From the NCBI GenBank assembly GCA_964016885.1, contig OZ024742.1, positions 91,388,001 through 91,452,000 on the forward strand: 64,000 bases of DNA, in the 5' to 3' direction. Position numbers and translations under genes: made by a program. Shown one piece after another: positions 1 to 64,000 of this stretch. Each line of letters begins with the position of its first letter. Within the stretch, counting starts at the first letter, position 1. The notes beneath the pieces are model-generated. The model did no database searches. It was given only the letters and a program-made list of their open reading frames with translations, and was not told where the DNA came from. This DNA is from Eledone cirrhosa (taxonomy: Eukaryota).

Positions 1-469
1 AACCTTTGCCTTCTCAACATTTGTTGCTCTTTCTCTCAGCGCTGTGTCGTTTCGTAGGGTTTTTATTCTTATGAACCTGTAAACAACTCATTAGAATTAA
101 AGTTTTAAACTGAAAAATCTTGTCATTTTTCTATCTTTTTCCTCCAAAAATTCTGGTGATCCATCTCCAAACATGATATACAGTAACTAAATGTTAAAAC
201 TTGCTCAACCATAGTTTTGCTGTATAGAAATATGAAAATGGAGACGAGAAAAACAAAATACAGCATAGCTTAGGCATACTGTATTTCTACTTTTATTGAT
301 TTGTTAAGCCAAATGTATTATCTGTTGAATGTGCAATATGAAATTACATGACAGGCAGGGTGCACTTGTTTAAAATGGTGAAAATGTATTATTTGAGGGA
401 GATTTGGCTGCTATTTTTAATTGGTTACATTCTCTGTAAAGACAAGCCACTCCTTTAATTATGTGTAGA

Positions 470-650
470 GGAGTGGGACCTAGGTGTTGTCATGATCTGA
501 AGAGTGTATTGGCAGAGGTGATGAGAGCTGACCTTGAATTACTGAAACTCAGACGAGTTGAAGGAATGCAGCAAGTGGAAAGATGCTGTGCTGAGAAGGA
601 CCTGTCCAACCCATGCAAGCATGTAATGCGGATGTAAAAATGATAATGAT
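470..650 (+). mobile_element. Degenerate RTE-type LINE 3' end
   Basis: Decayed ORF end (...KWKDAVLRRTCPTHASM) followed by ...aacccatgcaagcatg...atgataatgat tail; the same tail recurs at about 1030-1088. Confidence 0.5.
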
Positions 651-1789
651 ATTTAATTCTTCAGATTTATCGGAAAATAGAATGTATTTTTCAAGGTATT
701 AAGAAATATAAAAGAAACAATAGGTGCAGAAGGTAAATTCATGATGGTAATTTTATTCCCAAACTTGGAGTATAATTGTATTCTCCCAAAATGTTAGCAT
801 TACATAAATAATGCAGCATACAATCTAGATGTCTGTCCATAAAGGACCAATTTGGACATGACAAAAAGTACCCAGTCCACACTAAGGTGGTTGTGCTAGT
901 GATATGACAAAAAGCACCCAATACACACTGGTTGGTGTTAGAAAGAGCATTCATCTGTAGAAACCAAGCCAAAATACAGATCTGCATGAGCAAGATGTGT
1001 TCTCTGGATGTGACTTGTCTCATAACATGACAACCTGCCTAACCTATGCAAGTGTGGAAAATGGACGTTAAACAATGATGATGATGATTCACAACAAGCT
1101 GATAATAAAGTAGCATCAATGATAATAAATATGCTTTGAGCTTGAAGAGTGAGGAGTATAAATAATAAAAATGTGTTTTGTTGAAAAGTTTGATGAGCAT
1201 CAATACAAGAATGAGGTGATATTGATGGTGATAAATGCAGAGCAGTACTAGGGAATTACAGGAGAGGTAGACAAAAGCAAAACATGATCCATCAAGGATT
1301 TAGAAAGTAGAAAAAACGATTGATCTACAGAAGACGGTTTATGCTGTGGTCCTTATCACAATCAAATAAGTTACTACATTCACCAATAAAAAATACAAAA
1401 TAAAATATCAACAATATATGGAAATAGTTTTTAAAAAAAAAAGGAGAGAACACTAGAGTCTATATTAGTTATCCTCCAACAGCAGTTAAAGGGTCTCAGT
1501 GAAACTATCCGCCGGGGCCAGAGCGTAGGCCCTCATTTGCTCATAGTAGTGAAAGATAGGGAAAATGAGACAGAGGCATTGACAGTGGGAGTTTGGTTCC
1601 TTTGCGTTCAGACCTGTTGTATATATATGTTTCACGGACACACATGAAAGTTATATTTCATGGCCCAAAATTTCAGTTAACTTTTCTCCTTTCCCTTAGC
1701 TTAGGAAATGTGTTGTATTGCATGTCAGATGTTCTATTAGAGAGAGTAGGAGCAACTCAACATTAAATCTGTTAACAAAAAGTTCTGGT

Positions 1790-2080
1790 TGTTTATTAGA
1801 TTTAATTGAAACCAATCAGCAGTTTTCAGAGATATTGTAAGTCAATAAATGTTAAAGAAGTTCCTTCTCAAGAAGATAGGGATTCATTCTGGAGAAAAAC
1901 CTGGAATGAAAAAAAAAGGTGTTTAACTATGATGCGATGTAGCTTGAGAAAATTTGAATAAAGTATTGCTTCTGCATACATCATCAAAAGCAGTATCTTT
2001 GTGACTCTTTAAAATATTTCAAAATGGGAAAGCACCAGGAGTTTTGATTGTTGGATACAGGTAAAAATAATTTTAAAAAA
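1790..2080 (+). mobile_element. R4/Dong-like non-LTR retrotransposon relic (pre-RT region)
   Basis: Frameshifted translation gives ETNQQF..., VKEVPSQEDRDSFWRKTWNEK and FQNGKAPG..IVGY, resembling the FWxxIW / WKAPGxDxIxxFW motifs of R4-clade ORFs. Confidence 0.55.
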
Positions 2081-2119
2081 CTTGAGGGTATTTTAACAAG
2101 CTCTCAATATAAAAGCACT

Positions 2120-2500
2120 AACACCCAGTGCGCTCTGTAAAGTGACTGGTGATAGGAAGGGTATCCAGCCATAAAACTTTATCAAACAAAAAGTCAACAG
2201 GACTCTTCAATTATATCAGACATGATAACTCCCTTGCATTGGCGATTTACACAATGAATGCACCTTGTACACTGTAAAGTGGTTGGTCATAGGAGGGAGT
2301 TCCAGCCATAGAAAACATACTGTGTTCGTGATCCACGTGACAAACGATTACCCAGTGAACACTGTAGAGTGATTGGTGATGAGAAGGGCATCCAGTCAGA
2401 GAAAACTTACCAAATTAAAGGATTTAGAGAATTTGTCAACTATGTCGAAGACATGACAACATCCCAAATGTTGGTGCCACAATGAATTGCACACAGTAGA
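2120..2500 (+). repeat. Three to four diverged tandem ~120-bp units of a SINE core (ctgtaaagtggttgg..taggaagggcatccagcc)
   Basis: Motif repeated at about 2135, 2272 and 2362, with a partial copy near 2480. Confidence 0.6.
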
Positions 2501-3627
2501 GCACAGGATAGTACGCCAGGCCTCCGATCAGAAGTCACTTATGTTGCAAAAAAAAACTACAGCTTAGTTGCATTTTAGAACCTGATGTAAATATTTACAA
2601 CCTTTCCAAACCTATATTTCTAGAATCAGCTGATAGTAAGAATATTACAGCTAGGATGAAAGGAGGTTGGTGATAAGCAGAATAAAACTCTGATGTCAGA
2701 GATGTGGTAGCATAAGAGGTACTTGGTTGCTGCCTGCCTGGATTGCAAAAAAAACAAACAAACAAAAAAACAAAAAAAAACATTGGATTATATTCCCTAC
2801 GTGTAGATGCTAGAGGACTTCAATTTACTGAAATCCCGAAGACCATATTCAACCTGGTTACTATCCTAGGAATAAAAGGGTAAAGAAGAAGATTTGAGAA
2901 GTAACGTCGAAGCTATTCTTTAGATTATCATTTTCATTAGTTAATTTGTTTCTAGTGAGGTTGAGTTTCGTACAGTATATTTTCAATATATCTTAGATTG
3001 TATGGAGTCTGCACCTCCTCACTTCCATAAAACTGTTAATTTATTTAACATTCCCAGCTTTTGTTCATCCAACTTGTTATTTTCAGATTCATCTAGCATG
3101 CATTTATTCTATTCTTAAAGAATATTCCCCAAATATGTGGGACATTCATGGTATAACATTGAGCATTAATTAATGAATTAACAGCTAATTGTTTTCTTTT
3201 AATTAATAACCATTTGACGAATAATGAGCCCTGGCTTTTAGAAAACCAAATAGGTTGAGGGAGAAAACTCCTAAATCCTAACTTATCTTAAGCGACGAAC
3301 CTGGCAAGGGAAGTAACTGTAAATAATGGTTCAACATAGACAACTCACAATTTGAGATTAATAGCTGTTAGATAAATGGAGGAAAGTACACACACGCATA
3401 CCAACAATAGCACTAACACAGCCTGATTTATAACAGAGGCGTATAGTCAATATACACATTATACTATTTAAGCCTCCCGCCACTTGGGGGCTTTTGGTGT
3501 TTAAGCACCTCCAATAATGTGGAAAATAATTTGTTACAAAATACTTCTGCATTTGGTGTTTACTACACTAATTTTCTATTGACACTAAATATGTTAGTAT
3601 AATTTTAATTTCTTTCTTAGTCTCGTT

Positions 3628-4220
3628 TCTAATGGTTTGCTATGTAGGCACAAGGCCAGCAATTTTGGGGGGGGGGGGGGATCAATTAAATCGACCCCAG
3701 TGCGTGACTGGTTGTTTATTTTATCGACCCCGTAAGGATGAAAGGCAAAGCTTAACCTCAGCGGGTTTGAACTACAATCATAAAGGGCCGTAACTCTATG
3801 CTGCAAAGCATGTTGTCCGACGCTCTACCGATACTGCGTGAGCTAATAATTGTTTCTACATTTGACACAAGGCCGGCATTTATTCCAGTGTATTACTGGT
3901 GCTTTATTTTATCGACCCCGCAAGGATGAAAGGCAAAGTTAACCTCGGCGGGATTTGAACTCAGACCATAAAAGGCCGTAACTCCTTGCTGCAAAGCATG
4001 GCGTCAGACCCTCTACCGATACTGCCAATCCACCGTCATGCGTGAACTAATAATTGTTTCTACTTTTGGCACAATGCCTGCAATTACTGGTACTTTCTTT
4101 TATCGACCCCGTAAGGATGAAAGGCAAAGTTAACCTTGGCGGGATTTGAACTCAGAATGGCAAGGGCCGTAACTCTATGCGTCAAAGCATGGCGTCCGAC
4201 CCTCTACCAATACTGCCAAT
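3628..4220 (-). mobile_element. Three head-to-tail tRNA-derived SINEs (family A)
   Basis: Minus strand has A-box TGGCAGTATCGG, B-box GTTCAAATCC and core GCCTTTCATCCTTACGGGGTCGATAAAATAAAGTACCAG (resembles the Meta/MESC SINE core); more than 25 copies in the window. Confidence 0.85.
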
Positions 4221-4428
4221 GCTAATACACAAGTATAGTATATATAATTAATCCCCCACCATCCCAAAACTGTAAAGGAAGCTCCGTATTATATATAGTA
4301 GAGGAGCTTATAAATATATATGTATATACACCGAACGTATTTGAAGCTGTGACCAAATTGCTACTACCCCAAAAGCCGTGCAAAAAGGCCAAATACACAA
4401 CAAGGAGCTAAAATAAACTGATAGCTTA

Positions 4429-4604
4429 CGAGGGTCGGCTGAAAAGTTCATAGGCTGACAAAGATACTCTCAAGGAATAAACCAAATATGGTTTATTTTT
4501 CAACATTGTCTCTGGAAAGAAACACTGCAGTTATTAATGCATTCAAGATTTCACAGCTCTAGCATCACTCCTTTACAGTCAGTCTATAAACTTGCCGACC
4601 CTCG
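4429..4604. mobile_element. Tc1/mariner-type MITE
   Basis: TA-flanked (4427-28, 4605-06) terminal inverted repeats cgagggtcggc..aagttcataggctgac / gtcagtctataaacttgccgaccctcg; no ORF. Confidence 0.8.
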
Positions 4605-4941
4605 TACATGTCTTGCTGCGAGTAGTTTCAGCTGTGACCAAATTACAGCCGTGTGAGAACGCCAAATACAGAATACGTTAACTTACACGCAGCCAAAATA
4701 AGCTGATAACTTACATACAGTTTTGCAACCAGCCCGTCAAGCCATTACTATTTGCAAATGAGCATCTTCATAAATGTATTATTGTTTATCCTGGGTTAGA
4801 GTAAGGAAAGGGTATTTGATGTTGGGTAAACTACTTAAACGAGACTGATTTTTTATCTGTTACAAGTTGAAAATATTTAGCTATGAGCTAATTCCTTCAC
4901 ATATGATTCCTCTTTAATTGATAAATGTTTTCGTCCACACT

Positions 4942-5238
4942 TCATGTGGATTTTTCATATCTTTCATAGTGGAAGGGTTTTACTTCAGTGTGGCTACGTT
5001 TGTGAACTAAAAGTTGAGAATTATAAGAATAATATTTTCCACATATTTCACAGTCAAAGGGTTTTTCCCTGGAGTGTATGTCTGTATATGAAGACTTCAT
5101 GATTAGATGTGAAGGTTTTCCCATGAATTTCACAGTGTTTTTCAGTAATATTTCTGTGTTATGATCCTTGTTCAGTGCTTGTTTTACGACATAAAGATTT
5201 CGCACTTCTGTCTGTGTAACTGTATCTATATGATCCAA
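4942..5238 (-). pseudogene. Degenerate C2H2 zinc-finger gene fragment
   Basis: [35 protein letters not shown]: one intact finger with TGEKP-like linkers; flanking fingers have lost their Cys residues and a stop follows. Confidence 0.7.
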
Positions 5239-5717
5239 CGAGTGAGCGTTGTGCTACACTGGTCGGTGACTCGAGGGAAAAATAAAAACATTAGGTTTTG
5301 ACAAAAACGGATGAGAATTTAAGCGAGAAGTGAGGAAGGTGAGGCGAATACAATGAGTCATAGTTGCGTAACTTAGAGGGTATAAAGATAGCTACATACC
5401 GGGACTTGACTGAGAACTTCCCCTTCAGGCCGGTCGACATCAAGACCTCTATTTCCACAGACCCGTACTACCGTTTTCCTCCGGAAAATTAGGAAGAGAG
5501 AATCCTGTTCGATGAAGGTGCCCCGTGAGGTGGAGAGACTCATTTAGTGGGTGCCTCTAGATAATCTCCGTAGGAATGCCATAGCCATTTTGTCCACCTT
5601 CTGCCCCGTCCTCGTGCTTTAGTTATTTCTTTTTTTTTTATTGTAATCTTTATATAATTTAATTAAAATTTGTTGAATAAAACTTTTCACCCACAATAAG
5701 ACATTATCATAATAATA

Positions 5718-6288
5718 ATTTCTCCTTTTGGCACAAGGCCAGCTATTACGCAGTGCATTATGGTACTTTATTTTATCAACCCCGGAAGGATGAAAGGCAA
5801 AGTTAACATCGGTGGGATTTGAACTCAGAATGACAAGACCCGTAGCTCTATGCGCCAAAGTATGGTGTCCGACCCTCTACCGATACTGCCAATCCACCTT
5901 ATATAGGCACAATGCCAGCAATTTTGGGAGAGGGGAAAATCAATTTAATCGACCTCAGTGCGTGACTGGTACTTTATTTTATAGACCCCGTAAGGATGAA
6001 AGGCAAAGTTAACCTCGGCAGGATTTGAACTTAGATCATAAAAGACCGTAACTCTATGCTGCAAAGTATGGCGTCCGACCCTCTACCGATACTGCCAATC
6101 CACCGCTAATAGTGGTTTCTTATATAGGCACAAGGCCATCAATTTTGGGGGAGAGGGAAGTCGATTAAATCGACCCCAGTGCGTGACTGGTACTTTATTT
6201 TAATCGACCCCGTATGGATGAAAGGCAAAGTTAACCTCGGCGGGATTTGGACTCAGAACGTAAAGGGACGTAACTATATGCTGCAAAG
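5718..6288 (-). mobile_element. Three head-to-tail family A SINEs
   Basis: Same A/B boxes and core as at 3628-4220. Confidence 0.85.
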
Positions 6289-7059
6289 CTCATAGTCTTC
6301 TTCTTCCATATATATTTACACGTACATATACACACGTGCACGCGTGCGCACACCCACATACAGATACATATATATAATTCCCTCAAACACTCTTTCTAGC
6401 GGGTCCTGTCAGAAGCAACCGGTTTTAAAGAAAACATTAAAAAAATAAATCTGAAAATTCATAAAAAGTTATCTCCCTTAAAATCACCTTCTAGCCTGCT
6501 AAAAATAACAGCTAAATATTTCCCTCTCGCCATGTTTTAAAACATTGGTCTTTTGTGACCTAGATGACACAGCTCACGATATAGTCGTAGACACTGTTGT
6601 AAACACAGGATGATCACGCCTGGAATGTCATTGATATTACATATGACGGCCGTCTTTTCTTGGTCCCTCAGGTTTAATTTGGGGATAAAAGTAAACAATA
6701 GCAACCTCAGTTTGTTGTCTCTTCATTTGCTAAAAATAACCGCCAAATTTTCCCCGAATAACGAAGGCATGTTTTTGACCTTTGCTTACAATTTTACACC
6801 GAGGATTATTTATGTAAATATTAATTAAATTTTAATTAATATTTACTCATATACAGCATAAATATTTATCATCCTCCCACACGCACACACATACACGTAC
6901 ACACACACACGCATACAGACAGACACACACACGCGCGCGCGCGTGTATATATTTATAAACAGTAAAAAATGCTAACTTAGGTAATTGTGCATGGAAGGGT
7001 ACGCGTGCCGCAGATGTTTCATCAGGTGCATATCTCACCTCCTCCACACATGTTATTAT

Positions 7060-7202
7060 ACATCTGGCACCACCTATACGCCAATTTCTTTGCACATTGC
7101 AGTTGATCATTGCTGTTTTCATATTACAGGTGGGGGAAGGGGGGATAACAATTTTTGAGATGCTGAGGTGCGGCATGGTGCACAAAAGGTTGGGAACCAC
7201 TG
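7060..7202. mobile_element. hAT-like DNA transposon end
   Basis: aggttgggaaccactg (7187-7202) is the reverse complement of CAGTGGTTCCCAACCT, a typical hAT/Charlie-type TIR; partner TIR not found. Confidence 0.45.
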
Positions 7203-7989
7203 TCCTAGAGCCTTGCGCACAGCAGGGTGAATGTACAACAGGCAGAAGATAAGGAATGATCGAAGCTAATATTATTTTGGCACTGCACAGAACAGAGCAT
7301 AAGTGTAGCAAGCAGCCGATAGTAAATGATCGGCTGCTAAGGGACCATGGGATGCTGCAAGCGACACACGAGGGAAGACGACGTCTAGTGGCGAATGGTG
7401 TTCCTTGTTTCTTCATACTATTTCTTTCTGCTTCAAACTAACAAAATGAAGAGTAAAAGCCTTATTGTTACCAACAATAAGATCAAATAATCTAGCTTTG
7501 GGGTCGGCAGAATTGGTAGAGCGTCGGTTAAAAGGCCACTGTGGTATTTGTTCTGGCTCTTTACATACTGAATTCAAATCTCGCTGAAATCAACTGTGCC
7601 TTTCGTCCGTATCAGTGAAGTACTACACTTGATTTAATTGTATGAATTGGAGGGAATTTAACTTTATATATATATAATATATTCACAAACATGACCAAGA
7701 AGCATACTACGAAGGAGCCTTTTGTATTCTCTCTACATGCTAGAAAGAGCAGTTAGATTTCTCTAAATCTACCCTTCACGGCACATACATATATATATAT
7801 AAAGTTGAGCAATAAGCAGTCGATGTATTCGATAAATATATTTCAGTATATATACAGTATAGAGGTAACCGTGACTGCATCAATGTGTTTATAAATTTCC
7901 ACATAGAGTATATAAACTGAGCAATAATGTACAAGCTTAAATACTCAGTCATCAGAAGAAGGGGGGGGGGGAGTGTAAATGCCAAACTT

Positions 7990-8160
7990 GATATCTTCAA
8001 TTCGGTGTTCGCGCTTATTCTTACGTATAATCATGAAAGTTGGGTAATGAACGAAATAATATAATCGCGAATACAAGCAGTTAAGATGGGATTTCTTCGA
8101 TGGGTCATCGGAATCATATTATCCGATATGGTGCGTAGCTCGGTGATCAGTGGCAAGGAT
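7990..8160 (+). mobile_element. RTE-type LINE post-RT relic
   Basis: IFNSVFALILTYNHESWVMNEII*SRIQAVKMGFLRWVIGIILSDMVRSSVI matches the LxYGxExW...IQAxEMxFLR pattern. Confidence 0.7.
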
Positions 8161-8538
8161 TGCTCTTTCACACAACCACCACTCGTTGGAATGATGGATT
8201 TGTAAATTGGGGAAAACTTAATTAAGCTTTTAACGATTTCCACATCAATTTGTATTTATATTTTCAAATGATAATTTTTAATGTTTTCCCTTAAAAACAT
8301 TGTTTTTCGTTTTGTCTCGTTTTCGTTGGTTGTCTTGTCTTCTCTTTGTTGATTTTCCTAAGTTTGTTATTACTAATCTGTGGCGAACGTGTTCTTTCTT
8401 CTCCCCACCATATCTGCTGATATGCAAATCTAGCTGATCAGTGGGCTTGCTAATATGCAAATCAGGCCGTTCAGTCACTGTATATTTTAGAAAATATCAT
8501 ATTTTCACTAGCTCTAACAGTTGGCAGGTAATCAGCAT

Positions 8539-8585
8539 ACTGCACTGATGAAGGGTAATCACCCAGAAAGATTAGTGTCTGCAGT
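8539..8585 (+). ncRNA. Type I hammerhead ribozyme motif (stem III mismatch)
   Basis: actgca CTGATGA a gggt-aatc-accc a GAAA gattagtg TC tgcagt: 6-bp stem I, 4-bp stem II, G.G mismatch in stem III. Confidence 0.7.
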
Positions 8586-8732
8586 TCTGTTTACATGCCA
8601 ACACAAGAGCAAGAACGATGAGGTCATTTTACTGACATGGCTTTTAAAGAGGCTGTTTGCATAATTGCATTCGAATCAAATATTATCATTAATATTCGAA
8701 AAACTTAGATTACATTATATATATATATATAC

Positions 8733-8814
<82 letters not shown>

Positions 8815-9021
8815 ATTCAATTTTCGGAAAATATATTGACATTGAACTTGATGGAGGTCAGATTCGTTCAAGACACACGAAATAGATTTTTACATTGTAC
8901 CGCCATTAGAATTTTTCTAAAACAAGAACACATTTGGTGGGGGAGGGGGAGTTATAGCTTCTGTATCCCCCGCGGTTTCACGCTGCCTGATACACATACA
9001 CACAAACACCCACAACCACAC

Positions 9022-9066
<45 letters not shown>

Positions 9067-9073
9067 TGTACAA

Positions 9074-9177
<104 letters not shown>

Positions 9178-9181
9178 ATAC

Positions 9182-9212
<31 letters not shown>

Positions 9213-9619
9213 TGTAGATATCTATATTTAAATATATATATCTATGTATATATATATATATATATGCATTCACACTCACACACACATGTTTATATATAGG
9301 TTAAACGGAATTTAAGTGGAATTAAAACAAAGGTTCACACACCAAAATAGACATACATACTGTATACCATACGGGAAGGGTTCCTCCTAGATTTAATAAC
9401 GATGATTAAATTCCGTAATCCAATAATGCCCTCTAGAGCAAACTTAAACACGACATAAAGCAAATTAAGAGCTCCAATAAAGTACTGATGTTATCAGAAG
9501 AAAAAACAAAACAACTAGAAACGTACATGAAATAAGTTTTGCTACAAACAGCTGTTCGACAATAGAATTTATAGAAATAAGCGTCACCACATATAATGAT
9601 TTCATATATAATGATTTTA

Positions 9620-10290
9620 AATTTACGCCAACAAATTTGTGGGGAGGGGTAAGCCGATTATATCAAATCCTGTATTTGAATGGTATATCGACCTTGGATT
9701 GCAGGATTTGTATTCAGAACGTAAAAACCCGGAATGAATAACGTAATGACATTTTAACTGGCTGGCGCTTGTTCCAATTCGCTGTCATTTGGTTCCTAAT
9801 TTTGGCACAAGACCAGCAATTTTGTGAGGAAGATAAAGCCAATTATATTGATCGCAGTACTTGACTGGTCATTTATTTTATTGACCTCAGAAAGAGGAAA
9901 GGCAAAGTTCACCTCAACAGGGTTTGAACTCAAAACTTAAAGAGCTGGAACAAATACTACTAATCATTTGACTGACGCTCCAATGACTCTGCTAACTCCA
10001 AAACATATAATTGTTTCTGATTTAGGTACGCGGCCAAAAATCTAGGGAGTGGGGAAATTCGATTCAATCGACCCCAGTGCGTTACTGGTACTTTATTTTA
10101 TCGACCCCAGTGTGTTACAGGTACTTTATTTTATCGACCCCAGTGCGTTACAGGTACTTTATTTTATCGACCCTGTAAAAGTGAAAGACAAAGCTAGCCT
10201 CGGCAGCGTTTGAACTCAGAACGTAAAGAGCTGGAACAAATACTGCTAATCATTCGTCTTGCGCTCTAATACCTCTGCCAATCCACCCCC
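9620..10290 (-). mobile_element. Cluster of three family A SINEs; one has an internal 31-bp triplication
   Basis: SINE core present; atcgaccccagtgcgttactggtactttatttt repeated at about 10067-10165. Confidence 0.75.
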
Positions 10291-10439
10291 AATATTTATA
10301 ATAAAGCGAAAAAGAAAGCAAAAGATTAGACAGTAAACTGGAAATCTTAACTAACCGTCAAGTATTTATAACAAGGATTATAAAGGAAACATTGCATTCA
10401 ATCCTAAATGCAGGACACATCAACTAAATTTGAGATAAT

Positions 10440-10735
10440 AAGCTGTGAATTATCAGAGATATTAGAACGTAGGGGGAATGTTTCGTTACGGCTCTCTGTG
10501 CTCAGATCTGTGTTCAAATCCCGCCGAGGTCAATTTTGCTTTTGATCCTTTCGGGGTCTACAAAAGTTCCAGTACTGGGGTCGATTCTTCCACAATATCT
10601 CTTTCTCACTTCCTCTCTCTTCTTCTCTGGAAGAAATCGACTGTTCAAACGTGGAGGGGAGGGGGGCTCTGTAAAATGTCCATGACAAGCCGTATATTAC
10701 TACGGCGCCCCTCGACTCAACCAAGAGTTACGGGT
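10440..10735 (+). mobile_element. Family A SINE variant with CT-rich linker and extended 3' tail
   Basis: SINE head and core followed by ...ctgttcaaac...acggcgcccctcgactcaaccaagagtta; related tails at about 31160-31430 (+), 32150-32770 (+), 46625-46950 (-) and 55400-55630 (-). Confidence 0.55.
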
Positions 10736-11097
10736 ACAAACATTCATATAAATCGGAGATAATTAGACGCGCGTTGTCAAATAGTGAAGGCATTAGTTGC
10801 AGGAAGAATGTAAGTTTGACCCCACAGTGGTGTGTTGTGTTGTGTTTTAGAGCGAAGCACTTCATTTCACACTGCTCTCCAACCTGCTCAGCTGAAAATG
10901 AGTACCAGTAGCAGTTGGGGATATCCTTGCGGTAGAGTTGAATCTCGCTCAAAGGGGAGTCTTTCATTCTAATTGCTGTAACGCCACAAGGAACCAAGAT
11001 TAGTTCGAGCTTTAATCTAATCTGTCCGTGAATGGACCAGAACGGACGTAAAACAAATAAAGAAGTTTGAGTAGGATTAGTTGGTAAGTTTCCAAAT

Positions 11098-11280
11098 AAT
11101 TGTTTCTACTTTAGGCACAAGGCCAGCAATTACCCAGTGCATTACTGGTACTTTATTTTATCGACCCCGTAAGGATGAAAGGCAAAGTCAACCTCGGCGG
11201 GATTTGAACTCAGATCATAAAGGGACGTAACTATGCTGGAAAGCATGGCGTCAAACCCTCTACCGATACTGCCAATCCCA
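11098..11280 (-). mobile_element. Family A SINE
   Basis: Near-consensus copy. Confidence 0.85.
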
Positions 11281-11549
11281 AATAATGGATTTAATTTAGG
11301 CACAAAGCAAAGAGGGGTAGAAAGTCGAATAAAATGTTATTGTGGTATATATTCTGGCTCTTGAATACCGAGTTAAAATCTCACCAAGGCCAAATTGACC
11401 TTTCATTATTCAGCTGTCGATCAAATAAAATAGCAGTCAAATACTGGAGTTGATTTAATCAAATCAAGGCCTGACTCAAAGTTGCTGGCACATTGCTTAA
11501 ATTAGAAATTAATATAGGCACAAGGCCAAAGATTTTCAACGGGTTGGAT

Positions 11550-11810
11550 ATTGCATCCTGGTGAGGACTCGGTAGTTAGTGGAATTCGCTCTTGGATGAT
11601 GTGAAGGAGTGTCGACTGGCTCCTTCTGAGGTTTTGAAAGATACGTCCACTGTACAAAATCCTCTGCCTCGGGCGATATGAGTTTTGCGTTCTCGTACAG
11701 AACCCAAAACTATTTGGATCTGAGACTCTGTTGTGCGCTCCACATGTACGGCATGTTACCGGACAACTTCGCCCGTTTCCAGCACATCGGGTGGAGGTGT
11801 AAGGCTGATT
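11550..11810 (-). mobile_element. Merlin/ISXO2(IS1595)-like transposase relic
   Basis: Frameshifted ...VLG(L)YE...GRGF...RRSQSTLLHIIQERIPLTT resembles WVFGxxER...DRSxxTLLPIIxxxIxPGT. Confidence 0.5.
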
Positions 11811-12559
11811 CTGTGACCTCTGTTCATTAGCATATGCTTAGCCTCCATTATTTCATTTCTGAGTTCAAATCCCGCCGAGGTTAACTTTGCCTTTCATCCT
11901 TACGGGGTTGATAACATAAAGTACCAGTAATGAACTGGGTAATTGCTGGCCTTGTGCCTAAAGTAGAAACAATTATTTCATTTTCATTGACAGTTATTGT
12001 TCCTATTTTTCGTTGTTCATGCGAAGAAACAGCTGATTTTGAGGGAGCCTTCAGGTCTGCGTTTATTTTGTTGCTGTTGTTGTTGTTGCTGCTGCTTCTC
12101 ACGTTGCTGTTCAGTGTCAGTGCTTTTTGTTGTTGTGGTGGTGGAGGTGGTATTACTGTTGATGTTTCTGATTATGTTTGTTTATTTGTTTTGATGCTCT
12201 GGACATGATGAAGGTGGTGACGGTGTTGGGTTCCGATAACGCAGAATATTCATTTTCATATAATTTATTGTATAAATGTTGTCGTCTCTGTTTCTGTTGG
12301 CTGTACTGTTATTGTTTCTGCTACTGTTGTTGATGATGGTGGAGCTGGCGCTTGTGGTAGTGGTAGTGACTGAATTGATGTTGGTGATAGTGGTAGTGGT
12401 TGTGGTGGAGGTGGTGACGCTATTGTCAACCTTTGGACTCGAATCCGAGACGCTTTTATGTGACGCGCACCTTTGGCTTGTTTGGTTGTAAGTGGGAGCG
12501 TATCGACTCCTTTTTTTAAAAAACCGCTGTGAGAGTAAAACATAAAAGAATACAACTAC

Positions 12560-12925
12560 CTAGGTGTAAATAACCCAGAACTTTGGGTGTGCTTTTCTAC
12601 ATAGAAATACAATGGAAAAAAACCACGTCAAAGCGGAAAGGCAATTAATTATGCAAATAACATGAAGAATATATTCATGAGAAGCAGCCGAGAAATATTC
12701 ATTCCATAGTTGGAGTAGTACAAGTTCATCAATGGAAGTAGATGAGAGAAGAAATAGTTGCAGTATCGATTTATGATTTATAGATGACACAACATAATAT
12801 GATTGATTTCCCAGCAGAGTTGGCGCATGAGCAGTAATACGTAACGCGAAACTAGAATTTGGAATTATCAGAGTGTAAAGATGGAGAGGTGAAATGTGTT
12901 CATGGCCTCACTGATAAGACAAACA
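12560..12925 (-). other. Candidate non-coding (UTR) exon
   Basis: Strong polypyrimidine acceptor ...ttttctctgttccag| and weak donor ag|gtagtt around 366 nt of non-repetitive sequence; no frame is open throughout. Confidence 0.25.
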
Positions 12926-13006
12926 CTGGAACAGAGAAAAAAAGAAATAAATAAAATATATAAAACATTCACGAATTGTTTTCCTTTCATCTGAAAACAA
13001 TTTCGT

Positions 13007-13078
<72 letters not shown>

Positions 13079-13221
13079 CAACTAATACCTTAACACTTCA
13101 CACAAAGTAAAACATTTCGTTTTAATCATTTTCTAACCCAGAAAAAAGAGAGAGATAGACAAAAAAAAGGAAAAAAAAAAATTTTTCTTCCTCATAATCC
13201 TCTCTTTCTCCCTGTTTTCAT

Positions 13222-13257
<36 letters not shown>

Positions 13258-13289
13258 GAGTGTGTGTTTGTCTGAATGTATTTGTATAC

Positions 13290-13344
<55 letters not shown>

Positions 13345-13654
13345 TATATAAACACATACATATACATACATATGTATGTATTTGTATATGTATATATATT
13401 TACATATATAAGTGCATGTATATATATATATGAAATTAGAATTTTATTTCTCGCCCTAGCACAGCTGATACACAAATGTAAGTGTGCATACGTACTCACA
13501 CACACACATACATGTACGTATGGGTTAAAATCGAACATTAATAATAATATTCGATTCGTTTGTAAAACAACGGCCCGATTAAAGTTGTGCCATGCCAACG
13601 ACAAATCGTCATCCATTTGTACATCACTGGCATTGAGGAACAGTCAACATGTTT

Positions 13655-13742
<88 letters not shown>

Positions 13743-13745
<3 letters not shown>

Positions 13746-14745
13746 GTTGTTGGTGTATCTGGGAATGTACTACAGTGGATTAAGTGTTTCCTGACAAACA
13801 GAGCCCAACATGTTATAGTCGAAGGAGTACAATTAAGCTCATCTAAAATCAGTAGAGATGTTTCCCAAGACACTGTGTTGGGCCAATCGGCGAAAAAACC
13901 CAAAAAACAATATGCTGCTGAACAAGGATAAATTCGAAATAATTCACTTTTGAAAAGAGGATGCACTGAAATTCTCATATTCTCTTCCCTCAAGTGAAAC
14001 CCTTATGGCATCCAATAACATCAGAGACCTAGGAGTAATTGTTGATAACAACATAAGCTGGGCCACTATTATATACAGCAAAGGTTGAAATGGCGCACAC
14101 AATATGTTCGTGGATTCACAGAACGATCCAGTCGAGAGATTCCACACTATTATCCTTCTCTTCTCTACTTTTGCTCGACCCCTCCTTGATTTCCCCACAC
14201 GAAACAAAGTAGTATGAAAATTGAAGCACCCCAAATGTCAATCACAAAAAAGATAGACGGCAAAACAGAACTTGAGAATTGGGATTGACTAGAAAAGCTC
14301 AAACTCTATTCTTTCCAACGCAGCCGTGAATGCTACATTATTTGCATGACGAGGAAAATATTCCATCAGCATTGCCCGAATGATGTCGGCATCATCTTTA
14401 ATGAACAACTGAGACTTGGGTTCCGTAATATTCGCCCACAAAAAAATCAAACTCGTATCTCATAACATTACGGCACACTTATTTCACCTCAACTGGTCCC
14501 GCTCTCTTTAACATTACACTAAAATATTTTAAAACAGAAACAGACCCCATAAAATTCAAAATGTCTTTGGACAAATTCCTCCAAGAAATCCCGGATAAAC
14601 CTCCTACACCCGGATATATCTCCATAAACAATAACTCTCTACTTGAGTGGACCAAATCTTGATTTGAAAAACTTCGCGAGGTGGTGTTATTAAGTTAAGC
14701 GTGACCTGGGCCAACTGGCCGAAACCTATCAAAGTTTTCAAAGTA
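13743..14745 (+). mobile_element. CR1/L2-group LINE, 5'-truncated and internally deleted
   Basis: GVSGNVLQWIKCFLTNRAQHVIVEG...VSQDTVLG, IRDLGVIVDNNISW, LEKLKLYSFQRSRE, SLDKFLQEIPDKPPTPGY...NNSLLEW; multiple stops and frameshifts; YADD region missing. Confidence 0.85.
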
Positions 14746-14889
14746 AAATCATATATATATATATACATGCATTTGTATGTATGTATGTATGTATGTAATT
14801 ATGTATGTATGTATGTATGTATGTATGTATGTATGTATGTATGTATGTATGTATGTATGTATGTATGTATGTGTGTATGTATGTAACAT

Positions 14890-15312
14890 CTAACCCAGTA
14901 CAACCTATCGCATGGGCGGTTCTTCGGCGACTAAACCGGCAACCCCACCAAGTTTACTTGGTGAGGAGGGTGATTTTGAACACTCTGCAGGACAAAAAAC
15001 AAAACCTGACAAAGGGCGGATGAACTCATAAGAGTCAACGGCCATCCAAAAGTGTGTAAATATGTATATACACATGTACCGCGCGGTTAAACCACTGGGA
15101 ATGAAGGACCCTTAGCCTTTGTCAGGGCATTCTTCTAGGAGAAGGCAACTCAGGAAACTGGGATAACACCGATATAAAACCTGCGGCTCAGTAGTTACCG
15201 ATGATGTTGATCTTTTCTTCTTTTCGGGTTATAGCTACTGTCGTTCAGACTGTGGGATTGGCTCAGTGCACAGTCTTTCCTCACTTTAAAAAATATCTCA
15301 CGCACAGGCATT
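14890..15312 (+). mobile_element. RTE-like 5' leader fragment
   Basis: Homologous to 40462-41071, 25420-25848 and 52256-52400; follows (TATG)n. Confidence 0.65.
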
Positions 15313-15747
15313 TATATATATATATATAAATGGCCGATAACTCTGATTTTTACGAAACGTTGAGGGGATAAAGTTAACATTAAAGCGATGTGCTCAGGCG
15401 CAGATTTGTAATAAAATAGCTTATAAAATAGAGCGAAGACTCTCAAAACTCAATCACAGAAAAGGAAGTTGACATCGAACCCTGGGCCTCCCGATTAGGA
15501 ACAAGGAACATTGTAAACATCTCTCGTTCCCTATGTATCTATTGATCTATTTATCCATCTACCTCCTTGCCTATGCATCTATTTTTTCGAAGTGTATGTT
15601 TGCTATAATGCTATACATACACTAAGACATACATATATCATTTAATGTACTAATTAGCTTCCGAAAACCTCTTTCACTTCATTTCCTTGCCTCTGTTTAA
15701 ATATGTATATATATATATTTATATATATGCATACATACTTGCAGCAG

Positions 15748-15843
<96 letters not shown>

Positions 15844-16074
15844 ATTTGTATGTATATGTGTTTTGGCGCTTAAATGAGAGATGGTGCTTAAGCGCTCGAT
15901 AGGTCACGGAGAACACCCTCAAATACTTTGCACATCAAATAAAGGTAAATACACACTCACACACACCACATATATAAATGCATGCATGTATACATACAGA
16001 CATACATACACACATACTTATACACACACACACATACATACGATATACATTTTATATACATACATATATGCATA

Positions 16075-16206
<132 letters not shown>

Positions 16207-16477
16207 ATAAAACGAAGTTTTATTTGTTGTGGCAAAAATGACGAACACGAGAAATACCAACAAGAAAGAAAAAAAAAGGCAAAGTTAACTCAGCGGGATT
16301 TGAACATATAATGTTTGATCATAGTGTTCACAAATGAATAAAGCATCTTCATGTATATTCTGACAAGGATGTTCGTACATAAAGGTAGGATAGCACACAT
16401 ACACCCATTCTCTCTCTCTCTCTCTCTCGCTCTCTCTCGCTCTCTCTCTCTCTCTCAATATATATATATATATATAA

Positions 16478-16964
16478 ATATATAAAGTTGTAGTTTCTGT
16501 TTGTTTGTTTGTTTGTTCACGAACTCCTCCTATGGTTTTGGAGATAGACCCCCATAACCATATATATTCTGAAACTACATTGCCCAGGGTACTTGTATAA
16601 GTATATTTCATTTTAATCAAAAGGTTCCCAGGGGCACAAGCCCTCGCTGAAAATTTTTTTCGTTCGATTTATATTAAATTTAAACCATATGTAAATGGCA
16701 AGATATGATGCCTATTCACAAAAGTTTTGACTTGATATTTTGAAAAATATTATTTACAAGAAACAAAATAAGAATACGATTTAATAATGTAATTTTGATT
16801 TGATATGTTACAAAAAATAATGTTTTCCAATTTTTCATGAATTACATTTTACATTGAGTAATATTGAAATGCAGAATTTTTCTCCATAAATTTAAAATTA
16901 ATCATCATTTTCTTACAAAAAAAAAAAATGTGTGAAACGCAGCAGGGCGCGGGTAATTCGGCTA

Positions 16965-16965
<1 letters not shown>
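16478..16965 (+). mobile_element. Non-autonomous Helitron-like element
   Basis: 5' tatataaagttg..(gttt)n..aactcctcc and a 3' GC-rich segment ending cgggtaattcggCTAG-t. Confidence 0.6.
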
Positions 16966-17034
<69 letters not shown>

Positions 17035-17099
17035 TTACAGGAGGCAGGATTGTTGAAATTCCTTTAAAGTTCTATCTAGTGGTGAACCACGAACCTATA

Positions 17100-17132
<33 letters not shown>

Positions 17133-17502
17133 GTGTAAATGAAAATAGAAGTGTCGGCTCTGTAGTCTAATTCAAGCTTTTGTAAAGGGAGTGTGCGATT
17201 TGATGATACGAGATGCGCCACCAAATATGGTACGTAGGTTCCAAGGAATATTCCACATTGTAATATGATATAATCAGGAAGACGGAGTATACGTACAATA
17301 ATGATATAGTTAGATGTAAAATGTTTGTAATTCATTTACTTCCGTAATCCGCTGTAAAAAAAATTACGTAATGCAACCATCATGCAATTACCAACACGAC
17401 CTCGTCAGACAGCATCGTTTTATCATTATACATACATACATATGTATATATATATATTTGCATACACATAGATACATGGATATATATGTATGTATGATGA
17501 TG

Positions 17503-18062
17503 TAGGATTTCGCTTCAAGCATAGCTTTGTACAATATGTATAAATATTTCGTATCTCCAAAGAAATACGGTTTTAGGAAGCCTTAGCTATTCAAACACCG
17601 GGGGGAGGAGGCTAACGCCCTCTGGTGATGTCCAGCAGAAGCAAGGGGGACAACCGTACTGAAATGCATAGACGGTTGTCCCCCTTGCTTCTGCTGGACA
17701 TCAACAGAGGGCGTTAACCACCTGGTGTTTGCATAGCTATGGCTTCGTAAAACCGTATTTTTTTGGAGATACGAAATATTTATACATATTGTATAAAGCT
17801 ATGCTTCAAGCGAAATCCTATTTCTTTTCTATTATAAGTTGAGCCAACTTATGCACCTTCATATGCTAATGTGATTAATCACCTCATTTACACAGACGAG
17901 AAAACTATATATTCTCGCCTGTCTTCTAGTCCAGCAGTCGCAAGCGGTGAGAGGGACCGTCCTGACGATGGCCAGTTAAGCCTGAAATGCATAGACGGTT
18001 GTTCCCCTTGCTTCTGCTGGACATCACCAGAGGGCGTTAGCACCCAGGTGTTTGCATAGCTA
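17503..18062 (+). mobile_element. Hammerhead-bearing retrozyme/Penelope-like element, family 1: fold-back plus partial tandem with 323-nt monomer
   Basis: Inverted arms 17503-17657 / 17672-17820; the segment ctgaaatgcatagacggttg...gcatagcta is repeated directly at a 323-nt interval. Confidence 0.8.
17956..17999 (+). ncRNA. Type I minimal hammerhead ribozyme
   Basis: accgtc CTGACGA t ggc-cagttaa-gcc t GAAA tgca TA gacggt: 6-bp stem I, palindromic stem III (ATGCAT), predicted cleavage after 17993. Confidence 0.85.
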
Positions 18063-18116
18063 CACACACACACACACACACACATACATATATATATATA
18101 TGCATATATATATATT

Positions 18117-18172
18117 TAATATAGAAAAGGCTTCTACAGGACTAGAACTGTTTCATTCGTAAGAAATCATCA
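18117..18172 (-). ncRNA. 5'-truncated hammerhead, family 5
   Basis: Minus strand: TGATGA t ttc-ttac-gaa t GAAA cag-ttctagtc-ctg TA gaagc; C3 and the 5' strand of stem I are lost at the microsatellite junction. Confidence 0.65.
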
Positions 18173-18208
18173 TACATACATACATATATATCAATGTATC
18201 TATGTGTA

Positions 18209-18880
<672 letters not shown>

Positions 18881-18896
18881 ATATATATATATATAT

Positions 18897-19163
18897 AACG
18901 AAGGAAATGTGGTAAGGAACCAGATGGAACAATACGCACCAAAGTACTCAATACTTAGGGTAGTAGAGTGGGTAATAGGAACAAGTAGGACCCCGACGGC
19001 TGAGCTGAAGCCGTTTCGACGGCTAATTCTGGACTAAATGAATTTTTTTACCCTGGTCAGTGAATAGCCGAATTTCTCAGGGGGTAATTCCATATATGGT
19101 AAAAGTGATTGTCACAAGGATTGGTCAAAAGTTTGTTGTCAAGACACACGATTCTATCATGGC

Positions 19164-19166
<3 letters not shown>
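18897..19166 (-). mobile_element. Family 4 element with long-stem-II hammerhead-like motif (18990-19085)
   Basis: Minus strand: acccc CTGAGA aatt cggcta...tagccg tc GAAA cggct-tcagctc-agccg TC ggggt; the 5' core is one nucleotide short of CUGANGA. Confidence 0.65.
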
Positions 19167-19221
<55 letters not shown>

Positions 19222-19226
19222 TATAT

Positions 19227-19423
19227 ATAGGAAAATGTTTAACCCCGACGGCAGAGCTGAAACTGTTTCGACGGCTATTTCTGGACTCCAGAAATAGCCG
19301 TCGAAACGGCTGGAGCTCTGCCGTCGGGGTTAAACATTTTCCTATTACCCACTCTACTACCCTAAGTATTGAGTACTCTGGTGTGTTACGGTCCATCTGG
19401 TTCCTTACCACACTTCCTTCGTT
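19227..19423 (+). mobile_element. Family 4 element, 5'-truncated with 119-bp palindromic fold-back
   Basis: Palindrome 19227-19345 centred on 19286; retains the GAAAcggc...gccgTCggggt 3' half; flanked by (TA)n. Confidence 0.8.
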
Positions 19424-20092
19424 ATATATATATATCTGGTGGGGTGCAAGCGTGTGTATGTGTATATATGTATGTGTGTGTGTACTCGACATATTTGTTT
19501 AGCGTATTAATGTTTGCGAGAAAGCATTGAAAATGAATGGAAAATGTAAACAGTAGTTTGTCTCTGAAAAGTGTAAGGTTTTAGTTTAACAAATTGTTTG
19601 AACAGAATTTATATGTAGATAAAGTTAGCGGCTGCGAAGTGGTACGTGGTATGTGAGTGTGTATTTGTCTGTGGATTGAAACCAATGTGTGCTTCCATGT
19701 TTGCATTTGTCAGATAACACTGTTTATAAATACTTTCGACTATGTAAGAAAGGACCTTTTATTTATTTATTTATTTTTTGTTCATTATAATTCTACTTGT
19801 TTACTCCCTAAACGTTTCTTTTACAAAAAGGAAAAACAAGGAGGAAGAAAACAAGATTTTGTAACATATAGACATAGTCACGTGTTTGTCCATTCATTTT
19901 TTTGTAAGGAAACGTCAGATTCTCTCTTATAATGTAAGTACAAATGTATTGAGTGGCAGGCGACCTTTCGTTAGGATATTTCTAACGAAAGACACTACCT
20001 GTGTGTTTCGATTAATTTTGAAAATGCTGTAGTAAAAAATATGGGGGAATTTACTAAAAAATTAAATTTTTCATCATTAGGTTAGTTTGTAA

Positions 20093-20300
20093 GGCGGTGG
20101 ATTGGCAGCAACGGTAGAGCGTCGGACAACATTCTTTCCAGCATAGAGTTACGGCTATGGCCCTTTACGTTCTGAGTCTAAATCCCTCGGAGGTTAGATT
20201 TGCCTTTCATCCTTACGGGATCGATAAAATAGAGCACCAGTAATGTACTGGGATCAATTTAATTGTTTCCCCACCCCACTGCCTAAATCAGAACACAATA
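20093..20300 (+). mobile_element. Family A SINE
   Basis: ggcggtggattggcag head and core; further copies at about 11857-11975 (+), 20575-20745 (-), 22210-22415 (-), 41632-41870 (-), 45661-45849 (-), 50375-50565 (+), 51010-51348 (-) and 54590-54785 (+). Confidence 0.8.
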
Positions 20301-22679
20301 TTAGGTTAGTTTGTGGAACACAATTTAACAAAAGTTTATAGATAAAATTATAATGGAAGCTTTTAATATAAATGTGAACAATGAGAATATCTTTAAAATA
20401 CTTTGAATTTTATCCAAAATTTATTTTCGTTTGAGTTTTCAAATTAAATTTAGAACACACCTGATTCCACGCCGGATTCTACGATACAAATCAGTTTAGT
20501 TGTTTATATTTATCTAAAAACCTTACATCTTAATTTTATGTAAGAACCCTTGTTATGTTCCAAACACCAGCTTAATAATTTTGGAACAAGGTCAGTAATT
20601 TGTAGTGAGGTGAAAGTCGATTATTTGCCCGGTACTTTATTTTATCGACCACGCCTCGGCGGGAATTGAATCCAGAACGCAAAAGTTCATAACTAAATGC
20701 CGCAAAGTATTTTGTCCGATGCTCTAACAATTCTACCAATACACTGGAGAAAGTAAGATATTACTAAATCCTTCCTGATTCTTGATTATTTTCAAAATTA
20801 TTCAAAAATCATAGGCAATATTTTTCATTAGAAATGTGGTAGTGGAATATTTAAATAAGTAGGGATAATGTAATCATATTTTAAAAAAATTACCATTTCT
20901 AAAATAAGATCGCTTGTTGATTGCGATGCCGCGTAACACACACCTCCCCTCCCCCCCCCATACATTGACACTTCCCCAAAATGCCATGCAGCAGGATCGA
21001 ACCAGGTAATTTATTATTATGAAGCAACCTTCTTCACCATGTAGCTAAGGGGCGTCAACAAAATGATGTTATACTTAGAACATAAGTTACTATTTTTAGT
21101 ACATTCTCGAGACTGTAATTCTGCTGTACTGTAAATACTTTACACCGTTTCTGTCAATGACAACAATTGTATAACAATTTAGATTACATTTAAACAATTT
21201 CACCACCAGTAGACATATGCTGTCAATAATAACGGCAATAGCGTTGAATGTATTTGGTTTCTGGACACCTAGATTAAGTTGATTACCGGTACGTAGAAGT
21301 GATTAACAATGAAAATGATATTCTAATAGATTATTTCTAAAATAAAATTACATGAACTCTCGTGTTGGCTCCACCCAATTATCTTCAGCTCTGTCTCTCA
21401 GATTTTGTGTCAGGTAAACCTCTGTGGCACGAATTCTAATGAGGGTAGAATCAACTTTTTTATTTTATTTTCTCCACTACGTAGTCAAAGAGTGGAGGAA
21501 TATGACTAACAATTATAAATTATGTGTACATTAGGTCTTTTTGCGAGATATCCCGTAAAAATATCACGAAGGCGTGAATTCTGGTGTTATCTTTTTTTAA
21601 AGTTTTCACTCCATAGTCAAGGAGAGCACCAAATATTTCTAAGAGCTATTACGTAAAAACATATTTGCTTTAGCGAGTCACCACTTCTACTGGAAAAGGC
21701 GCTAGTCATCCCTAAATATATCTTTTTTAATGTGGACATAAATTCATCACGACAATTGCAAAGCGTACTTTATTGTATATAGTTAAGCTTAGTAAATTTG
21801 ACTATTTAAAGATACTGTGTTTGTCTGGGAAAAGAATGGATTGCAGAGGACTGGAAGATGACTAAATATCAGGCATTGACTGATTGATTCTTTTGTGTCG
21901 GTCACCATTGTGAATTCTGCTCTCTTCAGTGCCCGGACAGATGTTTTCCTCCCCTAAATTGAGAAAAGAGCATCGTGATTCAGGAGGGATCCCCACCTCT
22001 TCAATTGTCCTTTAGTATCTAACTAATTTTAACTCTTTCAAAGTCATGTTTCTATAGAAAGACTGCTTATAATTTTAAAATAATGTTTTTAAATAATCAA
22101 GTAATTGTAGGGATTTCGTTAGATAGCTAACTTTCTCATTATTAAATTAGGTTTGAATCGAAACTTTAAAATTCATGCAAAAAATGATGAAGGAAGGTTT
22201 TTGATAAATATGGTTTCTGATTTAGGCACAAGACCAACAATTGTGAAGGCAGAGGAAAGTCGATCCCAGTGCGTTACTGGTACTTTCTTTTATCGACATC
22301 GTAAGGATGAAAGGCAAAGCAAACCTCGACAGGATTTGAAATCAGGACTTAAAGGGATGTAAATCTATGCCTAGAAGCATGTTCGATGCTCTATCGATTC
22401 TGCCAATCAACCGCTTTTAGATTTAAAAAAAAAAATTAATATAAACATTAAAACAAACAGCTTTTACCGCAGAAGCAGAGCAATTCTAAGCGCTTTGGTA
22501 TTAAGAGGATTAATCAAGTGTCAAATGATCCCAGATGTTATATAACTAATACTATGTTAACCAATAACCTTCTTTAACTTAGAGAGAAGGGTGAAATGTA
22601 GAGGTGATCTGGTTGAACTTTCTAGCTGAGCGATAGTGTAGAAGCTCTTTCGTGAGTTCTCGATGAAACGTGTTAAATA

Positions 22680-22738
<59 letters not shown>

Positions 22739-22961
22739 CTAGTGGTGGTGGTGATGGTGGTGGTGGTGGTGGCCGCAGCAGCAGCAGTAGTAGTAGTAGT
22801 AGTAGTAGTAGTAAGTTTTAATGAAACTATTTATAAGTTTCCTTAAACAACTCAAGTAAATTGAATGAATGTCACCCCCCTGGATATCAGTAAATAACGA
22901 AGCAGGTTCAACGGCTCGAAATATCACGGTTGTCAAATACACTCGCACGCACTCACACACG

Positions 22962-23008
<47 letters not shown>

Positions 23009-23177
23009 GTATACACATACACGCTGACACACTCACAGAGAAACCCGTACGGTCACGTGGCCGAGTGTTGTGCTGGAGTGAGTAATCGACTTGGAATACT
23101 CAAAATCTCCTAGATCACTTTACTTACCACTATGGCAAACACACACACAGACACACAGACACACGCACACACACACG

Positions 23178-23224
<47 letters not shown>

Positions 23225-23342
23225 CCACACACACACACACACACATACACACACACACACACACACACAAACACACATACATACTCACACATACACACAC
23301 ACATACACACACACACACATATATATATATACACACAAATGC

Positions 23343-23421
<79 letters not shown>

Positions 23422-23902
23422 AATGCATATACATATATACAACCACATGAACACATTCATGAACTCACACACAGACACAAGCTCTCATGCACAGACGAAC
23501 TCATACACATATACACGCATGCACTCATGCACTCACATATGCATACAAATATAAACGCACACACGCGCAAATACAAATACTTACACACACGTGCAAACAC
23601 AGGGCTGACACTCACAGACACACATCTCCCACCCTCACATAAACACTCGTATATATATATCTAACCTGTCAAAATGCCATACAGGTCCCCTTTTTTCTAC
23701 ACCAGCCCCTGTCGGTATACATAAAGTAATTAAAGCTCTCCTGATCGATCTGGAAAGTTGATTGGTTTGTTGGTAAGTGCCACGTGCGTGCGTGTGTATG
23801 TGTGTGTGTGTGTGTATGTATGTTTGAATGTATATATAATATATATATATATAAAATGAACACGCACGCACGCACACACACATACATGTATATATGCATG
23901 TG

Positions 23903-23954
<52 letters not shown>

Positions 23955-23958
<4 letters not shown>

Positions 23959-24180
23959 GTAAACAGAAATAACAACACATTCGGTACAGTATATGGAACG
24001 AATATATTAGGTTAACGCTTGAAATAGCAGCAAGAGGGTCTTAACGTTTCGGACGCTAGTCCTTCATCAAAAGAAATAATGAGAAATAAGATAGATTGAA
24101 GGGACGGGCGGGGTGGAATTGGAAAAAAATGTCTTTAGATAAAAATAACAGGTCCATTTATGTTGAGATCTCTTGGAAAT
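23955..24180 (-). mobile_element. 3' end of a Penelope-like element (Neptune-like ORF terminus plus pLTR)
   Basis: Minus strand reads FPRDLNINGPVIFI* (compare the PxGLN ending of Neptune GIY-YIG domains), then a pyrimidine-rich spacer and a minimal hammerhead; bounded by (TG)n tracts. Confidence 0.55.
24039..24074 (-). ncRNA. Minimal PLE-type hammerhead (C3U variant)
   Basis: tctt TTGATGA a ggac-tagc-gtcc GAAA cg TT aaga; palindromic ACGT stem III. Confidence 0.7.
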
Positions 24181-24611
24181 GTGTGTGTGTGTGTGTGTGT
24201 GTGTGCGTCCAGGCATGTGGCTTAGTGGCGAGAACGTTGTATTCACAATCATGAGGTTGTGAGTTCGATTCCCAGACCGGGCAATATATTGTGTCCTTGA
24301 GTAGGACAGTTTATTTCCCGTTACTCCAGTTCACTCAACTATGATATCACATCACTGATGCCAAGTTGTATCGGCTTTTGCCTTTCCATTCTACAACATG
24401 GTCTTTTAGTATTCATGATACTGCTGGTGTAAGAAATATTATTGGCTGAAATAAATAGCTATATATCTCCTTTTTGAATTCGTTACTAACGGCGATCAAT
24501 TTGGAAATTTCGGTCCTAACAGTCTCGAAGCCTCATGGATAATGCAACGATTAGACATTTCCACAAAGTACGATCGAAACTCTTGATAGTCGGGACTGGG
24601 AGAATTTTTGG

Positions 24612-24843
24612 TAACATTTATCTATTCTTTTCTTCAAACTTACATTTTAGACTTATATCCGTTAATTTCTACGGAATAAGAGGAAAGATTAGGTAAATTT
24701 CATCTGACTGTTTCTCATAAAGGAATATCGATAACATTTATCTGTTATTTCTTCAAAGTTACATTTTAAACTTATTTATCTAGTTAATTTCTACGGACTA
24801 AGAAGAAAAAAATTGGATAAATTTTGTCTGACTATTCCTCATA
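24612..24843. repeat. Diverged direct tandem duplication (~120-bp period)
   Basis: taacatttatct..cttcaaa.ttacatttta.actt...gttaatttctacgga.taaga...tctgact.tt.ctcata occurs twice. Confidence 0.75.
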
Positions 24844-25419
24844 CTTATATATATATATTTATTACATCAACAAATCTTGCTTCAGGATACCCGTGTTTCA
24901 TTGACTACGTCAAGTTGATTCAGTCCGGCTATTTTGAAACGATTGCATTCTTAATTTCTCTTTAATAGAAGAGCTCGAAATAAAGGGTTAATAAATAGGG
25001 ATTGGTGTGTAGTGATGAATGTATAATCGGAAGTTATTTCCTTTGGTATGTTTGTTTTGTGGAAAAAAAAGAAGAAAACAGATAAAGAGAGGTAAAAATC
25101 CATATTAACATCATATGAGACCCGGATAATAACACTGAAACAACATCTTCAACAGAAGAAAAATGTCAGCAGCATTCTCAGGTTTATGAGCATGAAAATA
25201 ATAATACTGTTAGGTTAGTCACTGATCTAAATAAAACATGATACAAATCTTACTTTGAGGAACATGGGAAGACTCTAACCAATACTCGAACAAAAGAAAA
25301 TGGCCCAATTCACTGATAAGTTTGTATATGGGTACTAGAGATGAAAATCACAGGCCATAGAGGTGACAAACCATACTAAATCTAATCTAATCTGGCCGAT
25401 ACTCTCGCAAAAGAGAAGA

Positions 25420-25848
25420 ACCAGTGCCGCCCCTAGGAGCATTGGATTTTGTGTACTTCATATTTGTTTCGGTTGCTAAATACAATCAAGGGTCGCTGCT
25501 TCTCCTGAAGGTCAATAGTTCTCTTCTAACTCGTGCAGGAGCGTCTTTCCATTGTCAATTTGCATTGATCATCTGCAAAGCCGCATTGTTCTCAGAACCA
25601 CTACACCAGTCTTTCGATGCGTGCAGTTGGAACTACTGCCACCCATTGATTTGGCAGGATTTTCTTTTTTAAATGGCTGTTGACTCTTATGAGTTCTTCC
25701 GCCCTTCATCAGGTTTTGTTTTTTGTCCTGCAAGGTGTCTAAAATCACCCTCCTCACCAAGTAAACTTGGTGGGGTTGCCGGTTTAGTCGCCGACGACCC
25801 GACCATGCGACAGGTTGTACTGGGTTACATACAAGAGTGACCTGACAA
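25420..25848 (-). mobile_element. RTE-like 5' leader fragment
   Basis: 25668-25848 is the reverse complement of the 14890 / 40462 leader; the lower boundary is approximate. Confidence 0.6.
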
Positions 25849-26656
25849 CCATGCTAAAAGCTTGAGATGGAGTTCCGACAAGTTCATAACATCCCGCCTT
25901 TAAAGATATCTCCATGCAACCCGAGAACAAGAAATTCCCATTAAGTACCTACTGCAAAAAAAAAAAAAAAAAAGGAAGATCATTAGTTGACAATGAATGT
26001 AGGCTACACAAAACAAAGATTGAAGATGTTAAACAAATATTGAATGTCTTCCCATTACTACCTTCATATGAAACATGATATCATAACTAGAACGGTCTGG
26101 AATGCATTATGGAAGTCGAAAATCATATGCATTATGGAAGTCGAAAATCAAATAAATAGGGAGGGATATGTTTAGACTGATAGTTCAAAGGGATATTAGT
26201 GGAATCTGAAAATAAATACTGTCATCAAATTAAAGCACAGTGTTGTTTGGAACCATATATTAAAAACATGCTCTGTTGTAGAAGTCAGTTGCTCACATGA
26301 TGTCAATGTGGTTAGAACAATGTATGGGAAGTGCGATATCTACGGACCATTGATGAGGAGTTTGTAGTTCCAGTATCAAAGATCATGTTCAGCTTCATAC
26401 CGTTATTTTGGGAGATAGTGTTCATATACGGATGCGAAACTCAACTTTGATTTGTGCACAAAAAACTTAATTCATAAGTTACAAATAGCCACGATATCAG
26501 AAACCTTCAACATTTTGCAACATTTTTACGATTCAAATGAAAGCTGACACAAGAGACGACAATAATTTCCTTTTCTTTACAGCATTGCCACCGGAAAGAT
26601 GGCCGGTCAAAAATGAACTCAAAATGATGAGAAAGATAGACCATACATGCATACAT

Positions 26657-27271
26657 GGTGGCTGCCAACTCGTTTTCGAGTACGGTCACTACTTTATATC
26701 CATGTAGAAGAACCCCTACCGATGCGCTAAACAAGTGTGACTTTTTAGTCCAGCCAGCGACTTGAAAACTCTGGTACAAACACTACACCTGTGACAATTA
26801 TTGACACCTAGTGCTGGGCCAATGACACCATGTGACGACAAGTGCAGAGAGATCTCCAGATATAAAGCAATGCATGTGCTGTGAAGCTTTTATAGTGAGC
26901 AAAGGCACTGCACAAAGCCAGTCCCACTCTCTTAACCAAGATGATATTTACCAAAAAGAAGAACAAGTCAACATCATTGGATATCATCAGAGTTGCAGGT
27001 GTTATATCAGAGTTTTCCTTCTCCTAGAATTCTGCCTTGACAAAGGCTAAGGGGTCATCTCTCCCGGTGATTTTGGATGGCCATTGACTCTTAAGAGCTC
27101 CTTTGCCCTTTGACCTTTGACATGTTTTGTTTTTAGTCCTGCAGGATGTCCAAAGTCACCCTCCTCACCAAGAAACCTTGGTGGGGTTGCCAGTTTAGTC
27201 GCCAACGACCCAACCATGAGACAGGTTGTACTGGGATACATGTTACCAGTAGCACCAACTGGTGACCTGAC
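26657..27271 (-). mobile_element. ~610-bp non-autonomous RTE derivative (copy 1)
   Basis: Highly similar inverted copy of 40462-41071; flanked by (CATA)n. Confidence 0.8.
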
Positions 27272-27570
27272 CATACATACATACATACATACATACATAC
27301 ATACATACATACATACATACATACATACATACATACACGAGTCTGTGTGTGTGTGCATATTTTTGTGTGTATGTGTATGTATACACCATACAAATGTTTG
27401 TATCTATATCTGTGCCTGCATGTAAACATGATCAATTCAAACCCATAGCAACATAAGGTGGCCGAATCGAAAAGTATTTGGGGACGCATTCGTTTCTCCA
27501 CCCAAATCGTCAACGAACTGGACTTAGAAAATAGCGTAAGAGAAAAAGGGGAGAAAAAGAAAGTGAAAGA

Positions 27571-27662
<92 letters not shown>

Positions 27663-28059
27663 TAAATATAAATATAAAAAGCTAAATTGAGGGAAATAAT
27701 AAAGGGGGGAAAAGGGAGCGAAGGAAAGAGAAAAAAGAGAAAGAGAAAAAGAGGAAGAGAAAAAGAAAGAGATAAAGAGAATGTAGTAAATAGAAAACTA
27801 GAGAGACATTTAGATATCGCTCTCAATCTTTCTCTGTATCTCTTTCATGTTTCTTTGTTTCCACCTTAATTATCTCACCCTACATACGTTAGTGTGTCTA
27901 TGTATGTGTATATATACCAATGTGTGTGTATATGCCGTTGTCTCTGATTGTGTCTCTCTCTGTCTCACTGTCCCCCTATTTCATATGTCCAATCTATTGA
28001 TGTCAGTCACTTAACACGAATAAAGCAAAAACCTCACGCATATAACGTATATAGATATA

Positions 28060-28107
28060 TACATATACAAATACATATGTATTTATAAATATTTGTGTGT
28101 GTGTGTA

Positions 28108-28170
<63 letters not shown>

Positions 28171-28213
28171 GTATATATAAATATGTATTTATATATATAT
28201 ATATATATGTATA

Positions 28214-28261
<48 letters not shown>

Positions 28262-28329
28262 TTATTAATATGTATATATATATATAAATATGTATTTGTG
28301 TGTATATAAATATATATATATATATATCA

Positions 28330-28389
<60 letters not shown>

Positions 28390-28456
28390 GTATATATACA
28401 CAAATACATATTTATATATATATATATCAATATGTATATATATATATATAAATATG

Positions 28457-28518
<62 letters not shown>

Positions 28519-28730
28519 TGTATGTATGTATATATATACACACACACACATATGTATATATATATATAAATATGTATATATGTATATATATATTTATATG
28601 TGTATATATACACATGTATATATATATATATGTGTGTGTGTGCATATATCTCCATGTATGTGTTAATTACATTTTTATATACATTATCTCCATGTATGTG
28701 TTAATTACATTTTTATATACATATACATGC

Positions 28731-28774
<44 letters not shown>

Positions 28775-28906
28775 GCATGTATATGTATATAAAAATGTAA
28801 TTAACACATATATATAGATATATGCACACACATGTATATAATGTATGTATACGTATTTATAAATGTGGTTATAAATATAAGAATATGTATGTGTACACAC
28901 GTCTAT

Positions 28907-28947
<41 letters not shown>

Positions 28948-28953
28948 CGTATA

Positions 28954-28991
<38 letters not shown>

Positions 28992-28996
28992 GTATA

Positions 28997-29046
<50 letters not shown>

Positions 29047-29051
29047 GTATA

Positions 29052-29095
<44 letters not shown>
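28060..29095. repeat. Compound (TA)n microsatellite field containing a 116-bp palindrome
   Basis: Interrupted (TA)n; 28695-28810 is self-complementary. Confidence 0.85.
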
Positions 29096-29097
<2 letters not shown>

Positions 29098-29397
29098 ACT
29101 TCATTAACTTATTGCCCTCGAAATAAAAGAGAACTATTGAGGAGGTAGAATGTTTGTTTTTTTTTGTCCCCCCCCCCCCGTCCTCCTTCCACCCCCTCCC
29201 CCACTTTCCATCTCATTCACGTGTTCTCATTATCTTTCATCTTTTTTTCCTCCCCCAACTTAATCTTGTCCCCCTCCTACCAACCCTCTGTTTTCATTAA
29301 CTCGCATTTGCAATATTTTATCAACCAATCGTTATCGCCGCCATCCCCGCTATCGTTCCACATCGCCACCACAATCACCACCATCGAAATCAACGCT

Positions 29398-29452
<55 letters not shown>

Positions 29453-30180
29453 CCATCTTCATCATCACCATCGTAATCATTACCATCGTCATCATCATTA
29501 TCATTTTTGTCACTCATCCTCACTGCCATCACGATATTATTGGAAACAAGAGCGGTGGATGATAAAATCGGTGGAGCATCGAAGAATACGCATTGCGTTA
29601 TTTAGTTACACCCCTTATGCTCGGAGTTCAAATTACACCGAGTAAACTTTGTTTCACATCCTACTGTGATCGATAAATTTAAGTACTGGTAATGTATTGA
29701 ATATCGATTTATTGCTCCACCTCTAAAACCACCTCTGCTGTCTAGGCTACATTCTATACTCTATAAACGCAGGCATGACTGAGTGATTAAGAAGTTCGTT
29801 ATGCGATTATGAGGTACCGGGTTTGATCATTTTGCGTGGCATCTTAGGCGAGTTTCTTTACCAGAGAGCTGGGACTACGTACGCCTTGGGGAGACGGAAG
29901 CTGTGTAGAAGTCCATCAGACGAATTGTACTTGGAATTCAAAGTTCTAGCTATGTCACATATTGTGTTCGGCTGATTCGGGTTGGAAATTATTCTAAAAG
30001 TACAGGTGTCCGCATATTCGCCAGATCGGACAATTGAATGTTCATTGTCGAAATCGACGGAAGATCCATCATTCTATACTTTAACTTAACTCCTAGAAGT
30101 GATCTCTGTGTTAATATTGAATCTATAGTTCTCACTACTCACCTCTCGTCTTCATCAACCATAATAATGCAGCACATATG

Positions 30181-30270
<90 letters not shown>

Positions 30271-30599
30271 TGTATCTCTTTGCAATGTACATAGACGCAA
30301 TGCATTTCTTATATCAGTCATGATGGTAGAGTAAGAAGTTCTCTTTCCAGTCTTAGGGCATGGGTCTAATCTCTACATTTGTACTTGTAAAAAGTTATTT
30401 CTCCAAACATACTCATACATTTAATCCTGTATGTTACTTGTATATACATACTGAACATATATGTAATTACACTTTTAAAATGATTTATTAAAATATCATT
30501 TCTATTTTTAATTAGTTCCACGAATCAGTAATCAATATAAATTAATTTGGTTTCTCTTCGCAAACCATTAATTTATCAAAAGAGAAATTTCTAAGTTCT

Positions 30600-30860
30600 T
30601 TGATATATATATAGCATACTAATGTCGGACTCCAACATTTAAGTACGTCATTATTGACTGGAGAGTTAGTCTCAATAAGAATAGCTTCCTGTTAGTCTAA
30701 CTAAAATACTTTGCTCCTGGTTACTTTCGATTGCTCTGCTACCTTAATTGCTCTCCAAACTTTTAAAAACGCCAATGATTGTTCAAATATAATTGATGTT
30801 GCTTTAAAGACAACATTCTCGCCTCACATGTCACCTGGATCATCGTCACTGGCGAAGGAG
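30600..30860 (-). mobile_element. Possible R4/Dong-like LINE relic
   Basis: IQVTCEARMLSLKQH resembles the post-GGRGL segment of R4 ORFs; very degenerate. Confidence 0.35.
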
Positions 30861-32313
30861 ACACTGGATGACATTGTTCTCGCATTACTTTTAAACAGTG
30901 CAGTCTCAGATTTAGAAAACAGAGTTTATTTTTTCTAAAAACGCCTTTAATTAGAATACCCAACCAGAATGTTCTGAAGCCCTCTCCTCTCCCCAAAAGT
31001 ACCGAAGCCTGCCGATTGGCCTGCATCTCACTCGTACTAGGTACAATAATCTTTTGGGTTTCTCGTACTTATCGCACACAGATGAACGTAGCGTTGAGGC
31101 CGAATAATTTTCTATTTTCAACTGTTTGCAACAATTAGTAATAACATTTACTAATGCAATGGCGGCGAATTGATAGAGTCGTTAGAACATCGAATATTCT
31201 GCGTTGTGGTATAAGTTCCAGCTCTACGATTTGAGTCCAAATCCGACCAAGATTAACTTTACCTTTCATCCTTTCGATGTCGATAAAAAGTATTAGTATT
31301 GTGGTCGATTCGTCCTCTATGTCTCTTTCTCATTTCTTCTTTATCACTTTCTCCTTCTCTTGGGAAAATCGGCTGTGCTCAGACCTGGAAAGGAATGGGC
31401 TCCGCCCGTACGACTCCATCAGTAGTTACGCGTGCATGCATGCATGCATACATACATACATACATGGATGCATGCATACATACATACATGGATGCATGCA
31501 TACATACATTGATGCACGCTTGCATACATACATACGTACATACACACACACATATATACCTACCTACCTACCTACCTACCTACCTACCTACCTACCTACC
31601 TACCTACCTACATACATACATACATACATACATACATACATACATACATACATACATACATACATACATACATACATACATACTTAATGGCTTGTCAACG
31701 ACTATTAAGATTATTACAAATGCTAGAACTATCATCTCATCTCTCTTATCTTTCGGATTAATAACTTTTTCGCAAATCACACCAAGTTTCTAATCCAAGC
31801 ATAAAACTGTAGAGATCATGTTCTGATGTACCTACCTACTACTACTACTACTACTCCTACTCCTACTACTACTCCTACTACTATATGTTATCTAGAACTA
31901 ACGAGAGAGCTTCTACATTATCGCTCCGCTAGAAATCTCAACCAGATCAACTCTAAATTTCACCCTACTATATAAGTTAAGGAAGGACGTTGGTTAACAT
32001 TGGCAACTGCAGTTCTTCCACAATAAACACCATATCCAGTCTTGCACATTGGAAAAGAACTTTCCAGGTGCAAATATATGGTCAGTCATGACCGAACTGT
32101 GCCCTTTATTTCTTTAATGGTTTATCATTTATATCATCTATATACACGACCTCGAGCAGCAAACAAGCAGAATCGCTAGAGCGTCGGATAGAACGCTTTG
32201 CGGTATTTGTTGAGGCTTTATCAATTCTAAGTTTAAATCCCGCCAAGATGAACTTAGCCTTTGATCCATTCGAAGTCGATACATAGATTATCATTCAAGT
32301 ACTAGAGCGCATT

Positions 32314-32418
<105 letters not shown>

Positions 32419-32441
32419 CTCACACACACACACACACACCT

Positions 32442-32477
<36 letters not shown>

Positions 32478-32554
32478 CTCTCTCACTCACACTCTCTTTC
32501 TCACACAAACTCACACACACACACTCTCTCTCTCTCACACACACACACACACAT

Positions 32555-32635
<81 letters not shown>

Positions 32636-32969
32636 TACACTATTTCATTCTCTCTCTCCACCCCCTCTCTCAGGAAGAAAGCGGCTGTGTTCAAACATGG
32701 AAAATGATGGGACCAGCTAGTTTTACGCCCCTGGTGGGTTTACGCCAAGACACACCGCTGATTTTTACAATGGCACCTCTATCACTCCCTCGAGATTTAA
32801 AGGCCCGTGTCAGTAAAATAAAGGGCATCAGTTTTAATTCATAGGCAATGTACCGTTACTATGACAACTGTTTTTTTAATGTTACCATACCAACTGTTGT
32901 TACTTTCGGTATTCCACACATAAAACTGGATGAATGGGAAACGAACGCTCAGATAGACAGGAGGGACAT

Positions 32970-33024
<55 letters not shown>

Positions 33025-33058
33025 AGAGATGGAAAAAAGTTATTGTCATTAATGTAAA

Positions 33059-33108
<50 letters not shown>

Positions 33109-33659
33109 TATATTATATTAGATTTGTGTCTTTGTGAATATATGTATGTGTGTATGTGTATGAAAAAAAGAGGGTGAGAGAAAAAAGAGAAAGAGAATGT
33201 AATGGGGAGGCGTATGGGAGGTGGTACAGAACTGAACGATGTGGTGTTGGGAGATAAAGAATACACAACACAGACAGAACATATACATACACACACACAC
33301 ACACACACACAAACATACACACAGAACACACACATACACACACACGTGTTTAAACTCACGTACACACGCATCACGGTTGATTAGACTGCCGTTCCATTTG
33401 GTTTATTGCCATTCCGAAGAGCCAAACTCTGCGAGAGCTAAAGAATCCCTCACCTTCACCACCATATACCAACACCCCACCCCTACTGCAATACAACCAC
33501 CAAACCAAACGCCATCGCCACCGCTGTCAACACCAGCACAACCATCAGAAAAGCTAACATCACAACCATCACAACCACCACTACCACCAGCAGCAACGCC
33601 ACCACCACTAATTCTATCACAACTACTACCACCATCACGACCACCACCACCACCACAAT

Positions 33660-36575
33660 CACCATTATAAAGACTTCCTCCACCACCACCACTACTATCA
33701 CCACAACTACCACAACCACCACCACCACCACCACCACCACCTACAACAACAACACCATACCAACACCACCAACAACAACACCACTACCAACACCAACACC
33801 ACTATACCAGCACCAGCAACACCAACACCACCAAACCACCAACACCACCAAACCACCAACACCACCACCACCACCACCACCACACCCATCCACCACCAAC
33901 ACCAACACCACCATACCAGCACCACCACACCCATCTACCACCAACACCACCACCAACACCACCACACACATCCACCACCAACACCACCAAACCACCAACA
34001 CCACCACCACCACCACACATCCACCACCAACACCAACACCACCATACCAGCACCACCACACACATCCACCACCAACACCACCAAACCACCAACACCACCA
34101 AACCACCAACACCACCACCACCACCACCACCACACATCCACCACCAACACCAACACCACCATACCACCACCACCACACACATCCACCACCAACACCAACA
34201 CCAGCACCACCACACACATCCACAACCAACACCAACACCACCATACCAGCACCACCACACACATCCACCACCAACACCACCAAACCACCAACACCACCAC
34301 CACCACCACCACACACATCGACCACCAACACCAACACCAACACCACCATACCAGCACCACCACACACATCCACCACCAACACCACCAAACCACCAACAGC
34401 ACCAACACCACCACCACCACCACCACCACACACATCCACCACCAACACCAACACCAGCACCACCACACACATCGACCACCAACACCAACACCAACACCAC
34501 CATACCAGCACCACCACACACATCCACCACCACACCACCAAACCACCACCAACAGCACCAACACCACCACCACCACCACCACCACACACATCCACCACCA
34601 ACACCAACACCACCATACCAGCACCACCACACACATCCACCACCAACACCACCAAACACCAACACCACCAAACCACCAACACCACCACCACCACCACCAC
34701 CACACATCCACCACCAACACCAACACCACCATACCACCACCACCACACACATCCACCACCAACACCAACACCAGCACCACCACACACATCCACAACCAAC
34801 ACCAACACCACCATACCAGCACCACCACACACATCCACCACCAACACCACCAAACCACCAACACCACCACCACCACCACCACACATCGACCACCAACACC
34901 AACACCAACACCACCATACCAGCACCACCACACACATCCACCACCAACACCACCAAACCACCAACAGCACCAACACCACCACCAACACCAACACCAACAC
35001 CACCATACCAGCACCACCACACACATCCACCACCAACACCACCAAACCACCAACAGCACCAACACCACCACCACCACCACCACCACACACATCCACCACC
35101 AACACCAACACCAGCACCACCATACCAGCACCACCACACACATCCACCACCAACACCACCAAACCACCAACAGCACCAACACCACCACCACCACCACCAC
35201 CACACACATCCACCACCAACACCAACACCAGCACCACCATACCAGCACCACCACACACATCCACCACCAACACCACCAAACCACCAACACCACCACCACC
35301 ACCACCACACACATCGACCACCAACACCAACACCAACACCACCATACCAGCACCACCACACACATCCACCACCAACACCACCAAACCACCAACAGCACCA
35401 ACACCACCACCACCACCACCACCACACACATCCACCACCAACACCAACACCAGCACCACCATACCAGCACCACCACACACATCCACCACCAACACCACCA
35501 AACCACCAACAGCACCAACACCACCACCACCCACCACCACCACACACATCCACCACCAACACCAACACCAGCACCACCATACCAGCACCACCACACACAT
35601 CCACCACCAACACCACCAAACCACCAACACCACCACCACCACCACCACCACATCGACCACCAACACCAACACCAACACCACCATACCAGCACCACCACAC
35701 ACATCCACCACCAACACCACCAAACCACCAACAGCACCAACACCACCACCACCACCACCACCACACACATCCACCACCAACACCAACACCAGCACCACCA
35801 TACCAGCACCACCACACACATCCACAACCAACACCAACACCACCATACCAGCACCACCACACACATCCACCACCAACACCACCAAACCACCAACACCACC
35901 AAACCACCAACACCAACATCACCACCACCATACCAGCACCACCAACACCAACACCACCATGCCAGCACCACCAACACCAACACCAACACCACCATACCAG
36001 CACCACCACACCCATCCACCACCAACATCACCACCACCATACCAGCACCACCAACACCAACACCACCATGCCAGCACCACCAACACCAACACCACACCAC
36101 CATACCAGCACCACCACACCCATCCACCACCAACATCACCACCAACACCACCATACCAGCACCACCACACACATCCACCACCAACACCACCAAACCACCA
36201 ACACCACCACCAGCACCACACACACATCCACCACCAACATCACCACCAACACCACCATACCAGCACCACCACACACATCCACCACCAACACCAACACCAC
36301 CATACCAACACCACCACACCCATCCACCACCAACATCACCACCAACACCACCATACCAGCACCACCACACACATCCACCAACACCACCAAACCACCAACA
36401 CCACCACCGCCACACATATCCACCACCAACACCACCACCAACACCACCATACCAGCACCACCACACCCATCCACCACCAACACCAACACCACCATACCAG
36501 CACCACCACACCCACCCACCACCAACACCACCAACACCACCACAACCACTACCACCACCACCACTACCACCACTA
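33660..36575. repeat. ~2.9-kb (CCA)n-derived complex satellite
   Basis: Recurrent subunits caccaccataccagcaccaccacacacatccaccaccaac and caccaccaaaccaccaacagcaccaa; local higher-order period of about 117 nt near 35.0-35.3 kb. Confidence 0.95.
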
Positions 36576-36924
36576 TTAATGAAATATTCGACATAAAGTA
36601 AGAAGTTGGCCCAGTTGCGGTGCGTTTCTTTTGATATAAATTTTTCATTCATTTTTATCTCTTTGTAGATAAAATGACTTTCATTGCCTCCTGCTATCCT
36701 CACTTCTCCCCCACCCCACGTCATTTCATTTTCTCTCTGTGTACCTGCCTGTCTCTCATTGTCTTTCTCTTTCAGTCACACTTTCATTTCTCCTTACTTT
36801 TCTCTCTTCTTTCTCTCTCCATCACTTATCTTCTATCTCCCTTATTTTATTAATCAATCCGAAGTTGTTACCGTGTTGAGTCAGGTGGAAAAATATGTAA
36901 AAGCTGAAATAAAGGTTGATGAAG

Positions 36925-36994
36925 AGAGAGAGAGAGAGAGAGCGAGGGGAGGGAGCTTAAGGGGAGAAAGAGGGGAGAGCGAGTCGGAGCTTCT

Positions 36995-37052
<58 letters not shown>

Positions 37053-37099
37053 GGGAGGGAGCTTAAGGGAGAAAGAGGGGAGAGCGAGTCGGAGCTTCT

Positions 37100-37161
<62 letters not shown>

Positions 37162-37280
37162 GGGAGGGAGCTTAAGGAGAGAAAGAGGGGAGAGCGAGTC
37201 GGAACTTCTGAAGAGAGAGAGAGAGAGAGAGGGGAGGGAGCTTAAGGAGAGAAAGAGGGGGAGAGCGAGTCGGAGCTTCT

Positions 37281-37323
<43 letters not shown>

Positions 37324-37394
37324 AGGGGGGGGAGAGAGCGAGAGAGGGGAGGGAGCTTAAGGGGAGAAAGAGGGGAGAGCGAGTCGGAGCTCCT

Positions 37395-37462
<68 letters not shown>

Positions 37463-37512
37463 GGGAGGGAGCTTAAGGGGAGAAAGAGGGGAGAGCGAGT
37501 CGGAGCTTCTGA

Positions 37513-37548
<36 letters not shown>

Positions 37549-37606
37549 AGCGAGAGAGGGGAGGGAGCTTAAGGAGAGAAAGAGGGGAGAGCGAGTCGGA
37601 GCTTCT

Positions 37607-37652
<46 letters not shown>

Positions 37653-37710
37653 AGCGAGAGAGGGGAGGGAGCTTAAGGGGAGAAAGAGGGGAGAGCGAGT
37701 CGGAGCTTCT

Positions 37711-37784
<74 letters not shown>

Positions 37785-37832
37785 GGGAGGGAGCTTAAGG
37801 GGAGAAAGAGGGGAGAGCGAGTCGGAGCTTCT

Positions 37833-37890
<58 letters not shown>

Positions 37891-37937
37891 GGGAGGGAGC
37901 TTAAGGGGAGAAAGAGGGAGAGCGAGTCGGAGCTTCT

Positions 37938-38003
<66 letters not shown>

Positions 38004-38220
38004 GGGAGGGAGCTTAAGGAGAGAAAGAGGGGAGAGCGAGTCGGAACTTCTGAAGAGAGAGAGAGAGAGAGAGGGGAGGGAGCTTAAGGAGAGAAAGAGG
38101 GGAGAGCGAGTCGGAGCTTCTGAAGAGAGAGAGAGAGAGAGGGGGGGGGAGGAGCTTAAGGAGAGAAAGAGGGGAGAGCGAGTCGGAACTTCTGAAGAGA
38201 GAGAGAGAGAGTGAGAGAGA
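36925..38220. repeat. Polypurine minisatellite: 13 conserved cores separated by variable (GA)n
   Basis: Core ggagggagcttaagg(g/a)gagaaagaggggagagcgagtcgga(g/a)cttctgaa counted 13 times. Confidence 0.95.
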
Positions 38221-38755
38221 TAAAGCGATAGCTTCCATCCAGTGAGAAAGAGAGAGAAAGTGTGAGAGGCCAGTAAGCTTTTGGGGAGAGAGCATGTGAG
38301 AGAGAGCTCTGGGGGAGAGACAGAGGGAGAGGGTGAGAGCGGGAAAGAGAAACCTTTAGGGGCGAGAGAAGAGAGAATGAAGTAGTGGGGGGGGGGGAGA
38401 AAACAAAGAGTGGAAGAGAGACTGGGAGAAAGAGATTATAACATTACAGGTTGACGCCAGTTATAGCAGCATTACCAGCAGCACTATCACCATCATCATC
38501 AGAAGTAGTCCACGATCATTAACACTATGTATGTATTGTATATATATATATAAGTATGTACACGTACATACATATATGTATACAGACGTACAGTAGTATG
38601 TATATATATATACATACATGCACACATATATATATGTACGTATGGATTCACCGAACATTTATTATAATGCTCGGTGTGTTTGTAAACAAACATCCCGTAT
38701 TAAGCCGTAGTGTCCAGCAACCATCGTTGCTCGTTTGTTCAACACTGACAAAGGA

Positions 38756-38798
38756 ACGCTGTACTAGTTTCAAGCTTATTAGCTATCGTCAGCAACGT
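38756..38798 (-). ncRNA. Type I minimal hammerhead ribozyme (family 2, intact)
   Basis: Exact reverse complement of 39015-39057. Confidence 0.85.
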
Positions 38799-39014
38799 AT
38801 ACCTTCCTGCCAGATTGTTGAACGTATATACTTACCTTATGCATATTAACGGCTGAGTGGCCCAATTTGCATATCGAGTGGGTTAATCGGCCGGGTGCAC
38901 CGAAAACGATAAACGGAAAAAATGAAACAAAATTTCATTTCCCACTCTTATGAAACTCAGCCGTTAATATGCATAAGGTAAGTATATACGTTCAACAATC
39001 TGGCAGGAAGGTAT

Positions 39015-39057
39015 ACGTTGCTGACGATAGCTAATAAGCTTGAAACTAGTACAGCGT
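39015..39057 (+). ncRNA. Type I minimal hammerhead ribozyme (family 2, intact)
   Basis: acgttg CTGACGA t agct-aata-agct t GAAA ctag TA cagcgt. Confidence 0.88.
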
Positions 39058-39373
39058 TCCTTTGTCAGTGTTGAACAAACGAGCAACGATGGTTGCTGGA
39101 CACTACGGCTTAATACGGGATGTTTGTTTACAAACACACCGAGCATTATAATAAATGTTCGGTGGATCCATACGTACATATATATATGTGTGCATGTATG
39201 TATATATATACATACTACTGTACGTCTGTATACATATATGTATGTACGTGTACATACTTATATTTAAGTAACAGCCGTACTAAGAGTGGGAAATGAAATT
39301 TCGTTTCATTTTATCCGTTTATATATATATACAATATATTAACAAATGGAAACTATATTTATAAAACCATATT

Positions 39374-39439
39374 TATTTCATTATACATATTTCAAGGGCC
39401 ACCAAGGTAAACTATGGTGCGCTTTCATCAGATAAAATA
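39374..39439 (-). ncRNA. Type I hammerhead ribozyme (family 3)
   Basis: Antisense arm copy with CTGATGA core. Confidence 0.75.
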
Positions 39440-39587
39440 TAATATAGGTTATTTTATAAATAAATATTGACATACCCTTAAAAAATGCAACCATTCTACA
39501 ACTATCCAGGAGATTCCAACCAGAATGGTTGCATTTTTTAAGGGTATGTCAATATTTATTTATAAAACTAACCTATATTATATATTA

Positions 39588-39653
39588 TATTTTATCTGAC
39601 GAAAGCGCACCATAGTTTACCTTGGTGGCCCTTGAAATATGTATAATGAAATA
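39588..39653 (+). ncRNA. Type I hammerhead ribozyme (family 3)
   Basis: tattttat CTGACGA aagcgcacca-tagtttacct-tggtggccctt GAAA tatgta TA atgaaata; 8-bp stem I. Confidence 0.78.
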
Positions 39654-39772
39654 AATATAGTTTTATAAATATAGTTTCCATTTGTATATTTACTTCAATA
39701 ATTAGTTCAGTGCTTTATATCAGTTATAAAAATATTTTGCTTGTTGTATCCCAACAAATTAAATATAACCTC

Positions 39773-40117
<345 letters not shown>

Positions 40118-40124
40118 ATTATAT

Positions 40125-40183
<59 letters not shown>

Positions 40184-40461
40184 GTATGTATGCATATATA
40201 TGTGTGTGTGTGTGTATGTATGTATATGTGTGTGTATGTATGTGTGCATGTATATGTGTGTATGTATTTATTTATGAATGTATTTATGTATGAATGTATT
40301 TATGTATGTATGTATATATGTATGTATGTATCTATGTATGTATGTATGAATATGTATGTATGTATGTAAGTATGTATGTATGTATGTATGTATGTATGTA
40401 TGTATGTATGTATGTATGTATGTATGTATGTATGTATGTATCTATGTATGTATGTATGAAT

Positions 40462-41071
40462 GTCAGGTCACCAGTTGGTGCTACTGGTAACATGTATTCC
40501 AGTACAACCTGTCCCATGGTCGGGTCGTTGGCGACTAAACTGGCAACCCCACCAAGGTTTCTTGGTGAGGAGGGTGTGACTTTGGACATCCTGCAGGACT
40601 AAAAACAAAACCTGTCAAAGGGCAAAGGAGCTCTTAAGAGTCAATGGCTATCCAAAATCACCGGGAGAGATGACCCCTTAGCCTTTGTCAAGGCAGAATT
40701 CTAGGAGAAGGAAAACTCTGATATAACACCTGCAACTCTGATGGTATCCAATGATGTTGACTTGTTCTTCTTTTTGGTAAATATCATCTTGTTTAAGAGA
40801 GTGGGACTGGCTTTGTGCAGTGCCTTTGCTCACTATAAAAGCTTCACAGCACAGGCATTGCTTTATATCTGGAGATCTCTCTGCACTTGTCGTCACATGG
40901 TACCATGGGCCCAGCACTATGTGTCAAAAATTGTCACAAGTGTAGTGTTTGTACCAGAGTTTTCAAGTCGCTGGCTGGACTAAAAAGTCACACTCGTTCA
41001 GCGCATCGGTAGGAGTTCTCCTACATGGATATAAAGTAGTGGCCGTACTCGAAAACGAGTTAGCAGCCACC
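40462..41071 (+). mobile_element. ~610-bp non-autonomous RTE derivative (copy 2)
   Basis: Leader joined to an ORF end encoding CSVCTRVFKSLAGLKSHTRSAHR* (40941-41012), a 3' hairpin ctcg-aaaa-cgag and an (ATGT)n tail. Confidence 0.8.
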
Positions 41072-41110
41072 ATGTATGTATGTATGTATGTATGTATGTA
41101 TGTATGTATG

Positions 41111-41142
<32 letters not shown>

Positions 41143-43134
41143 ACTATTATATCCACTTGCTGTTGATATGAACTGAAGCAGGATGACATCTCTGCTGCAA
41201 ACCTATTTTCAATATATTTTCTATCTCTTAATTGCTTTTCGCGACTCTGATATTGGCGTGTTTCTTCTCTATCACGCAACCGACATTTTTTTTCTTTTTA
41301 CTTACGGTGCTTTAATGCAAAGTCTACATTTTACATACAGCTTGCACTGCGGGACATTCCCTTCATCAGCTGTCGACAGAAAATCTAAAAAATATTGGCA
41401 TCTCGCTTCATCCAATTATGTCAAACGGCATTGATGCTACTAGGGAACTTCCGCGTTTTATGGTTCCAATCTGTAGCACATTTTTTTCTTCCGTTATTTA
41501 TTCCGCCGCCACAAGAATACGGAGGCTGTTGTAACCATGGCAATCCTGCAGGATTTATGCTAACTCCTTGTTGAGGGTTTGTTCTCTCCTCTCAGCATTC
41601 GTCATTCTATCATTCTTCTGTTATATACATAATGGTTTCTCATTTAGGCACAAGACCAACATTTTTTTTGGGGGGGGGAGGGAGGGGGGGAAAGTCGAGT
41701 AAATCGTCCTCCAGTGCGTTGCCGGCTCATTATTTTATAGACCCCGATGAAAGGCAAGGATGAAAAGCAAACCTATCATCGGCGGGATTTGGACTCATAA
41801 CGAAAAGGGACGTAACTCTATGTCACAAATATGTTGTCCGGCCCTCTCTGATACTGCCAATTCAAAGCCACTTCTGCTATATGTATAACGAAGCGTATTC
41901 TGCTTCCCTCTCTAGTTTTTGAATCATCTCTCTACTCTCCTTTCGAGAATTTTTATTGCAATATTCTGAATTATCTATTTTATGCGAATTGTATATTCAG
42001 AAAGTGATCTGCAGGGAAGTAAGGACAAATTGGTGACTACTTGTCTAAAACAAAAGATATACTTACTCCTGTTTCTGGGAATCCTTATTCCGAGCCATCA
42101 ATATTTGTATGCGACACAAAACTACCCATCATTGATCAGCTACCCTCACAACCGTTTGAGCATACACACTCACACGCGCGCACTTGAACGAATTGTAAAA
42201 TGATATTGAGAACAAATCCGTACAACAATAAAGATATTTAGACAATCTGTTATTTAGTCACACTTCAGGTCTGATCTTGGACTCCTTTGCTTAAAAACGC
42301 TTTTGTTGTGGCCATCTCATATTTTTCTATATCATGGACTAACTTGTTCAAAGTGTTTTTTTCTTTTAAATCCTTTTGATACCAAAGTGACACAGTCCAT
42401 CCATGATTCTACGATACAAAACTATATTTGTTGAAAACCTATCATAATTTTACGTAACATTTGCTAAGTTATATTCCAAACACCTATCTAACAATGAGGA
42501 AGTTAGGTTTATTACTCACTCTCGAAGTACTTGATTATTTAAAAAGATAATTACCAGATATTTCCATTAGAATTATTTTAAAGACAGTAGAGTGTGATTT
42601 GAGGGACATTTGCCTGCTATTTCGAGCGTATCGAACAAGCGAGTATCGACTTTCTCGTTTGTTCGGCATGCAACGCCAAAGAACTGTATCTAATTCTATG
42701 TAATATAGTTGTTACAATATGTCTGACATTTTCACCAATGTACTAGCCGTGTCCATCTCTTTTGATTGTCGCCATTTTTGCCTTTAATCTTTTCTCTTTA
42801 AATGGAAGGGACAAATGTTCAGTCATGCCAGACTATTCCACTGATTCACAAAGCAGACACGTCTTGTGTTGTTTTGTTTTCCTTTCTTATTAAATATTTT
42901 TATTCCTATTTTTGTTGTTTTGTTTTGTTTTGTTTTGTTTTGTTTCATGAGATCCCCCCCCCCCTTCACGAACTCCCCGTTAAACACTATTTGAATTACA
43001 TAGTCACACACCATCGGATAGTAAGTTTATTAAGCCACGTCCCCTCCAGATCACTACCTACAAATACCAATTTATATTCATTGCTAGTGTTGCTACTGCT
43101 CTCCTCCTCCTCCTCCTCCTGTTGCTACTACTAT

Positions 43135-43167
<33 letters not shown>

Positions 43168-43727
43168 ATAGGAAGTATGACGTCGCTTAGTTGCATAACC
43201 CACACTCCAGCCTCCCGTGGGAGTCGGTATCTTGCAGAACTATGTCATGATTATACGATGGAACGTCTAAGATGGAAGCACACACCCAGAGCACTAAATA
43301 AACCATACACCATCCCAGTTAAAATCCATAACACTCACTCAGACATGCAATGGCTTCTTGTTTCAGATGCAGTGTACCCAAATGAAGATAAATTTCAAAT
43401 TTACAGTTTGGCAAATTAAAAACGAACACTTCTTACTCTGCCCATACTGAGTAAGTTACTACATGGTGTATTTTATACTACACAGACAACACTCACCTAC
43501 GCCATATCATTTTACAGATTATAACATCATACGATCCTCTCCACTGCTTTGGAAATTTCTACAACACCGTCATGCAGCAATATTTAGTGATGTATTTATT
43601 GATCGCAGAAAGTTATTATATACTAGACCACCCGTTGGGTCACGCTCACTTAAAAATAATTTTTAAATAATTAAAATATACACAGACATGTATATATATA
43701 TATATATATATGTTTTTGTGTGTTTGT

Positions 43728-43763
<36 letters not shown>

Positions 43764-43896
43764 CACACACACATGTATATATATCTGTGTGTGAATATAT
43801 AAATATATATATTCACACACACACATATACACATACACACACTTAGAAACCCTATCTTTGAAGTCACCGGTTCTAATTTCATTCAACAACATCATC

Positions 43897-44023
<127 letters not shown>

Positions 44024-44089
44024 TTCAATCTACTCTCTCACAACCACTATCTCTTTGGCTCTATACTTCTCTCTCTCTCTCTGTTTATG

Positions 44090-44484
44090 AAGTTACCCGG
44101 AAAAAACCCATATCTCGGAAATCCGTGCTCTGAGTGAAACAGATCTCCCCTTCAATGTTAGCAGACGGCAGTTGCCTGTGATACCTTCTTTTTCCATGAC
44201 CATAACCGAATCGCTAGGATAGAGCTTCGAAAAAGTTGGTATTTACTTGCTCCCGATTTAGTCACGGACAGCTTTATGTGTATTTAAGGCGTAAGAGAAG
44301 GAAGGAAAAGTCAAAAATTATTTTGACAGAAACAAGCAGTCAAGACATGTTAGTTGCGGATATATTTTTTTTCAGAAAACACTTTGTAATAAAAAATTAT
44401 TAAACAAAAAATTTGGTTTTGTACACTTTTTATACATGCCATGCTACAATTAACTGTAATTTTTTACGGCAAGGGGCCATCTAG
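44090..44484 (+). mobile_element. Helitron 3' relic (PIF1-like helicase motifs V/VI)
   Basis: SETDLPFNVSRRQLPVIPSFSMTITESLG*SFEKVGIYL..FSHGQLYV matches RRQFPxxxAFAMTINKSQGQT...FSHGQLYVALSR; short GC hairpin and CTAG at 44481-84. Confidence 0.8.
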
Positions 44485-44661
44485 CACATGTAGGATTACC
44501 GTCGGTAAGGTCCATTAACTAGTACTGTCGGTAAAAACTGTTGCAATCTCAACAGTTTTGTCACTTATGTCTGCCTTCACTGAATCGTTCACATTTGTAA
44601 TCTGTAAAACCTGTCGAATACACTAAGCGCTTCTGCTTTTCAGACTAATTTCCTTCTTATA

Positions 44662-44702
<41 letters not shown>

Positions 44703-44899
44703 ATACTTGGGGAGGGTCATATTTGTGTAATATTGCCAGAATTAATAACAGAACACACTCACTGTTTGGTTGGTTTTCGCTTTTCGCTTCTGTGTCTTTT
44801 ATATCGGTAATCTAATTTATTCGGTCCTCAATGTTGCCATTGACTGACCAACGGTAATAAATAATATAGATACAATATAGACACAAACACATATATATA

Positions 44900-45564
44900 G
44901 TTTATCAAAGTTCTTTCGTTGCACATCTGCAACATCGTCAGTAGTGCTATTGTTTCCTCCCGTTACATTGTATTTCTACGCCATCTTTATTTAGTCTGTT
45001 TATATATTTATTTATTTATTTGTTTGTTTGTTTATTTTATTTTGTCTTCTTTGCGCATGCGTTTGCGTGTGTGTATAGTGTTTTGTTTGATGTGTGTTCG
45101 TGACTGGGTGACTGTGTATTGGTTAATGTATTCTATGTTTACTAGTGTGTGTTTATATGTGTTTGTTGTTATTGTGCTTGTGTATGTATTTATTTATTTA
45201 TTTATTTATCTATTTATTTATATATTTATACTTCTCTTAGGTCAGTGTTGTTTGTTTGGGTGTTGTTGTTATTCCATTCATTCTTTCTGTTTAGTCTTGG
45301 CCTTCTCAGTTCTATTTCACTGGCCTCGCTGATTTGCCTATCTGCTGGGTCATTTCTATGTTTAGATATTATTCTAATTTCTATGTTGTCTATGTTACCG
45401 TCGTGTTGTTGTCTGGCATGTTCGTATAGTACTGATCCGTTTTTTCGTCCTTTTAGTTCCCCCCAGTGTTGGTCTATCCTTTCACCTATGCTACGAGCTG
45501 TCTCGCCTATGTATGTTGTTGTCATGTTTCTGCAAGTACCCTCTGTACATCGTATGCTATATAT
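44900..45564 (-). mobile_element. 5'-truncated Penelope-like element: GIY-YIG endonuclease plus 3' region with hammerhead-like core
   Basis: Open frame IYSIRCTEGTCRNMTTTYIGETARSIGERIDQH...SVLYEH...RQISEASEI..RPRLNRKNEW (45564-45226) with CCHH residues; downstream CTGACGA t gttgca-gatg-tgcaac GAAA at 44941-44914; (TA)n at the 5' junction. Confidence 0.85.
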
Positions 45565-45577
45565 ATATGTACATATA

Positions 45578-45661
<84 letters not shown>

Positions 45662-45857
45662 TTGTTTCTACGTTAGGCAGAAGGCCAGCAATTACCCAGT
45701 GTATTACTGGTACATTATTTTTATCGACCCCGTAAGGATGAAAGGCAAAGTTAACCTCGGCGGGATTTGAACTCAGAATGGCAAGGGCCGTAACTCTATG
45801 CGTCAAAGCATGACGTCCGACCCTCTACCGATACTGCCAATCCACCGCCCTTTGATC

Positions 45858-46106
45858 TATTGAAAGGATTACAAGGACGATTGGTTGTTCCTTCATTACA
45901 TTTATTGGTAGGTGACTCGCGTTTCGCCACTGATCAGCTCAAGGTTCGATCTGTATCGATCTTACCCGACTCAATAACCGACAGCTCGACGGACCCTTTA
46001 AAATACCATACAGATCGAACCTTGAGTTAATCAGTGGCGAAACGCGCGTCACCTACCAGTAAATGTAATGAAGGAGTAACAAATCGTCTTTGTTATCCTT
46101 TCAATA
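45858..46106. mobile_element. Fold-back element with hammerhead 3' half
   Basis: Arms 45858-45956 / 46008-46106; GAAA cgcgcg TC at 46039-46050 (palindromic stem III); CUGANGA half absent. Confidence 0.7.
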
Positions 46107-46217
46107 TATTACACTCTGTATAGCTCTACACCTCAACACAGAAGTGAACCTAAACATCGAGTGCTCTCCCGGGTGAACATGCAGTAACTCCAAGTTACAC
46201 TCCCTAGATATATATAT

Positions 46218-46317
<100 letters not shown>

Positions 46318-46363
46318 ATATGCATTTATCTATATGTATATGCATGTATATATTCACACACAT

Positions 46364-46402
<39 letters not shown>

Positions 46403-47030
46403 TATACATATATATATATATATATAACAGACGCTATATTATACAACAGATATAAGTATAAACCAGCGAGAACGCGCTTCACGTTGACATGAAATCTGAA
46501 ACCCCTGTCACATTTCTGGTACATTCCAATTAGAGAAATGGCTTTCAGTGCAGTCGACTTAACTGTGATACGGATACTTACTTACGAACACGCGCGTGCG
46601 CTTATGTATACACTGTGTGTGAACCCATAACTCCTGGTGGAGTCGTAGGGGCGCCGTGTTGTCATACGGTGTGTCTTGGGCATTTTGAATCTAGCAGAGC
46701 TCAATCATCTACAGATCTGAACAGCCACGAGAGGGGGGGGGGGATGCGTTGGGGACAGAAGGGCGAGGAGGAGAAATAGATATATAGAAAGAATCGAATT
46801 CAATACTGGACTGGCACTTTATTTATCGACCCGGAAAGAAGGGCAGGCACAAAGACAATCTCAGCGGGATTTGATCTCAGAGTGTAGAGAGGTGAAATGA
46901 ATACCGTGAAGCATACTCTCTAACGTTGTAACGACCCTGTCATCTCACTGCCTTAAACATGCACATTCACACATGACTCACACATCCATACACACACACA
47001 CGCACACGCACGCACACACACACACACACA

Positions 47031-47064
<34 letters not shown>

Positions 47065-47139
47065 TATATATATATATATATATATACAAACATACATACA
47101 TATATATATATCCAGGGCCTTTTTATATCTTTTGAGATC

Positions 47140-47870
47140 AGGGATTTGCAGCCTTCCATCCTTACCGGGTCGATTAAATAAAGTACCAGAAACTCACCGG
47201 GTCGGTTTAATCAACTTAGCCCACTCCAAAAATTTGTTGAACTTGTGCCTAAATCAGAAACCATTATTATAGAGTTAAGACCCTTTACGGACTGAGTTCA
47301 AATCCCGCCGAGGTTAATTTTGTCTTTCATTCTTACGGGGTCGATAACACAAACTACAAGTAATGTACTGGATAATTGCTGGCCTTGTACCAAAAGTAGA
47401 AACAATTATTATTATAATTATAATGTGGTGGATTGGCAGCATCAGTAGAACGTCTGACAACATGCTTTGTGTCATCTAGCTAAGTCCCTTTACGTTCTGA
47501 GTTAAAATCCCGTCGAGGTTAGCTTTGCCTTTCAGCTTACGAGTCGATAAAATAAAGTAGCAGTAACACACTGGGGTCGATTTAATCGACATCCCCCCCC
47601 CCCCCCCCCAAAAAAAAAATTGTTGGCCTTGTGCCTAAATCAGAAATCATTATTACAGTGTTAAGCGGTGGATTGGCAGTATTGGTAGAGTGTCGGATGC
47701 CATGCTTTGGCGCATAGAGTTACGGCCCTTGCCATTCTGAGTTCAAATCCCGCCGAGGTTAACTTTGCCTTTCATCCTTACGGGGTCGATAAAATAAAGT
47801 ACCAGTAATACACTGGTTAATTGCTGGCCTTGTGCCTAACGTAGAAACAATTATTACAGTGTTAAGCGGT
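47140..47870 (+). mobile_element. Four head-to-tail family A SINEs; the last has a 21-bp target-site duplication
   Basis: attattacagtgttaagcggt at 47649-47669 and 47850-47870. Confidence 0.85.
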
Positions 47871-48610
47871 TTAACTTTTATATTTCATTTCATTGTCTCC
47901 TGTCTTTTGATTCACACGACATCTAGAATCTTATCGGAGTAGATGCATTCAACCACATCTACTTACAAACTTCTATCAACTTCCCCGCCTTCTCACAACG
48001 CTGATCGATAATCAATACTATCATCAACCCAGCCATCACTTACAATAATATCCTTACACATTTATGGCTAAAAGAACTATATAAATATTCATCAAGGACT
48101 AATACCCACCTTGTGGTGGAATTGGTTATTGCGTTGGATGATGATGGTGGTGGTATCGGCGATAGTGCCGTGCGGGGTATTGCAGGTTAGTGGGGATGCA
48201 TTGTATGTTAGTAGTAGTGATTGAGGCAGGGGTGGTGGTGGTGATGGTGGTGTGTTGAACGTTAGTAGTGTTGGTGGTGGTGTGTTGCGGTATGGGTTTG
48301 CTTTGATCCTTTTGGTAATGTGCTTACTAAGAATCACAGGGACGTAATTACCTCCAGCACACGTCCAATTTCGACCTACCACCATCATCAGCACCACCAT
48401 CACAAACACCACCTTTACTCTCACTACCACGACCTACCACTACACTAATACTCTTCCATCATCATCACCACTTTCATCATCATCATCATCGTTGTTATCA
48501 TCATCATCTCTATATTTTTCCCATAAGTCATTCGTCTCTTACCTCGTACTTACCGGTCTATGTGCAAAATCATATGCGTTTGTATGTTAGGATCAGCACA
48601 CACATCACGC

Positions 48611-48652
<42 letters not shown>

Positions 48653-48667
48653 ATATATATATATATG

Positions 48668-48756
<89 letters not shown>

Positions 48757-48967
48757 CATACATAGATAAATACTCATATACACATACAGACACACACACA
48801 CAGAAACGTAAACACGTGTATATCTATAAATACACACACAAACAGACACACACAGACAGACACATATACATACATATATAGATAACTGTACATACATACA
48901 TACACACACATATATACATTCACACACACATATATATGTGTGTGTGTAGTTATCTATCTATCTATCT

Positions 48968-50262
48968 CGAACACTTTTATAGCGTCCGCCATCTACTACC
49001 GCTTGACCGTCGTGCCTTGTCCAGCCAAAACGCTCACCAAAATGGAGCGCGCGCTCTTCCGATTCCTTTGGAAGAGGCGGGCTCCTTTGGTGAGAAGATC
49101 CATCTGCTGCCAACACCCTTCTAACGGAGGGCTGGGGATGCCGTGGTTGACGATGCGCAAACACGCGCTCAGGCTGCGGCATCTCTACGTATTCCTCACC
49201 GGACAACCGGTGTGGGCCCCGTTCGTGAGGCGAGCCTTCCCACGACTCGTCTCGCTGACCGAGCTGCAGTCCTGGGTCAAGCAGAGACCGAGGAAAATGG
49301 GCGACTGGCACATCGAATGTGCTCAGGCGCTCACAGCCCTCTGGCAGGCGGACCCGGAGATCAGTGGAGACTCCACTTCGTCATTCTATAGAGGGTTGGT
49401 CCGCAGCAAGTGCGACGACGCGCTCGGTGAAACTCTAGGCGTAGAGGAAGATGAACTGGCCAGTCTGTTCGGTAGGACCTTCCGCCCGGTACCGATGGAC
49501 AACTTCCAAAAGTCCCTGGCCTGGCAGTGCTACCGAGGAGCTCTACCAGTTCGAGACAAGCTCTACAGACATGGGCGCCCGGGCAGGGACCCTGCAAAAA
49601 AGATCTGTCCGAGGTGCGTGCGAGACGAAGAAACCGTCGCGCACGCATTCATACACTGCCCGGCCGTCACTGACCTGTGGGGCTATGTAGAACGACTATT
49701 GTCGCGGGTGGGACCAATCCAGTTGACCACCGAGTCCATTGTCATGATCAAACCGCCACCCTCCTTCAAAAACGAAGGAGAGGCGGTTTTCCTTTGTGTG
49801 ATAGCTATGGCGAAAGAGGTTGTATGGTGGACAAGGTTGAAAGGGCTGAGGTCAGACATCTTTCTCTCCGGCCAACAACTGATTCTTTTTTTCAAATACC
49901 ACTTTGGAAGAAGAATCAGGATGGAGAGAGAGGTGCTGTACCCCAGCAAGTTTTATGAAAGGTGGGTGAAAGTGGCGAGAATGGCCCGAGTGAATGGGCC
50001 TTCTCTCTATATCAGCCTGTAGGTTGAGGAAAAGGAGGAGGAGAGGAAAGGAGTACAAGCTCTTCGTACTCCTGGAGATGAGGGTTGCACATTTTTTTTC
50101 GGGGGTATGTGTTACTCATATAAACTGTCTCCCTCTATTGGGGAAAATCGACTAACTTTTAAATTCCATCTGTGATAACATTTTACACGTTTTTATTGTA
50201 TGTAAACTTCCCCCTTTGTATTTGTCCCCTTCTTTTGTGCCCCTGTGGCTAATAAAGAAATA
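48968..50262 (+). mobile_element. 5'-truncated L1/Tx1-clade LINE with uninterrupted ORF2 C-terminus (to 50022) and 3' UTR
   Basis: About 350 open codons: FLW...GGLG, zf-RVT type CPRC..DEETVAHAFIHCP; GC-rich relative to flanks; AATAAA near 50251; microsatellite flanks. Confidence 0.9.
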
Positions 50263-50779
50263 TATCTATATACATACATACATACATAGATACTACACAC
50301 ACACACACACACGCACATGTATATTTATCATTGTTTTCTGATGTTAATAAGAATGCCAACCATTATTATCAATATGGCGGTGGATTGGCAGTATCGGTAA
50401 GGGTCGGACGCCATGCTTTGAAGCATAGAGTTACCTTCCTTTATGATCTGAGTTCAAATCCCGCCGAGGTTAACTTTGCCTTTCATTTTTACGGGGTCGA
50501 TAAAATAAAGTGCCAGTAATGCACTGGGGTAATTGCTGGCCTTGTGCCAAAAGTAGAAACAATTATTTTCAATAGGTGATTTAACAGAACATTGGTCATC
50601 AAGCGAGAAAATACGATAAAGTTTCTATCTGTGGAAAAGGGGGAGATGGTCGAATAATGTGGTGGATAATTTCTGTTGCTTTAAATCATGCATTAAACGG
50701 CACATTTGAACATGCATATATATGTGTGTGTATGTAGGTATACGTTTGAGCTCCGTCAAATCCGACAATGAGTGTCCAA

Positions 50780-50990
50780 GTTAATGTGATCAACAGAACA
50801 GAATGCACGCGAAATTAACGTAGAATAGGCCGAGCATTCTATATACACGATAGCCCTTAATATAGTTCTCAAGGTGATTCAATGTAATATTGTGTGTGAC
50901 GAGGCCGGTCTTTTGAATTACAGGTAACCACTCATTTGCCAGTTCAATGGACTGGAAGAACGTCAAATAAAGTATCTTGCTTAAGTACAC
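50780..50990 (-). mobile_element. Second SINE-like family (B)
   Basis: gaaattaacgt...gagcattc...gtagttctc...gattca...gtgtgac; related copies at about 29770-30060, 53740-53870, 56450-56900, 58960-59105, 59300-59740 and 61130-61340. Confidence 0.6.
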
Positions 50991-51611
50991 CTGACTCGAT
51001 GTTAGTATAATTATTTCTACTTTTGGTACAAGGCCAGCAATTAACCCAGTACATTACTGGTACTTTATTTTATCGACCCCGTAAAGATGAAAGGCAAAAT
51101 GAACCTCGGCGGGATTTGAACTCAAACCGTAAAGGGGCGTAACTCTATGCTGCAAAGCATGGCGTCCGACCCTCTACTGAAAATGTCAATCCAGGCACAA
51201 GGTCAACAATTTGTTTCTTTTTTTTGTGTGTGTGTGTGTGTGGGTGGGCAATTAAATCGATTCCAGAACATTACTGGTACTTTACTTTATCAACCCCGTA
51301 AGGATGAAAGGTAAAGCTAACCTCGGCGGGATTTAACCTCAGGACGTAATATAATAATGAAAATATCTGCGGACAATTGATGAGGAACCTGCAGAATATT
51401 TACCCATATTAGACCTTCACTATTGGAGCAAAGGGATATATACATACTCACCCGGACCAATGTTATGTAAACAGAACTCGGAAATCGAAACCAAATAGTC
51501 TGAGGCTATCTACAACAGATAAACTGTACAAAAACCATGTATGTATGTATGTATGTATGTATGTATGTATGTATGTATGTATGTATGTATGTATGTATGT
51601 ATGTATGTATG

Positions 51612-52076
51612 TGTTGGGAGAATGTTGCTGCTGATCGTAATAAATGGAGAAAGACTGTATATGAGGGAAAAGTTGCCTTTGAGGCATCTCGAATCGCATA
51701 CGAGAAAGTAAAGCGGGATGTGAGGAAGGGCATTGCTGTTGCACTTCCAGACGGAGAGGGTCCTCCTATGGTGCTGACATGCAGCGTCTGTGCGAGACTC
51801 TGCCTAAGCAAAGCTGGACTCGAAAGTCATCTTCGCAGTCATAAAGTAAGACCAGTGGTTGACTACCAGGCTGCGGTTGGAGATGCTACTCATCATGCTT
51901 GCCAAGCATGTGGTAGAGAATGTAAATCAGCAGGAGGGCTCAAGCGACATTCAAAAGTACACGAACTCCAACCACAGCCGACTATTCGCAGTGAATGTTT
52001 TGGTTGCCGACTCTGTGCAAGACATTTTAGATCATTGGCTGGGCTAAAAAGCCACGTTCGATCGCAGCACTGTTAG
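51612..52076 (+). mobile_element. RTE-clade LINE ORF C-terminus with three C2H2 fingers
   Basis: WENVAADRNKWR motif, then CSVC..SKAGLESHLRSH, CQAC..SAGGLKRHSKVH and CRLC..SLAGLKSHVRSQH; 5'-truncated at (TATG)n; matching 3' tail at about 52440-52477. Confidence 0.85.
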
Positions 52077-52185
52077 TTGCTATCGTGTGTGTGTGTAGAT
52101 ATGCTTATGTGCGTGCGTGTGTGTGTATATATATATATATGAATATGTATATCATTATTGTTGTTGTCGTTATTATTATTATTGC

Positions 52186-52255
<70 letters not shown>

Positions 52256-52772
52256 ATATAAAACCTGCGGCTCAGTAGTTACCGATGATGTTGATCTTTT
52301 CTTCTTTTCAGGTTATAGCTACTGTCGCTCAGAGAGTGGGATTGGCTCAGTGCAGAGTCTTTCCTCAATTTAAAAAATATCTTCACGCACAGGCATTGCA
52401 CAATAGAATTAATTTATAATTATTAATAATGGTATATCATGCAATGGCCATACTCGATAACGAGGGGGCAACCATCATGTATGTATGTATGTATGTATGT
52501 ATGTATGTATGTATGTATGTATGTATGTATGTATATGTATGTATGTATGTATGTATGTTTGATGCACACCCACACCAGCAAACACCTGCGCTCATACAGA
52601 CGGAAGGGTAATGGCTTTGAATCTTTGAAAATGCTTAGGACGAAAATGACGTACTTGGTTTAGTTTCCCCGGTACGAGCTATTTGAACCACTGCATGCGT
52701 ACCGTGCAACCGGACGGAAGTCCAAGCGGACCGAAAATTCTGTTAATTAGATAACATAATAACATACCCCCC

Positions 52773-52953
<181 letters not shown>

Positions 52954-53020
52954 ACCTTCTTCCTGGTATCTCAAGCGATAAACTAATATATTTCTTTCAT
53001 ATACTGTACCAGTTGTGTTG

Positions 53021-53102
<82 letters not shown>

Positions 53103-55192
53103 TCTGTATGTGGGGTGTGTATGTGAGCGTGTTCGTATGTTTGCTTGTATGTGTTTGCAGGTATGCGTATATACATGTAGTTAAATGTCTATATATAATA
53201 GAGCATTTTTGTGCGTGTTGATTTTAATGATTAGATTTGTAAATATGTTAATGTCGTTTTTTAGTCTTAAAATATCACGCACGGCATTCCATATATTAGA
53301 ATTGTTTTGTGTACTGAAATGGTGGGGTGAACGCGATATAGAATACCCAGTTTTTTGTATATGTTTTGAAAATAAATCAACGACAACAAGTGATTATTCT
53401 ACTATCACCTCCCATGGCTGTGGTGTCTGGCAATTAACTTGATTCTGTTTGTTTTGTTGCTGTTTATATTCTTGTGTCATTAAATCCCATACTGTCGTCT
53501 GCTGTCAACCAATCCAGCCTCTTTAAAGACATATAGCGAATCTAGCCGACATGTTTTATTAATCTCTTGTTCCTTTCCTCTCTTTTTTACCACCTCTACC
53601 TACTACACTCTTTCACGGGGGGACTCTACCTGGTCGTTCAACCTTCTAGAAATAGCGACCAAATCAACGTGAAATCATTTCTCACAGTGCATTGGAAAGG
53701 ACGTGCGTCGTTGCACACGATGAGCAATCGAGTTGTTCGACCAACGGAACAACCTGCTCGTGAAATTAACGTGCAAATAGGTGAGCATTCTTCAGCCGCA
53801 TGTACTTTTAACGTAACTCTCGTGGAGATTCAGCGAGATACAGTGTGTGACAAAGCTTGTTGTATGAAATGCAGGGAGAATACACTCCACGATGTCCCAA
53901 ACAGTTTTCATTTGCTCAATTTCTTTCACAAAACTTTGGTCAATCCAGCACTATGAGAAATGACACTCAACATGCCAGGCCGTGGGTTAAATCTGGGATC
54001 TTGTGATTGCGAAGCGAACTACTCAACCCTTTGCCTGTGCTGTATTCTCTTTCTCACAGCCTGAAATAAGGCAATGTAATTGTTCATACGTCTAAAAAGA
54101 TTAAGATGGGGTTACGCATGGAACGTCTTTGATCATAGGTCTATTTGAGCAGGCTTGATTCATGATTAAACAACAACAATATCAATAGCAACAGTAAACA
54201 GCAGCAGCAGCATCAACAGCAGCGTCAACAGCAAAAACGACATAAAAAACAACGGCAACATCTACAACAACAACAAAAACGGCAACAATAACCACGACAA
54301 CATCAATAACAACAGCCATAACTACAGAATTAGTGACAACAACAATGACGACGACGACAGCAACAACAACAACAACAACAACAAAATCAGCAATAACAGC
54401 AACAACAACGACGACGGTGACAACAACAACGTGATGACAACACAAACAAAAATAACAATAACATCAGCTATCCTCTTTCATTCTGTATATATCAGTATTT
54501 AATTGATAGGGATATTTGACAACTCTAATTTGCTATGTAGTTTTTTTTAATTCTAATGTTAACTTTGTTTATATGTGCTCAGTATATAGAGTGTTTGGGC
54601 GTCGGACACCCTGTTTCGTGGCATAGAATTACGGCACTTTACCTTCTGAGTTCAAATCCCACCGAGCTTAGCTTTCCCTTGGAGTCGATAAAATGAAGCT
54701 CAAGTAATGCACTGGAGTCGATTTAATCAACTTCCCTTCTCTCCCTAAGAAACAGGTGACCGTCTTCCGAAATCAGAAACCATTGTAGTCCAAATCTTGC
54801 TGAGGTCGATTTTGGTCTTCATTCTTCCATATGTATGAATGCATGGTCCCTTCAAGTGTTACAAATGTATACATAGTTACTCTACAACGCGACCAGAACT
54901 GCATCGACAAGAATATTTGCAAGTAGGTGCTAACAGACACCTTTGTGAAGAATATATTACACATTACTCCATAGATCAGGTATTTTATAAATAAATTAGA
55001 CACAAAACCAATTTTGTGTAGGTTGAAGTATTGTTGATATAAAAATGTTTTTTTTACCCGTGTAACTGTTCTCATTCAGTGGGATGTGGCGATACTGGAT
55101 CACAATAACCAGAAAACAAAATATACATTAACTAATTGTAAAACGAGAGAGAGAGAGGGGGGAGGAGAGAGAGAGAGAGAGAGAGGGGGGGG

Positions 55193-55260
<68 letters not shown>

Positions 55261-55639
55261 AAGAGAGAGAGAACAATAAGACAGTCTAGCAACATCTTTA
55301 TCAATTGTCAGACTACCTAGGAATGGATAAATTATAGTATAATGACCCATAATTCCTGATCGAGTCGTAAGGACGCTGTAGTGACATATACAGTTTCTTA
55401 GGCGTTTTAAGCCTAGCGAAGCCCGACCCTCTCCAGATCTGAACACAGTAGATTTCTTCCAGAAAGTGATAGAAGACGATTCGCCACCACTACTTGACTG
55501 ATACTTTGTTTAAATACATCGAAAGGATGATATGCAACATTGACCTCAGCGAGATTTGAACTCAGAGAGTAGAGAGCTGGAACGAATACCGCAAAGCATT
55601 CTATCCGACGTTCTAACAACTTTGCCAATTCGGAACTTT

Positions 55640-56000
55640 GGAATGGATGAAAACATATTTCAATACGTGATTTGTAACAAGGAGCATGTAATCAGAGAAT
55701 ATAATACTGGTATTAAATATATATGGTCATCAGATTTCTCTGAATGTAATAATTCCGTGGTCCACAATGTGTTTCCTGTTTCAGTACTCATACAAACATT
55801 TGGACTACTCGATAGAAGGTTAATTAAGATGCAAGACATTGATGTTAAAAGCAGAGAACTACTAAGCCCCATTAGAAATTTTTACATCAGTAATCTTCAC
55901 CGCCTCTACCTAAAATAGAAACACGGAAATAGAAGCATAACATCCGTTCAAACAGCATACCAAAGTCGCATCATATCACTTTCGACATCTTTGAAGTAGT
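55640..56000 (+). mobile_element. R4/Dong-like LINE relic (RT thumb region)
   Basis: NKEHVIREY..GIKYIWSSDFSECN...HNVFPVSVLIQTFGLLD....QDIDVKSRELL...HRLYLK*KHGNRSI matches KIWxSELSxxNK...HNxFAVP..TFG..DW...IDxKTRK...RLYLxRxxGGRGL. Confidence 0.75.
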
Positions 56001-57585
56001 TCAAGCGTGACCATATCGTCATTATCTAATGTGTCGTTTACTTATTTAAGGCCTAAGTAAATATTTCAGAAAAAAACCCAAATTGGCTGCTATTTCTAGC
56101 AGGTTGATTGACAACATCGCGGCTCTTTTGTTGGTTCACAGAAATGTATTTTTTGTGGGAATGCTACAGTTGGTTTAATCGACTGCCAATACTTGAGTGG
56201 TGTTTATTTTATTGATCTTCTCGAGGAACGATGGACAAAAACAACAACACAAAAGCAAACAAAACACAAGTCCCCCCCCCCCCCCCCCAAGAAAAAAGCA
56301 ACAAAAAAACCCACAAAAAAATCAACAAAAAAAAACAACAAAAAAAAAAAACAACCAAGACAAACCAACCTTGCCAAAATTGAAACTCGAATAGGATGTG
56401 ACTAAACACTATAATGTATTTTATCTGACACTCCAACCCCCTTTGTGGATGTAATATGGCTGGTTAAGAAGCTGGTTTCAAAATTATAAATCCAAGGTTC
56501 GATCACAGTTTGTAGCGTCTTGGATAAGTGGATTTTATGATAGTCTCAGGTCGACCTAAGCCTTGTGAGTAAAACTGGATTGAGAGAAACTGGAAGCTAG
56601 TTGCATAGATATTAAAAGTCTAGTCTTGTCATATATTATGTGAAACTGAACCTCTGAGAATTACGTTAGGGATTGACGTGTATGTGGAATGTTAAGCCAC
56701 ATACACTACAATACTTACACAAGATATGTTGTACTTGTAATTCGAAGGGGATGCATTGTCACACATTGCGTCGTCAAGCTGAATCTCCCTGAGAATTATT
56801 TTAAGGTTTCACGTGTTTGTAGAATGCTCAGCCACTTACACATCAATTTCACACGCAGGCTATTCCGTTGACCAAACCACTGGAACACATGTCGTCGAAA
56901 CCGACGGAATTCCATTCCATTTAATTCTACCTCCCGCTCCCTATCTTGTAACATAATGAGACAATTAAAAAGATCATTAAAAGGCCAGCCATTCCGTCAC
57001 GTCTCGTCTGTAATGGTTAGTTTCCTACTTTTAATGTCTACTGCCAAATAATTTTTGCCTAGTGTTTTCACAGTTGCCAACCTTGGATTAAAAAAAGGAG
57101 GCAGTTAATAAAAATAGGGGACAGCTTGCGTATTAATTAGTATAAGGGGTCACACTCTAGGATTGACCCTTAAATATAACGAGATGCCAGTAGGAGAGAC
57201 CGTTTATCAAATAAAAAATAACAAAAACCAAAGAAAATATTGGGAGGAAATGAAGATGAAAGAAGCATAAAAAAGAGTGAATTTATTAAGTCAATAAACA
57301 CGATTTTTTCGTGTAGTATTTTCCATTCTCACCTTTGTTATTTTTACTATTATTATCATTCTTTTTATTTTCACTGAATACGGAAGTAAAGTAGTTAGGA
57401 AGTAAATAAAAATATGATTAAAAAATACCGTCTGCTACTGTTTCCGCAATATTGTATTTTCTATGATAAACTTATGTGATCGTCTGTTACTCGAGTCGAG
57501 CTGTTGTCTGTTAATTCAAAGTAAACATCATTTCACAACTGGAGCTGTCTTTTTAGACAGGTTCTGCACTGGCTTACCGACTTAC

Positions 57586-57702
57586 TCCCTCTTAAAATGT
57601 TCAACCGCTTTTATTTTCAAAGTCACATCGTCGCTCCCAGACTTTCCAGTGTCACGACTTAGGAAATCGGTAACTTTTAATGTTTTACTCAGACTGTATA
57701 TA
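57586..57702 (-). CDS. Candidate 117-nt internal exon of an unidentified gene
   Basis: Acceptor ctttctctcatag|, donor ga|gtaagt, symmetric phase 2-2, open frame IYSLSKTLKVTDFLSRDTGKSGSDDVTLKIKAVEHFKR; no recognisable domain. Confidence 0.35.
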
Positions 57703-58003
57703 CTATGAGAGAAAGTAAGACGAAGATGGGAGAGGGAGAGGGGAAAAGAAACTGATAATAAGTGAGGAAGATAGAAAGAGTGTGAGGAAGTGAGCAAGAG
57801 ATAGAGAATGGAATGGCTAAATCATTGAGTTATGTCAGTGTCCCTAGCATAGACTTTCATGTGAGAAATTATTAGATATTAAATTCAATGTATATATATA
57901 CATACATACATACATACATACATACATACACACACACACCAATTGAACCCGGGACTCATACACACACACAGACACACACATATATATATATACATACTCA
58001 CAC

Positions 58004-58057
<54 letters not shown>

Positions 58058-58285
58058 TCAGTTGAACCTCGGTTGACGAAAGATGTCTCGAGTAACAAAT
58101 ACGCATTCCGGCAACAACGGTTGGAAACGGCGTGAAAGCGTCACTTGCAGTGTAGCTAGTTACTATGGTAATATTTATCTTTCTTTCACATTCAATCTCT
58201 TTCTCACTGAATTTCTCTCTCAATATTTCGTATGGGAAAATTAGTTTCAGCTTACGTTCATTTTGGCTGACGAACGGCCTTCAAG

Positions 58286-58403
<118 letters not shown>

Positions 58404-58499
58404 TGTGTGTGTGTGTGTGTGTGAGAGTCCTGGGTTCAATCTGGGGTACTACATTATATAATATACTCAATACATTAGTAGTATGTAAACATAATGTTT

Positions 58500-58613
58500 A
58501 ATATAGAAATGGTTTCTAGAGGACTAGAACTATTTTATTGAAAATAAATCAGCATTTCCTGATGATTTCTTTTGAATGAAACAGTTCTATTCTTATAGAA
58601 GCCATTTCTATAT
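58500..58613 (+). mobile_element. Family 5 fold-back with degenerate hammerhead (58552-58602)
   Basis: gcatttc CTGATGA t ttc-tttt-gaa t GAAA cag...tta TA gaagc; diverged inverted arms 58500-58554 / 58560-58613; third relic at about 62523-62571. Confidence 0.65.
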
Positions 58614-58619
58614 TTAACA

Positions 58620-58670
<51 letters not shown>

Positions 58671-59472
58671 CATACATATATATGAGAGAATATGTATGTG
58701 TATGACTCAGCATATATATGATTCAGTTTCGGTTTATAAACCCAAGTGAGAAATGTATATTTTAGCTCCAACGGTTGTAAAATCGTGATGCCGACCTAAC
58801 TGAATATCACTTCCCTTTGATAGGGAGAATTCACGATCCATTGCCAAATTTTGTATATGGTGTTCACCACAGTATAGGAATCGTAGTACAAGGGATCTTA
58901 GAAAAGAAACAACAGCGGAAATATAAACATATAGTGATGAATATTTCAGTGGTTTGATTAACGGGACAACCTATTGATAAAATGAACGTCTACGTAGGTA
59001 ACGACTCCACAGAGCTCAGACACGTGTATTCGTAGCGTAGTTCTCAGAGGGATTCGGCGTGACATAGCGTGTACCTATGCTGGCTCTTTGAATTACAGGT
59101 ACTCTCTAAGATTATGGTGGCGGGTTGCCGCATTTATAAGTTTGAGAGCTTCCTATGACACAATCAACAGTGTTAACCAATGGAAAACTATACACCAACA
59201 AGATGACAATAAAATCCGTTTCAGGATATTGTTTTTAAAACGACAAAACAGTCGTTGATTATGAAATATAATTAACTCTCACTAATTGAAAATTTCGCTT
59301 CGCAATCAGAAGGCTCGAGGTTCAATCCAACTTCATGGCGTCTTGTGCATGTATCATTTACCATAACCTCGTATCAATCCAAACCTTGTGAGTGAAATTG
59401 GGTAGGTTGGAACTGTTTCTATTTAGAAACCCGTCTAATCAATTGTACCTGCAATTCCAAGCGCCAGCATTG

Positions 59473-59589
<117 letters not shown>

Positions 59590-60328
59590 GTGTCTCACAG
59601 ATCTCCCTGATAATTGCGATAAGGGCACACATGTCTGCGGGATGCTCAGTCACTTGCTCGTTGCTTTCACGAGTAGGCTGTTCCGTTTGGTAGATCTGGG
59701 TATATACCCTGTAGAATTCAACGGAGGTCCATTCCATTAGCATAAGCCCCATAACTAGTGAATTACTGAATTATGTTTTCTTAGATTGGCACAAAACTAC
59801 AAGCTATTTGGAGGTGGTGGATAGAAGGAATAGTCGATTAAAAGGAAAACCACTACTTGAATGGTTTTTATTCTATCAATCCTGGGGGATTTTAACGCTA
59901 AGTCCATCCCGGCGTATCTAAATATCGCAAAGCATATTTTGTCAACCGCTCTTCCGAATTATTTGGAGGTGGTGAGTAAGTGGTGGTCGATTAAAAGGCG
60001 ACGCACTACTTGATTAGTTTTTTATTCTATTGATGCTGGTGAGAATTAAAGTCCATCCCACCATATCTAAATATCACAAAGCATATTGTGTCAACTGCTC
60101 TACCGAGACCTGAAAGTTCTGAAATTATATGTCCGAAAAGAAAGCGAAGACAGTGTAGCCACAACTGAACAGTTATCGAACTATGGAAAATAGATAACAA
60201 TCAATACATCGATCGACATGACATCACGCATGTACAAATTCATTAATGAAAATAAAAACGAAAAATAACAATAGTAACATCAACTGTAGCAGCTACAACA
60301 ACAACGACAACAGCAGCAGCAGTAACAC

Positions 60329-60371
<43 letters not shown>

Positions 60372-61838
60372 GTAGCAGTAACAAGAAGCGTTCTAACTCA
60401 AAAGTAATTTTAAATACTTGCAAACAGTGTTGAATGATACCACAAGACCTACTAAACTCTATTTTCAACTTGCTTGCACAAATTAAACGTACGATTAAAC
60501 TTGATCAGCAATCTTTGATCGAGCTGTCGCCTGCTTCACTGACGTGTAATATTTTATGCGGCATTTGAACAACTAGAAAGTTATATACGGCTAATATAAC
60601 TACTGTTTGGACACATTTTAGCTAATTCACAGCGGTTGAAGTGTGAAGTTCTATAAATCATCTTTCATTGCGCAATATCTGAACGTTTGTAAATTGTTTA
60701 GGAGCAATCGTATGAGTAGAATTTCAATGTAAAAACATCGATAGCTAATAAGGTTATGTTCGATATGCATCTGCTCCTCTCATGCATTCTCTGATATAAC
60801 CTGACGAAATATTTCATTCTTTATTAACCAAACAGATAACGAATGAAAACAAATGAAATATTTTTCTTTGTATACAGGAAAAGTATTTTAATGGATTTCA
60901 CAATAATAACGATTATAGCTATCGTTTTTCGCTTAACCGATTTCGTTTTCTTAGATAATCTGTAACTCGCCAAGCAGACTACACGTTGAAAAGAGCTTCG
61001 CAGCAAATTCCCGAAAAAAAGTAAACACAAAAAAAAAAGAAACGTTTTCTAACAATAAAAAGAAAGAAAGAAACAATTATTTTATTTGGAAATCATTGAT
61101 AAAAGTTTGAACTTCCTTAGCGCAGTATTGGTTGTGTGGTTAGCGAATTGCTTCGCAACTACGAGGTTTCGTGTTCAAATCCATGGCATTGGAATTTAGG
61201 TACGTGTCTCACCATAGACTCGGATTGACCCAAATATTTTGAATGAAGTTGGGTATAGATGTATCTGTGTGGAAGAGTGTTCGATGGATTGTACCTGCAA
61301 TTCAAATGTCCAGCTTTCTTTCAATATTTCACATTGATACTGCCTAAATGACTATGGAATAAGAAAAAAAAATACAGCCATCATTCGCAATCCAGTATGA
61401 CTTACCAGTATGTACCATGCTTTCTCTAAGGGCTTTGGGTACCCATACAGACATGAGCTGACACACACATTATCTCGACCCTCCCTCCGGCGGAACAGCC
61501 TGGGTGTGACAATTGGAACGAAAGAGGGTGACACCAGCAATAGACTTGAACTTTTTCATGGGCCCAGAAAGGATGAAAAGCTCGGAACAAATATCCAAAG
61601 GTCTGAAAACTCTGCCAGACTGACTGTAGAATATTCAGACACTTACACCTTAATTCACTGCTGTGGCCTTCAGGTGATCGAATGATTGAATGCTGATTAT
61701 CGAAAACAGTGAATGATCCACCACCATTCAATGCCTTCACTTTTTCTTAATGTACCGTGCTTTGAATTTTGAGAAAGTTTGTTATTATTTTAGCGGGACT
61801 TGGAGAACCCACCTACAGTTTTTCACTGCACCGTGAAA

Positions 61839-62135
<297 letters not shown>

Positions 62136-62313
62136 TCGTATATATATATATATATATTGTTATACTTTGGGAGGGTCATGTTGCCAATAAGAAACGTACG
62201 CACCAGTTGCTTTCACTTCAATTTATTATAATAAATTTATAAATTTAGGAATTTATAAATTTCCGGTTGGTTGGTTTTCATATATATATATATGAAAACG
62301 TTCAGAGTCTTGA

Positions 62314-62401
62314 ACATTTTCCTATTACCCACTCTACTACCCTAAGTATTGAGTACTCTGATGCGTTATGGTCCATCTGGTTCCTTACTACACTTCCTTC
62401 G

Positions 62402-62404
<3 letters not shown>
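62314..62404 (+). mobile_element. Family 4 3' fragment
   Basis: Matches 19333-19423; ends ccttcgtt-(AT)n. Confidence 0.8.
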
Positions 62405-62447
<43 letters not shown>

Positions 62448-62611
62448 ATTCATGTAGAATTGGGGGTAACCACCGTAAATAAGATACTTAATACATAAAT
62501 AGAGTAAGAACAACGAAAATTTAATATAGAAAACGTTTCTACAGGACTAGAAATATTTTATTCGCATGAAATATATATATATATACGCATGTATGTATGA
62601 ATATATATATA

Positions 62612-63633
62612 ATAAATCATGTCTTATGAATCATCAGATATTAAAATATATACTATTTCTTCTTCTAATCAGCATAATTAACCATATACAAAATACATCC
62701 TAGCAAGTTATAAGAATAAATTCTCTTATGGGGAAATCTCCGACAAATAATCGATCGTAGCCTCTTCGCGTCGGCCCCGTTCCATTATTTATCCAACATT
62801 TCGACAGCATGTAGGATCCGACTAAATATACCATCAACCACACATAATTAGTAGTAAAATTAAACTTAGAAGAAATGCGCACATACCGTAATTATATCTC
62901 TACCATGGTTTCTTCCTTATTTAGGACTTCCAAATAATATGGATGCTCAAAGTTAGGTTTCATCAGGAGATAAACTCAAAAATCAGACATCTAGTTTTTC
63001 TAACCGATCGCGCCAAATTTAGATTCAAAAATGGCTAAAATCACTATGTAGTTGTGTTCCAGCCAGAGAGAAAGAGTGTGATTGGTTGCTTACGGCGGGT
63101 AGGCTTGCTGCTAGAAAGCGCAGCCATATATCGCCAAATTTAATCTCAACCAATTGGGAGATTATTAAATATAAAGGTTATCATATACATAAAGTTAAAG
63201 ATATATATATGTTGCAACTGTTCACTTTTAAGCTCTATGAAGAATTAATAAATTAAAATCAAAAAATCAGAGCATTATATCATAAATCATGTCTTATGAA
63301 TCATCAGATATTAAAATATATACTATTTCTTCTTCTAATCAGCATAATTAACCATATACAAAATCGACCCTAGCAAGTTATAAGAATAAATTCTCTTATG
63401 GGGAAATCTCCGACAAATATTCGATCGTAGCCTCTTCGCGTCGGCCCCGTTCCATTATTTATCCAACATTTCGACAGCATGTAGGATCCGACTAAATATA
63501 CCATCAACCACTCATAATTAGGAGTAAAATTAAACTTAGAAGAAATGCACACATACCGTAATTATATCTCTACCATGGTTCTTCCTTATTTAGGACTTTC
63601 AAATAATATGGATGCTCAGAGTTAGGTTTCATC

Positions 63634-63635
<2 letters not shown>
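62612..63635 (-). mobile_element. Family 6 partial tandem, 670-nt period, one hammerhead per unit
   Basis: Direct repeats 62612-62966 and 63282-63635; (TA)n flanks. Confidence 0.85.
62895..62972 (-). ncRNA. Type I hammerhead ribozyme with extended stem II (family 6)
   Basis: tatctc CTGATGA aa cct...agg aa GAAA ccatgg TA gagata; palindromic stem III. The second copy (63565-63635) has GAA for GAAA and lacks the stem I 5' strand. Confidence 0.75.
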
Positions 63636-63709
<74 letters not shown>

Positions 63710-64000
63710 ATATGTATATATATATATATGTATGTATCTTCCCTTGTCCACATTTTGAATTTGGGAAAAGGCATGTGATAGTTGAGGCATTAGCCACTGC
63801 TAACAATAGAAGCTTACTACATCATACCACACCGGGTCAAGGCACAGAACGTAAACCGGTTGATAATATGAATCCCCAGTTCGGTCTTCAAACAACAACA
63901 ACTTGCATACTTGCGCAAGTAGGATTGTTGATTTTGGATTTCATAGAAACCTGTCGGAGAAACGACGATCTGCCTCCGAGATAGTCCAGGGTTGTTTTCT

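What the first reader, a model, noticed from the sequence alone, without database searches (positions are those of the whole stretch)
17503..18062. 323-nt ORF-less monomer whose inverted arm starts at the predicted ribozyme cleavage site
Seen: GAAATGCATA|GACGG occurs at 17661 and 17984, defining a cleavage-to-cleavage unit 17671-17993 (323 nt). The inverted arm read on the minus strand begins at 17657 with ACGGTTG, one nucleotide downstream of the predicted scissile bond. Inference: reverse transcription ran to the 5' end of a self-cleaved RNA and then switched template, a genomic footprint of in vivo cleavage. The tandem junction implies a circular or multimeric template.
Basis: partly seen in the sequence, partly recalled or inferred. 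Interest (0 to 1): 0.82.

Follow-up and report, generated by a model that had tools for sequence, protein, structure and literature searches.

The report
Penelope-mobilised hammerhead retrozyme copy
This is one of well over a thousand copies of a small jumping element with a predicted self-cutting RNA motif, likely pasted in by Penelope-like retrotransposon enzymes; that its inverted arm starts beside the predicted cut site is likely chance, because sister copies are not broken off there more often than elsewhere.

Summary
The sequence observation holds. There is a 323-nt ORF-less unit (17671-17993), a complete type I hammerhead at 17955-18000, and an inverted arm starting at unit position +2. 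The unit belongs to a dispersed family (1,410 intact ribozyme cores genome-wide). Of 56 copies truncated within a 35-nt window around the cut site, 0 start at +1 and 3 start at -1..+2 (4.8 expected). In a separate sample, 106 of 108 passages read through the site. The copies have Penelope-like element (PLE) architecture. Two 5'-truncated arms meet head-to-head by 1-5 nt microhomology. Outer ends fall at two fixed sites (about +119 and +160), often in (TA)n. One arm carries the extra ~40-nt tail in 37 of 39 insertions. An autonomous PLE in this genome follows the same one-tail rule (8 of 8 pairs). This matches published PLE biochemistry: both strands are primed at two internal sites, and ribozyme cleavage is dispensable. 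Tandem units share variants, favouring a repeatedly copied, probably circular, monomer (inferred; no RNA data). Verdict: new member of the non-LTR retrozymes; no footprint of in vivo cleavage.

The parts
17503..17657 (-). Inverted, 5'-truncated arm: unit positions 2-150. Its outer (RNA 3') end lies about 10 nt short of the family's long end (~+160).
17658..17658 (.). Head-to-head junction base (A). Both arms would predict C here, so it is either one untemplated base or a mutated 1-nt microhomology.
17659..17670 (+). 5' end of the forward arm: unit positions 312-323 (GAAA, palindromic helix III, AUA). A half hammerhead without CUGANGA or helix II.
17671..17993 (+). One full 323-nt non-coding retrozyme unit, cut site to cut site.
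17786..17830 (+). The ~40-45-nt 'tail' between the family's two fixed 3' ends (unit ~116-119, in the loop of the TTTATACA-TAT-TGTATAAA hairpin, and ~158-160). These are the inferred reverse-transcription start sites.
   Evidence: TA-repeat loose ends at 17534, 17795 and 17832 in another public data set
17955..18000 (+). Complete type I hammerhead. Helix I GACCGTC/GACGGTT; core CTGACGA 17962-17968; helix II GGC/GCC closed by a U-U mismatch (A-U in most copies); GAAA 17984-17987; palindromic helix III ATGCAT 17987-17992; predicted cut after AUA at 17993.
17929..18022 (+). Long imperfect stem extending helix I (17925-18030 folds at -44.7 kcal/mol, z -3.9).
17994..18062 (+). Partial second unit (positions 1-69), ending at a (CA)n/(TA)n run. 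An atypically short 3' end for the family.

Best explanation
This is one copy of a high-copy, non-coding, hammerhead-bearing repeat (a non-LTR retrozyme) whose insertions were likely made by the reverse transcriptase and endonuclease of an autonomous Penelope-like element, from an RNA likely intact at the ribozyme site. Shown: copy number, tandem units, head-to-head arms with microhomology, two fixed outer ends paired one-short-one-long, scattered 5' ends, and read-through of the cut site. Inferred steps: (1) the enzyme nicks both strands of AT-rich or (TA)n DNA; (2) each freed 3' end primes cDNA, one at about +119 and the other at about +160; (3) both cDNAs stop at variable lengths (median about 240-260 nt) regardless of the cut site; (4) their 3' ends join by short microhomology or a few added bases, giving the palindrome. 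The template is most likely a monomer circle made earlier by dimer-type hammerhead cleavage and ligation and copied for up to 2-3 rounds (about 0.6); a linear tandem transcript is the alternative. The +2 start of this copy's inverted arm is a chance stop.
For: Family size: 2,715 first-look candidates; 1,410 intact cores of this and related subfamilies. No stop at the cut site: 0 of 56 at +1; 106 of 108 read-through; 693 matches intact from unit 300 to +35 against 67 hits for the non-intact pattern. Inversion in 52 of 77 loci picked by an internal 35-mer. Microhomology of 2 nt or more in 23 of 35 insertion-free junctions, 18% expected, p 6e-10. One short and one long end in 37 of 39 canonical pairs, none short-short, p 1e-9. 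An autonomous RT + GIY-YIG element with ORFs up to 1,218 aa shows the same (TA)n ends and one-tail rule in 8 of 8 resolved pairs. Compensatory changes in 8 of 12 hammerhead pairs across three subfamilies. Tandem units and inverted arms share diagnostic and rare alleles; no unit-specific alleles. Literature: PMC8557442 (inverted 5'-truncated copy, 30-40 bp tail at one end, (TA)n bias); PMC11167929 (both strands extended, two internal start sites bounding the tail, ribozyme mutants still insert).
Against: No partner enzyme was identified: none of three PLE-like families sampled shares sequence with the unit. The full-length ORF has no Pfam match; its assignment rests on visible motifs and an Atlas feature match. 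Cleavage, expression and circularity are untested. This copy is atypical at both outer ends (+150, +69); 24 of 135 sampled arms have such non-canonical ends. Only 75 of 160 canonical ends scored TA-rich in the next 30 nt by a crude measure taken after the aligned end. Allele sharing within insertions could also come from subfamily structure or later gene conversion.
Confidence: 0.85

Rival explanations
1. One reading: the reverse transcriptase ran off the 5' end of a self-cleaved RNA at the scissile bond and switched template, so the junction records in vivo cleavage.
For: The arm starts at +2, or at +1 if A17658 is a mutated C. The hammerhead fold is under selection. L091 and L112 also start within 1-2 nt of a cut site.
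Against: 0 of 56 truncations at +1 and 7 of 56 at -2..+3 against 8.0 expected. 2 of 108 passages stop within -3..+3, about what a smooth stop rate gives. The partner arm of the same insertion reads through two cut sites. PMC11167929 found uncleaved RNA to be the main substrate of a PLE in vitro. A small minority of cleaved templates cannot be excluded.
Confidence: 0.05
2. Same PLE-driven mechanism, but the template is a linear read-through transcript of a tandem genomic copy, not a circle.
For: Arms rarely exceed 2 units and the stop rate rises with length. A 10.8-unit array exists. A palindromic helix III cleaves poorly as a monomer (PMC4209133).
Against: No allele is restricted to the first or last unit across insertions (184 positions). 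The one long array found carries a variant in 10 units that has 1% family frequency, and shows internal duplications, so it is not the master. Repeated 5' truncation would shorten linear lineages, yet arms of 2.3-2.7 units occur. Only 40 of 2,632 candidates were scored, so a master array could have been missed.
Confidence: 0.3
3. The copies are truncated ends (pseudo-LTRs) of an autonomous PLE whose ORF was not found.
For: PLE architecture; 10.64898/2026.07.22.740005 reports homology between Xenopus retrozymes and pLTRs.
Against: Arms longer than one unit run into another unit, not into coding sequence. No similarity to the 3' ends of three PLE-like families.
Confidence: 0.07
4. The palindrome arose after insertion by DNA fold-back repair, or the element is a MITE with terminal inverted repeats.
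For: A few junctions are fold-backs at internal hairpins (L016, L060, L113). An inverted 42-nt duplication flanks this copy.
Against: The two arms end at different fixed sites in 37 of 39 cases, have uncorrelated lengths (rho -0.02, n 37) and are not mirror images at the centre.
Confidence: 0.03

Closest known systems
Metazoan non-LTR retrozymes (PMC7229834; bioRxiv 10.64898/2026.07.22.740005)
   Same: 150-450-nt non-coding tandem unit, low GC, type I hammerhead with short palindromic helix III, thousands of genomic copies, co-occurring PLEs. The U-U mismatch at the base of helix II is also described for axolotl HHR_Amex2.
   Different: Here mostly dispersed copies of 0.3-2 units with an inverted arm and a one-sided tail, not long arrays. 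Expression, cleavage and circles are untested. Sequence identity to published families was not tested.
Endonuclease-bearing Penelope-like elements (PMC8557442; Poseidon PAc of Anolis, PMC11167929)
   Same: Partial tandems, inverted 5'-truncated copy at the 5' junction, tail at one end, (TA)n/AT-rich targets, hammerhead upstream of two internal start sites (85-92 nt after the cut in PAc, about 119 and 160 here), insertion from uncleaved RNA.
   Different: No ORF. The tail is non-coding, whereas in PAc and in this genome's own autonomous element it encodes the ORF start. The driving enzyme is unidentified.
LINE-1 twin priming (recalled from own knowledge; not read here)
   Same: Both target strands prime cDNA; the arms join by microhomology and give an inversion.
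   Different: In L1 the second primer anneals at variable internal sites and the arms do not overlap. Here both start sites are fixed and the arms overlap to form a palindrome.

Membership tests
Type I hammerhead ribozyme | Core CUGANGA, GAA-A and NUH cleavage triplet | tested here: met
   17962-17993; core invariant in 21 of 21 aligned copies from three subfamilies, which were picked by that pattern
Type I hammerhead ribozyme | Helices I-III, open at helix I, supported by covariation | tested here: met
   90.8% of cells paired, 8 of 12 pairs with two-sided change, 0 of 500 shuffles; slid controls 17-48%. The sequences are related, so this is support, not a probability.
Type I hammerhead ribozyme | Match to an Rfam hammerhead model | tested here: not met
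   0 matches at gathering threshold; no E-value search was run
Type I hammerhead ribozyme | Self-cleavage after AUA | not testable with these tools
   needs an in vitro assay
Non-LTR retrozyme | 150-450-nt non-coding tandem unit with one type I hammerhead per unit | tested here: met
Non-LTR retrozyme | Copies with two or more complete hammerheads in tandem | tested here: met
   Met by the family (e.g. L017, L197, L292, the C2 array). Not met by this copy, which has one.
Non-LTR retrozyme | Expressed as linear and circular monomer RNA | not testable with these tools
   no RNA run was available to test
PLE-mobilised insertion | Inverted 5'-truncated copy next to the 5' end | tested here: met
   52 of 77 loci; two-armed copies are over-sampled by the pattern
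PLE-mobilised insertion | 30-40-bp tail at one end only | tested here: met
   37 of 39 canonical pairs in the family. This copy's own ends (+150, +69) are non-canonical.
PLE-mobilised insertion | Bias for (TA)n or AT-rich targets | tested here: met
   Seen directly in the printed 3' ends; 75 of 160 canonical against 4 of 28 other ends scored TA-rich. No genome-wide null.
PLE-mobilised insertion | Shared sequence with an autonomous partner | tested here: inconclusive
   None among 70 loci from three PLE-like families; other families not surveyed
Autonomous PLE | ORF with reverse transcriptase and GIY-YIG endonuclease | tested here: not met
   longest stop-to-stop frame in the unit is 77 codons

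The most novel reading that the evidence does not exclude
This family gives direct genomic evidence, beyond co-occurrence and pLTR homology, that an animal retrozyme is inserted by PLE machinery from a closed ribozyme circle. One PLE complex would prime both target strands at two fixed sites, one short and one long, on the same monomer lineage and roll past the ligated cut site. A 323-nt RNA with mapped start sites, beside an intact 1,218-aa PLE in the same genome, would be a minimal substrate for reconstituting PLE twin priming and circular-template copying in vitro.
Probability: 0.45. Interest if true: 0.5.

Novelty: new member of a known kind. Interest (0 to 1): 0.25.

Why it matters
As a single locus it is ordinary: one of more than a thousand copies of a known class, and the claimed cleavage footprint is not real. 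The family-level pattern has moderate value. The papers read propose PLEs as the mobilisers of animal retrozymes from co-occurrence, shared hammerheads and pLTR homology. Here the insertion scars themselves match a resident autonomous PLE and the in vitro behaviour of PAc: a one-sided tail, two start sites, head-to-head microhomology and no stop at the cut site. It also supports, in a genome, the in vitro finding that the template is uncut at the ribozyme when it is copied.

Tried and rejected
Rfam scan of the window: no match. Cleavage-site pile-up: tested in two partly overlapping samples, none found. The first 30 loci (best hits to the whole unit) had 5' ends clustered at unit 250-317; they were not used for statistics because the query forces full-unit coverage. 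Partner search: three PLE-like families, no shared sequence; the ORF beside L193 and the 800-nt insert in L093 are separate neighbours. Long array on C2 as master: rejected. Expression: no RNA holder listed. The three runs laid are contigs of unknown kind from one sample and show only that the family and its two TA ends occur there too. Pfam gave no family for the PLE-like ORFs. Earlier findings of the scan: none returned. Literature: 7 searches gave no description of this family; most subscription journals, Repbase and Dfam were not searchable, and no supplements were read, so it may already be catalogued. Minimum-energy folding does not produce the catalytic fold, as expected for a 2-bp helix III.

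Full report
Observation. The two GAAATGCATAGACGG motifs (17661, 17984), the 323-nt spacing and the inverted arm 17503-17657 starting at unit position +2 are all in the sequence. The layout is: inverted arm (unit 2-150), one A, then a forward arm of unit 312-323, 1-323 and 1-69. Only the second site is a whole hammerhead. The first is its 3' half, so this copy cannot release a monomer by itself. The unit has no ORF (longest stop-to-stop frame 77 codons). Rfam finds nothing at gathering threshold.

The ribozyme. 17955-18000 has the CUGANGA and GAAA core, a 7-bp helix I, a helix II of 4 bp (3 bp plus U-U in this copy; T at unit 299 is a 24% variant) and a 2-bp palindromic helix III, AUGCAU. In 21 copies from this family and two older relatives found in the genome, 8 of 12 pairs change on both sides and 90.8% of cells pair, against 17-48% for slid controls. 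The copies were picked by the core pattern and are related, so this supports the fold without measuring activity. PMC4209133 (passages read) describes this layout for metazoan type I hammerheads and says it works as a dimer.

The family. The window lies in a 3.0-Gb genome. Its size, contig count and TA-rich repeats recall an octopus-type cephalopod; that is from memory and was not tested. The unit has 2,715 first-look candidates, and 1,410 intact cores of this and related subfamilies exist. For an unbiased set I took the first 100 of 355 exact matches to an internal 35-mer, which gave 78 distinct loci; one old, poorly aligned locus (L031) was dropped from the counts. Arms differ from the column majority by 3.3%.

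Test of the cleavage footprint. A genome-wide pattern demanded an exact core at unit +15..+35 and non-matching letters at unit 300-303. It returned 67 hits, against 693 for the intact version. Eleven hits were internal indels and were dropped. Of the other 56, none begins at +1; 3 begin at -1..+2 (4.8 expected) and 7 at -2..+3 (8.0 expected). The window copy is not in this set. In the 35-mer sample, 106 of 108 passages of a cut site read through it, and 2 of 104 junction arms touch -1..+2. At that rate dozens of copies in the family would look like this one by chance. The only cluster was 20 of 56 at unit 311-317 (11.2 expected, p 0.005, chosen after looking). It lies just 3' of helix II and may be pausing at a hairpin; this copy's forward arm starts there (312).

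What the architecture shows. 52 of 77 loci have two arms joined head to head (such copies are over-sampled). Of 135 arms, 47 end at unit 114-127, 64 at 150-170 and 24 elsewhere. The aligned ends run a few bases into flanking TA repeats; the printed sequences put the true ends near 116-119 and 158-160. Among 39 inverted insertions with both ends canonical, 37 pair a short with a long end, 2 are long-long and none short-short (p 1e-9); 13 more had a non-canonical end. At the centre, 23 of 35 insertion-free junctions share 2 or more bases (18% expected), and 17 of 52 have added bases. Arm lengths are uncorrelated, and the stop rate rises from about 0.1 to 0.5 per 50 nt with length. An autonomous element in the same genome has 33,785 candidates and ORFs up to 1,218 aa, with YVDD and YIGET motifs and an Atlas feature match of 0.97 to RT and GIY-YIG clusters, but no Pfam hit. 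It carries its own hammerhead-like core, ends in (TA)n, and has a tail on exactly one end in 8 of 8 resolved head-to-head pairs (10 examined; 2 had an end whose motif was not found).

Mechanism. These features are the described PLE pattern: an inverted 5'-truncated copy, a 30-40-bp tail at one end and a (TA)n bias (PMC8557442, passages read). PMC11167929 (parts 1-2 of 4 read, the whole main text) shows a purified PLE protein nicking and extending both target strands. It starts at two internal RNA sites that bound the tail, and inserts equally well when the hammerhead is dead. I infer that both strands are primed, at about +119 and +160, that each cDNA stops at a variable length, and that the two 3' ends are joined. 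The sequence arrangement follows directly from this, but the steps themselves were not observed. The driving enzyme was not found: 70 loci from three PLE-like families share no sequence with the unit.

Circle or linear multimer. Across 199 distinct insertions, tandem units and inverted arms agree at diagnostic sites far more than independent draws would (position 98: 2 discordant of 77 tandem pairs, 22.9 expected). Rare alleles are shared 3 times against 156 unshared in tandem units, 10 against 223 between arms, and 4 against 3,327 between unrelated copies. No allele is tied to the first or last unit apart from two positions at the TA ends. Arms reach 876 nt. The one long array found (10.8 units) has private variants and internal duplications and is not the master. 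This favours a monomer copied more than once, as proposed for retrozyme circles in PMC7229834 (passages and Discussion read). Subfamily structure, gene conversion or an unfound homogeneous array could give the same pattern, and no RNA data were available. I put the circle at about 0.6.

Comparison and verdict. It works like a non-autonomous PLE and meets the sequence-level definition of a non-LTR retrozyme; activity and expression are untested. The bioRxiv preprint 10.64898/2026.07.22.740005 (parts 1-3 of 5 read, the whole main text) already argues that such elements derive from PLEs. PMC6765202 and PMC9977147 were seen as passages only; no supplements were read. Seven searches found no description of this family, but repeat libraries were not available. 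The locus is a new member of a known kind, and the cleavage-footprint claim is not supported. What remains of interest is the family-level scar evidence for PLE-driven two-site priming. Interest 0.25.

Noticed in passing
window 17461-17502 and 18168-18209: A 42-nt stretch outside the element is duplicated in inverted orientation on the two sides (1 mismatch, 1 gap). It occurs nowhere else in the loci held, and suggests a compound insertion or rearrangement that may explain this copy's atypical ends.
   Followed up: partly
window 18113-18173 (-) and 58559-58586 (+): Fragment and fuller copy of another hammerhead-like family (CTGATGATTTC..GAAACAGTT); the fragment abuts the right end of the finding.
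   Followed up: partly
window 18411-18891; 38765-39048: A 232-nt-arm palindrome, and an inverted pair from a third hammerhead-like family (CTGACGATAG..GAAACTAGT) with the same head-to-head look.
   Followed up: partly
window 18885-19435: Another palindromic element (149-nt arms, internal 61-nt repeat at 252-nt spacing) flanked by TA runs; probably a further PLE-type insertion.
   Followed up: no
window 39384-39643, 62040-62086, 8545-8573, 44908-44941: More hammerhead-like cores from at least three further families. The one at 44908 matches the core of the autonomous PLE-like family.
   Followed up: no
L123, L173; L115, L124, L162: Two separate copies carry the same deletion of the whole hammerhead (GGTGGGAGG joined to TTGTCC), and three carry 7-8-nt deletions at or beside the cut site; possible skipping of structure by the polymerase.
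   Followed up: no
L337:1961-5614 (-); G000:C28: Intact 1,218-codon PLE-like ORF with a long Asn-rich insert; many near-identical copies, so recently active; its tail encodes the ORF start, as in PAc.
   Followed up: partly
L231-L250, L184; L240:1-560: Older related subfamily (1,711 candidates) and a 310-nt tandem relative with helix III ACGCGT; they share an AT-rich stretch before the short end, a candidate enzyme-binding signal.
   Followed up: partly
L336:2132-5435 (G000:C2): 10.8-unit tandem array of the family with internal duplications, ending at the canonical short end.
   Followed up: yes

Follow-up and report, generated by a model that had tools for sequence, protein, structure and literature searches.

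A young head-to-head insertion of a non-coding 418-nt hammerhead unit with the insertion signature of Penelope-like elements

The fold-back at 38548–39322 and its surroundings

The DNA analysed here, a 64,000-nt stretch of the Eledone cirrhosa genome (contig OZ024742.1, positions 91,388,001 to 91,452,000; hereafter the window), is microsatellite-rich eukaryotic DNA. At 38548–39322, two copies of a small element are joined head to head. In a self-comparison of the window, the left arm (38548–38858) and the right arm (38955–39263) are 99.0% identical over 311 columns and differ by one substitution (38645/39168) and one 2-nt TA slip, bearing out the near-identity described in an earlier note on this DNA. 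We name the arm start A, the arm body B, 39264–39280 C, 39281–39322 X, and 38859–38908 Y. The left copy (38548–38950, minus strand) reads X-Y-A-hammerhead-B; it has a short 3′ end without a tail and is 5′-truncated ~17 nt before a full 418-nt round. The right copy (38955–39322, plus strand, 368 nt) reads A-hammerhead-B-C-X; it is also 5′-truncated and has a long 3′ end with a tail.

Segment X of the right copy is an inverted match to 38950–38909 over 40 of 42 nt (E = 1.7e-13 within the window), giving a second copy of X at 38909–38950 on the minus strand. Segment Y (38859–38908, minus strand), 50 nt in length and predicted to pair with X and with A, connects the unit end X to A; it is single in the window, yet family-wide in sequencing runs. 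The implied unit is 326 + 92 = 418 nt. The earlier note had proposed that X, inverted in the spacer, closes the unit on itself and directly adjoins the right arm. The closure holds, but the direct adjacency does not, as 4 nt absent from both parent contexts (38951–38954) intervene at the head-to-head junction. Three further features of the right copy lie on the plus strand. Two hairpins (39082–39097 and 39137–39164) occupy 39082–39164, with pairs that are retained in a 75%-identical old relative; a 25-bp TA/TG-rich stem in segment B (39170–39251) is predicted by folding; and C and X form a ~60-nt 'tail' (39264–39322), which only the right copy has at its 3′ end and in which X folds into a 10-bp hairpin. 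The left arm has Y without C and the right arm has C without Y, indicating that neither arm was copied from the other and excluding simple fold-back copying.

Both outer ends of the fold-back lie in (TA)n. The left target tract spans 38539–38552 and blurs the 3′ end of the left copy over 38548–38552; the right (TA)6 target tract (39320–39331) is common to an adjoining fold-back of another hammerhead family. Both ends are inside (TA)n, where a target-site duplication is unreadable. Direct terminal repeats are absent from the locus. It is highly improbable that the arrangement is an assembly artefact, namely a hairpin chimera of long reads. The very high arm identity would be expected of a chimera, and none of the contigs listed in the sequencing-run survey spans the whole stretch; however, the arms differ, their outer flanks are unrelated, each arm has sequence missing from the other, and older fold-backs in the window have arms of 90–96% identity.

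An older head-to-head insertion of the same family, of a subfamily with a G.U pair in stem I, lies at 18303–18891 (locus 2). Its left copy has the tail, and its outer ends, like those of 38548–39322, are in (TA)n. The arm at 18684 has a mismatch in stem II, the partner arm has core mutations, and the two arms have 8 private differences in 200 columns. The junction is at a TATATA-centred palindrome (18640–18660). A subfamily with an 8-nt insertion after 38987, found in sequencing runs X1 and X5, would form a 12-nt palindrome there, which may have let two cDNA ends anneal. The old relative, with ~75% identity to segment B, lies at 13488–13630 on the minus strand, and no hammerhead is recognised in it.

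Other repeats are found nearby. A second, unrelated hammerhead family forms the head-to-head fold-back at 39330–39775, which shares the (TA)6 tract with 38548–39322 and has a right arm ~80 nt longer, reaching (TA)n; a single copy of the same family lies between (TA)n tracts at 61954–62140. A third hammerhead family, at 17523–18062 (core at 17962, palindrome ATGCAT in helix III), consists of an inverted copy followed by a partial tandem with a 323-nt period and ends at (CA)n, which is the classic layout of Penelope-like elements (PLEs) with a body too short to code. Another (TA)n-inserted family, in which a motif scan finds no hammerhead, occurs at 18885–19435, 39906–40130, and 62310–62415. Its central palindromes are near-perfect (97% over 136 nt, 92% over 119 nt), and one of its insertions adjoins the (TA)n inside the right arm of locus 2. 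The region 33561–38003, located ~0.5 kb upstream of the 38548–39322 fold-back, contains a 3-kb degenerate (CAC/CAA)n array and then a 1-kb (AG)n-rich array. Two LINE-type ORFs, with zf-RVT and C2H2 fingers, are represented by their 3′ ends at 48886–50019 and 51504–52076 and are unrelated to the fold-back; a neighbouring LINE ORF end has 11 homologues, with Argonauta hians and Octopus sinensis as the two named animal sources.

The two family loci make an origin at the DNA level unlikely, whether by a foldback/MITE-type transposon with long terminal inverted repeats at TA or by inverted duplication or gene conversion, after insertion, of a satellite-like tandem repeat. The near-perfect arms, the TA flanks, the clustering of arms by locus, and the palindrome at the locus-2 junction would all fit such an origin. 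However, the ends are offset by ~60 nt and the two loci have different centres, which leaves no fixed terminal repeat, and some sequence in each arm is missing from its partner. In addition, the private differences between the locus-2 arms indicate that they are not kept homogenised, and the layout of 38548–39322 is repeated in the two other hammerhead families of the window (39330–39775 and 17523–18062).

The hammerhead motif and its variation

A motif scan identifies a hammerhead core at 39021 on the plus strand and at 38792 on the minus strand, with predicted cuts after GUA at 39051(+) and 38762(−). The motif spans 39008–39062 in the right copy and 38756–38798 in the left copy. Both arms have the same type I motif with a complete core, in agreement with the earlier description of an intact hammerhead in each arm. 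Helix I consists of 6 bp, a 3-nt bulge, and 4 bp. Helix II consists of 4 bp closed by an AAUA loop, with U.U at its base replacing the usual G10.1-C11.1 pair. Helix III is a single base pair within the palindrome ACUAGU. This 1-bp-helix-III layout is the architecture described in PMC4209133 for metazoan type I hammerheads that act as dimers, and cleavage of the present motif is predicted to be dimer-dependent via the palindrome. Weak cleavage is also predicted, from the 1-bp helix III and the U.U base of helix II.

Rfam gives no match in the whole window at gathering score, hammerhead models included; at E <= 10, 38500–40200 gives 91 matches, none of them to a hammerhead and most of them to miRNA models driven by repeats. 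The 60-nt hammerhead motif by itself folds no more stably than its shuffles (z = −1.05). Therefore, the ribozyme call relies on the motif, its geometry, and its pattern of variation.

The 38548–39322 locus has only one hammerhead per strand and is therefore unable to release a monomer by itself. Its read-through RNA is predicted to form a long duplex that buries the hammerhead. Taken with the single hammerhead per strand, this suggests that the locus is likely a dead-end copy.

The exact hammerhead pattern has no match in metagenome contigs. A relaxed pattern matches 28 metagenome and 3 viral loci, none of which has both stems of at least 4 bp; their likeness is limited to the motif, and we reject them as unrelated. 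Two metagenome loci (L006:4784-4818 and L025:2476-2510) have partial hammerhead-like stems around the same palindrome and no wider similarity to the family.

Stem I is acgttg/cagcgt at 38548–39322 and acggtg/catcgt in both arms of 18303–18891, i.e., U.G versus G.U at pair 39018/39054. Thus the change of both partners with pairing retained, on which the earlier note had remarked, is confirmed at the second locus. Covariation extends beyond the window, as the pair occurs in three forms family-wide, U.G, G.U, and A-U. In run X6, the shares of the 5′ letter (A/G/T, 0.69/0.16/0.15) and of the 3′ letter (T/G, 0.86/0.14) closely fit these three pair types. The G.U form is phased in record 10 of run X4 as well as in both arms of 18303–18891. 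The fit is looser in run X1, where the unphased shares are 0.36 for purine versus 0.54 for T, a mismatch implying that some copies have U.U. All three of the other X1 variants with a share of at least 5% within 39021–39051 are located at tolerant positions (N7, loop II, and the cleavage-site H), and none is located at the 23 constrained positions (p = 0.012). The three pair types and the confinement of variants to tolerant positions back the proposal of selection on ribozyme structure made in the earlier note; judging by this pattern of variation, selection on the hammerhead is well supported.

Structure beyond the hammerhead is less sharply defined by the variants. The circular 418-nt unit is predicted to fold with z = −7.5 and 70% of positions paired, with helices I and II present and with helices across X-Y and Y-A; the fold signal comes partly from the TA-rich stem. 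Folding strength is near equal on both strands (z = −4.6 versus −4.4). When 30 unphased family variants are placed singly on the circle fold, 12 are unpaired, 6 keep pairing, and 12 break it, with 4 of these last 12 in two variable pairs. The whole-circle fold is thus a prediction that the family variants do not clearly confirm. In the old relative at 13488–13630, 17 of 17 pairs in the two downstream hairpins are kept despite 12 changes, four of them double-sided. In a simulation, this conservation has a p value of 2e-5 to 3e-3, which is suggestive given that the helices were picked from the young copy and that one of them has a hand-set 1-nt register shift. A formal pair count on the hairpin alignment (gap-free helix, five sequences) is not significant, with 222 of 500 shuffles. 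The end pair of the predicted X-Y helix, 39289/38881, varies in both partners (G to A; C to U), with unphased shares that are not exactly equal, and is possibly a second compensatory change, across the unit junction.

Unit junction, copy number, and coding content

Twenty of 24 sequencing runs contain part of the stretch, and none of the 20 is recorded as RNA. We compared the contigs of four of the 20 (X1, X4, X5, and X6), matching them at 80% likeness with 39163–39219 left out as repeat. Matching contigs number 12,393 in X1, 152 in X6, 47 in X5, and 3 in X4. X1 may be the window's own sample, and the few contigs of X4 and X5 may be carry-over rather than signs of other hosts. We reject a reading of the spread across runs as host range or horizontal transfer, as the words are almost absent from another run of X4's sample and the comparison covers 4 of 20 runs. 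In run X1, the family is high-copy, large, and varied.

Record 9 of run X4, a 218-nt contig with 2 differences, passes without gaps through 39228→39312, 38918→38859, and 38955→39027 (85 + 60 + 73 nt). Its order, B-C-X-Y-A, is absent from the 38548–39322 locus. Record 10 of the same run, which is diverged, has the same order with an interval of 111 nt versus the expected 107 nt. Among 26 listed records, from a set with 12,669 further pieces, four cross the X-Y junction (X4 record 9, X5 records 12 and 13, and X6 record 19; up to 14 differences per piece) and five cross the Y-A junction, in every case with 31 nt or more on either flank. The summed depth in X1, which is no copy number, is 0.82–1.07 M over Y and 0.83–1.09 M over A, indicating that Y is a normal part of the family. 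The end-to-start junction is thus shared family-wide rather than unique to the locus, and from these records the unit appears to close on itself. The end-to-start order in X4 records 9 and 10 supports the circular or tandem template suggested in the earlier note.

The 418-nt unit has a GC content of 38.5%. Its longest stop-free frame, with the unit in tandem, is 97 codons, and a Pfam scan of two frames gives no match. Among the 150 longest of the 257 complex ORFs of the window, Pfam identifies neither an RVT domain nor a GIY-YIG catalytic domain, and no ORF of a helper PLE is seen. The window has no array of two consecutive full units, and the longest run pieces listed are too short for two hammerheads.

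The share of contigs that continue into unlike sequence is 0 in X1, 0.04 in X6, 0.02 in X5, and 0.91 in X4; the last value comes from only 3 contigs, including the unmapped middle of record 10. Copies extending into a long RT ORF, an outcome considered in the earlier note, are not seen among the run contigs; these are short, and a rare autonomous parent is possible. The unlike sequence beside Y or X is entered in X6 at 38910 (2 records, 4%, ~140 nt) and in X5 at 38920 (1 record, 2%, 148 nt), and these continuations may be candidates for a longer, possibly autonomous parent or for a variant unit.

Conceivably, the copies are 5′-truncated pseudo-LTR remnants of an autonomous PLE, and X-Y-A arose by accident where two truncated copies met. 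The PLE-like insertion features would agree with this, and the continuations in X6 and X5 may belong to the longer parent. However, the X-Y junction is at a constant place in copies with up to 14 differences from three runs, coverage of Y is as deep as that of A, none of the X1 share continues into unlike sequence, and the unit contains no long ORF. We therefore consider such remnants very unlikely.

Insertion features, template, and relation to known elements

In both of the hammerhead-bearing family loci of the window, an inverted 5′-truncated copy is positioned head to head. The copies have two 3′ ends, ~39263 and ~39322, which are ~60 nt apart. The short 3′ end is that of the left copy of 38548–39322, and it recurs as loose ends at 39262–39266 in X4, X5, and X6. 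The long 3′ end is that of the right copy of 38548–39322 and of the left copy of 18303–18891, and in 70 records of X1 it is followed by (TA)n at 39331. The two 3′ ends may correspond to two start sites of reverse transcription. PLEs that bear an endonuclease (EN) are described as having a signature of a head-to-head 5′-truncated copy, a one-sided tail, and microsatellite targets (PMC8557442, PMC3846280). PMC11167929 describes how the Poseidon protein of the anole acts on AT-rich DNA, cleaving each strand and extending it, with reverse transcription starting at two internal sites that delimit the tail. This known PLE insertion signature is matched by the fold-back, its (TA)n target, and its unequal 3′ ends, a point that goes beyond the earlier note.

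The arms cluster by locus, with 11 locus-specific differences common to paired arms, indicating one template or sister templates per locus. Given that neither arm could be templated by its partner, reverse transcription was likely primed from each target strand, on a template that was either closed or tandem. The simplest inference, and a probable one, is twin priming, in which one cDNA was primed from each of the two strands of the cut (TA)n tract and the cDNA ends were then joined. All four young arms in the window cross the cut site, indicating that a cleaved linear monomer was not their template.

Metazoan non-LTR retrozymes are described as non-coding units of 150–450 bp with a type I hammerhead, a GC content below 50%, and head-to-tail junctions (PMC7229834; 10.64898/2026.07.22.740005). 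Further traits of such retrozymes are the lack of an LTR, PBS, and PPT, target-site duplications that, where present, exceed 4 bp, and self-cleavage with linear and circular RNA forms; 10.64898/2026.07.22.740005 also asks for two or more units in succession, each carrying a complete hammerhead. The 418-nt unit is likewise small and non-coding, and its predicted circle is strongly self-paired; on sequence it fits their testable features, namely type I hammerhead, size, head-to-tail junction, lack of an ORF, and low GC (38.5%). Its 1-bp helix III with a palindromic loop resembles that of axolotl HHR_Amex1, and the U.U at the base of helix II resembles that of HHR_Amex2 (both as presented in PMC7229834); mussel retrozyme units are reported to be 350–390 nt, compared with 418 nt here. 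In contrast to metazoan retrozymes, the 418-nt family is seen here not in arrays but as dispersed insertions in (TA)n that are permuted, head to head, and tailed on one side. Such a signature is not described for retrozymes in the parts of PMC7229834 and 10.64898/2026.07.22.740005 available to us, and the terms 'tail' and 'head-to' are absent from the available part of the latter.

EN-bearing PLEs (Penelope/Poseidon, Neptune, and Naiad) share with the family the head-to-head inverted 5′-truncated copy, the tail at one end, and a hammerhead upstream of the 3′ ends, according to PMC8557442, PMC3846280, PMC11167929, and PMC4209133. Also shared, from these accounts, are an AT-rich or (TA)n target and, at locus 2, a palindrome at the inverted junction. 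Unlike these PLEs, the family has no RT or GIY-YIG ORF; its tail is ~60 nt, whereas a PLE tail is typically given as 30–40 nt; and after 50 nt the tail enters the start of the next unit, not an ORF. Green-algal Chlamys PLEs such as MRC1 are likewise described as non-coding PLE-type elements with pseudo-LTRs and head-to-tail insertions, but most Chlamys elements are reported to be without a canonical hammerhead, in contrast to the conserved hammerhead of the 418-nt family (PMC8557442).

The 418-nt element is not an autonomous PLE. It is very probably a non-autonomous PLE-type hammerhead element with a closed unit, and we would assign it to a new non-autonomous family that is PLE-type and non-LTR-retrozyme-like. 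A derivation of retrozymes from PLEs, as non-autonomous elements, has already been argued (10.64898/2026.07.22.740005); the present analysis adds the PLE tail and fold-back signature on a closed unit of retrozyme size. We found no literature pairing 'retrozyme' with 'head-to-head', in a search that Repbase, Dfam, and subscription journals fall outside. By title or abstract, and likewise outside Repbase and Dfam, no retrozyme or hammerhead family of this kind was found in Octopus or other cephalopods.

Our best explanation, held tentatively and with close to even confidence, is that 38548–39322 is a young head-to-head insertion of two 5′-truncated copies of a high-copy, non-coding 418-nt hammerhead unit, likely a non-LTR retrozyme and likely copied from circular RNA by a PLE endonuclease/reverse transcriptase acting in trans. 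Head-to-tail source copies would be transcribed, two hammerheads would pair via the ACUAGU palindrome and cut after GUA, and the monomer would be ligated into a circle. The PLE enzyme would then nick both (TA)n strands and prime reverse transcription at two internal sites ~60 nt apart, ~211 and ~271 nt downstream of the cut. Both cDNAs would cross the cut site, one of them making nearly a full round, and their 3′ ends would be joined with 4 added nt. Expression, catalysis, circularity, twin priming, and the identity of the helper are the presumed parts of such a cycle.

The same element and the same PLE twin priming could also operate without a circle. The template would then be an uncleaved linear head-to-tail multimer or a partial-tandem transcript, and the element would be a miniature non-autonomous PLE with the organization pLTR-short body-pLTR-tail. 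Between the two X copies, 2 of 42 nt are different, compared with 1 of ~312 nt between the arms (p = 0.039; one of the changes is CpG-type). Neighbouring units of a multimer are expected to differ in this manner, whereas a single-circle template is expected to give identical X copies. We dropped the possibility that the two X copies are pre-existing family alleles, as the majority letter occupies each of the two sites in X4 record 9 and in locus 2, so that the changes look private. The weak cleavage predicted from helices II and III is also consistent with a multimer, as is the partial tandem with a 323-nt period in another hammerhead family of the window. In accordance, hammerhead cleavage is reported to be dispensable for PAc insertion in vitro, and the PAc protein to use uncleaved RNA (PMC11167929). 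However, a multimer accounts less directly for the conservation of the core, given that the cut site is crossed by every young arm in the window. It also leaves to chance, at about 1 in 20, the stop of the left copy ~17 nt before one full round. Moreover, related axolotl retrozymes with a similarly weak, 1-bp helix III are reported to form circles (PMC7229834). We regard the multimer as a real possibility, held at somewhat less than even confidence, and lean slightly towards a circle rather than a linear multimer as the template.

In its most specific form, the circle reading takes 38548–39322 as the fossil of one ribozyme-made RNA circle that was reverse-transcribed twice by a PLE enzyme, once per cut target strand, which is possible but on balance doubtful. 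The enzyme that moves animal retrozymes, and circles as their templates, have so far been matters of hypothesis in the account of PMC7229834; the link of retrozymes to a PLE enzyme is drawn from co-occurrence and pLTR homology in 10.64898/2026.07.22.740005; and the formation of PLE head-to-head repeats is described as unsettled in PMC3846280. If the fossil reading is true, the locus would provide genomic evidence that animal retrozyme circles are true transposition templates of the PLE machinery. PLE head-to-head repeats would then result from twin priming on a sense template, not from self-priming on an antisense one, and this would be legible from thousands of copies in one genome. Many copies could decide between circle and multimer and between twin priming and self-priming. 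The 418-nt family provides a direct structural link of retrozymes to the PLE machinery, within single insertions.
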